A stretch of 64,000 nucleotides of DNA from a virus. The notes beneath the pieces were generated by a model that searched no databases, was not told the DNA's origin, and saw only the letters and a program-made list of their open reading frames with translations. Shown in pieces: positions 1 to 64,000 of the stretch. How positions within the stretch are numbered: the first letter of the stretch is position 1; every line of letters starts with the position of its first letter. The position numbers were made by a program, and so were the translations under genes. The stretch spans positions 32,001 to 96,000 of IMG/VR virus record IMGVR_UViG_3300045988_085724. One strand, written 5' to 3'.

Positions 1-1150
1 ATTTAGTAAGATTGCCTCGTGTGCGTTGATCAGCTATAAAGCTTTCAACACTAGCTTGTCTGTTTTCTCTATCTTGTGCAATATATGCAGGAATGTATGC
101 TTGTGTTTTTGGATCTATATACTTATCTTCAGAAGAATATAAAGTATCTTTTTGATTATATCGTTCATTAAGCTGCCTATCATAATCTTCCAAATACTCT
201 TGTGTTCTACGTTTAGCAATATCCTTACGTAAATTAGCAGCCTTACTGTCAAGAACAGAAGCTCCTTTTACTGAATCCCACAATACACCTGCTCCAAATT
301 TGACAGTATCCCATACACCCATATTATCAGTGTATTTATCTATTTTATATGCCTAATCTAGGGCCTGTAACTATGGATCCTGCATTTGCTGTTTAAGCTG
401 AGCAATGCCTGCATTTATCTCATTAATTTTTGATTGTAATTGTCGCTATGCCTATGCGCGTTGTTCAGGAGTTTCGCCAGCCTTAGGAGCATATATTTCT
501 TTATACATATCTATCTAGCCAGCAGCTTTGTCAATAGACGATTGTAATTCTAGCATCTTGAGATGAGCTTCTGCTCCAGATATATTAGCATCTGCTAATG
601 AAATATTTCCTATAGACGTTTCCATGTTAGCGTCTATACCACCCTTAAGTGCATTATTTATATGGCCCTGTAAATGAAAGAATCCACGCATTAGCCAGTC
701 TTCGATAAATACGTGATCCTTAGCTTGCTTTGCAAGCTTTGCCTCATATCCAAGAAATCCGCCTTGCTCGACTTTCCTATCCAAGAATTTTTGATAATTC
801 TCTTCAGACATTTCTTTATCGCGCATCTTATCAACGCGTTCATTTTCCTCCTTTAGCAATCTATCCTCTTCTTCTTGGCGCTTTCTAATCTCTTCCTAAC
901 GTTTTTTCTCATTAAGTCTAGCAGTTTCTTTACGCTTTTGTATATACGTATCATAACGCTTTTGTGCCTCTGCACGAACTTTAGCACCTTCTCTTATAGC
1001 ATTTTGAGTTTTTATCCACTCTTCCAGCTATTTCTTTTTCTTTTCACGCTCCATATCACTTGCAAAAGCCGGTTGAATATATCCATCTTTTATAGGTGCT
1101 TTTAGTGGAGCATAGTAGGCTCTTGGTCCTTTATAACTAATTGTTGCCAT
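1..1150 (-). CDS. virion-associated protein, E/K/Q-rich coiled-coil; C-terminal part runs off the left edge; TAG-recoded
   Basis: ATG at 1150-1148. The frame of track ORF 515..859 ends in cta (TAG) at 515-517. It stays open upstream and downstream to position 1 when TAG is read as sense. Confidence 0.6.
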
Positions 1151-1157
1151 AATTATT

Positions 1158-2696
1158 TTATTTTACATTAGTAGCTTGTCTTTTATCCATTGTAGGCATA
1201 TATGGAGCTGTACCCTATTCTGTATCCTAATAGTATACTATATTATCTTTATTCGACCTCTATAAGAAGTATCTGTCAAGAATTGGTTTATGAGTTTTAT
1301 CATCAATCTAAATTTCTCCATTTTTCTTCCTAGGTGCACGGAACCATATATTCACAGCTTCACCTCTAAATCTTTTATTTACTCCATCTTGTTTATAATC
1401 TTTAGATTTTAGTTCACCTAATGCGTAAGTTCCGACTTGAGCAATTTCACTTTCATCTACGCCAGCCTATGCTGCCATCATTTTCAGTAAATTATTACTA
1501 GTACTGCGATGTTTGTGTGGCCCGTCAGTAAAACCTTTATCGTTTGTATACATCCATCTTTTACTAACAAGTACGCTTCCAAGTTCATCCTTTGGAACAT
1601 TATAATAACCTGTAAACCGGCCGCTATTATCGTATACTCTAGTTATTCCTCTTCCAGATGGCGGATTTACTCTGTATGCAGGACCATTATGTACAGGGAA
1701 TATGGCACCAGTATTTGTACCAATTCTACGATCCGCATCCTCAAATATATCTACACGTACTCCACCACCATTTCCATCTACATCGTATTTTTGATCAATT
1801 ATCTTTTTCTGTTCATACGCATTGAGATCTAATGCATTATTAAAACTTGCTAGCTTAAACGGATCAGCCTCGTACTCTTTCTTCTTTAATTTATTTCGAT
1901 TTGTAGATACTATTTCATCCAATAACTTATTATTTGCTTCTTCTGTTAATTGTTTATCGGACAATATTGGATTAGCTTTCCTAAGTTCTTCTTTAATTTT
2001 ATGTAGTTGGAATTTGCCTTGCGCACTACTAAGATATACAGGCATCTGCGCTTTAGCTATATTTTTTAAGTCATCAGAATTTAATTCGTACACTCTATTG
2101 CCACCTTCCATACCTTTATATATAGGCTCTACGTCTTTAAACCATCCTTCAGTATCTCCACGTATTCCGGTATATTTATGCGCAACACCGTTCCATGCTC
2201 GACCAGATTTCAATGTGTCATAATCTTTAAACGGACTATTTCCTTCTAATGCATTAGCATATTCATCGAATTCACGATCATATTGACCAGCCTTCTGAAG
2301 GTCACGTACATCTTTCATATACTCTTTAGCGGCTTCTGCAGAACGTTTTAAGTTAGCTAAATCCTAATAAGGTCTACTATAAATGTAGTCATATATTGCA
2401 CTTCTACCTTCGATACTTCTCATTGGGTCTATTCCCTATCTACGTAAATCATCATATAATTTAGATGCTCCGCCTAAAGTAAGATTATAATACGCATCAT
2501 TATCTTTAGCAAAAGGGCTTGAAAAACTTCGTGTATCTTTTACATACTCTTTTAAATCTTGCATTCCTTGCATATAATCTTGGCGCACAGCATTTGCATA
2601 ATTCTACTGTGCTGCCAAGAATAATTGTGCAGTTGCAGGATCAAACATGTCATCCATCTTATAGATAACAGGTTGTTCTTGTCCTAATATATTCAT
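1158..2696 (-). CDS. virion protein (unknown function), TAG-recoded
   Basis: ATG at 2696-2694. Track ORF 1467..2318 ends in TAG. I read the frame through further TAGs to TAA at 1158-1160. The start lies 8 nt after the upstream gene stop. Confidence 0.7.
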
Positions 2697-2703
2697 TATT
2701 ATA

Positions 2704-4848
2704 TTATTTATATAATGTTCTATTAAATCTTCTTTCTTCCAGATCTGCTTTGCGATCGTATAAGTTAATAAGTCTATTATTATAATCTTGTGCGCTTGCA
2801 AATTGTTGCTGCTAAAATAAATTCTTTCCAAGTGCTCCAAGCATATTAAGTCTACCTTGGTTAGCATTCTCCATACCAAGCAATCTACGTGCTATAGCCT
2901 CTCTATAAGCTTGCTGTTGTTGAGCAAGAGCAGTCTGTCGTCTAGTAGCATCTCTATCGCCAGCCTCCATTAATGCTTGTGCATAAGCTTGTTTATACTT
3001 ATTATTTATGTCATTAGCTTCTCCGTACAATTTGGCCATATTCATCATATAGTTGTTACCATGCGCAGCTAACATCTTAGTACGTTGTCCAGCACTAAGT
3101 CCACCTTGTTGATTTATATTATAAATACCTTGTCTATATGCATCACGTATCTATTGAGCTTGTTGATACGGATCAAAATACATTTGTCCAAGTATACTTA
3201 ATGCTCTATCAGCATTGCTATTACGGACATAGCTATTAGCAGCTTGTGGAGCAGAATTTTTATAATAGTTGTATTGGCTGTTAGGTATTCCGTATGCTCC
3301 AGCATATATTAATGGCTATAGCCAATTTAAATTAAATTTACCTTTATCATACTGAGGCATTGTACCGTCATATATATTCTATATCTTATGTTGCATTTCT
3401 TGTCTGTTTAATGGTTCTTTCGTGCTTTCTACAAGCTGCTATTGCATCAAGTCTAACTGCTTGAGGTTAAGCTCTTTAGTTTTGCTATCAGCATTTTTAT
3501 TAGACTCAATCAACTTACGCAGTTTTTCATTCTTAGCGTACTATTTAGACATAGGAGCTACTTGGTCTGCAAATGATTTTCCATTAGTCCAATCTATATC
3601 ATTACCTGCAATATAGTTATTGTCACCTTCCTGTACCGAACTATATTGATCATCTGCACGTTTCTTTCCTTTATCTATATAGGTCATCTTACCTTCATCG
3701 AAGTTTACAATAGTCTCTCCTTTACCAACCTTAGAGTTTATCGGGCCAAGATGATATCCATCTTTATCGAATACCATTCCATATCTACTTTTGCTAGGTT
3801 GATCTATTAAGTTATAATTTACAGCTGTTTTTCCTCTATCGGCATTATATAAAGATGTACCAGTATAAGTATCATTATCGAATTCATTTCTAAGTCCTTC
3901 TGATGCTGCTACAGATTCAGCTTGCTTATTCTGATTAGCGTAACTTGAAATCAAAGCTTCTTTTCTGCGTCGTAATTCACGCTTACGTCTGTCACGTCCA
4001 AATAATGATCCTAAACCACCTACGAGGCCACCAATTAATCCACCACCTATAATTCCAAGCGGACCGAGCGATGTACCAAGCAACGATCCTACTGCTAATG
4101 CAGATCCTACACCAGCTCCTACTCCAGAAATACTATTGGATAATACTCTGTTATTTTCTCCGTACTTCAGCATTCTATCGTACGCAGAAGTATCTCCGAG
4201 GTTTTTAGTAGTATAATCAACTCCATTTACAGATTGAGTGATTTCATTGTGACTTTGGTCTATCATGCCTGAAGTTGGAATACTCGGACCTTTTGCAAAG
4301 CCACTTCCGAGATTATATAATCCGTACGCAGCACCTACTGCACTTAATGCAGTTCCAACAGTACCTCCTAAAGCTGATGTTGCTTGTTTTGTAGTTTCTT
4401 GTATAGCTTTTTTGCTAGCTTCTTCTCCGGCCTATTTTGCACCGGCAGACATTGCCTATCCGAGTGTATTATTTGCAGCAGCTTTCAACATCTGATCTGT
4501 AGACATCTTCGATATATTTGACATCATAGTTTTTGTAGAGGCCTATAATGCTGCATTAGAAGCTTTTTGACCTAGCCCGCCCATTATTGATGAATATTTA
4601 AATGCACCAGTCAATGGTTGTTTTAACATGGTAACATAAGGCGTGCCTGTACTTACAGCACCTTGCAATGATGGTTTATACATTCTGGCCTCTGCAGACA
4701 TATCTTGTCCCTACTATATTGAAGGAGTACCTACATTAAAGTTATCACTTTGCTAATAACCAGATGCAGTCTATTTTGCTGCTAAATCATATCTAGGTAG
4801 TCCGTTTCGTATTTGTTTATATTGTAATAATCTATCTCTTTTATTCAT
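2704..4848 (-). CDS. Gly-rich protein with hydrophobic G/A/L/V segment (tape-measure-like or ejection protein), TAG-recoded
   Basis: ATG at 4848-4846. Track ORFs 3541..4266 and 2812..3075 share one frame and both end in TAG. The frame runs to TAA at 2704-2706. It contains GVGAGVGSALAVGSLLGTSLGPLGIIGGGLIGGLVGGLG. Confidence 0.7.
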
Positions 4849-4850
4849 AA

Positions 4851-7800
4851 TTAATTGTATGATTGTCTAAATTTGGTTATTATATGTGATATTGCATGAT
4901 CATTGTCATTACTATTCATCAACAGTTCTTCTATCATCCATTTACCGCGTAATCTACGAATTCCATCTGCACACCTTGGTATCGGGAAGCATATATTTCC
5001 TTCTCTATTTGTATATTTATCGATCATTCCAGCTTCATCTAAATCTGTATAGAGATTGCAGTTGAAATTATCGTAATCAGCAGTTTGTTTAGTATGACTA
5101 GAAGTCGTATTATATAATTGCGGGAAGACTATTTGCTGATTATCAAATACTTTTGTAACTGATGCATTTGGATTTACTACAAAGTTCAATCTGGCTGTAT
5201 CATCAGTTGTTGGAGTTTCGCCATCATTACACCAACGTGTATATGATGCAAAATTAGATCTTATCGAAATTGCATCAGTCTGATTTGTTAAATTATTATA
5301 TACTGTAGCTAATTGTCCATTTAACACATCATACATAGACTACGCTATACCTAATTTGCAGTTAAATGCTAATGTCATTTCCTCACTTAAAATAGCGTTA
5401 TTTTTAATTGGGTGAAACAATAATTCATCGTTAATTGTGTCGTATGTAATTGTAGGTACTTGAGTATCGCCATTAATGTTTATCTACATTAGTGTCTTTA
5501 CATTACAATTTTCCGTAAAGTCTAATACTGACATTTTAGTGCTACCATATGCGCCAGATGTAGCTTTGTATGCTGCAATACATTTATTGCCGTAATCAAA
5601 CCAATATATATCGTTATCGACATTTACTTTACACATATCTTGTGCCCTCATTCCAAACTTGGTACTTAAGTAGTCAGATCTCTGCAATACAGTTCCTTGT
5701 CCCAGTTGTATAAGGTTACTATTTTCATCTTTAACAAGTGAACGCTCATTAACAGATAACTTACCAAATGCTTTAGTTTGCCAGAAATACAATGTATCTT
5801 GTGTAGTAAATAAATCAGTTAATTCTCCGTATATTGGGTTAACGTCTATGTAATCCACAGGTTTAAATATATTCCAACTATTTAAAAGTTCTCCGTTAGT
5901 CTTTAGTTGTGAATAACATATTCTTTGTGTATAAGTATTCTACAGATATGTAGTGCTCTATGGAGAATATAAATCGTTACTGGTTCCGTTGTCAGAATAA
6001 ATAAGGTTATATTGATGTACTGGTCTATCTTGTGAAGTTACACCCTTTATTTCACCAGCTTCAGCTTGTAAGTTAGCGTTATTTGTATTACGATAATTCA
6101 TTCCATAATCGAAATACTGATTGATAGTACTTTCCATCGGAATATAATGTATTGTCTGCATAGACTGCAATGAACTCTTATCGTCATTAAAGTCATACGC
6201 TTTATACATGCCTTCGATCTCATATATCTGTGTATACATATCACCTGTAAATACGCTCATCTTATTGATGTCATTTTCTCCTAAAGAACATGCTTTATAA
6301 TCACCAAATCCATAATACGTATCATATTGCTTAGACGACATATCTTTACCAGAATAGTGTATAGCAGGATGTGTGATCTCACATAGAAGTGTTCCCGGAT
6401 AACTATTTAATTTAGATACTTCTTCCGGATCTTTAGAATTTACTTGAGGGTCGAATGATGGTATTAAAATTCCACCTAAAGCCGATGGACTGTAATAATT
6501 TGTTATAGGATTGGTCGTTATTACTTCTCCAAAAATATATTTTAGACTGTGAGATTTTATTATTCCCCCGTTCTACGAATCTATTAATTTGCCCAATTGT
6601 TCTCTATCATCAGATAACTATATTATCAAACACCTTGCGGCAGGACCGATTGGCCCAATAGAAGGGAAACTCCTGTGTTCATGGTTACCTGAATTCTCAA
6701 CGTTTGTAAATTCAACGACATCCTTCCATGTACCTTCTGTCCATCCGAATTCATTATTTGTCCCTACAGGAATATCATATTTACTACTACAAACCCAATT
6801 CAAATAACTAGACGTAGATATATTTTTAGCATATGATTTATATTTCTTTACAGCGTTACTTATTTTACTTCCATCCATGACATGATTAGAAAAACCATCC
6901 TCCCAATTAAGCATTCTTACGTTTGATATTTCACGTATCTACATAGAATAATTATTTTGGTTCAGATTAAATTTGGTATCTTTTGTAAACTAAACATTAT
7001 CTATGTCTACTTTGTATCCGGAATTTATATTGTTAGGCCTCAATACTGGCTCACCGTTGTCATATACAATTTTATTATCAGAATCTAGCATGAAAAATCG
7101 CCTAGAATATACAGTATTTGCTGAGTATAAGTACGACAATTTATTTACCTTATTGGATTTGTCTGATTTTGAATAACTTAACGCTTTATAATTTACATTT
7201 GTATATTTGCCAAATGTATAGCTGTATTTATCAAACCCGTCACTACTAAAATCTATAACAGGAACAAAACTTAACGAAAATATATGTGTTTTTTGTATCT
7301 AGTATGAGGCGACAGCACACTTAGACGTATAATCATCATATGCATCATCATTTGTAAATCTTACTATATCTGTTTCGGTTGGAGAATACAAATACAAAGC
7401 GGGCGTTAATGATATTTGATTTGTTTTAAGTTTGTTTAACGTGTCATCCACATACGTCTGTATCTCAGGGCAATATACCTAATATAGTCTATTATCAGAC
7501 GCACCACTAGTCATTTGTTCTGGCCATTGTGTTGCATTGCCATTCGGATATGGAGTATATCCTATATACTAAGGATTACTTATAATAAATCCTGTAGGAT
7601 AATATGGAGAGTACGTACCATCAACAAGTTTCTGTCTAACGGTACTTGCTATTACAACCTGTTGCAGTGATCTAGAATATTCATCTGTACGTTGACAACG
7701 TACTATTTCGTATCCGCATATGTGGTTTGTATTAGCAAAATCTTTAAATGCATCATTTAATGTAAATTCTATACCGATTTGTATTGTGCCTAATTCGTTT

Positions 7801-9560
7801 AATTTAATTATGCCCGGATGCGGAATTCGTATATCACCTATCCATATTACGTCACTTCTTGTACCGTCGTTCTTATACAATACTATGCCGTATCGGTATA
7901 CTTCACCACGTTTAAGAGATTTGATACAACTACTTGTAATAGCATCATTATGAGTCACCTTATCTGGACGTGGAAACCCACAATCAGAAATAATATCATA
8001 CGCATTCGGTAGAGGTACATTTTCTTCTTGGTCTTGAGGTATTTTGGGCTTGATATCAAAAACAGGTACAAATCTATCATCGGACAAATCGTACTGTAGA
8101 TAATACGAATTATTTGTATCTATCGCCTCATCGTCATCAATCTAAAGTAACTATAACCTCCATGAGATATAAACACCGCTACCTCCAATATAATTATTAT
8201 AATCAAACATGGCGTTACTGTACTGATTATCAAAATTATGATTTACATCGGCATATGGGTTTGAATAATCAGCATTGTTGAACATCTTATCGCTTATAAA
8301 AGCCTAAACTGCTTTATCACCATTGTCAACCTAGTCAGGAGATTTAGACTCTGGTTTGTTATATGTATTTACATCTAGATACGGAATATTATACTTATTA
8401 CCGCTAACCGGAGTAAACTATATAGCCCAGAACTTTTTAAGATCTTCTCTATCTAATTGAAATATAGTATCATCCTTTACATTTCCAGCGAATAAATAGC
8501 CTTGATTTTGTTCAAGTAATTTAGGTATAATGTCCTGTCCATGTATCTAAGCGAACTCTTCAACGGATATAGTCTGTAAAGTCTTACGCCCGTTATCTAT
8601 AACACTAATGTTTGTGCCTGTAAACTCACCGTCATATATCAGATCAATCTAAGCATTCTAATTAGGTTTTATATATTGTATTCTATATACCTATAGCCTA
8701 TCGAATTGATCTATCTTCTCATCAACTGCTATTCCTAACTATAAACCTATTGACGTAACTGTATCTTCAGCACAGCCAACTTCAGTATCACGAGAAGGAT
8801 TTATGACTTGATATTTACGACTTAATGGTGCTAATTTACTAGTTACTCCATATTTCTTATAGAATCTATAAGTATATTGTACCTATGAAGTTTTAAGTTG
8901 TCCTCCTACGATTGCCTTATATGTAATAGCATGTTTTGGGAAATACCTATTTTGACTAATTAAATCTATATCAATTTCTCCATCTGTTTTATGGGTTGTT
9001 TCATCTATTTTATACAGACTTTTAATATAATCAGTATCCTTTACATTGATCATCATTATCTTATGCTCGCCGTCTGCAATATATAGATTTACTACTTTGT
9101 CAGTTTCATACTGTAATACTGCCGAAACATTTCGCAAGTCAACTGCATCTTCTACTTTTTCTCGAATTTTTATTTTGCACAAGAATGCCCATCTGTATCT
9201 TGGTAATTCATCAGAAGCCTCTACTTTATACAAATATATGTAATTATTATGTAGCTTAATTAAGATATTAGTGTCTCCTGACGTAATTATTTTTATTATC
9301 CGCTGAGTTTTATCGTCGTCGAATTTAGGTACAATCTAAGTCGTATAAGTAATGTCTTCATTTAACGCTTTAACTGGAGTCATTACTCCGTATTTTCCAT
9401 ATGCAGCGATATCATTGTAGCTATTTATTTTTGACGTACCGTACGGCCGCAAATTAACAGCATATATGTACTGGTTATTTTTAATAGTGTCATACGCAGA
9501 ATCAGTATTCATACCACCAGTAAAAGTATTTATAAACGTATTATTCTGTTCAGTAGCCAT
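4851..9560 (-). CDS. giant structural protein (about 1570 codons; tail hub/muzzle-type candidate), TAG-recoded
   Basis: Seven track ORFs (9336..9623, 8883..9233, 7569..8087, 6618..6914, 5958..6341, 5484..5858, 4851..5336) are all in one frame. The junctions I checked are TAG. I read 8088-8460 and 5337-5483 through with TAG as sense and found them open. TAA stop at 4851. ATG at 9560 (MATEQNNTF...). Confidence 0.75.
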
Positions 9561-10458
9561 AGTAATAATCATTATATAAAGACTGTTGTTTACCAATATT
9601 ACTGAAGAATGTTTCATCTCCATCCCAATCTGGTATTAACTTATTCCAGTCTCTCTTTATGTTCTGCATATCATCTGCTGTAGGCATCATAGCTTCTGCA
9701 TATGCTTGATTTCTATAAAAATTCCACTGTTGCTGTAAGTAAGAATAAACAGCACCGTTATTATTCACGCCTTTACCGCCGAGCTTTCCTTTAAGGTATT
9801 TTGAGAAATTTATTTTCATTACTACATACCAATATATTGCCTCTTGATACGATGTCGTATCTGGGATAAGTGGATACCCACGCTCATCTGTAGCGATTGC
9901 TTTATATTGTAATTTAATGTACCCATCTCGCATATTAGTAGCAATCCAACCTGGCTTAATAAAATATTCTGGTTTTTCATTAAGTCTATTGCGCAAATAC
10001 TTCATTCCGTTTACTGTTGCAAACTGTGATTGAGTGGTTGGATATTTATACTTCATCTCCTCGTGTTCGGGCTTAATTTCTTGCCTTTCTGCGGCTAAAT
10101 TATTTGGGTCTGTAGGAAGTACGTATTCTTCTTGAGCCTTAGGTATTTGTTTGCTTTTAAACAACCCTGTAGCAGTACTCATTGGCTGCCATGGTCCATT
10201 TTCATTCTTAGAATATGCCACACCATCTAATACAATTAAATCGGCAGGCATCGGTATTTGATAGTCTTGTATTTTAAATATAGGTACGCCATCTATGCCA
10301 GACTCTCTAACTATATATTGCATAGGTGCGCCTATCTTTTCAGTAGCTTCAAATATCCATTCTCTAATATCCTCAATACGCTATCTTACCTCAGACGAAT
10401 CTAGGTCTGCCATAATCTTAGCTATGACAGCCTCACACTTAGTATACTTGTATATCAT
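9550..10458 (-). CDS. structural protein (unknown), TAG-recoded at the N-terminus
   Basis: Track ORF 9550..10323 ends in TGA. The frame extends upstream through TAG at 10381 and 10465 to the TAA boundary at 10489. ATG candidates are 10458 and 10413. Confidence 0.6.
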
Positions 10459-10843
10459 TGATATCTATATAATCTTGTTTGTTGAATATTAACTAAGCTA
10501 GTTTACGTTTATTAGCGCGTACTAAATTAAGTTGATATCTATATCTGTCTGGGAACGTCCTAGGTATCTTAGACCAATATAATCTAAATTTATACCCATC
10601 TGAATGTTCATTTAAATAATATATTCGCTTATTGTACTCTTTACTAGCTTTATAATCTACAGATAGAGACTTGCCATCATAGTTCTTAGGTCTATATTTA
10701 CCAACCTATATCATACCTAATCCATAAGGCATTTTAAAGCCTTCTGAGCGCATGAATACGTGTTCTAGTATAATCTAGCACATACACTCTAATATGCGCT
10801 TATACGTAACGTAATCAATCTCTATTGGCATTCCTTTGTACAT
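10439..10843 (-). CDS. small DNA-binding-like protein (possible HU/IHF-like), TAG-recoded
   Basis: ATG at 10843-10841 to TAA at 10439-10441, with three in-frame TAGs. It is basic, with a ...GFKMPYGLGMIQVGKYRPKNYDGK... segment. crAss-like capsid modules carry an IHF-like gene, as I recall. Confidence 0.4.
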
Positions 10844-10862
10844 GTCTCTAAATGTAATTGAT

Positions 10863-11573
10863 TTACTATTGTTCATCTTGTGGTCCATGTGGTTTAACAC
10901 TGGCTAATGTAGCATTGTTACTATCATCGCTAGGTCTATTTAACATAAACGACAATTCGTTTTTAAGTATATTATTCTTGATTGGAGGAACTAACCATGC
11001 GGGTATCTTTACTTCATCCTCATCGATATCATCTCCATCTTCAGCATCTTCTATATCTTCGTATATAGCCATTACCCAAATATACTTAAATTTACTATCA
11101 TCAGGCAATCCTTGTACGTATATATAGCCTCCATCATAGTAAGCAGTAATAGCATTACCTGTGTACTTTCTAAATGCTTGGTAATGTTTACGTACGTGAT
11201 TCATGTACTGTATTATACAACCATTTTGATCATGCACGCTAAGTATGCTTGATTCGTCGTTATTATATATACCTTCTAATTTTTCCTTGGTACGCTTAGT
11301 GTTGTTTGGCCAATGATCATCGTCTGTAGGATTTATTAACTCTAAGGGACCTTTTTCTCTAATAAATATATCATCTATATAGTCCTCAAGCAGTTCGTCG
11401 TCGACAGCCTACTCCTTCTATTTATCAAGCCTGTCTTTAAGGATCATCTACTTATAAGCTCTAATCCAAACGGCTATTTGATGTCTTGACAAATCTTCAC
11501 TTTCACTAATATTGTTATTGCGTACTATTAAAAGTATATCATCTATAAATTCTCTTAGTGAAATATATGTCAT
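10863..11573 (-). CDS. virion/head-completion candidate (unknown), TAG-recoded
   Basis: ATG at 11573-11571. I read the frame through TAGs at 11448, 11418 and 11409. It ends TAG-TAA at 10866/10863. Confidence 0.65.
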
Positions 11574-11578
11574 AATTA

Positions 11579-12235
11579 TTAATTGTTTGATTCAACTATT
11601 CTTACATCTTTACTTTTAAGTAAGTCGTTTGTATTTACTATGTTGTATTTATACTTAGTAACTTTCTTAAAGTCCAATGTAAATAATCGTTTAAAGAAAT
11701 TCTTTTTATTTTTATATTCTCTTTTAGTATATACGTATAGATATTGTTCATTTTGTAAGTCTATTGCTATATTTACAGTATCGTTACCTATAGTATATTT
11801 AACTTTAGTTAGAGGGTTATATAATATACTATCTGTATATATACTATCTTTAACTATAATATTACCCCCTACCCCCTTGCTGCCTATAACGTTTAATACC
11901 TAGGTTTGAGTTGCTGCAGTATGTAGCTGCTTTGGTTTTATTTTTAATTCTTTACGTACACTATCTAATTTATGAAGTACAGAATCCTTTGAATTCTGTA
12001 ATTGTTCGACTGTAAGCTTTAATACATTAGAAGCCTACTAAGAGTCGCTAAGCAACCCCTAATAGGCTTCAATGTTGTTCTAAGCTGTTTCTAAGCTCTG
12101 TGACAGCTTTTTATTCTAATTGTGAAGAATTACTCCCCAGCACAATAAAAGTCCAACACAAAGCCCGGAAATGGCCTTAAATAGAGTCTTACGATTGTTG
12201 AACAGATACTTCAGTATTGTTTTTATCGTCATCAT
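11579..12235 (-). CDS. spanin-like lysis protein (N-terminal TM anchor plus coiled coil), 6 in-frame TAG
   Basis: ATGATG at 12235-12230, overlapping the holin 3' end. Contains ...AISGLCVGLLLCWGVILH... followed by a coiled-coil segment. TAA at 11579-11581. All codons were verified by hand. Confidence 0.55.
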
Positions 12236-12731
12236 GTTTTTTCAATTCAATTTCTACTCCAGTATAAGCCTCCCCTTTCTTCTTTAAGAATTTACTTAAA
12301 GCTCTCCAAGGACCGTTTGGATTCAATGTATTTAAATTTTCAAGTATTGACCATATTTCAGTTAATGTTATAATAACTGTCGCGCCACCTGTCAATACAA
12401 ATACGCCTTCGGTACCAAGAACTGCATATTCAAGCATTCGTGCTAAACATATTATAGCGAACTCAGCTTTTATTTTATTCCATGTACCATGCCTAGTATG
12501 GTCACTAGTAATTTTGCAATGCTATTTCTTTGCAACAGCTATTCCATAGAACATATCTACAGTAGATGCAGTGAAACAACATGCGAGTAAGCCTATAATA
12601 GGAGTAAAGTAAGCAGTAATAAGTGCTCCAGCAGCAACACAAATCTTTCCTAGTATTGTGTTACCACTTATTGTATTTATAACTTCATAGATACTTGAGC
12701 ATACTTTTATTATAGACTATCCTAAACTCAT
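12189..12731 (-). CDS. holin (phage_holin_4_1-like), 2 in-frame TAG
   Basis: ATG at 12731-12729 overlaps the endolysin TGA (ATGA). Hydrophobic N-terminal half. Contains the ...TEIWSILENLNTLNPNGPW... motif. TAA at 12189. Frame verified codon by codon. Confidence 0.7.
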
Positions 12732-13156
12732 TGTATTGTAATATTAATTTTACCTTCTTTATAAGCTTTTTCTAATAACGGAAATAATTTGTCGTATGTA
12801 ATCTTTGATTCGACCACTTTACCGACAACTTTATTTTTACCTACTATTATACATCCTAGAGAATCCTTGGCTGTATTTCCAGTATGAATCCTTATACCTT
12901 CATAGCCTGGCACATTCAATATGTGTGCCATTCTACGTTTAAATCTATTACTGTAATCAATGATTAATGAATATGTACCTGTAGGTATTGCTGTTTCACC
13001 GTACACTTTCTTTTTCTTTATGTCATTGATTGACATGTTTTGATTTAATCCACGATCTTTATCTTCAATCGTGTCGCAGAAATACACATTGTCAATATAT
13101 AACTTGCCAATAGTATATGTTTCTTTCTTGGCTATACGTTTCAGTAATATATTCAT
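12728..13156 (-). CDS. cell-wall hydrolase, YkuD/DUF5675-like (H-x-G...S-x-GC motif), TAG-free
   Basis: Contains IRIHTGNTAKDSLGCIIVG. ATG at 13156 is preceded by GGAGG. TGA at 12728-12730. Confidence 0.65.
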   Translation of the reverse strand: MNILLKRIAKKETYTIGKLYIDNVYFCDTIEDKDRGLNQNMSINDIKKKKVYGETAIPTGTYSLIIDYSNRFKRRMAHILNVPGYEGIRIHTGNTAKDSLGCIIVGKNKVVGKVVESKITYDKLFPLLEKAYKEGKINITIQ

Positions 13157-13160
13157 ATCA

Positions 13161-14282
13161 TTAATCCTCCCAACTACCAGGGTCACTAGTAATAGTTATT
13201 GTAATATTGTTCTTTGTAATAGGACTATATATCCAGAACGTGCGATTATCATTAGTATTAACAGTACACCCGTCACCTTGAGCACCAGTAACATCTCCTA
13301 CAGATGCACCTGGGGTTTTAAATGCTTCAAACTAAATTATCTGTTTAGGGTCACCTGACAGACAATTATTGTTTACAAATATTTCGGAAGGGCCTTCAAC
13401 AGTAACAGTACTCTCATGAACGTATTTAACAGTATGCCATTTTCCAGAACTAACTACCTTCATTGTCGCATTTATAGCTACATTGTCCCTCAATAAATAT
13501 GTAATCTCTGTATTCACATCACTATATTTATCAATTCTATTAATTTGCCCGTTTTCACCTACAGCTATAGCAGATGGACCTCCATGCATGGCAACAGTAA
13601 ACAATTCATTGAATTCATCCGGAGTTACTTCTTTAGATGCACCGTTCGAGTAATGAAGCTCTATACTATATACAACATGGTTATAATCCTCATCTCCAAT
13701 ATTAAATACTTGCTATGTTTCAAGTGTTAATGTGTTAGGAATACTTATGCTTGTTATATATGGAGTATCTAAGTCGATTACTGTATCTGTGTCAATATCT
13801 TGGTCATTACTGGTTAATGCAAATACTACGCCTTTATCTATAGTATACGTACGTAAGTTATCTGCGCCCCATCCTGTTTGATACAGTGTAAGTACAATAA
13901 CTACACGATATTCTCCTAATAGCTTCTAGTCTACAGCAGGAAAATAAGCCTCTATCTTATTCTGTTCGGCCAACAGTCTAGACGGTGCTAAATATTCCTT
14001 CTTAATGCTCATAAAAGGCGTAGAATTTACGCCAAAACCATTGTATCCAGGAAACCAGTGAGGAGCGTCTATATTGCATGGGAATACATTGTACATCGGT
14101 TTGCCACAGTTACATATATTATATTGTGCAGGATCATATGTTTGAGGAAACGGATTAACGTTGCTATCAGATTCAGGTATGAAATAACATCTCAACTGTT
14201 TGATCATCGTAGCATCAAAATCCGTTAATTCATGTAATGTAGTCTATACACGAATATCATTGCCTATTCTTATTCTTTTCAT
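13161..14282 (-). CDS. structural protein (unknown), TAG-recoded
   Basis: ATG at 14282-14280 (MKRIRIGNDIRV...). Track ORFs 13926..14207 and 13332..13604 are in the same frame and both end in TAG. I read it through to TAA at 13161-13163. Confidence 0.7.
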
Positions 14283-14300
14283 ATTATTCGTGTTAAAACA

Positions 14301-14337
14301 ATAAAAGCTAGAATGGGTAAATCCCCACCCTAGCTTT
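14301..14337 (-). terminator. rho-independent terminator after 14358..15452
   Basis: Minus strand reads AAGCTAG-loop-CTAGCTT followed by TTTTATT. Confidence 0.6.
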
Positions 14338-14357
14338 AGTGTTTGTTAATATTTAAA

Positions 14358-15452
14358 TTAAGCAGCTTTATATGCAATCTCTTCAAGATTTACTCCAACA
14401 TTTGTAAATTCGTCTTTAAGAGCTTTAATATCTGTTTCTGCAGGAGTTCCTGCAGCAGAAACATAAATCTCAATAGCTTGTTTTGTATGACGCTGAATAT
14501 CATCAGCAGCACGATACTTTGTCTCAAATTCGATAGTAATACCATCGTACTTCTTAGAAAGATCGGTAATCATAGCAGGCTTGATGATAGGATCTGTGCA
14601 GCAGTCACGATTGAGAATTCCCTCATAACCCATAGCTTGTGCCTCACGGTCACGTACATTCTTAGCGCTCATAGGATCGTTATAACCCTCTTTCTTATTG
14701 ATAGTAAGACCTGTGGGGAAATACTTATTCTTAGAAGCAAAACCGGCTGCCTGAGGATTAGTGTAGTATACGTTTGCATTGAAACGGACCTTATTGGCTA
14801 CGTTAAGTGTATCTACGCTATTGTCATCATCATAAGGCATTGCGGTAAGAATAAGTTTGCCTTTAGCATCGTCAGCTTCAGCAGAAACATTAGTGCCGGC
14901 TTTTGCCTCTACACGAGCACGCTTATACTGATCTGTAATTATTGTAGCAAAAGCTTTGGCAACATCATCAGCGGTATCACCTTTCTTCGTAAGATATTCA
15001 TAAGACTCTGTCCACTTACGGAAACGAGTAGGCATATCTTTGAAAGTAAGACGTACTACAATACGACGATTGCCCTGTGCAAACTCATTTTTATCATCAG
15101 TAAAAGCACCGTTGAAATTAATAGTTATAGTATCCTCTTCAGCAAGTTTTGTGTTCTTTTTGTAAGCATCTGCAAGCATAAACGTTGCAGACTTGATATA
15201 ATTCTTATCAATCCAGTTAGACCACTTTACGATATTGGTATAGGTTTCGGTTTTTGCACCATGTACGCGAAGTACACCATCTTTAACAAGACCGATACGG
15301 AATTCATCAGAATTCTTCTCATTCTTTTCAAATACGAACTTACCAACATTTCCAGCAACATTCGTTTCAGTTCCTTTAAGAGTCTTAGTTCCTTCTATTA
15401 CACCTGGATTGTTTGTGTTACTAACAAACACTGTATTTACATATGTAATCAT
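14358..15452 (-). CDS. abundant-looking virion structural protein (unknown), TAG-free
   Basis: Intact 364-aa ORF with a TAA stop. It is flanked by its own hairpin terminators. Confidence 0.75.
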   Translation of the reverse strand: MITYVNTVFVSNTNNPGVIEGTKTLKGTETNVAGNVGKFVFEKNEKNSDEFRIGLVKDGVLRVHGAKTETYTNIVKWSNWIDKNYIKSATFMLADAYKKNTKLAEEDTITINFNGAFTDDKNEFAQGNRRIVVRLTFKDMPTRFRKWTESYEYLTKKGDTADDVAKAFATIITDQYKRARVEAKAGTNVSAEADDAKGKLILTAMPYDDDNSVDTLNVANKVRFNANVYYTNPQAAGFASKNKYFPTGLTINKKEGYNDPMSAKNVRDREAQAMGYEGILNRDCCTDPIIKPAMITDLSKKYDGITIEFETKYRAADDIQRHTKQAIEIYVSAAGTPAETDIKALKDEFTNVGVNLEEIAYKAA

Positions 15453-15534
15453 AATTTATTATGTTTTAAATTTTCTACTTTCCCTATTAAATAAAATGCT
15501 AGACCCAACTAGCTGGGATTTCCACGTTAATTTA

Positions 15535-16233
15535 TCACTCTTGAGTATTCACTTCATTAGAAATAGTCTGATAGCGTTGCTGCATAGGTATCTAGCTTTC
15601 TATGTACATCTATGCTGCCATCTTGATTATCTCTGGCATTATTACATCTGGAAAATCGGAATACTCTTCTTTTGGATTATCCAGACTTATTTTATTTGGA
15701 TTTCTAAGATAACCTAATGTGTATTTAGTTATCTTATATTTCTTATCAGTTAAGAGATCGCATCCATTTTGTGTCTTAATACGCAATGGCCTAGCTTTAT
15801 AATGACGATAATGGAAGTCAGTAAGTGTATTATTTACACGATACATAAAGCTATCTGCAGTACATTCAAATACTGACGTATCGAGTTCATGTCCATCATC
15901 AATCGAATCTATAACTACATCCTCATTTAGTACAAACATCATATTTTCAGGATAAGTTACTGTATACTTATTATACGTAGCGCGACTTTCATCCACACTA
16001 CTTAAATCTAAATTGCTTGATACAAATAGGTTTATTAAATCTTTAGTACGTTTCTCATTCTACTCATATGATGTGAAATGTGGTGCATTGCCATTAAATC
16101 TAGTTTTACAGAATTTATAAACAGCCTGATTTAACCAATACAAAGAATCGTCAGTAGCAGGCTTATTGAGAGTATCATCTATTTGGTTTATCTCTCGCTC
16201 AAATGCGGCTAATATCTATATATTTGTCATCAT
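15535..16233 (-). CDS. head-tail joining candidate (unknown), TAG-recoded
   Basis: ATGATG at 16233-16228, preceded by GGAGGA. TAGs at 16216, 16060, 15610 and 15592. TGA at 15535-15537. Confidence 0.65.
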
Positions 16234-16976
16234 TCATCCTCCTATTCATCTTGTTGGTTATTCTATTGATTAGATTGTCTCTAAGGCTATTTAGAAGCTG
16301 TCTAAGGCTATGAAGCACCTCCGCGCTTATAGTTTATAAATAACTAAACAGCGCCGCTTACAAGCTCATTAAAACACTCGTACGGAAGTTCACAAGCAAC
16401 GCCATCGCCAAGTATAGTAAAGTTTGCCGGTATCTTGATATACCTAATGTCTATAGCTATTATTTTAGTATATTCATCTGTAATTACTTCAAACGTAGTT
16501 CCTTTTCCAGCATTCTTCATAACTAGTAATGGTCTACGAAGTATTTTACCTTTATTATAAGGATCTCGCATTATTTGGTTATATTGCTGTGAATTTATAT
16601 AATCATTGCCAACCCAAACCTAAGTTTGCGAATCTTCTTCGTCATATGGTTTTGCATAAGAACCTTCTATTAAAGAAGTAGAATCAATATACATATTGAA
16701 ATCATCCAACTTAAACAGATTATATTCATCCGGGACACATTCTCCCCAAACAATAAGTGTTTTGAGATAATCATCAATACGATTAGAAGCATTTGAATTA
16801 GGCTAAACGCGATCTTTTGTTATATATAACTCTTTAACGAACTGATTTTGATATTCATTTAAGAATGCATAAATATCTTCAGTATCAATCTTATCAACTG
16901 TTTTAGTTGACGGAAGTATAGTTTGAATTCTACGTTCAAATTCTATCCCCAATTGTCTTGTCTATTCTAATGTCAT
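16230..16976 (-). CDS. virion protein with Q/P-rich C-terminal tail written largely in TAG codons
   Basis: ATG at 16976-16974 (ATGA overlap with the upstream stop). Track ORF 16344..16571 ends in TAG. The tail reads ...SQPQTASKQPQRQSNQQNNQQDEQEDE when TAG=Q. TGA at 16230-16232. Confidence 0.7.
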
Positions 16977-17758
16977 GCCTCTAATGATTTAGTTTGTACT
17001 ACTGTTGCTAATCTAGGATCTTGTACATTTCTACAAGCAAATATTACAGCAAGATTAATAAGCTCTTCACACACAGTATTTGATAATGGGAACTTCTCAG
17101 TGTTTGTTTTCTATTGTGCAAAACTGGTCGGCATCATAATTCCACGTATGTGCAATGAGCTATTAGTTATTTTACCTTTACTACTATCTATAAGTATGTG
17201 TATACACGTACCTTCTTTTGAAGTAGTATTTTCACTATTTTCTTTTGAAGTAGTATTTTCGCGCTATACATACATTATAGGTTCTTTTATCCAAGGTTTA
17301 TTGTGAACAGTTTCCTTAAATTTATCCGCTATTACACTTGTTAATAACTAAACCGTTTCTTCATATTTATTTGTATCTTTTGAGCCTTCCGCTTTGCCGG
17401 TTTCTTTCTGTTTATCTGTATATGTTATCTTACCACCTAATATATAAACAGGCGGTGTAACACCGTTATCATATACATATACAAACTCATTGCTTGCAAT
17501 ACTTGGATCTGTAGTATTTGTAGATTGGGTGAGAGTCCATATATCTATTAATGGAGCTATATCTGACATAGCTTTAGAATCCATATCTAACGCTACTTTA
17601 CGAGGATTATTTCCTGTTACTTTTTGAGCTATTAAAGCATACATTGCTTTATCTAAGATAACTGCAATCTCTTCTTTTGTAAGTGAAGGATATGACGAAG
17701 ATACATCAGCCTTGTCATATTCAATCAAAAAATTTTTGTATATATCATTATACGTCAT
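16973..17758 (-). CDS. head-tail connector candidate (unknown), TAG-recoded; contains a 27-nt in-frame tandem duplication
   Basis: ATG at 17758. Track ORF 17348..17758 ends in TAG. I read the frame codon by codon to TGA at 16973-16975. Confidence 0.7.
17213..17266 (-). repeat. 27-nt in-frame tandem duplication
   Basis: ttcttttgaagtagtattttc occurs twice with a 27-nt period, giving a repeated ENTTSKE peptide. Confidence 0.7.
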
Positions 17759-17806
17759 ATCTCATTCTAAATATTACTTATTCTTAGTTTCGTTTATGAT
17801 TGCAAG

Positions 17807-18526
17807 CTTAAGGTCTTGGTTCTTTTTGTTATCCAAATATGCGATTGCATCATTGAGTGAATCGGCAATCATCTCAGTACCATAATAGTACTATGTACGC
17901 TGCTTACGGATAACACCTTTAGCGATAGCTTCCTCAAGTATAAACTGAGTATCCTTAGACTTATTGTTTACCCACAAATCAAAAAATTTCTTAGGCTGCT
18001 TATCTACAAGATTAAATAATGTAGACTCAACAAGCTCATTAGACATACGCTCACCGTTAATACCAAACAGACGCAGACACTTACGCATCTGATCAAGAGT
18101 AAGCTTACCGAACTCGATAATAGCCTCTCTACGCTGCTTGTTAATCTTATTAGCTTCAATAGCTTCAGCCTGACGATTAATCAGAAGATAATCCTTACCT
18201 TCAGTAAATTTGTCAAGTGATGTAGCTACACGCTTATGTCCACTAAGGAATTTAATTGCCAAAGCCTAACTAGGAATTGAATCATCAAGTATAAGTGTGC
18301 GAGCACCTATTTTTACAGCATAATTAATCCAGAAATCGCTAGAACGTGAAAGTCTACCTTTTTCATAACCTAAAGCTTTTTCAAAATATTCTTCATCTTC
18401 TGGCGTAAGACCAGTATATCTCATCCCAGAACGAGTCCAATACGGACTAATATAATCAACGCATCCTTTATATTTAAGAAGACCTGCCCAGGGGTTTTTC
18501 TTTTTAATCTTTAATTCAACTACCAT
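17807..18526 (-). CDS. conserved protein downstream of MCP (unknown), TAG-recoded
   Basis: Track ORFs 18266..18526 and 17891..18262 are in the same frame, joined by TAG at 18266. A second TAG is at 17891. TAA at 17807-17809. Confidence 0.7.
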
Positions 18527-18607
18527 AATTTTAAATTAGTATGTTGTAATGTCGTACACCGGGGAACACTCCCCGGCTCGAACATTATTTATATTTATTG
18601 TTTAATA

Positions 18608-20119
18608 TTAAGCACCAACTGTAGTCATGCCATTATTAGTATGCTCAGCGTCATCTGCATCGCAGTACATAATACCACAAGACAGCGGATTACGGAGCAT
18701 AATACCCTCCTCACCGAGGAAGTGTACCTGATAACCATCACGGCTGTTAGAACGTACAGTATTGATGTTGTTAGCGTATCCAGCAGGAGTTACTGAACCA
18801 GCAGTACACCACTGAACAAATTCACGACCCTTGCGGCAAACCTTAACAATGTTAGCCTGGCCATCACGCTGACCAAGATCAATGAACAAGAATGTGTATG
18901 ACATCAAAGGTTTACCTGACAGAGGATGAAGCTTACGGAACATTTCCATGTTATCAAACATAGCGCAACGCTTTACAGTAAGTTCAATACCATTAGTCAT
19001 CTTATAAGTTGTAAACTGTCCGCCAAGAGTAAGCTCCTGACCAGAACCAGTAATGAAGTGTGTATCAATCATCTGGAAGCTAGCTACCTTATCTTTCATG
19101 ATACGGTCGAATTCACGGATACCCATTTCTCCTGTCAAAGCCATAAATTTACGCTCATTAGTACCAAGCAGATTATAGCACAGATCGAAAAGGAATTCCT
19201 CGAACAACTCACATGTCAGAGTTGTATAGTAACGTATGTTAGCGGGCGAAATCTGCTCGAACAGACCTGCTGAAATAGCTACAGGACGTCCGTTTGAACC
19301 TTTAAGGTTGTATGTACCATCAGCATTACGGTTAGACTTAGAGAACAGAAGAGCCTTCTCTTCACGTTTCTTCCACTCACGAAGAGCCTTCCAGTACTGA
19401 TAATCTGACCACAAATAAGACTTCTTACCAGTCTCAGGATCAGTCAGAGCAATAGCAAGTACTGTAGAATAAGCATCACCAGTAATATCATAAGTAAGAC
19501 GCAGAGTCATAAGATTATTGCGCATCTTAAACGGCGTCTGATAGTTGATGATATCAGCCTCATCACTGTACTCTTCGTAAGCTGAACCTACGCGGTCTAC
19601 CTGACGACCTGGTAGCAGATATATACCAGGAATATAAGAGTTAGCAAAACCCTCAGCTACATAGCACTCGTATACCCAAGCGTTACCATCCTGATAAGGC
19701 ATACCCTTTACGCGTACCTGGAAGTTGATGTCATCGAATGCGAGGATTGCACCAGGACCGTACCATTTCTCTTCGAGAGCGATATAGATAGGAGTACCAT
19801 TAAGACCAGCTGCGGTATTTTCATTTACATCTACACCGTCACACTTAGCCCACATAATATTAACTGCGTGGTCACCATCAATCATCACAGACCACTCATA
19901 CTCACGATTATCAATAATCATAGTCTTGCCGAGACCACCGGTAATCATGTCAATGGCAGTAGATACGCCATCATCCTTTGTACCAAATACAAGTGAAAGC
20001 AGACCTGAAACCTGATGAGGATTTGTCAGCAAAGCGTTAGAAATCATATTCTCGTCTACCAGATCAGAAAAACGCTTACCGCGATAGAGCTGGAGACCAT
20101 TAAGCAAATTGTTATTCAT
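18608..20119 (-). CDS. major capsid protein (crAss-like, HK97-fold family), TAG-free
   Basis: Intact 503-aa ORF directly downstream of the scaffold-like gene. Size, position and sequence resemble crAss-like MCPs as I recall them. TAA stop, followed by a CCGGGG/CCCCGG hairpin. Confidence 0.85.
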   Translation of the reverse strand: MNNNLLNGLQLYRGKRFSDLVDENMISNALLTNPHQVSGLLSLVFGTKDDGVSTAIDMITGGLGKTMIIDNREYEWSVMIDGDHAVNIMWAKCDGVDVNENTAAGLNGTPIYIALEEKWYGPGAILAFDDINFQVRVKGMPYQDGNAWVYECYVAEGFANSYIPGIYLLPGRQVDRVGSAYEEYSDEADIINYQTPFKMRNNLMTLRLTYDITGDAYSTVLAIALTDPETGKKSYLWSDYQYWKALREWKKREEKALLFSKSNRNADGTYNLKGSNGRPVAISAGLFEQISPANIRYYTTLTCELFEEFLFDLCYNLLGTNERKFMALTGEMGIREFDRIMKDKVASFQMIDTHFITGSGQELTLGGQFTTYKMTNGIELTVKRCAMFDNMEMFRKLHPLSGKPLMSYTFLFIDLGQRDGQANIVKVCRKGREFVQWCTAGSVTPAGYANNINTVRSNSRDGYQVHFLGEEGIMLRNPLSCGIMYCDADDAEHTNNGMTTVGA

Positions 20120-20149
20120 ATAATATATTAATTGATTTTAAATTTATTG

Positions 20150-21328
20150 TCAAAAGAATCTTGACGCAAGATCTACGACTGATTTAGGTTTATCTTCGAC
20201 ATTATAGGCTGTATGATTTTTAGCCTGATGTCTTAACATTTTTCTAAGTTTTTCTGTAGCGGATGACTCTCCGTCACGTTTAGCAGTAGACACGAACGAA
20301 TCTCCCTTCATTGTAATATATGCAGTAGTAAGAAGATTATTGATAAAGTTATCCTTGTTGTTATAATCTCTTTGGAACTTTGATATTCCGTTTTGATCAA
20401 CATTAAAGATATAATCAGCAAGTTTAGCTCTATCTTCTTTTGGTATCTGTACACCTCTAATGCTTGAAAGTGACTTGATTTGATTCATGCAGTCATTATA
20501 GAACTGTTTAGATTGCTCTTCTTGTTGCTGCAAATATGCGGCCTGTTGCTGTTGAGCCATTTCAAGCTCATGCTGTTTAATCTATTTGAGCCTATCGAGA
20601 GCATCAGCAGATTCCTCTTCAAGCATATCGGCGTCTTCGTAACGTGATATTTTGTTTTTTATTTGATCATCTGTATATCCACTATAGCGTAGAAGTTCGC
20701 TTACAACAGCTTTCTGGTTATCTTCATCTTCCATATCCATATTATCGTATGAAATAGACTGCTGTTGTTTACCATAAAAGTCTTCAAACTTACCGCCATT
20801 TTTAACATATTCATCGAGCTACTATATTCGCTCATCTGCGTATTGAGGTACAGAGTTTTGCTGTACAACTTCACGCATGTAATTTGTCAAATCATCTACT
20901 GTTAAAGGACGATCTTCTTCTTTTATATCATCCATGTTCCAACCAAATGATTCGCCAATTGCGTCAAACAAGAGACCTACTTGTTGTGCTTCATGTACAT
21001 CTGCATCAGATGGTTCTTGCACATCTTCAGTATTATCTACTGTAGCATTAGCAGGTTCCTGAACTGGTTCTTCTTTTGGTTTTCCGTCCATTCTATCAAG
21101 GACGTCCTGTGGAATCTCACTATCATCGTCATTAATATTAGACGGATTAGTGTCATCCGCACTATTATCCTCAGCAGGTTTATCTGCTGGTTTATCGTCA
21201 TCCTCAACGACGTTTATAAATGAATCTTGTGTATCCATATTGGTAGTTTCAGGCATGTTACCTTCATTACCATATACACTATTCAATAGATCATCAAACG
21301 GCGTTGGAGTAGTATTCTTTTTTGCCAT
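20150..21328 (-). CDS. scaffolding protein candidate (acidic N-terminus, Q-rich coiled coil), TAG-recoded
   Basis: Track ORFs 20822..21328 and 20150..20560 are in one frame. TAGs at 20822, 20819 and 20582. I read the whole 20561-20821 gap and it is open. TGA at 20150. Lies immediately upstream of MCP. Confidence 0.7.
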
Positions 21329-21386
21329 AAATTATTATAATAATTTAATTTGTTATACTTATTTTATTCACTGTTCATTCAGTGTA

Positions 21387-22574
21387 TTAGTGTTTCCATT
21401 TACGAGCGTTTAGTGCAAACTATGCTCTTTTTCTTGTCAAAGGATTCTTAGAATGACTAAGTTCCTCTGTAGTCTTACCTGTACGTTTTTTAGTAGCATT
21501 AAACTTACCACGATTAGCTGGATTTATATATATTCCAGATTTACCGTGATCAAAAGAGCCATCTGGTTTCTGATCGGGATATAACATAGGTTTTAATGGT
21601 ATGTTTATGTATGGATTTAACACTGTACGTATGTCTTGTGACATTGGTACGTGTACAGTACTTATGTTATAATCAGGACTCATTGGTATTTGTATATTAT
21701 TAGACGGTACCTATTGCACAATATTACCGTTCACAACACCTGTAGGCTGAAGGCCTTTCATAAACAAATCCTGCTCATATAATCTACGCTTACGTAGGCC
21801 AGATAATTTTTTATTATTCATACCTACATTTATGGTATCTCTAATGGCAGACAAATCGTCATATTTCATTCCATTTGCAGCCCATTGTCGTATTGCGTTC
21901 AATGTTGGATTAAAACTAGATGGCTTTATATTATAGTAATATGAAGTAAGCGCATCGCGCTGATTTTGTGTCAATGCGTCCCACGCATCATTTCCTATAA
22001 TATTTCCCAATCTTTTGTAGAACGTTCCTACTGCATCACCTCCCCATCTACGATTCTACCCGGCAAAATGCGAACCTTCAGCACTAGCTATATATTTACG
22101 AATAGATCGTGATGGACCGCCTTTTCCAGTATAATATTCAGGCAAGTTTATCTTTACTGGATGGTCTTCTGCATGATCTAAATAATCTCTAGTTCTGTTA
22201 TAATTCCAGTAGTTAGCTAACTAAGACATACTAGGTGTATATTCAGTACCAGCTTCGTTCCAGCTACCACCAACTATTCCATACGGATTATAATCACTTA
22301 CTTTTCCGCTATATATAGACTAATTAGAAAAAGTAGGATGATACATAGTTTTTGCATAATCGTCAAAATGTGCAAATGCAGGAGCATATAACATAGCATT
22401 GGCCATAAAAGGACGTCCTTCATAAAACTCATTATAGTTATACGTAGGATCGTTCAACATCTCTGTATATACTTCATCTGTAGACAAGGGCTTCATTGGA
22501 GCTTGTGTCCATTCTTGTGCTTTCTTATCAGCTATCTAATCTAGCCAAGTATAAAAATCATTTTTCTTTTTCAT
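21387..22574 (-). CDS. virion protein with lysozyme-like (GH24-type) segment, TAG-recoded
   Basis: ATG at 22574-22572. I read it through to TAA at 21387-21389 with several TAGs. The motif ...DALTQNQRDALTSYYYNIKPSSF... resembles the lysozyme LxxNQxDALxSxxxN signature. Confidence 0.6.
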
Positions 22575-22605
22575 ATGCAGTTTTTCATATAATTATCTAT
22601 ACGGT

Positions 22606-23886
22606 TTACAACGGCTGCAAACTTTTTGTCCTAGAGTCTACAAACTTTAATAACTAGTCATAATCTTCAGCTTGATCAAATGTAATTCCAGGTTGAACAT
22701 ACCCAGTTCTCTAAGTATTAAAATCTCGCCTACGCCAAAAAGGACCGTTTTTCTCCCAGTAATTAAATTCAGATGCTGGTGCACTTGCATGTTTAGGACT
22801 TCCATTTTCTATCAATACGACTGGAGTTCCTTTATACATAGGAGCTTTTGTATCGTAGCTACCATGCATTCCTTTTGCAAATCTAGAAGCGTTTGTACCA
22901 TCTATAATATAATCGGTATTTGTTGGATCATAAAAATACTCACCTTTTACAAAACCAACAGTGCCTTCATGATTAGTAGAAGGGCGATATCCTAGGTTAA
23001 TCCCCGATTTACTCGTTCTTTCGGGCCTTCCAAACGAATTCCAATCTAAACCTAAGTCTTCTAAAGCCTATTCTAAATTTACTGGGTTCATGTTCGATAA
23101 TTCGTCTCTGGTAAAATATTTCAATAACTGTGGATGATGCTCAATAGCTTTATCTAAAGCACCATGATACCAACCTGTTCTAGATCTTATAATTCCTGTA
23201 TTAACAGCATCATCAATCATCGGAGAAGAACCTACCCTATAAAAATGTCCTGCTTGATTAGGCGGCAGTATAGTTCTATTAAAGATTGGATGTTTTGCTT
23301 GCCACTGTAAAGCAGAGTTTAAAGCGTCTCTTCCTGTATCATTGAGTATTCTATATACCTATGAATGTGGTACTTTAGATAGGACTCGCCCTGCTCCAGA
23401 AATAGGAACTTTCGATGCACCCAAATCAAACAACAAGTTAAGTTGTTTATCTCCGTAACTATCACCAAACCCAGGATTCTTTTCATCCCACATAGGTATT
23501 CCTGTGCGTAATGTACCAATCCAATTACTTGGTGTAAACGTTCTTAACACGGGCATTGCTCCAGGGATTTTACTAACCGGCTCCATTACTTTACCTACAG
23601 TATTTCCAAGTGCATATTGTATACCTTCTGTTAAAGCGTACGGATTAAATGCTGATTGATACGGATATTGTTTCTTGCCTATAACTTCTACATCAGGTGT
23701 AGTAACCTCAAGATTACGTGCATCAATTGCGCTAGGGTCTACATTAAATACACTACCGTCGTCAGTGACCACTGTGTTCTTATCTCCAGTATCATACCTA
23801 GGCAAATCAATACCTCTTATATCCCAGTAACGTTCACCATTCTTCCATCTATCATAGCGTGCTTGAAAATCTTTAATGTTTCTCAT
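22606..23886 (-). CDS. virion protein (unknown), TAG-recoded
   Basis: ATG at 23886-23884. Track ORF 23359..23886 ends in TAG. I read every codon down to TAA at 22606-22608. Confidence 0.7.
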
Positions 23887-25312
23887 ATAATCGTCTGTTT
23901 AAATCTTCAGCTGCTTTGCGCAAAAAATCAGCGTCATATCCTTTTTTTGTTGCAGTTTCAGCACTTATTCCACTGGATCCAATCCCTAACTCTTTTCTTA
24001 ACTGTGCTTCAATTGGAGTCGCTCTATTATAAAACAACATATTACCACCAACAACTTTTTCTAGTGGTGTGTTTGGCACCTATGTAGCTTCTCTACTTAC
24101 AGTAATTGGTAATCCAGTCTATTCAGATTGATACATATAATCTTTATAAGTTGGCTATCCACGTTTCTACAGTAGTTTTCTTAAAGTTTCAGTATAATTT
24201 ATATCCTCATCAGAATATCCAGCTTTTCTAAAGCTCAAAGCTCTCATTATATTAGACTAGCTAGTTTGCTCAAACGTTTCCTATTCTGCATCTCTTGCGG
24301 CCTACATTTCTGCAAATCGCTTTCTTAGTTTTGGAGTACTTAGCGTTTCATATCCTGCACTTTTGGCTGCTCGTAAAAGATCAGTATTGCCACTTACAAT
24401 AGTATAATTGGACAGATTAAACGGGTCATTATTAAAACCTTGTAATATAAATGTGTCGGAAGGCTACGTACTTAAATACGCTTTTGGATCATACATAGCT
24501 GGATTTTTTACAATAACATCACTACCTGACCAATGTGCTTTTGGGTGGTCTCTGACAACTGTATCTGTAGTAGTATTCTACCATGGAAATCTTACCATCC
24601 TACCATTTTCATATGTCGGCATGTTATATATATCTATTCCTTTTTTCTCAGCTCTAAATAATTCTGGCATCCTAGGTTTGGTTGGCAAATGAAGTCTTCT
24701 TCCAAAAGTTCCTAAGACTCTATCAGATAATGAATTTCCGTAATAACCAAGAGATCCTCTAAATGTTGTATAAGGATCAAATAGCCCAGGCATAGAATTT
24801 TGTAAAAACTCAGTACCAGCTCCAATGCCATCTTTTAACATAAAAGGACTAGCTACATCAAAAATAACATTAGCAGTCATATTATTAAAGCCAGTTCCTC
24901 CAACAAGATTATCTCCAAAAGTACCATCACCTGTTAAACTTCTTGCAGCAGCTCCAACATATGTAGACGGACTAATTAATTTACCAATTGCAGAAACTCC
25001 CTCTGCAGCATTCTAATAATTCTGCTATTCGTGTATTCGTCTTTTGACATTCTATAGCGCAATATCATCCTACCTCTTCTAATAACTAGATCTATTGTCT
25101 TGCGATACAACTTCTTGTTTGCTTTTGACAATACCTGTAGGAAAACGCAATCCTTTTTTATATTTATATATAACAGTTTCTCCTTGATTTATTTTTCTAT
25201 TTACAGGTAATATTGGATGAGATATTCGTGTATTGTCTGACGTAGCAGAGTTGTTAGTATTTAATAGCGTAGATAATCTACGATATGATAATCGTTTATT
25301 TGGTTTTGTCAT
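23873..25312 (-). CDS. virion protein downstream of portal (unknown), at least 14 in-frame TAG
   Basis: ATG at 25312-25310. Track ORFs 25079..25312, 24578..24880 and 23873..24079 share a frame. I read both gaps (24881-25078 and 24080-24577) and found no TAA or TGA. TAA at 23873-23875. Confidence 0.75.
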
Positions 25313-25314
25313 AA

Positions 25315-27801
25315 TTAACGCTCTCCTACCGTTTTATTCCGCAAAGCGGTCTTAGCTTTAAGTTGTTCTCTTTCCATAGCAGCTTTATCTTTTTGCGCTT
25401 GAAGTTGCGATTCATGTTTCATCTTATCTTTCTCAAGCTGTATTTTAGCATCTTCGATCTCTTTCTTCTGTTTAGATTCGTAGCGCTTAGAGTACGCATC
25501 TTCACGTATCTTCATTTGTGCAGTAGCATCTTTAGCTATTTCCATAGGATCTGGTATACCATTCTGATTAGCATCTTTATCTTCAGTTCCGCGATATGCA
25601 GATATCTCAGCTACAGTAATCTTAGTGGCATTGTCTTGATCTATCTTATATCTATCAAGATCCATTTGAGCTTCTTGAAGCATGAGCTCTTGTTGTTTAG
25701 CTTCATTCTGCATCTGTTGAAGCTGTTGCTGTGCTTGTGCTTCAGCTTGTTGCTGTTGTTGTGCTTGTTCTTCTTGACGTTTTTGCATGGCTGCAAGTTT
25801 CTGTTTAATGATATTAAAGTTATCATTAGTGAGTATTTCAGCTGCTTCAAGTAGACTAGCACCATTCTGCATAGCAGGTTGTATAAGCTGTTGGAGCTTC
25901 TGTATGTTCTCAAGATCTTTAGAAGTATCGCTTACGAATACATCCATATCTTCATAGTAGAATTTGTCAGCTATATCGAGAAATGCACGTTCGCCATTGT
26001 CAAATATGTACGATAATTTCTTTTTACCAGTCTATTGCCAAGCACCTTTAGCTGTATTCAAAAGCATATTTAATACATGACGTTTACATTGAGCATGCGC
26101 CCAGAATAAAGGCTCTGTGATATGTGAAGATTGTACAACAGAACGCTCAACATTACCAACAAGTTCTGAAGAACTGATAGCACCTTGTCGTTGTTCTGTA
26201 ATACCAGATATAGTTCCAGCAAGTTGTTCAATCTTATCCATCAACTGAATATATTCAGATATAACATTAGACATTGTAAGATCTAATGCTGTAATCTGAT
26301 TAAATGAAGCAGGCTTTCCGCCTTCACGTCCAGGAACATTCCAGCCTTCTTCATATGGATTTATGAAGTTAACACCAACACTAGAAAGATAATGCATCCA
26401 ACGTTCTGGTGTAATGTTCATAGACTTAGGTATCTGCGTAATATCCATGTTGATAACTTTACCTTTGTCACGAGCGATAGCCAATTCAAGTCTATACCAT
26501 AATACAATATACATATACTGTAATGGTTTAAGAATACTTACAAGTGATCTAGGTTTGCTATTAGTATTACTATATACACAACCACAATATGGCAGCTTTT
26601 GACTATTAGGATTATCAATACTTACATGTTGATACTCAATAGGCTATATTCCAAAATACAAATCATTTCCTGCACGATATCCTTCCCATACTTCTACAAT
26701 CCAGTCTGGTTCCACAGATAATTCGTTGCCTATCTTTTTATACGACTCATCGGCAATTTGTACCTGAGGAGTGCCTGTCTCATCCATGACTGTTACGTAA
26801 AATATCTTTTTAAAAGACTTCCAGCAACAATGCCACACATTTATACAGTATCTACTTTTCTGATCGAATTCTGGATTATCGTATATATGCAATTGTATTC
26901 CTCCGCCTGTATCTACAGGATCGCCTTCTCGCATATCACCCATTGGTTTTCCAGTGAGCATTTCATTGAGTTTATTTAGATCTTTTTCATCTAATTTATT
27001 ATAATACCTATCATACACTTCTGCTACGGGCAGTCTCATCTTACGGCAACACCATGAACCATCTTCAATAAATTCTAGATCGGGACTTTTGTCATATGAA
27101 AAATATAACGGATTAACACGTTCCATATATGGCTCATCATTCTAAACACCTATATAGTATATCTCATTACCGGAGATAAGTGCATCTTTCCATCCTTTTA
27201 TAAATTCATTGTCTAGATTAAGCTTTTCTCTTAAGTAGACTAGCGTATGATACGCTGTATTTTCAACAACATCTTTATACGTACTATCCATATATTTAGC
27301 AATTTGTTCAGGAGGCATTATTTCGCCATTTTGTAATTGCTGTTGAAATTGCTATTGTTGTTCGGGATCCATTTTGGCCATTATTGCGGACATCATATAT
27401 TGGATCAGCATATCTTTTTCCTTATCCATTAAATCAGACGCTGCTTCCTAAGATGTACGCACTACTCTAAAGTTCATGGGTCTCTTTGTTTCCTCACCAA
27501 TGAGTAGGTCAATCTTAGGGCGTATGATATTAAAATCCTAAGGTGTTGCTGGGAATCCATCGTCTACTTTAAATGGGTTTGTTATACGTTTAAAATCTTT
27601 TTCGTCGAAAATACTATTATATAGATTATAATAAGTCTGCAGCTCCCCGAATTGTGTATTCTATCTTCCGCCGGATACAATATTACCTTCTCCGATAATA
27701 TAATTCACACAACTGTGTTGCCAATCCTCATTCTTCTTTGATAGAGGTAACTTCTGTTGCGGAAATGTTGCATTGTATAAATTATCTTCTATTCTAACCA
27801 T
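25315..27801 (-). CDS. portal protein with Q-rich coiled-coil C-terminus, TAG-recoded
   Basis: ATG at 27801-27799, right after the TerL stop. Track ORFs 26644..27126, 26032..26514 and 25315..25947 are in one frame. The 26032 stop is TAG. TAA at 25315. Position and length fit a crAss-like portal. Confidence 0.8.
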
Positions 27802-27803
27802 CG

Positions 27804-29861
27804 TTAAAAACTAAATATCGGTATATCATCTTGTACGCTATTGTCCTAGAACCACTGTGTTCCGAACAATGGCAATTCAAAGAGTTCAACCTATTTATTC
27901 TATTCTTGTGATTTGCTAACCTTCACCTAGTACAACTCTTCTCGATATATCATAACCATGCATAATGCTATAACACGGTCTACGTTCTTAACGCCATCAT
28001 TTTCTATAAGTTCTTCTATTAAAGGTTCGCTATATACTCTCTCTACGTTAGGATGCCCAGGTTCGTATTCTTCAAGTAACCATTCTAGAATAAGACCTTC
28101 TCCATATGCTCTAATCTATTTAGTCATATGACATCCTTTACGTCTTTGTACCTTACTGTCCTTAAAGACCTCAGAAATAATCTTATCGGGCTAATCTGCG
28201 AGTAAGTAATCACAGTGTTTGTTTGTGAAATAAGGATATATACCCTTACGTTCATTCTCAAATAATAATCTAGCATTATAGAACACTAATAGTTTTCTGA
28301 CGTTCTCATAATACTCTTCTGCTGTATCAGGTCTACCTGAATATTCTGCTACTATTACATCATTCCAAGCTTCTCCAGCTTTTACACGTTTGAATATGAA
28401 TACTGATCCTAATGAATTCGTAAATGAATCGTCGTGGTCGTAGGGATCACACCCTCCGATATACAATCCGAATGGCGGATCTTTTATAGGATATTCCCAT
28501 ATTACTATAGATCCATGTGGTTTATCTCCTTTCTTAAGTGGGTATTCAGTAATATCTCCAGACTTCTTTTCTGTAGCTATTATCTAACCGTTACCATCCC
28601 AATTGAGATCTACTATATGTTTCATATTACGTAACTTAGTGTTTGTACGTATACGTGTTAATTGATCCATTAGAAGTTTTCTTGGAAATATATTCTTACC
28701 TAATTCAAGTACAGCCTCTCTTGGCTTAATAGGACGTTCTGATATAAATCTATCTATGGACTATTGTGAAGCTCCTCCATCTTTAATCTTATTACGCTAC
28801 TCTATTAGATTCTCAATAGCTTTCTCACGAAGACTATTTCCATCTTTATCCATATAGATATAATTTCCATCTTTGTCAAAAGATTCTAGATTACTCCATG
28901 AAGGAACAAAGAATCCACAATTAGTTTGCTCAGCATTATCATCCCATATGTTAGGGAATGCCAGTACATTATATGCTTCAGGTTTATAGAACAGTTCCTT
29001 TAGACCAGTAAATGAAGCGCCCTCTGTACCACCTGTACCATAAGCTATCATTAATCCAAAAGCTACACCGTCGTCAGTTTCTACAGACGGCTGTTCTATT
29101 CGCCACGCATCTAACAAGCCAGGGAACTTACCTCCCTCCTCCCATAGTACTAATTTACCACGAGTACCACGAATACGTTCTGGGTCGTTCTTAAGTGTTA
29201 TTCCACTAATAGATGACATATAACCTTGTTCAGTCTATTTACCGAATTCATCAGTTACCTTATAACCAGCTACGCGTTCCATACGAGTAGATACAAGTCT
29301 TTGTTTAGCCCATGCTGTATTCTTGTCTATAAAATCCATGATTTGCCAAGCTTTTGTTAGTAAACCGTCTCCTATTAAGAACTTTTGTTCTGATGCTACA
29401 GCAAAGTTTTTAGATCCAGGTATCAATTCATAATTACGTACTAGCATTGATGCTCCTTTAAAGGAATACCCACGCTATCTGCTCTTAATCACCGACATGT
29501 GTTTACCTTGATCTTCCGCTTCTTCTATAGCGTTGTAGTAATAGTAATCATAGTCCCAAAATCTAGGAAAGTCTAATATACGTTCACGTCTTGTACGTAC
29601 ATTTCCATTTCTATCAGTATACTTAACTTCTTCTAGTTTCATAATAGGACTATAGTTTAGATAGAAATAATGATATCCAGTAATATAATCACCATCTGGC
29701 GCTATATAACCATTTAAACATCTATCTGTTTCTTGCTCCCAATATGTATTATAATCAGTAGTCCCTCTGGGAGCTAAAGTATAGCATTTATGCTTCTTAA
29801 AAAACTCAGCAGCAGGACTGAATTTTATAGAATTATAAATGCGTTTATTGAAATCTACCAT
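27804..29861 (-). CDS. terL: terminase large subunit, TAG-recoded
   Basis: Track ORFs 29475..29861, 29235..29447, 28797..29219 and 28191..28466 are all in one frame. Each lower boundary is cta (TAG). I read from 28190 down codon by codon to TAA at 27804-27806. Contains ...GYHYFYLNYSPIM... and ...GGCDPYDHDD... segments. Confidence 0.85.
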
Positions 29862-29863
29862 GT

Positions 29864-30157
29864 TTAATTTTTATCTTCGTAAGTATTGAATAATTCTGAA
29901 TCTCCAGTCTACGTATTTACGCCAATAGATGCTTTTAACGGATGAACATGTGTTACACTATCAGGAATCCCTGCAAATATATGCACCATTATGTTGTCGT
30001 CATTTTTAATACCGCCAGTACACCACGTGTGTTCTTTAAGAAATTCATCAATATTACCATTATACTAGTCGTTGATGAAATCTGTCATCATCTATTTTTT
30101 TGAGTAATCGCTACTCGTGAGCTTCTCAAAAGCAATTTTTGTAAAATTCATCATCAT
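29864..30157 (-). CDS. small protein upstream of terL (unknown), 3 in-frame TAG
   Basis: ATGATGATG at 30157-30149 to TAA at 29864-29866. Confidence 0.5.
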
Positions 30158-30160
30158 TCG

Positions 30161-30679
30161 TTATCTAGGATTTTCGTAAAGACCTATTACACCTCCACCT
30201 TTAACTCTACCGGTTTCAGCCTGTTCAGCCTTTGCTTGTTTCATCGCCATATCAAGCGATTTAATTATTCCACTTATATCCTTGAGAAGCTTAGACACTT
30301 TAGTAGCACTATCTATATCTAAATCTGTCTCAGAATAACTATTCATTACACTCATAATCGCCTCTGCTGCATGTTTCGACGAAGTAAGCAAACGAGTCAT
30401 CGGAGTTTCTTGAAACTCGTTAAACCGTTTTGCCAACTCCATCATCTATGCATCAGGTTTAAAATTCTCATCCTTAAAGACATCCTTAGCTACTCTCCAC
30501 GTACGCTCCTTTTCTGGATATGCCTCATATGGAGTATTCCATTTATATCGCCATACTATAAATTCGATTTTCTTCAACGCTTCTTGTTTATCTTTAGCGT
30601 TATTATAGTAATCTTTAAATGGAGGTATAGCTAATTCATCAGTCTTTAGTATTATCTTATTTCCCTATATATCAAACAT
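30161..30679 (-). CDS. small protein (small-terminase position; function unproven), TAG-recoded
   Basis: ATG at 30679-30677. TAGs at 30665 and 30446. Joins track ORF 30161..30445. TAA at 30161. Confidence 0.55.
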
Positions 30680-31107
30680 TATGTTAGTTTAGTTAATGCG
30701 CCATGCATAATAAATGTAACTTGGCTATTATTTGCAGATAACTTACGCACAATCGCTGTAATAATGTACATGTTATTATTTGCAGTATTATAATAATTAG
30801 TAGTATAATATAACGTCATACTGTTGTCTGCACTCGTCTCACGCTATAAATTAAATATAAGCGTTGGGAAATCATTTACTCCGACTGGTCCAAATGCATC
30901 TTGTACACCATTCCAAATAATATATTGAGGTGGGTATCCATTTCCAAGAGCATCTCCTCTCTATGTAAATATTAGTTTTTGCTAGTCTTCTGGTATACTG
31001 TACGAGTACGTATCCGTTGTTTTACTACCTAAAGTAATCGATATAGGATGAGCAAATTTTGTCCAGTCTTTTAGGCGAACAAGTCCAGATCTGTCTAATG
31101 TTTCCAT
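30679..31107 (-). CDS. small structural protein (unknown), TAG-recoded
   Basis: ATG at 31107-31105 to TAA at 30679-30681 (TAATG overlap with the next start), with three in-frame TAGs. Confidence 0.5.
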
Positions 31108-31113
31108 AGGTTA

Positions 31114-32406
31114 TTATATTAATATTTTAGTTAATTCGTCATTAGAAATAGCTCTAAGCGTAGATTCATCCCAAACAGCTGCACCATCTATTGATAATGT
31201 ACTATGATCTGCACTATATTGGTACGTTAGAGAATCAACAAGTGTACCAACCTCATTAGTTTCAGAATCACATTCTCCAAGGATGCTGTATGTATTTCCT
31301 ATAGCAGTTGATGATAAATTGCTATTAGTCAGCTTGTGCGTATTAATAGCGTCATAGACAGCTTTGCCACTTACTGCATCAGTACCAGTACTTTCTACTT
31401 TATTCACGACTGTATTCCTAGTGGCACCATCTGCTATTCCATTCAACTTAGTCAACAGCGTAGGTGACATCAAACCGTTCGTATTAGTCGTTACAGTAGG
31501 TATTGTAGTAGGACCTACATTTGCGCCCTGATACTCAGTTAATTTCAATTGGAGATCACTAGAGCCATCTGTAGCTGGAACAAATCCTATAGTCTCAATG
31601 CGATGCTTGTTAATCTCACTAGCGATTTTCTTGTCTGCGTCAGTCTTAGTATAATAACCACTTAGATCAAATGAAGCAGTAACCTCGCCAAGTTTCTCCC
31701 ATTTAGTAGCATCATATGTAGCAGTAAGATCACCAGTGTAAATATATTCGGCATAATTATTCTTGTCTCCAGTAGTTCCTACAGCCTTCAAATAAATATG
31801 CTTCTTAATAGTAGCAATAGTACTGGGTAATTCAGTCACAACTTCAAACAATGTAGTATCGAGATTACCAAGTTGACTCAATGGTATAAATCCTTTAGTA
31901 TCAAGTGTAGCAAATCCATTTGGTAAACCAAATGTATTTAATTTGTCAGCAACTGCTCCACTCCAAAGGTTAAGACTCTCAAATTTAGCATCAGAATCAG
32001 TTTTAAAAGAATTTAAATCAGACGTAACGGAATTTAAATTATTTTCAAATGTTTCGTCTTTTTCTTTTAATTCCTCGAGAATTGGAGTAATCTCGTCACT
32101 AACCACGGTAATGATTTCATCAGCAGTAGGAACCTTTTCCCAACCTGCAGCTTTACCACGGCTGGCCCAATTGATTAATCTGTAATCCTCATTACTTTCT
32201 TGTACGTGCCAAATCTGACCTACAGCATCAGCGCCAGTAGTTGTACCATCACCATATGAAGATGACAGGACACAAGCTGCGATCGAATAAAGGTCTGCCT
32301 GTGTAGCAACTGTTCTAAAACCAGATATCTGGTTGGCGTCAACAATTCCCCAAGATGCTGGGTTAGCAGACACCACTTTCGCCATTCTATATAATCTTCC
32401 TGCCAT
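31114..32406 (-). CDS. tail fibre protein, TAG-free
   Basis: Intact 430-aa ORF. It shares a VTELP...IYL...EYIY...DLSxYYTK module with the 33694..35601 product. Confidence 0.7.
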   Translation of the reverse strand: MAGRLYRMAKVVSANPASWGIVDANQISGFRTVATQADLYSIAACVLSSSYGDGTTTGADAVGQIWHVQESNEDYRLINWASRGKAAGWEKVPTADEIITVVSDEITPILEELKEKDETFENNLNSVTSDLNSFKTDSDAKFESLNLWSGAVADKLNTFGLPNGFATLDTKGFIPLSQLGNLDTTLFEVVTELPSTIATIKKHIYLKAVGTTGDKNNYAEYIYTGDLTATYDATKWEKLGEVTASFDLSGYYTKTDADKKIASEINKHRIETIGFVPATDGSSDLQLKLTEYQGANVGPTTIPTVTTNTNGLMSPTLLTKLNGIADGATRNTVVNKVESTGTDAVSGKAVYDAINTHKLTNSNLSSTAIGNTYSILGECDSETNEVGTLVDSLTYQYSADHSTLSIDGAAVWDESTLRAISNDELTKILI

Positions 32407-32408
32407 AA

Positions 32409-33200
32409 TTATTCAAATTTAAGAGTACAACTAGAATTCAGTGCACCATTGCCAGTATAATATACATTATACGAAATTGCAGCAGCACCTGAACCATTAT
32501 CATGATTAACAGTCGTTTTAGTAAATGCAGTAAGCACAGCATCTACACCATCCTTAGAGATGGCTTTAAGATCTCCCCAAGCAGTAGGATAAGCATATAC
32601 ATACATCTGTGATACAGATGTAGCGCTAGCATTAACCTGCTTAGTCTTTGATGTAGTTATCTCACTTGTGAGACCGCTGATTAATGCATCTGTAATAGTA
32701 CCTGCAGTAGCTACACCATAGAATATCTTGTTACCAAAAGAAGCACGAGCTGTACATGAAGTAGTATCCACAGCAGTAGCACTAGCCTGATGAATCTTTC
32801 CATTCTCATATACAAGGCCTGCCTGAGGAGCTGTAATGCTCTGTGTAATATTGGTAGTAGTTGAAATCAAATCTGATGTATATGAAGCACTGGCCGATGA
32901 CGGATCTGGTAGTGTTGTGCCCCATGAACCGCTTGTTTTTGTAGGAAGTTTCTTAGCACTGTCTGCAGTATACATCCACCTACCTGTGAATTTTACTTTG
33001 TAACCATTTTCTACAGAAACGTTGGTAGTTGTAATCGGAGAGCCAACAGCAGTTGTTCCATCATTCTTATATATCTGCCAACTTGGAGAAACAATTACAG
33101 GGGTTACAAGAGGTTTATCGCCTGTAAGAATACCGTCATATCTACCTTTGATTTTGTTCCAAAAAGCAGTAACGCCGGCCTTATCTAAAAATTCTGCCAT
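32409..33200 (-). CDS. tail fibre / receptor-binding candidate, TAG-free
   Basis: Intact 263-aa ORF. S/T-rich and beta-rich in appearance. Tightly packed between fibre genes. Confidence 0.6.
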   Translation of the reverse strand: MAEFLDKAGVTAFWNKIKGRYDGILTGDKPLVTPVIVSPSWQIYKNDGTTAVGSPITTTNVSVENGYKVKFTGRWMYTADSAKKLPTKTSGSWGTTLPDPSSASASYTSDLISTTTNITQSITAPQAGLVYENGKIHQASATAVDTTSCTARASFGNKIFYGVATAGTITDALISGLTSEITTSKTKQVNASATSVSQMYVYAYPTAWGDLKAISKDGVDAVLTAFTKTTVNHDNGSGAAAISYNVYYTGNGALNSSCTLKFE

Positions 33201-33201
33201 A

Positions 33202-33510
33202 TTATAAATCTTCTATAAATTGTTTAGATATACTTTCGACATTTATAATTCCGTTATGTATATTAAGATTGTCTCCGCACTGTACTATGCCAGGTCTCTA
33301 TTTAGATGCTATATTGTTAAATGTAACAACATTGTCAAGTCCAGACAGATATTTTATATACATTTTTATACTATTCGCATCTAATAAATCACCTTCCTCA
33401 AAATTGATATTAGACAGGCCTTCATACTTATTTAGAATGATAACCGACGGTATTTTAGGTATCTTTACATTTTCAATTAGTTTAGTACCAAATAGTTTTG
33501 ATTTATTCAT
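33202..33510 (-). CDS. small protein (fibre assembly or adaptor candidate), TAG-recoded
   Basis: Track ORF 33298..33510 ends in TAG. The frame continues to TAA at 33202-33204, abutting the next ATG. Confidence 0.5.
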
Positions 33511-33693
33511 GCTATATTTATGTATATCTGTAATTTTATAAGTAATACAATATGGACTAGGACTAGATACATCCTAGTCCACGATAATTAAAATATAAGA
33601 CCTACCTTTTTCATATTTAAATATGCGGTAGATTCTGTTGCACTAGGCGGGGTAGCGAACCCCGTAATGCTTACATTAAGACCTAGTTAAGTT

Positions 33694-35601
33694 TTATGCA
33701 GGAGTATTAGCAGCTTCAAGAGCTCTTACCTTAGTTTCTAATTGTTCAATACGTGATGTTAAATCTGCTATTACTTCTTGAACTGATTTATAAGTAGTAT
33801 TGTCTGTGCTAATACCGTCATATCCACCTACGCCTATAAGGTATTTGTATCCGTTTTTAGGATCGTCAGTTAAACCAGTACCATTTTCGTTATTTTTAGC
33901 ATAGATATATTCAGCATTTTTTCTAGTTGTATCATTACCTATACCGACTGAATGAATAGCATTTTTGTTATCAACGTTATAAATACCCTAAGCGTGAGAA
34001 CAATACCCACTAGCTTTTGTATTATTTCCTTCTGAATGAGATGAGTATCCATTGCTATACGTATTGCTTCCTTCAGCATGTGAAAAATCATCGCTTGCAA
34101 TTGTATTTAGTCCTTCGGCATGAGAAGAGTTACCAAGAGCTTTCGTGGTTTGTCCTTCTGCATGTGAATAAGGTCCACTAGCTTTTGTACTATTACCTTC
34201 AGCGTGAGAACCAGTGCCGGCAGCTTCTGTAGAATATCCTTCAACGAATGAATAATATCCACTAGCAGCACATGAACCATTAGCAGTAAAAGCTTTCAAT
34301 CCTAACGCTTTACGACTCTCTTCAATATAATAACCACCACTAGCACTCTTCTTTAACAATACATCAGAAGCATTAGCTTTAGTAGCTAAATCAGCAACAT
34401 TAGCCTTAGTAGATAAATCTACAGTAGAGCCATCAGTAGCCCATGCTTTAGTAGCAGAGGGATTAGCGAAAGCTGCTATACTTTTTACACCTGTTATAGT
34501 AGCTCCTTCGGTACCATTTATAGGACGAGATATTTTAAATTTAGGGTTATTATATTGTCCAAAAATTATTGAACATTCATCATTAAAGGTTGTTAAGTTA
34601 ATAGCTGTATCGTCATCTACATCCAGCTATATAGAATTGTTAATAACATGTGAGGAATAATTTGCACCATATATACGTAATCCATATTTATCAAGTCTAC
34701 CACTATAGTTTCCATTGTCTTTTAAAAAAAGACCATAGATAGCATTAATCCTTACATTATTGGCGCCGTCATCTAAAGACAGCTCTACTGGAGAATACCC
34801 ATACTCTTGTTCTTCCTCTGTAAGGTCTTTATTGGTATTTATTTCAATACTACCGTTAATATTATAGTTATACATATACATATAACCGTCATATACATGA
34901 GCACTCTGGCCTCTACTTTCAATATCCAGACCACCACTGTAAAGATTACCATAACATCCGTTGTCATCACTATGTCTAAAACCATCGGAAGCATTAATAT
35001 CAATAGTACTGCCATCATTGTGGTCAGTTAAAGATACATTTACCGGACTACCGTAATCTTCACCAGCCGCAGTATCATTGATGTCTAGTTTTATAGATTT
35101 GGTATCGTCTTCATTATGTATATTAATAGCACTATTCTTTGCTATCTATATCTAATTATCAGTTTCTTCTTTAGTATAGTAGTCTGACAAATCTACTTTG
35201 GCCTGTATTCTACCTACTTCCTCAAATGTATTCTTTGACTCTACATAGATATACTCAATGAATACATTATTGCCTTCACCATCCTTATTTGGTACAAGAT
35301 ATATACAATTCTTATCTATATCTGTAGTAGGAAGCTCTGTAACTATCTTAATCAAGTTATGATCTATAAGCTGTTTAATAGACTCATTAATCTTATTAAT
35401 CTTATCAGTTTGAGCATCAAGCTCATTAGATATATCCGAATCCAGTGCATTCAGATATGCCACAATGTCTTTAGCAAGCAATATATCAGATGTACCAAAC
35501 TCAGTATCTTTACTGTCGGCCGGAACAGCAATATTAAGATTAGTCATCTGGTTAGTTTGTGGGGATAAGTACTTAGCCCCAGTTATTTGTGTTTTTAACA
35601 T
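33694..35601 (-). CDS. tail fibre with YadA-head-like SHAEG repeats, TAG-recoded
   Basis: Track ORFs 35152..35601, 34627..34881 and 33988..34359 are in one frame, and the checked junctions are TAG. Has repeated GxxSHAEGxxTxA units. TAA at 33694-33696. Confidence 0.7.
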
Positions 35602-35686
35602 GTTAATTTAATTTTTAGTTAGTATATATACAAATAAAGGGGTAGCCCTATGTAGGACACCCCCTTCCTCGGATTTTATACCGGTA

Positions 35687-36217
35687 TTATTTATCCGACT
35701 CAGAACCGTTTGTTGGTTCAGCCGCTTGATCTGGTGCAGTCTCAGTATTCTGAGATCCTGTATCCGCGCTAATATCTTTCTTATCTGAAGAACCATAGCC
35801 ATCTTCTCCACGCTCAGACTCTGAAAGATTATCTGCAAAAACAGGTTCAATTTCAGGATAAGGCATGATGACCAACTGCGCAATCCTATCACCAATACTA
35901 TATACAGCAGGAATAGAATCACCACTAGTGTTCTTAAACTTTAGAAGGATTTCTCCACGATAGCCTGAATCTATTACACCCACAGCGTTAGTAAGAGTAA
36001 GAGATTTCTTATATACGCTAGATCGTTGGAACAAAAGACCAACATGACCAACGGGAATTTCGGCAGCAATACCTGTATGATATACTAAAACAAACTGACC
36101 ACACTCGTTAACCTCACTTGTAATATTTACACACGTAAGATCCAAACCTGCATCTGTAGAATGTGCTTTACTAGGCAATACTGCTTTATCTGATAATTTC
36201 TTAAATTTAACTTCCAT
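35687..36217 (-). CDS. dut: dUTP diphosphatase
   Basis: Contains ...AGLDL..., ...GVIDSGYRGEI... and ...DRIAQLV..., which are characteristic dUTPase motifs. Intact ORF. Confidence 0.85.
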   Translation of the reverse strand: MEVKFKKLSDKAVLPSKAHSTDAGLDLTCVNITSEVNECGQFVLVYHTGIAAEIPVGHVGLLFQRSSVYKKSLTLTNAVGVIDSGYRGEILLKFKNTSGDSIPAVYSIGDRIAQLVIMPYPEIEPVFADNLSESERGEDGYGSSDKKDISADTGSQNTETAPDQAAEPTNGSESDK

Positions 36218-36218
36218 A

Positions 36219-36842
36219 TTATTGTATGTTTATAAAATCTATAAATAAATAATCTTTAGAACCCGATTGTTTATGTTCTTCTATGTTCTGATGGTTCTTC
36301 AATTTAGCATATAATATAGGACATAGGTCGTCAATTATACGTAAGAACTTATTATCATTCTTAAATAAAGATGTAGTACTAGAGTACTTATCAACCAGTG
36401 TAGGTATGTCTTTATTCTTAAACTCGTACAATACTTTCCAATCGTACTTTCTATTGCCTCCGAAAAACTTTATGTTCTTATATTGCGTCTCGTAAGTTTC
36501 ACAGTCGTAAATAAATTCGTGCTCCTTATTTACAGCTAAAGGATCATGTTTGGCAAAAGAATCTTCTTCGCATAATACTCGTACATAGCAATCTCCTTTC
36601 TTGTCGAGGAATTTAAGCATTTCCCGTAATACCCTCCATGAATTATCGTATGCTATTCTACCATGACGAATTTCTTCACACATCATATCGTTATACCACA
36701 ATCGTATATCAAATACTCTTGCTCCAAGTTCATATTGTTTTTCGTAATCTATTGATTGACATCTAGCGGTAAATTTAAGTAACTTACCCCACCATGTTTT
36801 AGGTGTAAGATATGTCAATGAGTTATGTGTTCCTATATTCAT
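36219..36842 (-). CDS. PLC-like phosphodiesterase (PI-PLC X-box-like)
   Basis: The arrangement GTHNS...Q...GARVFDIRL...HG resembles the PI-PLC X domain. Intact ORF. Confidence 0.45.
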   Translation of the reverse strand: MNIGTHNSLTYLTPKTWWGKLLKFTARCQSIDYEKQYELGARVFDIRLWYNDMMCEEIRHGRIAYDNSWRVLREMLKFLDKKGDCYVRVLCEEDSFAKHDPLAVNKEHEFIYDCETYETQYKNIKFFGGNRKYDWKVLYEFKNKDIPTLVDKYSSTTSLFKNDNKFLRIIDDLCPILYAKLKNHQNIEEHKQSGSKDYLFIDFINIQ

Positions 36843-36860
36843 ATGTCTATATTTAATTAG

Positions 36861-37122
36861 TAGCCCATGTAGGTATCGATCCCACTCCTTCGGGGTTCTT
36901 CCAACATCATGTCACCATGACCGTAAAACGTTGTTGGCTGGACTTTGTCTTCACCATGCTTTCGTTTAGGTGTCTCGTATAAAGTCTCTACACTCGGTAT
37001 TTAAACCTAGCTCGGCGTTATCTACTAGAGACGTTCGCCGACTTAGCGAGATGTTCATCTAAATGTTTCCAAATAGAGCTCCACCAAAGAGCCCGACGTG
37101 CTAGCCAGTACACAAATGGGCA
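36861..37122 (-). tRNA. tRNA-Sup(CUA), amber suppressor, split by a group I intron in the anticodon loop (exon 1 37088..37122, exon 2 36861..36897)
   Basis: Exon 1 is TGCCCAT-TT-GTGT-ACTGGCTA-GCAC-G-TCGGG-CTCT. Exon 2 is AAC-CCCGA-AGGA-GTGGG-ATCGATA-CCTAC-ATGGGCT-A. Joining them gives a 72-nt cloverleaf with the 7-nt loop C-U-CUA-A-C. The splice points are fixed by the U.G pair in P1 and by the terminal intron G. Confidence 0.8.
36898..37087 (-). ncRNA. group I intron (IC3-like, tRNA-type), 190 nt
   Basis: P1 pairs exon GGGCUCU with intron GGAGCUC, with U.G at the splice site. Core strings are GUCGGCGAAC...UAACGCCGAGCUAGG and GUGUAGAGACU...CACCUAA...GAAAGCAUGG. These closely resemble the Azoarcus tRNA-Ile intron as I recall it. 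The 3' extension has a UCAUG-GUGA-CAUGA (GNRA) hairpin and a CCAACA/UGUUGG helix, and ends in G. Confidence 0.8.
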
Positions 37123-37338
37123 ATAATGTTGACATTTGTATCCCTCTGCCAACGAAGGGTGTAATTTATGCATCATTACAAAGCCGGACCTCATTCGTGT
37201 CGTTGTCTTCGCAGGACAATTAACCGATCCTGTGCAATCGGTTTGATTATTTCGTAATCAACGCATATTTTATAAACTATCGTTTACTAAATATGAAAGT
37301 AATATAACCTCCTTTCTTAAGGGAGATTAATATTTGGG

Positions 37339-37557
37339 TTATACAAATAAAGATATGACTATTATTTGTAAAGCTTGGCCGATTACTCCGCCAATTTCAC
37401 CAGCGGCTATGTCTAACCAATCAAACTTACCGCCATTTTGTTTATCTTTAAATTCCATACCGAATGCCAATCCTGTACTAAACAGTATTGTGCCAATGAA
37501 GGCTGCTGGTATAGAATATAAAAGATGTTTTGGTCTGTTACTTTCTTTTAACCACAT
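37339..37557 (-). CDS. small membrane protein
   Basis: Intact 72-aa ORF with two hydrophobic segments and a TAA stop. Followed by a CTCC/GGAG hairpin. Confidence 0.55.
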   Translation of the reverse strand: MWLKESNRPKHLLYSIPAAFIGTILFSTGLAFGMEFKDKQNGGKFDWLDIAAGEIGGVIGQALQIIVISLFV

Positions 37558-37621
37558 ATTATTTGTATATTTATGTTTAAATAAAAAATTTACATTATGA
37601 AAATTCTCATCATTATGGATA

Positions 37622-37693
37622 GAACCTTATGCCGGAATCGAACCGACCTAGTAGCTTTGTATCGCCTGACTCCACCAGTTGTCTTATAAGGTT
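37622..37693 (-). ncRNA. tRNA-like element: 8-bp acceptor stem, T-arm and D-arm, but no foldable anticodon arm
   Basis: Minus-strand read is AACCTTAT...GAC-AACTGGTGGA-GTC...GTCGG-TTCGATT-CCGGC-ATAAGGTT. I could not fold the 19-nt middle segment GGCGATACAAAGCTACTAG into a 5-bp stem with a 7-nt loop. Confidence 0.45.
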
Positions 37694-37728
37694 ACATTTG
37701 TTAATATGAGCTCAATTATAAGTATGGA

Positions 37729-37812
37729 GCGCAGAGCCCAGGATTTGAACCTTGATTCTTCTGATAATCACCAAAGGTTAATCAGATGTTTTACCTTATA
37801 AACTACTCCGCG
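37729..37812 (-). ncRNA. tRNA-like element: 8-bp acceptor, D-arm and T-arm, with a long irregular hairpin in place of the anticodon arm
   Basis: Minus-strand read is CGCGGAGT-A-GTTT-ATAAGGTA-AAAC-A-TCTGAT[TAACCTTTGGTGATT]ATCAGA-AGAAT-CAAGG-TTCAAAT-CCTGG-GCTCTGCG. There is no 7-nt anticodon loop. Confidence 0.45.
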
Positions 37813-37839
37813 AGGAATTTCTTAACTGTGTTCATGTCG

Positions 37840-37914
37840 TGGGCGCTGATGGATTCGAACCACCGACCACCTACTTGTAAGGCAGGTGCTCTAAACCAGC
37901 TGAGCTAAGCGCCC
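37840..37914 (-). tRNA. tRNA-Val(UAC)
   Basis: Minus-strand read is GGGCGCT-TA-GCTC-AGCTGGTTT-AGAGC-A-CCTGC-CTTACAA-GTAGG-TGGTC-GGTGG-TTCGAAT-CCATC-AGCGCCC-A. This is a canonical cloverleaf. Confidence 0.85.
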
Positions 37915-37963
37915 AAAGTACAGTGTTTGAGGTACACCGTAAAACCTAGTTTTAGTAACCAAC

Positions 37964-38266
37964 TTATTTCTTTCGTGTGATCCAATCCCAGAAACGAGCA
38001 AAGATGTTCTTTTTCTTAGGAGTCTCTTTCTCTGTCTCATTAGCAATAGGAGCAAATGCCTTTGTAAGTGCTTCTGTAACAAGAGCACTAATTCTTTCAG
38101 TTGAAAGAATTGCCTCACTTACTGCATGACCAACAGTAGCGTTGTATTCAAATTTAGTGATAGGTACACCAGCATTAACTTTCTCTTTTGCTATTGCTAC
38201 AAATACATCAACATCATCGATGCATTCTGTAAGATCTACTACAAATGTATATTTATTCTTTTTCAT
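37964..38266 (-). CDS. hypothetical protein
   Basis: Track ORF 37964..38296. The likely start is MKKNKY at 38266. Confidence 0.5.
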   Translation of the reverse strand: MKKNKYTFVVDLTECIDDVDVFVAIAKEKVNAGVPITKFEYNATVGHAVSEAILSTERISALVTEALTKAFAPIANETEKETPKKKNIFARFWDWITRKK

Positions 38267-38286
38267 AATACCGATATTAATTATTT

Positions 38287-38670
38287 TTACTCGCATTTAC
38301 AACAGTCACAGCTACATGATCCTTTGCAGATAGAATAAGCTGCGTCAATCATTGCATCATTCTTTTTTGCCTCTTCTCGTTTGATATAAGCAAGAACGTT
38401 CTCCTTCCAGTCTTTGTTCTTTATTACAATCACAGGATAAATAATCCAATCTTCATCGTAGAACGTTACGATAATATCACCTTTATCTGCCTTGAGTACC
38501 ACATCTTTTCCGTTCTTTTTATAACGAATCTCCATGTCCTCTGGTGCAATATAACATTCATTGACGCTGCATCTAAACGGAGCAATTGTTTCGACTGTCT
38601 GCTTATTAAAATCTATGAATACCGGACGTTTTACGTATTTACCGGTTCCAATAAAACTAAGTGTCTTCAT
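38287..38670 (-). CDS. hypothetical protein with Cys-rich C-terminus (CKGSCSCDCCKCE)
   Basis: Intact 127-aa ORF. Its ATG overlaps the upstream TGA. Confidence 0.55.
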   Translation of the reverse strand: MKTLSFIGTGKYVKRPVFIDFNKQTVETIAPFRCSVNECYIAPEDMEIRYKKNGKDVVLKADKGDIIVTFYDEDWIIYPVIVIKNKDWKENVLAYIKREEAKKNDAMIDAAYSICKGSCSCDCCKCE

Positions 38671-38873
38671 CTGTACGTTTGTTTTTTATTTGTTTTAAAT
38701 CTGGTTTTCAGCTTAAACTTAAATAGCGTATTGAATAGTATGTCTTTAGTTTCATCTCCTTTCATTAAGTTTACTGTCTGTTTAAAAGGATGTTTACATA
38801 CACTACTTACAATCTATTCATCTATGTTAAGTTTTTTAGATACTTCTTTTACGACATCATCTATATCAATCAT
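38667..38873 (-). CDS. small hypothetical protein, one in-frame TAG
   Basis: ATG at 38873-38871 overlaps the upstream stop. TGA at 38667-38669 overlaps the next ATG. Below the track length cut-off because of the TAG. Confidence 0.45.
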
Positions 38874-39273
38874 TCTTTACAGCTACAATATCGAAATATC
38901 TGATAAGTCTACTATCTTTAAGTAGATCAAAAGGCATTGTTCTAGTCTGTTTGTAAAGAATAACATCTCCAACTTTTATTTCCATCAAAGTTGAATGGTT
39001 ATTAGTTTCTTTGTATGTAATAGGAACTTTAATTACAACACCTTGCTGATAATCAGATTCTACTTCTTTTACCTCGGTTTTAGGGGTTCCTTCAATGGCT
39101 TCTACGCCATCAGCATCCTTAACCGGTTTACTATTTGGAAGTTCTGTAACTTCCTTCTTTACCATAATCTTGTCCAGCGGTTTTACAAGAAAGCAATCGT
39201 GAAATGTATAAGGGATCTTTTCAGCAACGCTCTCTGCTAACTGCGACTGATTTATCAATTTCTCTTCGTTCAT
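38866..39273 (-). CDS. GroES-like co-chaperonin candidate
   Basis: 135 aa with a ...KPLDKIMVKKE...QQGVVIKVP...VGDVILY... pattern, reminiscent of Hsp10. Confidence 0.4.
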   Translation of the reverse strand: MNEEKLINQSQLAESVAEKIPYTFHDCFLVKPLDKIMVKKEVTELPNSKPVKDADGVEAIEGTPKTEVKEVESDYQQGVVIKVPITYKETNNHSTLMEIKVGDVILYKQTRTMPFDLLKDSRLIRYFDIVAVKND

Positions 39274-39671
39274 TTTCTAAGGTTCTTTAGGTAGTTAAGA
39301 GTCTTAATGAGATTTTTAAGTACAGTAGTCTTTTCTACTTTAAGGCATTCGGGAGCATTATTCATATCAGAGTCAATGTTCTTGAGATCGCTTGTGTATG
39401 TATTAAGCATCTTATCAATCTCATCGAATACATTCACGAAAGGCTTCTTAGGTTCGTCCATATCAACAATTCCCTCTTCTGCCATTTCCTTCATATAATC
39501 GGCGGATACTGTAAATTCTGATGTAAGCGATGATTTAAAATCGCCAGAATCATCAGTACGAGTAAACTCATCATGCTGCTTAGCAGTATAACTCCCATCT
39601 TCATTCAGCTCAAATGTATCACCAGGAACCAAATGCATAAACGGTTTAATAACATTTAATGTTTTTGTCAT
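39270..39671 (-). CDS. hypothetical protein (first gene of the minus-strand module)
   Basis: Track ORF 39270..39755. The likely start is MTKTLNV at 39671. ATGA overlap with the next gene. Confidence 0.5.
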   Translation of the reverse strand: MTKTLNVIKPFMHLVPGDTFELNEDGSYTAKQHDEFTRTDDSGDFKSSLTSEFTVSADYMKEMAEEGIVDMDEPKKPFVNVFDEIDKMLNTYTSDLKNIDSDMNNAPECLKVEKTTVLKNLIKTLNYLKNLRK

Positions 39672-39854
39672 AGCTTCTATTTTTGTTTTACGCCGCCTTA
39701 ACGTAATGACATATACATTTGGTTGCAATAGGTAAATATTTTTATAATTTTGCAACTTTTTCGTGTATTTTACGTTATGTCGGCATAAGAAGGGGGACTA
39801 TAGGGGGTTAATAAACTTATATAGTCTATATTAACATAAGACTAATAGATTTGT

Positions 39855-40334
39855 ATGAATGATATAGAATTAAATGCTATTTTATACTACGCTGATCTTC
39901 TAAGTCTAAAAGAAACTTCTACGCCAGTAACAGATAACTGTAAGTGGTATTTCGTACATAACATGCCTATGAATAGTGCATGTATAGTAAATCTAATGCC
40001 TACATATGATGAAAATAATAAATATTTCATACAGGCTAAAGAAGATTACTATAGACTAAAAGAGAAGTTCTTAGACGATGGGGTTGAAAGTATTGTAGGA
40101 CACATATGCAATTTGGATGCTCTTGGTTGTATAAATGCAGAGCAAATGCTCAAGTGTATACACCAATATAGTTCCCGTAGGGAACGAGCATAGTCATTCA
40201 GTAAATACTATAATTGGAAGAATAATCAAATATTTACGCATAAAACAATCAATGAGAACGGAGATGTAGTAGAACAAGAATGTACAAAATATGTGTTACA
40301 CGCTGAAATAGGCCGCAGAGGACATACGCTTTAA
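39855..40334 (+). CDS. Panacea/DUF4065-like (SocA/GepA-type) candidate; TAG at 40191 followed by a 46-codon open extension
   Basis: N-terminus reads ...LNAILYYADLLSL.... The track ORF stops at TAG 40191-40193. The same frame stays open to TAA at 40332-40334. Confidence 0.45.
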
Positions 40335-40408
40335 GAAAGCAGTAGAATGGCTAAAAAAGGATTAGAAAGCCCGGTTAAAAAACGGGTATTACGATAAAGA
40401 TAATTTAT

Positions 40409-40771
40409 ATGGGAAAGATTTGTAAATACGCTAATATATATAGCAAAGAGTGCACTTCTTATAATTGTAAAGACCACATTATACGTCATGTAGACGATAA
40501 TGGCGTACTTAAGGGCTATACAATGGAAGAGCTCGAACAATTAGTAGACAACCTTGGTAACGATAAAGATGAGAACGGTAAAATACGTAACATTGAAGCT
40601 TTCAATAACGCATCATCTATACTGTTACAGTACTATCAGAAATACGGATATCCGCACAAAGACGAGTTGTTAAATATGTTAAGTAAAGCAAAACAACGTC
40701 CGATTGAAGAACAAGTAACTGACGCACTAAACGATACATACGATGAATACGAAGAAATTAAAAAAGCCTAA
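40409..40771 (+). CDS. hypothetical protein
   Basis: Intact ORF with a TAA stop. Confidence 0.55.
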   Translation: MGKICKYANIYSKECTSYNCKDHIIRHVDDNGVLKGYTMEELEQLVDNLGNDKDENGKIRNIEAFNNASSILLQYYQKYGYPHKDELLNMLSKAKQRPIEEQVTDALNDTYDEYEEIKKA

Positions 40772-41174
40772 CGTATATTCGTATAAATGCGATATATATC
40801 CAACCAAATTAGACATAATGTTTGATATAAATTGCATAGAATATTTAAACGATACATACGGCTGGGCAGCTGCTCCAGATGCACTATTTGTACAAGATGA
40901 CGATGATCACTATGGTTCTACATATGATCTATTATACAATAAACTCGATATGTACAAAACAATATTAGTTGTATTCGATGGAATACCATCTTCTCCACAA
41001 ATGGCGCATGAAGCATTTCACGTAGCAAATGGTATCCTAAAGAGCGTAGATCTCGAATTTAATTACAGTAAAAATACAGGCAACGAGCATTTAGCTTACA
41101 TAATAGAATGGGCAGTTAAATGTATGTGCGATGCTATAGAAAAAGAAAAGAAATGCAAAAAGAAGACAAAGTAA
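40743..41174 (+). CDS. small HExxH (zinc-metallopeptidase-like) protein
   Basis: Contains ...MAHEAFHVANGIL.... The start is uncertain, because the ORF overlaps the previous gene. Confidence 0.5.
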   Translation: MNTKKLKKPNVYSYKCDIYPTKLDIMFDINCIEYLNDTYGWAAAPDALFVQDDDDHYGSTYDLLYNKLDMYKTILVVFDGIPSSPQMAHEAFHVANGILKSVDLEFNYSKNTGNEHLAYIIEWAVKCMCDAIEKEKKCKKKTK

Positions 41175-41401
41175 ATCACCCGTCACATTATCTTTGGCTA
41201 AAAGATAAAGCGGGTATTGAAGTAATAGATATTACCAGACATATGGATTTTGACCTCGGTAACGCTATAAAATACATTTTAAGGGCTGGTCATAAAACTG
41301 AAGAAGGATACGACGATAAAGCTAAGACCGTAGAGGATCTTAAGAAAGCAGTTTGGTATATTAACGATAAAATTAAAACATTAGAAAATGAAACTAATTG
41401 A
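41153..41401 (+). CDS. DUF3310-like phage protein
   Basis: Contains NHPSHY...IEVIDI...LGNAIKYILRAGHK, the family signature as I recall it. Confidence 0.6.
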   Translation: MQKEDKVNHPSHYLWLKDKAGIEVIDITRHMDFDLGNAIKYILRAGHKTEEGYDDKAKTVEDLKKAVWYINDKIKTLENETN

Positions 41402-42179
41402 GCAATCAGCAGAGATTTGTAAAACACACGGTTATACATTACAAGATATCTATAAAGATATAGAGCGTGCTGCTAGAGTATCGTATAAATCTGAAGACAA
41501 GATAACTGAAGATAGTGCTGAAAAGATGGTTGAACGCCTCATAAATATGAAGCATTATAGTCCATTAGAGTTTGGTACTGTATATCTTGAAATTGACGAC
41601 ATAGATAAGGTTCAAAAATACATAAATAACCCATATTCAAGAGTAAGCGGAAATTGCTATGTAACAACTAACTATAGAGTTATAATAGAAAATCATTGGC
41701 AACAAGATCTTAAATACTTAGTAGAACCTACTAGATTTCATATGCGTCGTATAACAGCTCATTTCATAACAAACAGAGCTGTATCACATGAATTGGTGCG
41801 TCATAGATCTATGTCGTTTATGCAAGAATCACAACGCTACTGTAACTACTCTAAGGGTAAGTTCAATAATGAATTGACATTCATATATTCTGTATCAATG
41901 TACAGTGAAACTATATCACTGCATAGTGAAAATAGTTACGTAGATTTTCTTACTGCAGCAGAAAATAAATACATGGATCTTATAGATAAAGGATGGAAAC
42001 CACAACAAGCACGTATAGTATTACCAAATGCTACTAAAACAGAGCTATATATGTGTGGATTTGAGGATGATTGGGATCATTTCTTTGACTTAAGAGATAA
42101 AGACGTAGTAGATCCTCAGATGTATGATTTAGCACATAAATTACATTTAGAATTCATAGAGAAAGGTAAATGCAAATGA
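41388..42179 (+). CDS. thyX: FAD-dependent thymidylate synthase
   Basis: Contains the ThyX motif RHRSMSFMQESQRY plus the ...HYSPLEFG... block. Confidence 0.85.
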   Translation: MKLIEQSAEICKTHGYTLQDIYKDIERAARVSYKSEDKITEDSAEKMVERLINMKHYSPLEFGTVYLEIDDIDKVQKYINNPYSRVSGNCYVTTNYRVIIENHWQQDLKYLVEPTRFHMRRITAHFITNRAVSHELVRHRSMSFMQESQRYCNYSKGKFNNELTFIYSVSMYSETISLHSENSYVDFLTAAENKYMDLIDKGWKPQQARIVLPNATKTELYMCGFEDDWDHFFDLRDKDVVDPQMYDLAHKLHLEFIEKGKCK

Positions 42180-42343
42180 AAAAACAATTAGATGAAACTG
42201 AGCGTAATAGAATGCTCAAGTTAATTGATGAAGCTAAGAAACGTGGAGAAGACGGAATAGCTAGTATGCTACAATTAGCTATAGATCTTAGTGATAAAGG
42301 GGAATACGATAAATTCATACAAATATTTAGTGAAAATGATTGA
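42176..42343 (+). CDS. small hypothetical protein (55 aa)
   Basis: ATGA overlap with the thyX stop. Ends TGA, overlapping the next ATG. Confidence 0.4.
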   Translation: MKKQLDETERNRMLKLIDEAKKRGEDGIASMLQLAIDLSDKGEYDKFIQIFSEND

Positions 42344-42539
42344 AACGTTATTACAATTGTCGGTCATAATTGGTATAGGTTTCTTTGTCGCCTGGGTAGT
42401 ATCTCCAGATAAAAACGTAGAAACATATAGGAAATATATTAAAAATATAATCGAATCTATCATAACTGACGCATTTAGTTTATATCCAGACCAGAAAGAT
42501 GCGATAATATATATTAGAAAGAGATTATTGGGTAATTAA
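42336..42539 (+). CDS. small membrane protein
   Basis: Starts MIETLLQLSVIIGIGFFVAWVV.... Followed by a terminator. Confidence 0.5.
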   Translation: MIETLLQLSVIIGIGFFVAWVVSPDKNVETYRKYIKNIIESIITDAFSLYPDQKDAIIYIRKRLLGN

Positions 42540-42543
42540 TATA

Positions 42544-42580
42544 ATCCGGGTTAGCCTAGCTAGCTCGGATTTTTTATTTT
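42544..42580 (+). terminator. rho-independent terminator
   Basis: ATCCG...CGGAT hairpin followed by TTTTTATTTT. Confidence 0.6.
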
Positions 42581-42761
42581 TATTTTTTAAAATTTTTTAT
42601 TTTACAGGCATATAAAGAGGAAACAAAAAATTTATTTTATGGACATAAAAAGAGGAAACTCTATTGGTTAGTCCCCCGGGATGTTTTAGCGGATGGAAGC
42701 ACCCCCACCTAAACGTTCCAGACTCCGAATACTGAACCAAGTCAGATTAAAACTTAAAATT

Positions 42762-42938
42762 ATGAGTAGATTGGATTCTTTCTTGTTTGTAGTGATAGCA
42801 TTCGGCATATTGCTGATGTATGTAATCACAATGATAGACATCGTTGGATTTGGGGATAAGATATTATTCACAATTGTCTTCTTGCCAATGATTGTGGTTT
42901 GCCTATACATACTAAAAGAAGTATGGAGTAACAAATAA
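42762..42938 (+). CDS. small two-TM membrane protein
   Basis: Starts MSRLDSFLFVVIAFGILLMYVITMIDIV.... Internal ATG of track ORF 42693..42938. Confidence 0.5.
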   Translation: MSRLDSFLFVVIAFGILLMYVITMIDIVGFGDKILFTIVFLPMIVVCLYILKEVWSNK

Positions 42939-42978
42939 GCTGTGTGGTGTGCACGTCATTTGGCGTGTGCACTTCACA

Positions 42979-42994
42979 CTTAAACTGTCCATAC
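42979..42994 (+). promoter_or_regulatory. conserved intergenic motif CTTAAACTGTCCATAC (copy 1 of 5), putative phage promoter element
   Basis: Lies 52 nt upstream of the ATG at 43046 and directly after a hairpin. Confidence 0.5.
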
Positions 42995-43045
42995 ATACTA
43001 CTCTAATCACATGCAATATTGCACTAACATTAAATTAACAAACAT

Positions 43046-43366
43046 ATGCTTACATTACATCAATTCACAGCCTATTGCAAACGTCATAACCTCACTGCCG
43101 TAGTCATGTCGGCAACGTTCATGATACATAACGACGAATGCATTGGCGAAAGTATAAAACTCTCACAAGACGACCCCAATTCGTATAAAAAGCATCAAGA
43201 AGGTTTGCTCACATACGACACTGTTCGCATGCTGTCTCCAGCTGATGCATACGACAAATTGCAGTATGCATTCTCAACTCCCGAAGATCTCGTAAAAGCA
43301 CACATGCATTCATTAATGCCTAAGCGTGCCGTATTCTCAAACAACGTCGAAGACCTTCCGTTCTAA
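43046..43366 (+). CDS. hypothetical protein
   Basis: Intact ORF with a TAA stop, its own motif and a hairpin. Confidence 0.6.
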   Translation: MLTLHQFTAYCKRHNLTAVVMSATFMIHNDECIGESIKLSQDDPNSYKKHQEGLLTYDTVRMLSPADAYDKLQYAFSTPEDLVKAHMHSLMPKRAVFSNNVEDLPF

Positions 43367-43408
43367 CTACACAACAAGCGGCGCACCTTGCGTGCGTTGC
43401 TTTGTGTT

Positions 43409-43424
43409 CTTAAACTGTCCATAC
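43409..43424 (+). promoter_or_regulatory. conserved motif CTTAAACTGTCCATAC (copy 2)
   Basis: Identical 16-mer to copy 1. Lies 42 nt upstream of the ATG at 43466. Confidence 0.5.
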
Positions 43425-43465
43425 AAAGTCAGCTCTATCATAATGCATAACTAAAACATACAATT

Positions 43466-43663
43466 ATGGAAAAGACAAAGATGAAACCGATAGAGGTTTG
43501 GCGTGTCGGTATACAAAATGGCGCTAACTGTGGTTATAATTGGACATGGTCTCCTGAGTTCCCAAGCTTTGACGCAATAATAGCAGCCTATCACGATTGG
43601 TTTGTTGCTAATCCTATGCGTCGCATACAATTCCGCAAGGAAACCAAGTTCATACCAGCGTAA
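43466..43663 (+). CDS. hypothetical protein
   Basis: Intact 65-aa ORF. Confidence 0.5.
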   Translation: MEKTKMKPIEVWRVGIQNGANCGYNWTWSPEFPSFDAIIAAYHDWFVANPMRRIQFRKETKFIPA

Positions 43664-43736
43664 CTACATGGGCATTGGTGCAGCTTTGCTGTGCCTTTGC
43701 CCTTTTCTTTTGCAATCTTTTAAACACATTATACAT

Positions 43737-44030
43737 ATGAAACATTTGTTCGTACTCTTCATGTTGTCATTCACACTGACAGCAGCTGTAGCCACACAGC
43801 GAGACACAGTTGGCATTACAGACAACGTTACTAAAACTATCGTAGACCAACAACTTGTCAATGGCAAGCATGTCACACGATACTATGTTATTGCTGGAGG
43901 TAGACTCATTCCCTCTAATAGAGAGACTGTACATGCTATCGAACTTTGCCGTAAATACAACGCTAAATGCGCTCTTGCGGCTGTTGTGAACACCAAGACT
44001 AAGCGTGTATTGCGCATTATTCTTGATTAA
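43737..44030 (+). CDS. small secreted protein (signal-peptide-like N-terminus)
   Basis: Starts MKHLFVLFMLSFTLTAAVA.... Internal ATG of track ORF 43602..44030. Confidence 0.5.
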   Translation: MKHLFVLFMLSFTLTAAVATQRDTVGITDNVTKTIVDQQLVNGKHVTRYYVIAGGRLIPSNRETVHAIELCRKYNAKCALAAVVNTKTKRVLRIILD

Positions 44031-44044
44031 TCAATGGGCTAATT

Positions 44045-44065
44045 GGGTCACTTTGTGACCCTTTT
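44045..44065 (+). terminator. rho-independent terminator
   Basis: GGGTCA-CTTTG-TGACCC followed by TTTT. Confidence 0.75.
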
Positions 44066-44068
44066 GGC

Positions 44069-44084
44069 CCTAAACTTTCCATAC
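44069..44084 (+). promoter_or_regulatory. conserved motif CCTAAACTTTCCATAC (copy 3)
   Basis: Lies 38 nt upstream of the ATG at 44122. Confidence 0.5.
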
Positions 44085-44121
44085 ACACGGCTTAATTTAT
44101 ATGCACTAAAAATACACAATT

Positions 44122-44373
44122 ATGAAAAATTCAGCATTATTTATCGTTCTGGCCTTTGCATTAGGCCTTGGTGTTGGTCTCTATTCAGGTTATCGTAATG
44201 GTATGCGCAATCCTGACTTCTGTAACTACGTTGAGAACCTTGAACGTGTGGACAGCTGTTCACGTGTTCTTGTCGATAGGCATGATTTACCTGACATTGA
44301 TGGTTCAGATGAAATGTCTGATTTGCTTCAGGCATATCATGATATTGACGAGTTCTTGGATGACAACATCTAA
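44122..44373 (+). CDS. small membrane-anchored acidic protein
   Basis: Starts MKNSALFIVLAFALGLGVGLY.... Followed by a hairpin. Confidence 0.55.
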   Translation: MKNSALFIVLAFALGLGVGLYSGYRNGMRNPDFCNYVENLERVDSCSRVLVDRHDLPDIDGSDEMSDLLQAYHDIDEFLDDNI

Positions 44374-44517
44374 GCACAATTCCACTGAGCACCGCGCAAG
44401 CGGTTGCTCTCTGGAACATATGCATTGCAAACGTTATTTTGCACTATGGATATATGCTTTGCAAATATCGGAAACAATCCCAACGTAGCCTGTATATTTT
44501 AGCGAATCATTTTTGCC

Positions 44518-52652: not shown

Positions 52653-53105
52653 ATGGCAAAAGAAACTAAAAAAGTAGAGGTAGCAAAAACAGTAGTTGAC
52701 GAAAACAATGTTCTTGATACAATCAAGAATGGTAACAAAATGCCAGATGGCTTGGCTGATGAGGTAAAGAACGAAATCGCCGAAGAGGAGAAAAAGAAGA
52801 AGAAGAGTATCCTCAAGGAGAAGATCTTGAAGGCCGGCTATTGGAACAAGAAGGAACTACTGCAACTGCGCCAGCGTCGTCGCGAGGAGAAGGCGACAAA
52901 GGAAGCTCTGACTCGCTCAAAAGAGCAGTTAGATAATTTGGCAAGTGGCAAAATCACGCCTGTCGAGTACGAAGAAGAGCTTAAGAAGTCTCAACAAGAG
53001 AAGGATAAGGCCATTCGTGAGAGTAACGAGGCATATCGCAAGGAATTGCGTGAACTTCAGAATTCTCTCGAAGGCGACTACGTCTGGGATTGGGACCGCT
53101 ACTAA
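52653..53105 (+). CDS. K/E-rich coiled-coil protein
   Basis: Intact 150-aa ORF. Confidence 0.6.
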   Translation: MAKETKKVEVAKTVVDENNVLDTIKNGNKMPDGLADEVKNEIAEEEKKKKKSILKEKILKAGYWNKKELLQLRQRRREEKATKEALTRSKEQLDNLASGKITPVEYEEELKKSQQEKDKAIRESNEAYRKELRELQNSLEGDYVWDWDRY

Positions 53106-53575
53106 AAGCTCGATTCATAAATTGAATTCAGATCATAGAACCTTTGAGTCACATGATTACGTGGAGGGGGAAGTTAACGCTTGGGATCTGGCATTATGCT
53201 TCAGTTGCGGAACACCACGAGACATGAATTGACATGTCATACAGAGCCTAGAGCCAGTTATGAATTCAGATGCCGAACTTACGGTAGTTTAAATATAAGT
53301 CACATGATCAAAAGAATTGAATCTTAGCGAGTCATTGGAGCCTCGACAAGGTTAGCATTGGTTAACTACGTCGACTGAGATGTAAATCAAAAATGTTGAA
53401 AGCGACATGCAAGAGTCTTAGAACCAGTCATATCACCGCTTGTATTAAGCCAAATAAAGCCGTTTTAAAGCGTTATTAATCGATTGTGAAGTAGCTAATC
53501 ACATGAGACCAAATAACGTCTTAAAACGGCTTAAAACAGGCTTAAATCAAATGTTCTATCTGATCAATAGAACAT

Positions 53576-53641
53576 TTACAAAGAATAATAGCATGTATGA
53601 GGTAATTTACGAAGACGAGGGTTCGAATCCCTCATGGTCCA
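53576..53641 (+). ncRNA. tRNA-like 3' module (T-arm plus acceptor 3' strand); candidate acceptor piece of a permuted tmRNA-like RNA
   Basis: Reads ...AATTTACGAAGAC-GAGGG-TTCGAAT-CCCTC-ATGGTCC-A. It is immediately followed by the GTCT-ACAT-AGAC hairpin and a T-run. Confidence 0.35.
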
Positions 53642-53642
53642 C

Positions 53643-53661
53643 GTCTACATAGACATTTTTT
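53643..53661 (+). terminator. small hairpin plus T-run
   Basis: GTCT-ACAT-AGAC followed by ATTTTTT. Confidence 0.4.
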
Positions 53662-53719
53662 CATAATAAGGAAAACTATCGCCAATGTGGTTCGTGAGAA
53701 TAGCATTGGTTTTTAACAA

Positions 53720-53857
53720 GGGCCATACTGGATTTGATTCGTAAAGGAAGTAAATACGTTAAGTGCTACTATATAAATTCAACTGGCAACTATAATGTTG
53801 TAGATTACACACATGTAGCATGAGTGTAATCTGAGTGTTTCCTACTAAAGTGGAGGA
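53720..53857 (+). ncRNA. candidate coding piece of the tmRNA-like RNA (5' GGGCCAT-ACTGGATTTGATTCG...)
   Basis: GGGCCAT pairs with ATGGTCC (53634-53640), giving G3.U70 and A73. The 5' string resembles tmRNA GGGGCUGAUUCUGGAUUCGAC. A possible tag frame is GGC AAC TAT AAT GTT GTA GAT TAC ACA CAT GTA GCA TGA at 53785..53823. Confidence 0.3.
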
Positions 53858-53905
53858 AGATGTAATACGATAGGCGTACATTGTGGTTCGAGTCCACTAC
53901 ATCTA
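53858..53905 (+). ncRNA. mini tRNA-like element (acceptor stem, short hairpin, T-arm; no anticodon arm)
   Basis: Reads AGATGTA-A-TACG-ATAGG-CGTA-CATT-GTGG-TTCGAGT-CCAC-TACATCT-A. Confidence 0.4.
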
Positions 53906-53989
53906 CGAAATTTATTTGTCTATTGTTTATGAAAAGTTATTAGAGTAGTAGTGCACGGTTCGTGAGAATAGTGCATTTTTAATTTGATT

Positions 53990-54442
53990 ATGAGTAATAC
54001 AGGATATAAAGCTATGTTACGAGACAGAGTCCCGTACGTAGTAAATCTAGCATTACTATGGTGTAATTCCAAAGGAAGCTGGATTAATCATGTCTATGAA
54101 ACGCAAATCGCTATTTATGTGAATAAAAAAGATCGAGACGATGCCACACGAAACGTATTAGGTCTTAAAAAGCATAATAAAGGATTTAACTTTCATAAAT
54201 CTATTGATTGGGGTAACCTAAGTGTAGATGATAAAACCAAATGGGAAAACATCGAAGCATGGGTTACTTGGTTCCAAGTTCATCATATGTATATCAAATA
54301 TATATGTGATTGTGCTTTAGCGAAAGGTGAAAAAGTAGACACTATCAAAGAAAGTGTCAAAAAATATCTTTCGTCCTCTGTTGATCCCAGTTTATGGGAT
54401 AAGTTGGTAACATTCTTAATTAATAATTTAGTTTATGAATAG
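53990..54442 (+). CDS. hypothetical protein (stop codon TAG)
   Basis: Starts MSNTGYKAMLRD.... Ends TAG at 54440, inside the next gene's ATGAATAG. Confidence 0.55.
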   Translation: MSNTGYKAMLRDRVPYVVNLALLWCNSKGSWINHVYETQIAIYVNKKDRDDATRNVLGLKKHNKGFNFHKSIDWGNLSVDDKTKWENIEAWVTWFQVHHMYIKYICDCALAKGEKVDTIKESVKKYLSSSVDPSLWDKLVTFLINNLVYE

Positions 54443-54881
54443 TTTCCCCTATATTTTAACACAACGTCTAATGTTAGAAAAACTAAGATTGGGCGTAAAT
54501 GTTGATGTTTCTAATGTAAATACTATGAGTGAAACTTTGACGGCGTTGCGTATCGCAAGCAATCAAGGCGTTAATGCTGGAAAAGTGTATATACCAGAAG
54601 TATTTATTAGAGGCATTTCGTGGTCAAAACAAAATCAAAGAATCTTAGAATATTTAGCTTCAAGTAAGATATTTCAAAATAGAGCAATATGGGTATATCG
54701 TAATATAATCATAACTTGTAACACAGATGAGTGGACTACAGGTGATGTCAAAATACGAATAGCCTCCAGCGCTATGAGATGTTTGTTTGACAAAGATGAT
54801 TACATATACATATGTGATTCTCTTTTAGCCAATATTAAAGATTTGAGAGAATGTTTGATAAACGAATCGCTGCCATTTTGA
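54435..54881 (+). CDS. hypothetical protein
   Basis: Intact 148-aa ORF. Confidence 0.55.
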   Translation: MNSFPYILTQRLMLEKLRLGVNVDVSNVNTMSETLTALRIASNQGVNAGKVYIPEVFIRGISWSKQNQRILEYLASSKIFQNRAIWVYRNIIITCNTDEWTTGDVKIRIASSAMRCLFDKDDYIYICDSLLANIKDLRECLINESLPF

Positions 54882-54990
54882 GCAGCACCCGTGTCTCCAA
54901 AGAGAGTAGTGTTTAATCACAACACGGGACATTATGAGCACCGTCTCTTACGTCAGTGACAGACTAATAACCGGTTAAAATTTGTTGATT

Positions 54991-55545
54991 ATGAAGAATC
55001 CTAAGATTACCCAAGAGGAGATTCGTCTAATCAAGGACGCAAAGGCTGGAAATATACTAGCCTTTAATAAACTTTTTTATCGCTATAAAGGCTTCGTAGA
55101 CAATGTGCTGTATCAGTACATTAAAGACTACGATGAAGCGAAGGACATTACTAATATAGTATTCCTTAAAGTTTATGAAAAACTCTCGACTTTCGTAGAT
55201 TATGACTCTTTTGGAGGATGGCTACGAATTATTGCTAATAGAACGGCTATAGATTACCTGCGTAAAATCGGGGACAAAAACAGAATGCTTGGAGATAACG
55301 ACAACAAAGTGTCACTGGAACAAATAGATTCTACGGAGCACGATGCGGTCAATCGAATTACGTATGAACAACTATTGAAAGAGTTTGACCGACTCAATCC
55401 AGTTCACAAGCAAATATGCCTGTTATTCTATAAAGATAATCTAACGGTTGATCAAATTAGCAAAACTTTAAACATTTCACCTGGTACGATTAAGTCTATA
55501 CTTTCTCGTACGAGAACAAAAATCATTAAACGCTTTAAACAGTAA
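54991..55545 (+). CDS. ECF-type sigma-70 family RNA polymerase sigma factor
   Basis: Region 2-like: ...FNKLFYRYKGFVDNVLYQYIKDYDEAKDITNIVFLKVYEKL...GWLRIIANRTAIDYLRK. Region 4-like: ...LTVDQISKTLNISPGTIKSILSRTRTKI. Confidence 0.8.
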   Translation: MKNPKITQEEIRLIKDAKAGNILAFNKLFYRYKGFVDNVLYQYIKDYDEAKDITNIVFLKVYEKLSTFVDYDSFGGWLRIIANRTAIDYLRKIGDKNRMLGDNDNKVSLEQIDSTEHDAVNRITYEQLLKEFDRLNPVHKQICLLFYKDNLTVDQISKTLNISPGTIKSILSRTRTKIIKRFKQ

Positions 55546-55546
55546 A

Positions 55547-55975
55547 ATGGCATTATTTTGGTTCATTTGCGGGATATTGTTAATATGCGGAATCGCCCGA
55601 TATAACGAATCCAACAAATTGTTCTGGACATTGCTGGTATCCTTCGTAGGTACCTTTGCTGCTGCAAGCATCGTTATTGCAACATGTAATAACGACACGA
55701 AGAACGTTAAGACTAATGTTAGCCCCACACAGTTGTATGTAAGCACACAACTTCCGTCGCTTTATGCCATGGACATGACTTACGATACCACTTACGATGT
55801 ACCTACAAGTACATCAGTCACTGTGAGTAAGGATTACTACATTAGTAACGACGTTCTCTCGGACAGCAGAGTAAGTAACTTAGAAGATAAACCACCACAA
55901 TCCAAACAATTATGTTACAATATTTCGATACCTCTTAAATTAAGTAAGTTTAATCCAATTAAAGATTCATCGTGA
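55547..55975 (+). CDS. two-TM membrane protein adjacent to the sigma factor (anti-sigma candidate)
   Basis: The start lies 1 nt after the sigma stop. Contains MALFWFICGILLICGIA... and ...LLVSFVGTFAAASIVIA.... Confidence 0.4.
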   Translation: MALFWFICGILLICGIARYNESNKLFWTLLVSFVGTFAAASIVIATCNNDTKNVKTNVSPTQLYVSTQLPSLYAMDMTYDTTYDVPTSTSVTVSKDYYISNDVLSDSRVSNLEDKPPQSKQLCYNISIPLKLSKFNPIKDSS

Positions 55976-56033
55976 ACTACTTGTATACCACAATGAGTTC
56001 ACAAGTTATTAACATTAAAAACATTTATCAAAA

Positions 56034-57401
56034 ATGGCAAACAAAAATAAAAAGAGCGTTATTCCTACCGCTCCTAGAACTAAGAAGGAAGAGAGCGTAA
56101 ACAGCGGTGAGAAGACAAACACCACCGTAGAAGTAATTGATGCAAAATCGCTGAAGAACTTGACTCAGCCTAAACAGCAAGCAGGTCTTGATGCAAACCA
56201 TCAAGTAGACGTGCTGATGGGCCTTAAGGCCTATTTCCACGACGATCCGTCTGCAGAGGCTAAGTTCGGCAAAGACCCTGTTGATAAGATCAACCGTCTG
56301 ACAGCGATTGGTTTCGCCACGGCATTCGTACAAGAGGCCTTTAACGGTGATAACAACTGGGCAGCTACTATGCGTACAGCACAGTTAGAGGAACTTAAGG
56401 CAGTAGCCCCGATGATCGGTTTTACGATCGATACGAAACTGCTTCCAAAGCCTGACGAGGCGGGTAACGTAGTTGTCCCTGCAAAAGCTGTAAAGGTAAC
56501 TAAGGAGACCAAGAAAAAGCTAGAAGCAGAGAAGAAGATTATCAACTCTAAGCCGATCATCGATCCTACTAAGATCGAAAACGAAGATCAGCTGAAACAG
56601 AGTTTGACCTTCATGTTGTCCGATCCGTCTGTACGTCGTCCCTATGACAGAATCGTACGCGCAACTGAGTTTCTTCGCTCCTATCAGCTTTTACAGGCCA
56701 ATGGTAACGAGGATACCACTACTTCCACTAACAGTAAGTCCATATCAGATCTTCTTGAGGAAGTACGTGTGCTAGTCGGAGAAATCCCCTTCTCTACTGT
56801 AGGCCTCAGTCACTTCATTTACCTCAAAACTTTAGAGTCAAAGAGCCCAATATTCGCATTCTGTCTGTTACGCAATGCGTCTAAGAATAAGGAAACTGAT
56901 GTTGTTCCTGTAAACGACAATGTAATTGCAGCAATGGTTCGTACTCTGGTAAACTGGACAAACGAGCCTAAGCTTATTGAAGATACTAAGAATCTTGAGC
57001 GTGCTAAAACAGAACTTGCTGCTGGTAACGTAAATCAAGACTACGTTGATGCTGTACAGCACAATGTAGATTATCGCAAAGAACTGTTTGAAGCAGTTAC
57101 AAACTGTCCGACAGACTTTGCAGACAACTTGCTTGACAACCTTAATAGCGAGGATAAAGAGCTGCGTAAAGCTGCATGTCTGGCAGAAAGTGGCATACTT
57201 AAGTCATACTATCCTTCATTGGAGAGTGTTGACGCAGCTGGAGAACAGAAGGATCAGCTCATGCATGACATACAGCAGCGTGCGGGTATCATCACCAACC
57301 TGTTCCGCGATCCTCTCTCACAGGATATCCGATACAGTGAGACAAACCTCTCTTATGAGGCACCTAAAACTGAAGAAAAGAAGACTGAAGAAAAAAACTG
57401 A
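56034..57401 (+). CDS. large hypothetical protein (455 aa)
   Basis: Intact ORF, GC-richer than its surroundings. I recognised no motif. Confidence 0.7.
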   Translation: MANKNKKSVIPTAPRTKKEESVNSGEKTNTTVEVIDAKSLKNLTQPKQQAGLDANHQVDVLMGLKAYFHDDPSAEAKFGKDPVDKINRLTAIGFATAFVQEAFNGDNNWAATMRTAQLEELKAVAPMIGFTIDTKLLPKPDEAGNVVVPAKAVKVTKETKKKLEAEKKIINSKPIIDPTKIENEDQLKQSLTFMLSDPSVRRPYDRIVRATEFLRSYQLLQANGNEDTTTSTNSKSISDLLEEVRVLVGEIPFSTVGLSHFIYLKTLESKSPIFAFCLLRNASKNKETDVVPVNDNVIAAMVRTLVNWTNEPKLIEDTKNLERAKTELAAGNVNQDYVDAVQHNVDYRKELFEAVTNCPTDFADNLLDNLNSEDKELRKAACLAESGILKSYYPSLESVDAAGEQKDQLMHDIQQRAGIITNLFRDPLSQDIRYSETNLSYEAPKTEEKKTEEKN

Positions 57402-57496
57402 TTCAGTCCACTAAAGAGAAAATCTCAGCTTTAGGAGGACGAGTGAAACAATGGTGGGACAATGTTAAACCATATTAGAGATTATCAAAATCAACT

Positions 57497-57931
57497 ATGC
57501 GAAAGTTAACAACAATCCTATGCAGCATTGCCTTTGCATTATCAGGTATTTGCCTGGCAAAGATAACAACTGCTAATTCTTCAACATCATCTCAAGTTAT
57601 GGCAGCTACTATGCCTGATATTAACTTGAATGATATAAAGTTGCCTAAAGACCTTACATTAGATCTACAGCAACAGGATAGTATTCGTTCACCCGGCAAA
57701 CCGGATACTGTCTACTTAGAAAAGCCGGAAGTAAAAACCAAAAAATCTAAGAAGGTTCGCGCACCTCGAAGAGTAGCAACGAAGACAGTCCACGTCCCAG
57801 TTGTCTATCTAATAACGCGTATGGATAACAAGGAAGACTCCATTGGTCATGATAGCCTACCGATCTACAAAGTAGAAAAAGTAGGAAAAATTGATCTAAA
57901 AAAGTTCAATTCCTCCATAGATATTAATTAG
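57497..57931 (+). CDS. secreted or lipoprotein candidate (stop codon TAG)
   Basis: Starts MRKLTTILCSIAFALSGICLA.... Ends TAG at 57929. Confidence 0.6.
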   Translation: MRKLTTILCSIAFALSGICLAKITTANSSTSSQVMAATMPDINLNDIKLPKDLTLDLQQQDSIRSPGKPDTVYLEKPEVKTKKSKKVRAPRRVATKTVHVPVVYLITRMDNKEDSIGHDSLPIYKVEKVGKIDLKKFNSSIDIN

Positions 57932-60104
57932 TATTTTAGTTTTGGATTGTGCAGTTATGCGCTACATGATCCAAAACCTATGGGTAAGTACTTATAGTAG
58001 GTCTCATTAGCCTATGTACGAAATTTATACTTGATCCGAGAATATGTTAGCCGTCTCAAACGGTGAGATCACTCAAAAGGTAGGATGAAATGCATTGTAT
58101 ACTGAAAATATATAATGTAAGTAGGATTAGCGCTGTATCAGATCCTAGAAACTATATAACTGGACTTGTGAGAACCGATTGGAGACAAGCTGGATGAAGA
58201 AGTATGGTTTTGAAACGCATAAGTCTCAAAAAGAGCATAATGAACCGTATCGGAATTATATTCAATGATACTAAGAATATACGAACGACACACGAGATGA
58301 AACATATCTATTAATATCGAAAACTTATATTGTGGGAAACTATATACATGGTATGGTATAGTTTGCAATGATATCAGTATAAGACGAGAGTAGATGACCA
58401 ACCGTAGATATGAGTATCACAAAAATAGCTGTAGCATAGTGTTCCTTGGTTCCAACCCAAGTATGAAGGTGTGAAGAAAATACACAGATTGTTCTATATC
58501 ATAAGGATAATACTTATGAAGTGTATCGTAAATATGCTGTCTATGTAAATCCCTGCTGTTAGATTCAGCACATCTCCGTTGAAGGGGAGCCAGTGATGGG
58601 GTAAAACGACTGATACAAGATGAAGTGTGACCGACAGGCTTTTGTAGTTTATCGGTATATAAAAGAGAAACTACCAGGAGGGTAGGGCAGACCCTTAGTT
58701 AGGTTATGATGATTGTATATCATAATCTATGCGCGATACGAGGCCGCGAACAAAGTCTGATATGAATACACTAAGTTCAGTAAGCAGAATGATGTGTATT
58801 GGACATAGTATAAAAAACTATGCCGATTCCGGTGATTACGTTATAATCGAAAAACTCTTGATCAGAGAACAGATCATTTACGTAAGTCGATTCGACACTG
58901 TACACACCAGTACTGCATGAGATCGCTTTCGTTTCAAGACAGATGATAGTTAGAAGGTTCAACTATGTATACATATATTACAGTCCCTGTGGGATAGAAT
59001 CCGTTATACTGTAACTGCGTATGCATTTTGAAATAAGGTACTTCTTACAAAGATAAGTCAGCGATAAAATTAAGAATTAACATGTTTAACAAAAATTAGG
59101 TGTCCCCAGATAGCGAAAAACCTACGTTGTAAGTAGGGAGTAGTGAAGTCTGAAGCCTGAGTACCAACCGTTATATGTAACCAGAACTAAAGTATGGACA
59201 GCAAATCCATGCGTAAACTCTAAAGGTAGGCATAATACATGGAAATGATGGGCAGCTTTAAGGAGCTATGAGACGCAGTGCAATAGCGTATGCAGGTGAT
59301 GTATCGAAAACATCTCTTACTATCCACTGTCTCTGGATGTGTAAGAAACTCTTAAAGTGGGTGACAAGTGAAAGTGTATGAGTTGAAATCTCAATATTCG
59401 TGTACTATAAATAAATGAGGTAGAAACACCAAGAACAGAAAGTCCGTAGGATCGCAGATACCCCCTGAAGGCATAGATCGTTCGATAACGAAACGCACTC
59501 CTTGCGTAAACAGCTACACACGCACGTAGTAAATAGGAAAACCGTCAACAGGACATCCTCAGACGTAAAATTCAGGATGCGCGAGCAAGCGGCTACAGCT
59601 TGTATGAATAGATTTGTAGTTAAAATAGGGAAACTGTCAAAGATATTCAAAGACATTGTGGGTTAAGATACATATTGCGCATTAGTCCAATTGGAAATTT
59701 TGCCGATTGTCTAACAATCAGTATCAAGAAGCGTACGGAAGATCTTCGTACAATATTTATCTATAAATAAATATGACATCATACATAAACGTAGATGTCT
59801 AAAACAAGATTGATTTCTTCATAGCAGCATTCAAAGCTTTACCAAAATACAGACGATGGGCTTAGCTAATCATACCGTTTGATTCCCGTTGCGCAATTGA
59901 GCTTCATTTTAAGGAATATAAAACACAACTATATCTGTATAAAGCGTGGTTCCCATTAGCACACCAACTGTATGCAAGCAATATATTTAACATAAATACA
60001 CCTAAGTGACTCTCCGAAGCAGTGTATTTTCTTTTTTTAATTAACATTATTAACAAAAAATATCGTTGGTTTAATCAAAAACGATATCAAAAAGGATATT
60101 TTTT

Positions 60105-60713
60105 ATGGCAACAACAACAATTAACGTAAATGTACAAAACGCCCTGTCGGGCAATCGTAACCCTATCTCATTGATGGGTGCTAACCTTGGTAAACAATTC
60201 TTCACAACAGAGGTCCGCGACTGTTGGCCCAACTTTGAGAAGGAAAAGAACGCTATCCAGATGAACGAGCAGAAGACGCTGATCACTAATCGTTCACCTC
60301 GTCGCTATCGTATTAACGCTAAAGATATCTATGGTATCATAATCGATACCGATATCAATAACAATCCGGTGATCAAGATCAATCCCCATAAGGACGGTCT
60401 TGCTGATGCCATCATCGCAATCTCTTCAGACATGAAGGATTACGGTGTAGTAACCGAAGAGGCTGTCAAGGAGGCATTGAAAAATGCCAATGATCCTAAC
60501 TCGACGGCGACACACGCATTCAAGGATCCGCAGAAGCTGATCCAGTTTATGAATGCGCTTAATCAGAGTGAGTACGAAAGTATTCAGACTCTGATCGATG
60601 CTCTCTGCAAAATGCAACAGAGTATCAAGTCAGCTATGGCTGATAACACAAAGAAAGTAAACGACTATATGGAACAACTCAATAGTCGTGTGGACATTAA
60701 TGTTCATGACTAA
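60105..60713 (+). CDS. hypothetical protein
   Basis: Intact 202-aa ORF, GC-richer than its surroundings. Confidence 0.65.
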   Translation: MATTTINVNVQNALSGNRNPISLMGANLGKQFFTTEVRDCWPNFEKEKNAIQMNEQKTLITNRSPRRYRINAKDIYGIIIDTDINNNPVIKINPHKDGLADAIIAISSDMKDYGVVTEEAVKEALKNANDPNSTATHAFKDPQKLIQFMNALNQSEYESIQTLIDALCKMQQSIKSAMADNTKKVNDYMEQLNSRVDINVHD

Positions 60714-61288
60714 TGAAACGCTGCTTGTCACCTGGTTCGGTAGCACTCATCAAGTATTTGTTGAGTGACGAACGAATCTCTGACAAGGTATTTAACAACA
60801 CTAAAGATAAAGCTAAGTATAAATCGATAACTATCCGAGAAGATGGTACGATTATACTTGGCAAAACAAGTTGTCTTTGGTGGAATCAGTTATTGGCTTG
60901 TCAGGATAAAATTCCATTCAACGATTTTGCGTTGAAAGTATGGGACGCTTTGGTAAACCTCTCTACAGGAGGTAATTCTGAAGCACTTGAACACGGACTT
61001 AGTACTGAGATTGCGAACTTATCACAACGCGAAGGCGATTACGATAATTTAGTTCATCGTTTGGTGGACTGCTATGAACATGTATGTAATAATAAGGGAA
61101 AACTGCCTCTCGAGGGAGGCTCGGAGAAGTCGGATCTGGAAGGGACTCTTAAAAAGCATATTAATGTTCCGAGCAATATCGTGATCAACGTCGATGGAGT
61201 GAAAAAGAAAACTCTCTCTTTCAACGATAGTTTTGGTGATAAATGGATTGATGTAGATTTGGGAGTGACAGGAGTAAGTATTCGATAG
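60713..61288 (+). CDS. hypothetical protein (ends TAG-TAA)
   Basis: ATGA-type overlap with the previous stop. Confidence 0.6.
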   Translation: MKRCLSPGSVALIKYLLSDERISDKVFNNTKDKAKYKSITIREDGTIILGKTSCLWWNQLLACQDKIPFNDFALKVWDALVNLSTGGNSEALEHGLSTEIANLSQREGDYDNLVHRLVDCYEHVCNNKGKLPLEGGSEKSDLEGTLKKHINVPSNIVINVDGVKKKTLSFNDSFGDKWIDVDLGVTGVSIR

Positions 61289-61595
61289 TAATTAAGGTAA
61301 TTATATAAATCTTGCGGGATTTCGTGCTGTATTACCGAGGTATTTATAGCACATCTTACTAAGATTATTAAAGAGTATTTATAAATGTTATAACTGATCT
61401 ATATTACCATATATCAGCAAAATAGCGGCGTATCTATCCTAAACGATTTGTATTACAAATCAGAGCATTGTATCTGCGGATTTCAATGTTCAAGGGTAGA
61501 TATGTCAATTTATTATACAGTTGTACGTATAATAAATACAGGTAGATGATGAACTCGAATTCAACTAACTGAAGTTTAATTTAAATCAAAACTAT

Positions 61596-62141
61596 ATGAA
61601 TAAGACATCAATGAAATTGAATTCAAGTAACATTATTAACATTCGTAAAGATCTTTGTGAGAAGATAACGAAGTATTGGCGAACTATTCGTAACGAAAAC
61701 GTTATGTCAACTAAAGCGATTAAGGCAGGACTCGGTTCGGGTTGTGACCTTAAATCTTTGCATAATGAGATTACTCAGATGGCAGAAAAGCGTATCATAG
61801 TTAAAGGTATGCTAATGTATCTTAATATGGGCCTAAAGTTTGACTTGGCCGCATTTAAGAAGAGCAATAACTATGCTATTTTTGCAGCATGCGAGGCAAA
61901 AGAAGCAATTGCTCAACTCAAAATGATTCCTACTATCAACCCTGTAGAAAAATCGCAAAAAGGGCTAAAGGGTACTGGAAAGAAGGAAACATTCACTAGT
62001 GCAAAAATTGCACAATTGATAAAGAATCTTCAGTTGAAGGCGAATAAATATGACTCTCAATTGGAGAAATTTAATACAGAGACTACAATCGATATTCCCG
62101 AAAGCTTATCTAATATGTTTAAGGACGATATCGCTGTATAA
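61596..62141 (+). CDS. hypothetical protein
   Basis: Intact 181-aa ORF. Confidence 0.6.
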   Translation: MNKTSMKLNSSNIINIRKDLCEKITKYWRTIRNENVMSTKAIKAGLGSGCDLKSLHNEITQMAEKRIIVKGMLMYLNMGLKFDLAAFKKSNNYAIFAACEAKEAIAQLKMIPTINPVEKSQKGLKGTGKKETFTSAKIAQLIKNLQLKANKYDSQLEKFNTETTIDIPESLSNMFKDDIAV

Positions 62142-62261
62142 AATAACTCTGACTCGGTGTGAAGGACCTTATAGGTAACTATAATTACAGATCGTGGCTG
62201 TAACGAGTCACTTCCCTTTTTCTCTAAGTAATAACATGTTTAATTAAAAATCATTATCAAA

Positions 62262-63095
62262 ATGAAAAAGAAAACTAAAAATATAAAGGCAAAGAAGTCT
62301 GTAACATTGAACAAGTCTAATAAGACAGTGAATAAAACTGAAGTAGCTAAAGCGAAACAGGAAAAGGCAGACAAACTTAAAAAAGAAAAGAACGAACGGA
62401 AAGAACAAAATATAGCAAACAATCAATTAGCTTTAGATAAGTTAAGTAAAGCCGCTATAGATAAATTAAGCAAGGCATTGTTGTCGATGGGTGGGGTTAA
62501 GAAAACAGAACTAACTCCGAAAGACAAGGAACTTGTTAAAAAGAAGACAGAAGAACTGCGTGAGCTACGAAAACAGCAATACGAGCAACGTAGATTGCGA
62601 TCACTAAAACGTCGACTTAAGCTAGGCGAAAAATCCGAAGAAGAGATGAAAAAGTCTCTCGAGGAACTAAAGAAAGAAATGGCAGAACAAAAGCGCTATG
62701 ACGTGCTACTATTGTTCAATCCAAAAGAGAAAGAACCTATTTCTGCAGCATTAGCGGAAAACAAAATAACAGCGACTTATATAAGCAATGATTATCTGTG
62801 GATAAAGAACACAGATATCCACATTGTCAATAAACTGCGTGGTCTGCCATTGAAGTTCAATTTATGGCCATACAAAGCAGTAGAACCTAAAGATCCAAAA
62901 GAAAAAGCCTCGAAAAAGCCTACTGTTAGCAAGACTGTAAAAAAGCCTACTGCCAATACTGTACAAGTACGTAGAGCAGCAAAAACGCGTAGAAAAACTA
63001 CGAATTTAGCTAAATTTATGGCTAAACACGCTCATGCTGTAGCTAAAATAGCTGAACGTAAAACCATCAACCAAACCGTTAAACAAGCAGCTTGA
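62262..63095 (+). CDS. very basic K-rich protein (nucleic-acid-binding candidate)
   Basis: 277 aa with long K/E/R tracts. Confidence 0.6.
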   Translation: MKKKTKNIKAKKSVTLNKSNKTVNKTEVAKAKQEKADKLKKEKNERKEQNIANNQLALDKLSKAAIDKLSKALLSMGGVKKTELTPKDKELVKKKTEELRELRKQQYEQRRLRSLKRRLKLGEKSEEEMKKSLEELKKEMAEQKRYDVLLLFNPKEKEPISAALAENKITATYISNDYLWIKNTDIHIVNKLRGLPLKFNLWPYKAVEPKDPKEKASKKPTVSKTVKKPTANTVQVRRAAKTRRKTTNLAKFMAKHAHAVAKIAERKTINQTVKQAA

Positions 63096-63097
63096 TT

Positions 63098-63832
63098 ATG
63101 AAAAAGACTATAAATAAACAAAAGTTAGCGCAAGAGCGCAGCTATAACCGCAAATATAACGTTAATAACAACTGTGTGCCTCCTGTTGTAAAGAATCCGT
63201 ATAAAACGACGGATAAAGAAGGAAACACACATATAGAATGGAAAGCTCTTAAGGTTACCATTCCAAAAGGTCTAACGCGTACGTCACGTTATGACAAAGT
63301 TGACGGTAAAAAAGTAAAGATTCCATCGGAACAGGGTGAATTTCACAAAAAATACACCATAAAAGGTATAGTGAAAAACTCTAAAGAGTACATTGAGGCA
63401 TACGCCAAATATAAATTGGCTAAATGGGAGAAGAAGAATCCTTGCCCAATAAAATTGGATGGAATTCAGCAGGATATGTTTGAAACCGAGTTCCTTATTC
63501 CTTGGCAAGAAAAGCGAAAGGAAGCTGAGAAGAAAGCATATGCCCATGCTGTACGAGTGTACGGACAATTTTCATTAGTCGGACGATTTAAAACAGATCG
63601 AGAAGGCAAATATGAAGAACATACAATCGGAAAATTACGCGATATAGATGGTAGTACTGCCAAATATGGTGGTATTAACCATTGTCCCGAGAAAGTACCG
63701 ATTATTCAAGCTGCTACGCTAATAGCAAATACAACAAAAGCTAAAATAAAGACTCTTGTATCAATAGTGGTAAAAGATTCTTACAACACACAAGGCCGAA
63801 TAATTCTGCCTAAGTTGTCAGAAGCAGCTTAA
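63098..63832 (+). CDS. basic hypothetical protein
   Basis: ATG at 63098 just after the previous TGA. Ends TAATAA. Confidence 0.6.
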   Translation: MKKTINKQKLAQERSYNRKYNVNNNCVPPVVKNPYKTTDKEGNTHIEWKALKVTIPKGLTRTSRYDKVDGKKVKIPSEQGEFHKKYTIKGIVKNSKEYIEAYAKYKLAKWEKKNPCPIKLDGIQQDMFETEFLIPWQEKRKEAEKKAYAHAVRVYGQFSLVGRFKTDREGKYEEHTIGKLRDIDGSTAKYGGINHCPEKVPIIQAATLIANTTKAKIKTLVSIVVKDSYNTQGRIILPKLSEAA

Positions 63833-63843
63833 TAATTTTTCCA

Positions 63844-63934
63844 TGCAGTGAAGTCTATGTGCGCATAGCTCCTGAAGAGAGATGACATCGTAGCGGATAA
63901 CGTCTCTTAGTGGGTTCGAGTCCCACCACTGCAA
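63844..63934 (+). ncRNA. tRNA-like element: 7-bp acceptor, 5-bp/4-nt D-like hairpin and T-arm, with a long AAGAGA...TCTCTT hairpin instead of an anticodon arm
   Basis: Reads TGCAGTG-AA-GT-CTATG-TGCG-CATAG-...AAGAGA[22 nt]TCTCTT-A-GTGGG-TTCGAGT-CCCAC-CACTGCA-A. Confidence 0.45.
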
Positions 63935-64000
63935 CTATATTAACTAAGAACCTTTGAGTCATGATAATACGAAATTCCGTCGTAATAGTATACGACATAG

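Follow-up and report, generated by a model that had tools for sequence, protein, structure and literature searches.

The suppressor tRNAs described from recoded phages (Ivanova 2014, Yutin 2021, Borges 2021/2022) are tRNA(CUA) species that read TAG as glutamine, and they are encoded near late or lysis genes by intact genes found by tRNAscan-SE. According to the papers on stop-codon-recoded phages, most recoded genomes (60% or more) have no detectable suppressor, for which "non-canonical" tRNAs or host factors have been proposed, and the phages' hosts reportedly keep to the standard code. Introns have been seen in phage tRNAs as well: the TAG-recoded Lak megaphages of the gut carry "enigmatic" introns of ~90 nt in Tyr, Phe, Gly and Thr tRNAs, which were not classified by Rfam (Devoto et al. 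2019). As for group I introns of phages, a 2014 review stated that they occur only in protein-coding genes. Elsewhere, Azoarcus sp. BH72 has a compact, ORF-less tRNA-Ile(CAU) intron of subgroup IC3 (205 nt), inserted after position 36 of the CAU anticodon, and its published structure includes P9 and P9.0. The tRNA-Leu(UAA) introns of phages and gut bacteria lie in the anticodon loop between positions 34 and 35, where the 5′ exon ends in U and the 3′ exon starts with AA.

Here we describe a locus that resembles each of these systems in part. It lies in a 64,000-nucleotide stretch of viral DNA (the window), which covers 64 kb of a ~97-kb genome and belongs to a TAG-recoded crAss-like gut phage that most likely reads TAG as glutamine. 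The locus is very probably an amber-suppressor tRNA(CUA) gene, most likely of glutamine identity, which is split by a compact, ORF-less group I ribozyme that would be spliced out. Like the published phage suppressors it would be a tRNA(CUA) serving nearby late genes; unlike them, it is split by a ribozyme and is missed by tools of the tRNAscan-SE kind. Like the described Lak introns, its intron resides in a tRNA of a TAG-recoded gut phage, but it has the parts of a full group I ribozyme. In our literature search, which was not exhaustive, no phage suppressor tRNA was described as carrying a group I intron.

The split tRNA(CUA) gene and the TAG-recoded late block

The whole gene runs from 37122 to 36861 on the minus strand, to which all features below belong, and its anticodon loop holds the 190-nt intron (36898–37087). 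Read directly from the sequence, the 5′ exon (37088–37122) comprises U1 to U35, that is, the acceptor 5′ strand, the D arm, the anticodon stem 5′ strand, and C32, U33, C34 and U35 of the loop. The 3′ exon (36861–36897) supplies A36, A37 and C38, the anticodon stem 3′ strand, a 4-nt variable loop, the T arm, and the acceptor 3′ strand up to discriminator A73, with CCA not encoded. When the two exons were joined, aragorn returned a 73-nt cloverleaf with anticodon CUA in a 7-nt loop (CUCUAAC), the insertion site being between anticodon positions 35 and 36. A preliminary description of this DNA had located the intron in the anticodon loop of a suppressor, and the joined exons bear this out. Only manual joining made the gene visible: aragorn did not detect it on the 64-kb window, nor in its intron mode on the precursor. 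No other tRNA(CUA) was detectable within the window.

Around the junction, the predicted ligated exons read ...GUCGGGCUCU|AACCCCGAAGG, with ...GGGCUCU|AACCCCG... at the core. The intronless allele L413, on another phage contig, reads ...GGCUCUAACCCAGG..., identical to this product, and the predicted splice junction thus matches exactly what the intronless allele shows. The acceptor stems of the window, L099, cr115_1 and L413 carry compensated changes, across which the U1·U72 mismatch is retained; the unpaired U1·U72 and A73 are both conserved and lend indirect support to charging with glutamine.

The gene is located at the head of a TAG-rich, leftward late block (1–35601), recognised by its in-frame TAG codons, by its substitution pattern against cr131_1, and by homology to that genome, which names terminase, portal, head, holin and tail genes. 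As had been proposed, the suppressor adjoins a late module, which holds more than 150 in-frame TAG codons, 23 of them in the ORF at 4851–9623 alone. TAG exchanges with CAG or CAA at 19/24 and 13/24 of the sites substituted relative to cr131_1. CUA suppressors are readily charged by GlnRS, and the proposed glutamine identity is based on these codon substitution patterns together with such general knowledge of the enzyme. A pyrrolysine tRNA was rejected, the name being simply aragorn's label for CUA; the substitution data indicate Gln.

Fold of the intron and its relation to known tRNA introns

All the strings quoted in the preliminary description were recovered on the minus strand, at the positions it had assigned. 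At its 5′ boundary the intron starts after U35, whose U·G wobble closes a 7-bp P1 (37076–37094) made of GGGCUCU of the 5′ exon (37094–37088) and the guide GGAGCUC (37082–37076) around a UUGGU loop. At the 3′ boundary lies the terminal G (omega-G) at 36898, and P1 with its U35·G wobble together with omega-G are the splice-site features of a group I intron. In L099, GGG → AAG and CUC → CUU of P1 have changed in step. P2 (37060–37075) is a hairpin with a GAAA loop, L2 (37069–37066), and two U·U mismatches in a stem that is compensated in relatives. P3 pairs UCUCG (37047–37051) with CGAGA (36977–36973), the latter closing the P3/P7 pseudoknot. In the P4-P5 domain (37012–37041), P4 is UCGGCG/CGCCGA (37041–37036 with 37017–37012), while P5 is a short 13-nt hairpin (GUCU-CUAGU-AGAU, 37032–37020) connected by J4/5 AAC and J5/4 AA. 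The P6 hairpin, CU-A-GG ... CC-G-AG, spans 36993–37010.

P7, whose 5′ strand G-(A bulge)-GACU (36983–36988) pairs with 36944–36940, would contain the guanosine-binding G-C pair, and its GAGACU...AGUCC is also found in Azoarcus-type introns. P8 (36952–36972) is CACC...GGUG with an 11-nt-type GAAA-tetraloop receptor (CCUAAA...CAUGG), identified by covariation and by comparison with Azoarcus; J8/7 (AAGACAA) and the P7 3′ strand (AGUCC), at 36940–36951, align with AAGGCAU-AGUCC of Azoarcus-type introns. The branched P9 (36901–36937) consists of an outer helix CCAACA/UGUUGG, a small hairpin P9a (36931–36920) and P9b, CAUG-GUGA-CAUG with a GNRA loop (36919–36908). The outer helix and the P9b hairpin had both been noted before and are both present in the sequence, and compensatory changes occur in all three helices. 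Two tRNA-Leu introns of phages, L124 and L164, have the same branched architecture, as does a Ruminococcaceae intron (L240). P10 is weak, at about 3 bp and offset by one; this and the P2 mismatches could make splicing inefficient or factor-dependent.

Covariation lends strong support to the fold from P1 to P9 and to the P3/P7 pseudoknot within it. Among 99 sequences, 92.4% of cells pair, against 29–40% in slid controls, and in 48 of the 56 pairs both sides have changed; an alignment made without fitting to the model gives 93.7% against 34–40%, and there both sides have changed in 19 pairs. Across the 99 sequences P4 is paired in 99% of cells. So is P7, which was left out of the model and shows no sequence variation. 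P3 has 4–5 compensated pairs (4 of 5 in the unfitted alignment), and P4, P6 and P8 are likewise compensated. The core pairings P3–P8, on which the preliminary description had staked its assignment, could thus be built by covariance and are supported. Single-sequence folding was uninformative (z-score −0.88); of the helices, the structure of lowest energy contains just P4, P5, P8 and part of P9.

A local Rfam search of 601 nt matched RF00028 (Intron_gpI) over the full-length model (1–253) with E = 7.7e-5 and 26.9 bits; at the gathering threshold (50 bits) the Rfam search reported nothing. The match is significant though sub-threshold; its low score reflects how broad the Rfam model is and does not count against the fold. 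R1, our own covariance model of this intron type, has a single match in the 64-kb window, at 250 bits, and recovered 276 related introns from other loci.

By inspection, the architecture is compact: P2 is present, J2/3 runs straight into P3, P3′ abuts P8 as in Azoarcus-type introns, and the extensions P2.1, P5abc, P7.1/7.2 and P9.1/9.2 are absent. The two partners of the L2-P8 docking of IC3 introns, the L2 GAAA loop and the 11-nt P8 receptor, are present in the window; among introns with a GAAA L2, the 11-nt-type receptor accompanies it in 149/192, versus 3/26 for other GNRA loops. For L9-P5 docking, with a GUGA loop in P9b and CU:AG in P5, neither a receptor motif nor clear co-variation was found. 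On this architecture we place the intron, provisionally, with tRNA introns of the IC3 kind.

The close likeness to the Azoarcus intron that had been claimed holds for the core. Azoarcus-type introns and the window share P4 UCGGCG/CGCCGA, GUGUAGAGACU, P8 CACC...GGUG with its 11-nt receptor, J8/7 and P7′ (GGUGAAG.CA.AGUCCAG), the L2 GAAA loop and the lack of J3/8, and R1 aligns full-length to bacterial tRNA-Ile(CAU), tRNA-Arg(CCU) and tRNA-Leu(UAA) introns with E values of 1e-5 to 1e-29. The likeness does not extend to nearest kinship: R1 scores are highest for phage tRNA-Leu(UAA) introns (80–123 bits) and only 25–40 bits for the Azoarcus type, by which Azoarcus was rejected as the nearest relative. 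With the tRNA-Leu(UAA) introns the window has in common the anticodon-loop location, the U and AA at the exon ends, the core, the branched P9 and the string GGUCAUGG(Y)GACAUGA. It differs from them in its host, an apparent amber suppressor, in insertion at 35/36 instead of 34/35, in the minimal P5 hairpin, and in a length of 190 nt, among the shortest of the set. The Azoarcus intron, though compact and ORF-less like that of the window, is inserted one position further on and has a receptor-bearing P5/P5a and a larger P6a.

The preliminary description had further taken AUGG as the end of the Azoarcus intron and the 56 nt that follow it in the window as an added 3′ domain. The count, after ...GCAUGG, is right, but the interpretation did not stand. 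In natural beta-proteobacterial tRNA-Ile(CAU) introns, from which the region was read, ...CUAUGG is followed by UGAAGGCAUAGUCCAGGGAGUGGCGAAAGUCACACAAACCGG, 42 nt that comprise J8/7, P7′, P9.0 and P9, and AUGG is the 3′ half of the tetraloop receptor in P8. Since Azoarcus-type introns also run 42 nt past ...UAUGG, the supposed extra domain was rejected in favour of an ordinary J8/7-P7′-P9 region, the 3′ third of the ribozyme. The sole real difference here is the branched P9 of the window, with its extra small hairpin, where Azoarcus has a single GAAA hairpin.

In the proposed pathway, a precursor RNA would be made at the head of the late block, which runs leftward. The intron would fold into P1–P9; L2 GAAA would dock in the P8 receptor, and P5 may be the docking site of the P9b GNRA loop. 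External guanosine would attack after U35, at the P1 U·G wobble, and the freed 5′ exon would then attack after omega-G at 36898. Exon ligation would give the loop C-U-C-U-A-A-C with anticodon CUA; following end processing and CCA addition the tRNA would be charged, presumably by the host glutamine system, and would read UAG in late genes. What the data show are the structure of the gene, the fold backed by covariation, the splice junction, the recoding and the homologues; that the intron is catalytic in vivo, which amino acid the tRNA carries and that no regulation is involved, we infer. Late translation would on this account depend on splicing of the intron.

Alleles of the locus and alternative readings

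Within one tRNA lineage, the window and L099 have an intron of type A, cr115_1 has one of type B, and L413 has none. Such polymorphism, with one fixed site occupied in some close alleles and empty in others, is a mark of mobile introns; a homing endonuclease would be another, and no credible ORF for one was found inside the 190-nt intron. In cr131_1, the closest genome (91% identity), the same locus holds an intronless tRNA(CUA) with a GIY-YIG gene immediately 3′ of it, and the two genomes differ there by a clean cassette swap confined to the tRNA and the endonuclease gene. The RefSeq phage cr115_1, a complete genome, is heavily TAG-recoded (one late gene has 80 TAG codons) and has no annotated suppressor; its only detectable tRNA(CUA) is an unannotated, intron-split gene just upstream of the terminase gene.

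Exons flanking the R1 matches were joined under a strict filter, which demanded a U ahead of the 5′ site and a G ahead of the 3′ site, an anticodon stem of 5 bp without mismatch, U33 and a purine at position 37; this filter leaves 137/277 matches without a resolved tRNA; an earlier permissive scan had been dropped for its many spurious tRNA calls. Leu(UAA) is the carrier in 63 of the 140 resolved cases, and the same intron lineage is also found in Lys, Arg, Gln and Ile tRNAs. Intron-split tRNA(CUA) was resolved at 14 loci, to which L132, L398 and Lak-B1 can be added, most of them in TAG-recoded DNA, and a split opal suppressor tRNA was found in a TGA-recoded contig. Other scans were less selective: a broad P7-P8-P7′ pattern matched at least 120 viral contigs of all kinds and was replaced by a tighter one, while a 15-mer scan for the P1 junction gave mostly chance matches, with only 5 real. 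A tRNA(CUA) precursor with a long variable arm had no BLAST match among the GenBank phages. The recurrence of predicted intron-split amber and opal suppressor tRNAs in recoded phages is a new result. The alternation of intron and no intron, and the presence in ordinary tRNAs, are what a mobile element gives, and the intron is best seen as a resident or formerly mobile element of a lineage colonising phage tRNA anticodon loops, tolerated in these tRNAs because it presumably splices.

This view bears on the idea, put forward in the preliminary description, that splicing acts as a checkpoint, in which a slow or conditional step (guanosine/GTP, Mg2+, folding or a cofactor) switches on UAG decoding, late proteins and lysis. 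The late genes need the suppressor, which in cr115_1 is the split gene and no other, and in both the window and cr115_1 the gene is directly upstream of the late block, as fits the "code-change module" of Borges et al. The two U·U mismatches of P2 and the weak P10 could make folding limiting, and the split suppressors recur in both amber and opal codes. However, no feature specific to regulation was found, the supposed added 3′ domain being standard, and the intron lineage resides mostly in ordinary tRNAs. The timing idea is weakened because the same tRNA body carries the type A intron, the type B intron or none, and because the tRNA(CUA) that the nearest genome has at this site is intronless. 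In vitro, small IC3 tRNA introns splice themselves within minutes, which also counts against a checkpoint. We therefore regard regulated splicing as unlikely, and it is just as doubtful that a rate-limiting, condition-sensitive ribozyme gates the virus-imposed code change and that split suppressors are retained for it; a weaker version of this gating reading would have the split conceal the suppressor, as gene or as precursor, from nucleases of the host or of competitors.

It is also improbable, though not at odds with the main explanation, that the intron protects the gene, the interrupted anticodon-loop DNA being lost as a target for a competitor's homing endonuclease and the intron with its flanks spreading, as a resistant allele, by recombination in co-infections. 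The free-standing GIY-YIG gene adjoining the tRNA(CUA) of cr131_1, the clean swap of tRNA and endonuclease gene, and the two intron types at one site would fit this, and the literature describes an endonuclease whose target lies in the anticodon region of a tRNA gene (Bonocora and Shub 2001). The support is circumstantial, however, and the endonuclease is beside the intronless allele, not beside the intron, with no endonuclease gene within or adjoining the intron of the window. That the intron is instead a dead relic in a tRNA pseudogene, with UAG read by a host suppressor or by one encoded outside the window, is very hard to credit. The score below the Rfam threshold, the P2 mismatches, the relatives L102 and L155 without a G at the expected 3′ splice site, and the share of the ~97-kb genome that lies beyond the window would be in its favour; on the other side, every pairing is intact, as are the U·G wobble, omega-G, J8/7 and the bulged-A P7, all preserved among relatives by compensatory change, the tRNA exons too evolve with compensated stems, the complete genome cr115_1 has no other suppressor, and the hosts are reported to use the standard code. 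Several points also speak against the preferred reading of a spliced, functional suppressor: the sub-threshold Rfam score, the P2 mismatches with the weak P10, a second, intact suppressor that may lie in the part of the genome beyond the window, and the Lak-B phages, in which split tRNA(CUA) genes seem to occur alongside intronless ones.

Missing suppressors of recoded phages

For at least part of the recoded phages, the missing suppressor may in fact be there, its gene interrupted by a group I intron of 190–250 nt; owing to this split, tRNAscan-SE, aragorn and the Rfam thresholds miss it. The genome of cr115_1 is a clean case of an overlooked split suppressor, and the same applies to the opal suppressor of the TGA-recoded contig. 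The Lak megaphages have a split tRNA(CUA) too: their Lak-B genomes hold, in addition to the introns already described, an unreported group I-split tRNA(CUA). With group I introns in the tRNA anticodon loops of well over a hundred viral contigs, the statement of the 2014 review is overturned, and annotation pipelines for recoded phages should look for split tRNAs. In these phages the expression of late genes would depend on the activity of a ribozyme, which makes the timing hypothesis directly testable.

A tRNA(CUA) gene split by a group I intron

From a direct reading of positions 37160 to 36840, it is clear that the minus strand carries an amber-suppressor tRNA gene, tRNA(CUA), in two parts: a 5′ half UGCCCAUUUGUGUACUGGCUAGCACGUCGGGCUCU (37122-37088), an intervening sequence of 190 nt (37087-36898) and a 3′ half AACCCCGAAGGAGUGGGAUCGAUACCUACAUGGGCUA (36897-36861). 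The strings quoted in the preliminary description are all found in this strand. Once the exons have been joined, aragorn recognises a regular 73-nt cloverleaf (loop CUCUAAC, anticodon CUA), but the split gene itself was detected in the window neither by aragorn, nor by its intron mode, nor by the Rfam tRNA model. A scan for an intronless copy of this tRNA identified one of the same lineage, UGCCCUUUUGCGUACUGGCUAGCGCGCCUGGCUCUAACCCAGGAGGAGUGGGAUCGAUACCUACAAGGGCUA, on a 97.7-kb viral contig (locus L413, 7050-7122 of IMGVR_UViG_3300045988_054199). Its loop CUCUAAC is continuous exactly at the predicted ligation point of the window exons, and the intron is therefore sited between anticodon positions 35 and 36; at the sequence level, L413 can serve as an empty-site control for the splice junction. 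Two tRNA(CUA)-like genes with an intron of a different kind, type B (L102, 777-997; L155, 8926-9147), have an A, not a G, right before the 3′-exon AAC (...GUAGUACA followed by AACCCCUC), and represent either an unusual 3′ splice site or a defective copy.

The Rfam Intron_gpI model matches 36920-37099 (-) over its whole length with 26.9 bits (E=7.7e-5, in a 601-nt search); since the gathering score is 50 bits, the intron goes unreported at the Rfam threshold. The secondary structure derived from the sequence comprises P1 (GGGCUCU/GGAGCUC, with U35.G at the splice site), a P2 hairpin with a GAAA loop, P3 (UCUCG/CGAGA), P4 (UCGGCG/CGCCGA), short P5 and P6 hairpins, P7 (G-A(bulge)-GACU/AGUCC), P8 (CACC...GGUG), P9 (CCAACA/UGUUGG around two hairpins) and a terminal guanosine (omega-G) at 36898 (-). 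A covariance model built from four close homologues from viral contigs, the window-type model, gave a single match in the window (250 bits), with no second intron of this kind there by this model, and 276 related introns among the loci fetched. In 99 distinct sequences, standard pairs occupy 92.4% of the cells, against 29–40% when the partners are slid by 1–3 columns, and 48 of the 56 pairs have changed on both sides. P7 was left out of the model, and the alignment was therefore not fitted to it; it is invariant and paired in 99% of the cells of these 99 sequences. A MAFFT alignment made without the model, of six window-type introns and two phage tRNA-Leu introns, gave 93.7% paired cells versus 34–40%, with 19 pairs changed on both sides; in P3 it shows compensation at four of the five pairs (UCUCG/CGAGA, CCCCG/CGGGG, UCCCG/CGGGA, GUGGG/CCCAC and GGUGG/CCACC). 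The 11-nt-type receptor in P8 is present in 149 of the 192 introns with a GAAA P2 loop and in 3 of the 26 with other GNRA loops, so that a tertiary contact, between the P2 loop and the P8 receptor, likewise co-varies. Single-sequence thermodynamic folding was uninformative (z = -0.88). Covariance analysis, the check named in the preliminary description, can construct the core pairings. As a ribozyme, the intron belongs to a known class and is ordinary within it.

The 3′ region and the nearest relatives

The preliminary description correctly counted 56 nt after ...GCAUGG, and took them for an added 3′ domain on the understanding that the Azoarcus intron ends at AUGG. That is not the case. In a set of 73 bacterial loci, fetched by means of a core pattern that resembles Azoarcus, the introns of beta-proteobacterial tRNA-Ile(CAU) genes read ...CACCUAAGGC....GCUAUGG, then UGAAGGCAUAGUCCAGGGAGUGGCGAAAGUCACACAAACCGG, then the 3′ exon AAUCCG..., so that 42 nt more, comprising J8/7, the P7 3′ strand, P9.0 and P9, follow AUGG; P9 and P9.0 are also among the elements named for the 205-nt Azoarcus intron in a recent structural study. 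The motif CCUAAG...UAUGG is the 11-nt GAAA-tetraloop receptor within P8. Past GGUG, the window shows the Azoarcus elements in the same order (GGUG-AAGACAA-AGUCC, versus GGUG-AAGGCAU-AGUCC in Azoarcus), and the added domain is rejected. The sole real 3′ difference from Azoarcus is a branched P9, in which the outer helix encloses two hairpins, the small P9a and the GNRA-capped P9b; this branching accounts for the 56 nt in the window versus 42 nt in Azoarcus. A branched P9, partly of the same sequence, is also present in the phage tRNA-Leu(UAA) introns L124 and L164 and in a tRNA-Leu(UAA) intron of a gut Ruminococcaceae (L240). It is, as judged from these sequences, no suppressor-specific trait.

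With the window-type model, introns of the window type (L099, L129, L132 and L211) score 209–250 bits, phage tRNA-Leu(UAA) introns up to 123 bits, alpha-proteobacterial introns about 50–75 bits and Azoarcus-type tRNA-Ile introns only 25–40 bits; L398 was placed in the window type by sequence inspection, without a model score. Thus, the intron is of the IC3 tRNA-intron type and belongs to the lineage found in tRNA-Leu(UAA), and it is not Azoarcus-like in particular; the similarity in P4, P7, P8 and J8/7 noted in the preliminary description is genuine all the same. The tRNA(CUA) introns form at least four clusters, each nearest to tRNA-Leu introns at 75–85% identity. The IC3 assignment rests on predicted architecture and on homology to introns of tRNA-Ile CAU, tRNA-Arg CCU and tRNA-Leu UAA genes, the hosts of accepted IC3 members.

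Amber recoding and split suppressors in other phages

The preliminary description rightly placed the intron in a suppressor tRNA beside a late module, since a TAG-recoded late block adjoins it. This block has the split gene at its head, with two tRNA-Val genes upstream of that gene. On the minus strand, the ORFs between 1 and 35.6 kb reach their length only with TAG readthrough (23 in-frame TAG in 4851-9623 alone), and by homology they include terminase, portal, major head, holin and tail genes; on the plus strand, the block from 39.8 kb on is almost free of in-frame TAG. The window is 91% identical to the crAss-like phage cr131_1 (Suoliviridae, Cacepaovirus). Where TAG sites differ between the two genomes, the other genome has CAG or CAA at 19 of 24 and 13 of 24 sites, and therefore TAG most likely stands for glutamine in the window. 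The unpaired U1.U72 is common to the tRNA(CUA) of the window, L099 (same intron kind, type A), phage cr115_1 (type B) and L413, with other acceptor-stem positions changing by compensation; its retention fits glutamine identity, going by general knowledge of GlnRS. No second tRNA(CUA) was detectable in the 64-kb window by aragorn, Rfam or the window-type model.

At the same locus, cr131_1 (L002 2129-3006; NC_055902.1 9258-10135) has an intronless tRNA(CUA), annotated as tRNA-Gln, with a gene for a free-standing GIY-YIG homing endonuclease (Pfam E=1e-11) directly after it. The endonuclease gene is missing from the window as a clean indel, and the window tRNA is diverged and intron-bearing. The cr131_1 major head protein (L227 19380-21759; NC_055902.1 27379-29758) is annotated as two CDS with an HNH endonuclease ORF between them, an arrangement suggestive of an intron or intein in the capsid gene of this relative.

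One tRNA-Val call in the window (AAC, 37729-37811 (-)) has an odd length of 83 nt and a weak Rfam score of 36.5 bits, and adjoins a normal tRNA-Val(UAC) at 37839-37914. Two RAGATH-1 hammerhead ribozymes (RF03152; 46475-46581 (+) and 48880-48949 (+), 67.7 and 66.9 bits, gathering 56.3) each precede a tRNA gene by about 110–140 nt (Met at 46721, Gln-UUG at 49060), a pairing in the early region that may reflect tRNA processing or a small mobile unit. A permuted tmRNA-like gene (53552-53914 (+), tag GNYNVVDYTHVA by aragorn) scores 40.5 bits with Rfam tmRNA_permuted, under the gathering score of 47 (E=1.2e-6), and has an annotated counterpart in cr115_1.

By strict-filter exon joining, 140 of 277 introns were resolved as tRNA anticodon-loop introns: 63 follow U34 of tRNA-Leu(UAA); 19 in CAU tRNAs and 12 in tRNA-Arg(CCU) follow position 36; 14 separate positions 35 and 36 of tRNA(CUA); one is in a tRNA(UCA), and there are single cases in tRNAs for Lys, Arg(UCU), Gln(UUG) and Ile(UAU). 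Related group I introns split phage tRNA-Gln(UUG), -Lys(CUU), -Arg(UCU) and -Ile(UAU) genes on the viral contigs L051, L067, L164, L037, L052, L107 and L203; in L164, 500 nt separate two intron-bearing tRNAs. Beyond the 14, further tRNA(CUA) cases are L132, L398 and Prevotella phage Lak-B1. In the last (L412 301-610; MK250020.1 412036-412345), a type B group I intron separates the exons ...GUAGACUCU and AAAUCUAU..., and tRNA(CUA) genes split by type B are also present in Lak-B3, B6 and B9. The majority of the tRNA(CUA)-intron loci are clearly TAG-recoded, with long-ORF coverage rising on TAG readthrough from 0.16 to 0.69, 0 to 0.68 or 0.16 to 0.95. The tRNA(UCA) locus L059 is TGA-recoded (0.47 to 0.91 with TGA readthrough); its 89-nt tRNA (14244-14470 of IMGVR_UViG_3300035698_011250), of the opal suppressor type with a long variable arm and encoded CCA, carries a related group I intron after U34. 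In cr115_1, whose RefSeq genome is complete, late genes have up to 80 TAG codons, and the record and aragorn give only two tRNA-Leu, one tRNA-Arg and a tmRNA; the only tRNA(CUA) in that genome is a split gene that lacks annotation (30,521-30,833) and lies just upstream of the gene for the terminase.

Predicted splicing, probable mobility and the missing suppressors

The most economical reading is that a precursor transcript is produced, from which the ribozyme would excise itself by the standard two-step guanosine-initiated pathway, yielding the CUA anticodon and a tRNA that would decode UAG as Gln in late genes. Where the split gene is the only suppressor, late translation necessarily comes after splicing, and to this extent the dependence proposed in the preliminary description holds. 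Its further idea, that splicing serves a dedicated timing role as a checkpoint for late translation, gains no support from these results and is unlikely, since the intron has no extra domain and the same intron lineage occurs mostly in ordinary tRNAs. Moreover, the closest genome, cr131_1, has an endonuclease gene and an uninterrupted tRNA(CUA) at this site, and one tRNA lineage bears type A (window, L099), the unrelated-looking type B (cr115_1) or no intron (L413). An intron that is gained, lost and replaced in this way has the marks of a mobile element.

According to a 2014 review, every phage group I intron then known was in a protein-coding gene, although tRNA genes are numerous in phages. 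The 2019 paper on Lak megaphages described “enigmatic”, unclassified introns of ~90 nt in tRNAs for Tyr, Phe, Gly and Thr, with intronless Sup-CTA tRNAs, and reported no group I introns. In a full-text literature search, of incomplete coverage, no description of a phage suppressor tRNA with a group I intron came up. As far as can be told, what is new is the kind of host gene, where the intron is inserted, and the consequence that a suppressor is hidden in recoded phages. Between 2021 and 2026, papers on recoded phages repeatedly remarked that in many recoded genomes no suppressor tRNA can be found, and the main value of the finding is that it offers an explanation for at least some of these missing suppressor tRNAs.

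Follow-up and report, generated by a model that had tools for sequence, protein, structure and literature searches.

Large RNAs with intricate folds are rare, the examples being rRNA, RNase P, group I and group II introns, OLE, GOLLD, and ROOL, and each new class has either brought new RNA biochemistry or still stands as a prominent open problem. GOLLD (roughly 800 nt) and ROOL (580 nt) are thought, as is OLE, to act in trans as RNA. OLE, raiA, and the HEARO/omega RNAs are cellular or transposon-borne, with lengths of 200-650 nt. GOLLD and ROOL form homo-oligomeric, RNA-only cages, as seen by cryo-EM (PMC12286853).

Among the crAss-like phages of the human gut, Suoliviridae form the largest group of genomes (Yutin 2021). 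Delta and zeta members often carry self-splicing introns of group I and group II, and ORF-poor regions of crAss-like phages have been noted without explanation or a description of RNA structure (Yutin 2021, PMC7886860). Here we describe one such region, from the Delta group, that is conserved, syntenic, and structured. It lies in a window of 64,000 nucleotides taken from an IMG/VR virus record. In our reading, this gap is probably a gene, or a tight gene cluster, for a very large structured non-coding RNA constituting a new family across Suoliviridae. A very large structured RNA had already been suggested by the first-pass annotation of this DNA, and the suggestion is now supported by conservation above that of most neighboring genes and by abundant compensatory changes.

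A Non-coding Gap in the Replication Module

The window belongs to a crAss-like phage (Suoliviridae, Oafivirinae) with 97.8% identity to cr131_1; binning gives a weak hint of a Segatella / Bacteroidaceae host. The gap (57932-60104) makes up 2% of the phage genome and is flanked by ORFs 57497..57931 (the 144-aa gene) and 60105..60713 (the 202-aa gene), within a replication/early module whose DNA polymerase gene follows about 4 kb downstream. All early and middle genes around the gap are on the + strand, and on that strand the module is dense with small RNAs (tRNAs, hammerheads, and a tmRNA-like gene, to which relatives add RAGATH-9, RAGATH-20, and Hatchet). Within the window, the tRNA closest to the gap (49060-49131) is 8.8 kb upstream, and in some relatives (cr4_1, Bohxovirus, cr115_1) a tRNA lies 1.3-3 kb downstream of the gap. 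Searches of the gap itself found no tRNA and no repeat array, and a sigma-70 promoter scan gave no excess over shuffles. The + strand is purine-rich, as previously remarked (56% purines, GC skew up to +0.21, AT skew of +0.09 to +0.24). The gap had also been described as GC-richer than its flanks, which is not so: GC content in windows is 0.33-0.43 (mean 0.37) vs. 0.38-0.47 upstream and 0.39-0.45 just downstream.

The segment is non-coding. Under the standard code, no frame stays open for more than 93 codons; with TAG recoded the maximum rises to 134, and with TGA recoded to 228 (minus strand, 58015-58698). Such lengths equal the expectation for random sequence of the same composition. No ORF spans the gap under reassignment of TAG, TGA, or TAA, singly or in pairs, and none was found under any code in the gaps of six further Suoliviridae. 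TAG is truly recoded by the phage, in its - strand late genes, and TGA is not; the gap still stays free of ORFs, in agreement with the first-pass statements that no frame has coding potential under any plausible code and that TAG reassignment rescues none. Mismatches against cr130_1 are spread over the three phases as 145:140:154, which amounts to no codon periodicity, and most flanking CDSs show a third-position excess. Public annotations leave the gap blank or fill it with spurious small ORFs: Dulem virus 42 has been given eleven very short ones, and cr7_1 and Bohxovirus each have one of 160-168 aa on the minus strand; none of the annotated or recoded ORFs is kept across relatives. A protein gene read through stop-codon reassignment (TAG or TGA) was therefore rejected for want of a long ORF and of codon periodicity.

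Conservation Across Suoliviridae

The gap is syntenic and constant in size. An ORF-free gap of 1.9-2.5 kb, with no intact gene in its place, occupies the same position in four subfamilies (Oafivirinae, Loutivirinae, Uncouvirinae, and Boorivirinae), in the shared gene order sigma factor, ~480 aa, ~130 aa, gap, ~190 aa, ~180 aa, and, further on, DNA polymerase. Collinear similarity joins the gaps of all four, with no parts lost or shuffled; for Uncouvirinae and Boorivirinae homology rests on short collinear matches (blastn and nhmmer chains). Purifying selection acts on the gap at the nucleotide level. Its identity to cr130_1 is 74%, above 8 of the 10 neighboring CDSs (55-69%), and flanking proteins are only 24-57% and 27-40% identical in comparisons for which the DNA of the gap, over its alignable 16-98%, reaches 68-75%.

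Further loci were gathered with DNA patterns drawn from conserved RNA blocks, since the flanking protein has diverged too far for a protein-profile search to work. A pattern scan located the domain-4 motif (domains are listed below) in 84 viral contigs, and at least 120 viral stretches match the 5′, domain-1 pattern. Model R1, built on the domain 1 core, scored 52-93 bits in 31 further contigs (26 viral and 5 MAG) and also matched cr4_1, cr53_1, and cr56_1; among 32 new domain-1 pattern matches tested with it, 6 were not matched, and 8 of 13 pattern matches in genome collections, unconfirmed by R1, were discarded as chance. Model R2 found the part at 59318-59416 in the Loutivirinae cr4_1 and cr53_1. 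Neither R1 nor R2 had a match in the Uncouvirinae or Boorivirinae gaps.

Evidence for a Conserved RNA Fold

Hairpins in a single sequence are unconvincing on their own, but conservation and covariation across relatives are far above controls. A consensus fold by RNAalifold on 26 representatives predicted 261 base pairs, for which 90.3% of cells are paired vs. 35-44% with partners slid, and double (compensatory) changes affect 160 pairs and 903 cells vs. 74-93 and 147-203 in the slid control. The folding energy of the alignment is -290.6 kcal/mol vs. about -35 for shuffled columns. About 50 predicted helices are kept by compensatory substitutions. In a formal test of domain 2 (alignment A6), 91.6% of cells were paired vs. 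35-42% when slid, and the covariation score was 0.504 vs. 0.06-0.12 in the control, with 0 of 500 shuffles reaching the observed value.

These signals favor the + strand, on the basis of moderate asymmetries: the alignment folds at -290.6 kcal/mol on the + strand vs. -259.6 on the -, the 171 pairs predicted on both strands have a G-U:A-C ratio of 213:115, and the single-sequence MFE over 1 kb is -235.5 (+) vs. -211.2 (-). The purine richness of the + strand points the same way. Long-range pairs behave differently from local ones. Twenty predicted pairs spanning more than 200 nt carry no compensatory changes and, because they are invariant, draw no support from covariation; an all-against-all covariation search found no long-range helices above the parallel-strand control. 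Two candidate long-range pairings between inverted repeats (58056-58069/59869-59882 and 58474-58490/60017-60033) were rejected on inspection, being lost in the alignments of relatives.

The elements of the predicted fold are as follows, in window coordinates.

57939..57977, + strand: P0, a long hairpin (inverted repeat) GUUUUGGAU...AUCCAAAAC, apical loop region UUAUGCG, starting 8 nt past the stop codon (TAG) that ends the 144-aa gene; the structured region probably begins here
57985..58025, + strand: P1, hairpin GUAC...GUAC / UAGG...CCUA with nearly invariant loop GUCUCAUUAGCC
58026..58100, + strand: domain 1 core, with compensatory changes in 11 of its 13 pairs; helix 58031-58037 with 58083-58089 and, within this helix, invariant GAGAAUAUGU and CAAAAGGUAGGAUG and hairpin 58051-58054 with 58060-58063
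58103..58310, + strand: rest of domain 1 (conservation 0.70-0.75), hairpins 58122-58147, 58223-58236, and 58257-58263 with 58275-58281; invariant single-stranded blocks UGAGAACCGUCUGG (about 58166-58182), ACCGUAUCG, and ACACGAG
58311..58430, + strand: variable linker or expansion segment, conservation 0.31-0.41, many gaps, no consensus pairs predicted
58431..58770, + strand: domain 2, 64 pairs, 91.7% paired vs. 43% slid, 40 with compensatory changes; hairpins 58444-58461 (CUUGG-UUCCAAC-CCAAG), 58499-58519 (loop GGAUAAUAC), 58520-58538, 58554-58570 (T-loop), 58571-58589, and 58678-58696 (loop AGGGCAG); junction helix 58642-58653 with 58665-58676
58771..59080, + strand: domain 3, 20 pairs, 88% paired vs. 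33% slid, 18 with compensatory changes; hairpins 58775-58790, 58833-58849, and 58977-58984 with 59008-59015
59081..59500, + strand: domain 4, multi-helix, 77 pairs, 89.7% paired vs. 35% slid, 38 with compensatory changes; helices 59107-59152, 59192-59212, 59255-59260 with 59353-59358, 59321-59339 (loop CUGUCUC), 59360-59406 with T-loop-like hairpin 59377-59393, and irregular helix 59445-59484; invariant blocks UUUAACAAAAAU, UGUCCC, GAGUGCCAACCGU, GAUGGGCAGC, AGUGGGUGACAAG, AUAUUCGUGCACUAUAAA, GCCGUAG, and GUUCGAUAA
59501..59806, + strand: poorly conserved segment, conservation 0.27-0.51
59733-59751, + strand: lineage-specific terminator-like hairpin with weak T-run (terminator scan, aligned relatives)
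59754-59775, + strand: AU hairpin AUAUUUAU/AUAAAUAU, in relatives AUGUUUUA/UAAACAU
59807..59945, + strand: domain 5, hairpins 59807-59820, 59868-59884 (loop UACCGUU), and 59888-59929; closing helix 59836-59840 with 59941-59945
59994..60038, + strand: 3′ hairpin, covarying closing stem AAAUACAC...GUGUAUUU, then UCUUUUUUU
60058..60104, + strand: 5′-UTR element of the 202-aa gene, hairpin CGUU..AUCAA..AACG and A-rich AUCAAAAAG within an outer helix of nUAUC (60059-60064) with GAUAn (60095-60100), 4-9 nt before the AUG

At the 5′ end, P0 is kept in L008 through compensatory changes, and a hairpin with another sequence stands at its site in other lineages, several of which show a conserved YWUGCGCU apex. 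In P1, all 6 pairs between 57997-58002 and 58010-58015 covary, and the outer stem covaries by eye (GCAC/GUGC, GCAUUC/GAAUGC, UGACA/UGUCA). The domain 1 core contains a candidate pseudoknot between a UCUCA loop and UGAGA, and the helix at 58257-58281 covaries at all 7 of its pairs. Domain 3 is structured though its sequence is less conserved, and domain 4 has the most invariant blocks of all domains; across the RNA, such blocks include GAGAAUAUGU, UGAGAACCG, GUGCCAACCG, GUGGGUGACAAG, and UUCGUGCACU. A conserved AACAUGUUUAACAAAAAU at 59079 is similar to the region upstream of gene 62262; it does not recur generally in front of genes in relatives, and the predicted fold pairs it inside domain 4.

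Toward the 3′ end, the stretch 59801-60045 has 23 pairs, 90.5% paired vs. 41% slid and 18 with compensatory changes. The closing stem of the 3′ hairpin varies as AUACAC/GUGUAU, GCAC/GUGC, AACAUU/AAUGUU, CAUCC/GGAUG, and GGUGC/GCACC. This hairpin is terminator-like and possibly marks the 3′ end of the RNA; its stem is weak (-5.3 kcal/mol) with a large internal loop, a U-run follows it in some lineages only, and a simple terminator scan missed it. Beyond an AU-rich, non-conserved spacer, which in the lineage of the window holds a promoter-like repeat (60039-60062), lies the UTR element, unique in the window, with 12 pairs (95.8% paired vs. 33% slid) and an outer helix that covaries as AUGUC/GACAU, UUUUC/GAAAA, CUUUC/GAAAG, and UUUAC/GUAAA.

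Comparative pairing revises parts of the first-pass hairpin list. All of its hairpins are present in the sequence, and two were misplaced: GTTTTGGAT/ATCCAAAAC spans 57939-57977, not 57945-57985, and GTACG...CGTAC is at 59733-59751 rather than 59743-59761. The hairpin CTACC-AGGAG-GGTAG (58671-58685) is probably not part of the native fold; instead, CTAC pairs with an upstream GUAG (58642-58653 with 58665-58676) and AGGGU with a downstream ACCCU (58678-58682 with 58692-58696). The gap had been said to lack both repeat arrays and T-loops, and only the former holds, as two T-arm-like hairpins with covarying stems occur: 58554-58570 (CUGCUG-UUAGAUU-CAGCA, with loop UUCGAUU in most relatives) and 59377-59393 (loop UUGAAAU, GGG-UUGAAUU-CCC in relatives).

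Searches for Known Families

Against Rfam 15 at gathering thresholds, the whole window gave no family within the gap, and ten related loci gave nothing in their homologous gaps; with filters relaxed and a cutoff of E<=10, the gap of the window returned only junk snoRNA and miRNA matches of 12-17 bits. GOLLD (RF01998), ROOL (RF03087), OLE (RF01071), and all other Rfam 15 families thus stay below the gathering threshold. The lack of a match to a known RNA family points to a probably new, unusually large functional RNA. A literature search found no description of it, the UG/Abi and Zeta-crAss papers that matched by keyword being irrelevant. Introns were considered and rejected: the gap has no Intron_gpI, Intron_gpII, or group-II-D1D4 match at E<=10 and no homing-endonuclease or maturase ORF, and its flanks are not exons but two complete, separately conserved ORFs, each with its own start and stop in all relatives.

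The flanking proteins have no PHROG, Pfam, or PDB sequence match. The 202-aa protein has 19 homologs, all unnamed and without Pfam domains, several of them on contigs of the length of a phage genome (~95 kb). AlphaFold modeled it poorly (pLDDT 63.6), and a search with that model returned no similar fold at E<=0.001. Short contigs that encode the protein come from metagenomes rather than transcriptomes and are thus uninformative on expression.

Proposed RNA and Alternative Readings

We suggest that the RNA is transcribed rightward with the + strand module and would extend from P0/P1 (57939-58025), just past the 144-aa gene, to the hairpin and U-run at 59994-60038. It would fold into at least five domains with many heptaloops, a pair of T-loop-like hairpins, a conserved, irregular internal loop, and long junction strands of invariant sequence, and may act in trans as RNA during infection rather than as a template or leader. 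By analogy, it would most likely be either a ribozyme or the core of a large particle, made of RNA alone or of RNA and protein; this role is put forward as analogy only, because no partner protein or catalytic motif has been identified. The last 47 nt (60058-60104) would be a separate cis element that pairs the sequence just upstream of the 202-aa AUG and probably controls translation of that gene. Only tentatively do we go further and propose a single ~2.1-kb RNA over 57.94-60.04 kb, universal in Suoliviridae and serving as a ribozyme or the core of an RNA/RNP machine needed for infection.

Several adjacent, independent small or medium RNA genes, each with its own promoter and end (for example 57.94-59.07, 59.10-59.75, and 59.81-60.04 kb), could take the place of one 2.1-kb RNA. 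We consider this rather unlikely, though it would fit the lack of covariation in long-range pairs, the poorly conserved linkers at 58311-58430 and 59707-59806, and a + strand module already crowded with small RNAs. The T-run hairpin at 59733-59751 in the lineage of the window would also fit, but that hairpin is lineage-specific; so would AACAUGUUUAACAAAAAU at 59079, given its likeness to the region upstream of gene 62262, but its predicted pairing in domain 4 and its lack of generality upstream of genes in relatives speak against it. The blocks are, moreover, collinear in four subfamilies, with a total of 1.9-2.5 kb and nothing lost or shuffled.

That the gap is instead a giant cis-acting leader of the downstream replication operon (202-aa gene to DNA polymerase), controlling read-through or translation, seems improbable. 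It is on the same strand directly upstream of that operon, the terminator-like hairpin and U-run at 59994-60038 could attenuate transcription, and the covarying last 47 nt pair the sequence right before the AUG. However, 2 kb with ~50 conserved helices and many invariant junctions far exceeds any known bacterial leader, the spacer with its promoter-like repeat parts the UTR element from the body, and the body is more conserved than the gene it would regulate.

More improbable still is an origin of replication, whether as a DNA element or as a priming transcript in the manner of ColE1 RNA II or the transcription-primed origins of T4 and T7. An ORF-free, conserved stretch in the replication/early module, ~4 kb upstream of the DNA polymerase, would suit such a role, but iterons, direct-repeat arrays, and an AT-rich unwinding block were not found in the gap, which shows no GC-skew switch either; compensated hairpins with more G-U than A-C suit RNA and not duplex DNA or protein-binding sites, and the conserved helices are too many, and the size too great, for known primer RNAs. 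Finally, the idea that the gap is coding after all (a decayed pseudogene, an exotic code, an intron-broken gene, or a set of small proteins) is already largely refuted and scarcely credible, as neither the annotators' small ORFs in cr7_1, Bohxovirus, and Dulem virus 42 nor the 228-codon minus-strand frame, which needs TGA recoded in a phage that recodes TAG, is conserved, substitutions lack codon periodicity, intron signals are absent, and conservation exceeds that of real genes, the opposite of decay.

Implications

Few phage families in the gut of humans and animals are more abundant than the one carrying the RNA. A structured RNA would account for the ORF-poor regions of the Delta group that Yutin et al. 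left unexplained, would improve the annotation of crAss-like genomes, and gives RNA structural biology a ~2 kb target that comes with a deep alignment of natural sequences. If the single ~2.1-kb RNA is real, then, ribosomal RNA aside, no larger structured RNA would be known from any phage, and its T-loop modules might, for example, engage tRNAs or the translation apparatus, as would suit a phage with a tmRNA-like gene, tRNAs, and TAG recoding. Should its function touch translation or host takeover, it would bear on the persistence of these phages in the gut.

Comparison With Known Large RNAs

The gap falls within the descriptive class of large "ornate" structured non-coding RNAs, which is not a homology family: it exceeds 500 nt, is non-coding, and has many compensated helices and conserved unpaired junction nucleotides. 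OLE, raiA, and HEARO/omega RNA were likewise recognized from covariation and conserved internal loops in a long stretch between genes, but the gap RNA has no Rfam match and no adjacent Oap-like or IsrB-like gene. Group I and group II introns share with it a large structured RNA that breaks coding density in the same phage group. The closest likeness is to GOLLD and ROOL of phages and prophages, which are also very large, non-coding, multi-domain, and phage-encoded, with many covarying helices, invariant junction nucleotides, and surroundings rich in RNA genes. In contrast to these, which are often adjacent to tRNAs, the gap in the window lies far from its nearest tRNA; its RNA matches neither covariance model, is carried by crAss-like phages of another host lineage, and would at ~2.1 kb be ~2.5-3.5 times longer. 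The first-pass pointer to GOLLD, ROOL, and OLE therefore holds for the kind of RNA and not for family membership, and our best reading is of an RNA comparable in kind to GOLLD and ROOL, yet unrelated to them and far larger.

Coding potential and phage identity

Between the ORFs at 57497..57931 (a 144-aa gene) and 60105..60713 (a 202-aa gene), the segment 57932-60104 had been described as free of ORFs and without coding potential in any code, and this holds: the longest open runs are 93 codons in the standard code, 134 with TAG as sense and 228 with TGA as sense, and nothing spans the gap. The plus strand is purine-rich (56%), as had been claimed, but not GC-richer, since its GC content of 0.37 is not above that of the flanks. 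The hairpins listed in the first-pass annotation are all present, two of them at shifted coordinates. A repeat array was likewise not found in the gap, nor was a tRNA, and Rfam 15 gave no family there even at E<=10, which excludes membership in GOLLD, ROOL or OLE. Decay of a gene still intact in relatives had also been considered; the relatives' gaps (table below) all lack an ORF under any code, their purine content is 55-57% throughout, and small annotated ORFs within some of them are not common to the relatives. An intron was rejected: a core match and an endonuclease are absent, and the flanking genes are independent.

The 2173-base gap query is matched at 97.8% over its full length by cr131_1 (NC_055902), a crAss-like phage (Suoliviridae, Oafivirinae, Cacepaovirus simiae) from rhesus macaque faeces, and at 75% over 98% of its length by cr130_1, with weaker matches to cr7_1, cr124_1, cr272_1, cr273_1, a Bohxovirus and the lemur 'Dulem virus 42'. 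Minus-strand genes in window 1-36 kb have long ORFs only with TAG as sense (36 frames of at least 200 codons on that strand in 1-36000, the late/structural genes, vs 20 in the standard code), and the standard code serves for the plus-strand genes in 38-64 kb. The window's four tRNAs include no suppressor, which must therefore sit in the genome part outside the window. The 144-aa gene ends in TAG, and its N-terminus, judged by eye from the translation, resembles a signal peptide or lipoprotein leader. Its RefSeq homologue in cr131_1 is 45 codons longer and runs on (window 57932-58063) into P0 and P1, the first two hairpins of the locus; the extra codons probably reflect mis-annotation, the recoded table having been applied to an early gene.

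Conservation and distribution

The gap is selected as nucleotides rather than codons. It is 74.4% identical to that of cr130_1, with mismatches by phase of 145:140:154, and the same comparison shows an excess at third positions in most of ten neighbouring CDSs. Eight of these ten are less conserved than the gap (55-69%); the two that match it are a 181-aa gene (76%) and the sigma factor (78%). The adjacent 202-aa and 455-aa proteins are 57 and 40% identical to those of cr130_1 and 24-34 and 27-32% identical to those of more distant genera, to which the gap DNA is 68-70% identical over the 37-48% that aligns.

Gene order is the same in every relative inspected: an ECF-type sigma factor, a small protein, a ~455-500-aa protein, a ~130-190-aa protein and the gap, then ~200-aa and ~190-aa proteins, with DNA polymerase a few kb further. 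The sigma factor (window 54982-55545, plus strand; PHROG 1740, E=4e-25), ~2.4 kb upstream of the locus, is conserved throughout Suoliviridae and served as synteny anchor.

Table. Gap lengths in relatives
Oafivirinae and Dulem virus 42: cr131_1, 2037 nt; cr130_1, 2025 nt; cr7_1, 2171 nt; cr124_1, 2162 nt; cr272_1, 2223 nt; Bohxovirus, 2189 nt; Dulem virus 42, 2116 nt
Loutivirinae: cr4_1, 2147 nt; cr53_1, 2125 nt; cr56_1, 2152 nt
Uncouvirinae: cr118_1, 1920 nt; cr115_1, 2205 nt
Boorivirinae: cr10_1, 2076-2456 nt

A chain of collinear similarity joins the gaps (window to Loutivirinae, Loutivirinae to cr115_1, cr115_1 to cr10_1 and to cr118_1), and the conserved landmark AACAUGUUUAA is present at the equivalent place in the cr115_1 gap. 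The motif of domain 4 (59081-59500) matched 84 IMG/VR contigs and that of domain 1 (~58026-58310) at least 120 stretches; of 32 new domain-1 stretches run against R1, a model of the domain-1 core, six had no match. Motif-bearing contigs are mostly 90-106 kb. In a bacterial genome collection the element is confined to five MAG contigs, the other eight pattern matches being chance. Two of the five, ~101-kb contigs in Segatella copri MAG bins (JAJWOH010000001.1, JAJXAL010000002.1), are evidently whole phage genomes, and the binning is a weak hint of Segatella/Prevotella as host.

Covariation and strand

Full-length homologues were dereplicated to 26 representatives (<93% identity). RNAalifold on the plus strand gave -290.6 kcal/mol, with 261 pairs in 56 helices, against -33 to -39 kcal/mol for column-shuffled alignments. 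Most helices show several pair types per position, and in three every pair covaries:

58257-58263 with 58275-58281, plus strand, 7/7 pairs
58977-58984 with 59008-59015, plus strand, 8/8 pairs
59192-59198 with 59206-59212, plus strand, 7/7 pairs

Over the 261 pairs, 90.3% of cells are paired, vs 35-44% in controls whose 3′ partners were slid 1-3 columns, and two-sided changes affect 160 pairs (903 cells) vs 74-93 pairs (147-203 cells) in the slid controls. The signal is spread over every conserved block, not one spot. Domain 2 (58431-58770), re-tested with a separate pair counter on an independent MAFFT alignment, was 91.6% paired vs 35-42% slid, with a covariation score of 0.504 vs 0.06-0.12; no shuffle out of 500 reached the observed value on four of five measures; on the fifth, the number of further pair types, six did. 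Independent alignments of domain 1 and its core agree. The 20 predicted pairs spanning >200 nt are invariant and thus neither supported nor refuted, and in a stringent all-against-all scan no long-range stacks rose above the parallel-strand control. Further elements of the fold are:

58554-58570, plus strand, T-arm-like hairpin
59377-59393, plus strand, T-arm-like hairpin
domain 1, candidate pseudoknot
many conserved heptaloops (GUUGUAA, CUGUCUC, UACCGUU, AGGGCAG)
9-nt loop GGAUAAUAC
irregular helix GCCGUAG / GUUCGAUAA, invariant on both strands
long invariant junction strands

Four lines favour the plus strand, which also carries all genes in 38-64 kb, as the RNA strand. The alignment folds at lower energy on it (-290.6 vs -259.6 kcal/mol); so does the first kilobase as a single sequence (MFE, -235.5 vs -211.2); G-U exceeds A-C by 213 to 115 in the 171 pairs that are predicted for plus and minus alike; and it is the purine-rich strand.

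Ends of the locus

57939-57977, plus strand, hairpin P0, where structure starts, 8 nt past the TAG of the upstream gene
59994-60029, plus strand, 3′ hairpin with covarying closing stem, then UCUUUUUUU
60058-60104, plus strand, separate, very conserved element with outer helix nUAUC/GAUAn

P0-equivalent hairpins of different sequence are present in other lineages, and the U-run UCUUUUUUU occurs in the window's lineage plus some others, not all. An AU-rich spacer separates the 3′ hairpin from the last element, which has no second copy within the window. The GAUAn strand lies 4-9 nt upstream of the AUG of the 202-aa gene, and covariation of the outer helix so near this AUG (AUGUC/GACAU, UUUUC/GAAAA, CUUUC/GAAAG, UUUAC/GUAAA) points to control of its translation at the RNA level.

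Other RNAs and signals nearby

A permuted two-piece tmRNA-like gene lies at 53552-53914 (core 53584-53823, plus strand; ARAGORN tmRNA*, tag GNYNVVDYTHVA). The window copy reaches 40.5 bits with Rfam tmRNA_permuted, short of the gathering score of 47; the syntenic sites in cr130_1, cr7_1, Bohxovirus and cr10_1 pass that threshold with 50-71 bits, and the RefSeq annotation of relatives calls the gene tmRNA. Two RAGATH-1 hammerhead ribozymes (46475-46581 and 48880-48949, plus strand; 67-68 bits) end 111-140 nt upstream of tRNA genes (Met 46721, Gln 49060), a placement suggesting that they may process tRNA-containing transcripts. RAGATH-9 and RAGATH-20 motifs and a Hatchet ribozyme were found in the same plus-strand module of cr56_1 (locus L172:1726-1883, 2530-2627) and cr10_1 (locus L174:4240-4366, 5219-5397); these orphan metagenomic RNA motifs thus occur in Suoliviridae phages. 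Two ~0.9-kb gaps of this module (42179-43046, 47210-48102) have no ORFs of at least 100 aa and no Rfam match at gathering, and might hold further unrecognised RNAs. A recurring context, TTAACA, an A-rich stretch and UAUCAAAA-AUG, precedes many plus-strand genes (e.g., 51500-51532, 56000-56033, 62228-62261) and probably marks promoters or translation starts in the early/middle module; AACATGTTTAACAAAAAT, an 18-mer related to it, occurs four times on the plus strand vs 0.37 expected.

Nature of the locus and comparison with known RNAs

The gap is a real feature, very probably a locus of conserved, structured RNA that forms a new family, and the best explanation, held with good if lesser confidence, is that it would encode a trans-acting large RNA. 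That it makes one 2.1-kb molecule, acting as a catalyst or in a machine-like way, is a tentative proposal; neighbouring proteins gave no functional clue. Slightly more doubtful is a set of several adjacent RNAs, supported by the weak conservation of two linkers, by a T-run hairpin at 59733-59751 that is specific to its lineage and by a promoter-like motif at 59079; the collinear order and a gap length that stays constant across four subfamilies speak for one unit. A giant cis leader is improbable, and an origin or primer RNA more so. A coding region or pseudogene can practically be dismissed, given the even spread of mismatches to cr130_1 over three phases and gaps without an ORF under any code here and in relatives.

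ORF-poor regions with short ORFs of mixed polarity were reported in crAss-like genomes, with no explanation given (Yutin et al., 2021; PMC7886860). The structured RNA locus accounts for the Delta-group (Suoliviridae) case; in the literature searched, no large RNA of Crassvirales was described. In kind, the locus resembles GOLLD, ROOL (both phage RNAs) and OLE as a large, ornate RNA, and it falls outside these and every other Rfam 15 family. Adjacent tRNAs are typical of GOLLD and ROOL loci but are lacking beside this one, which is also ~2.5-3.5 times longer than GOLLD (roughly 800 nt) and ROOL (roughly 580 nt).
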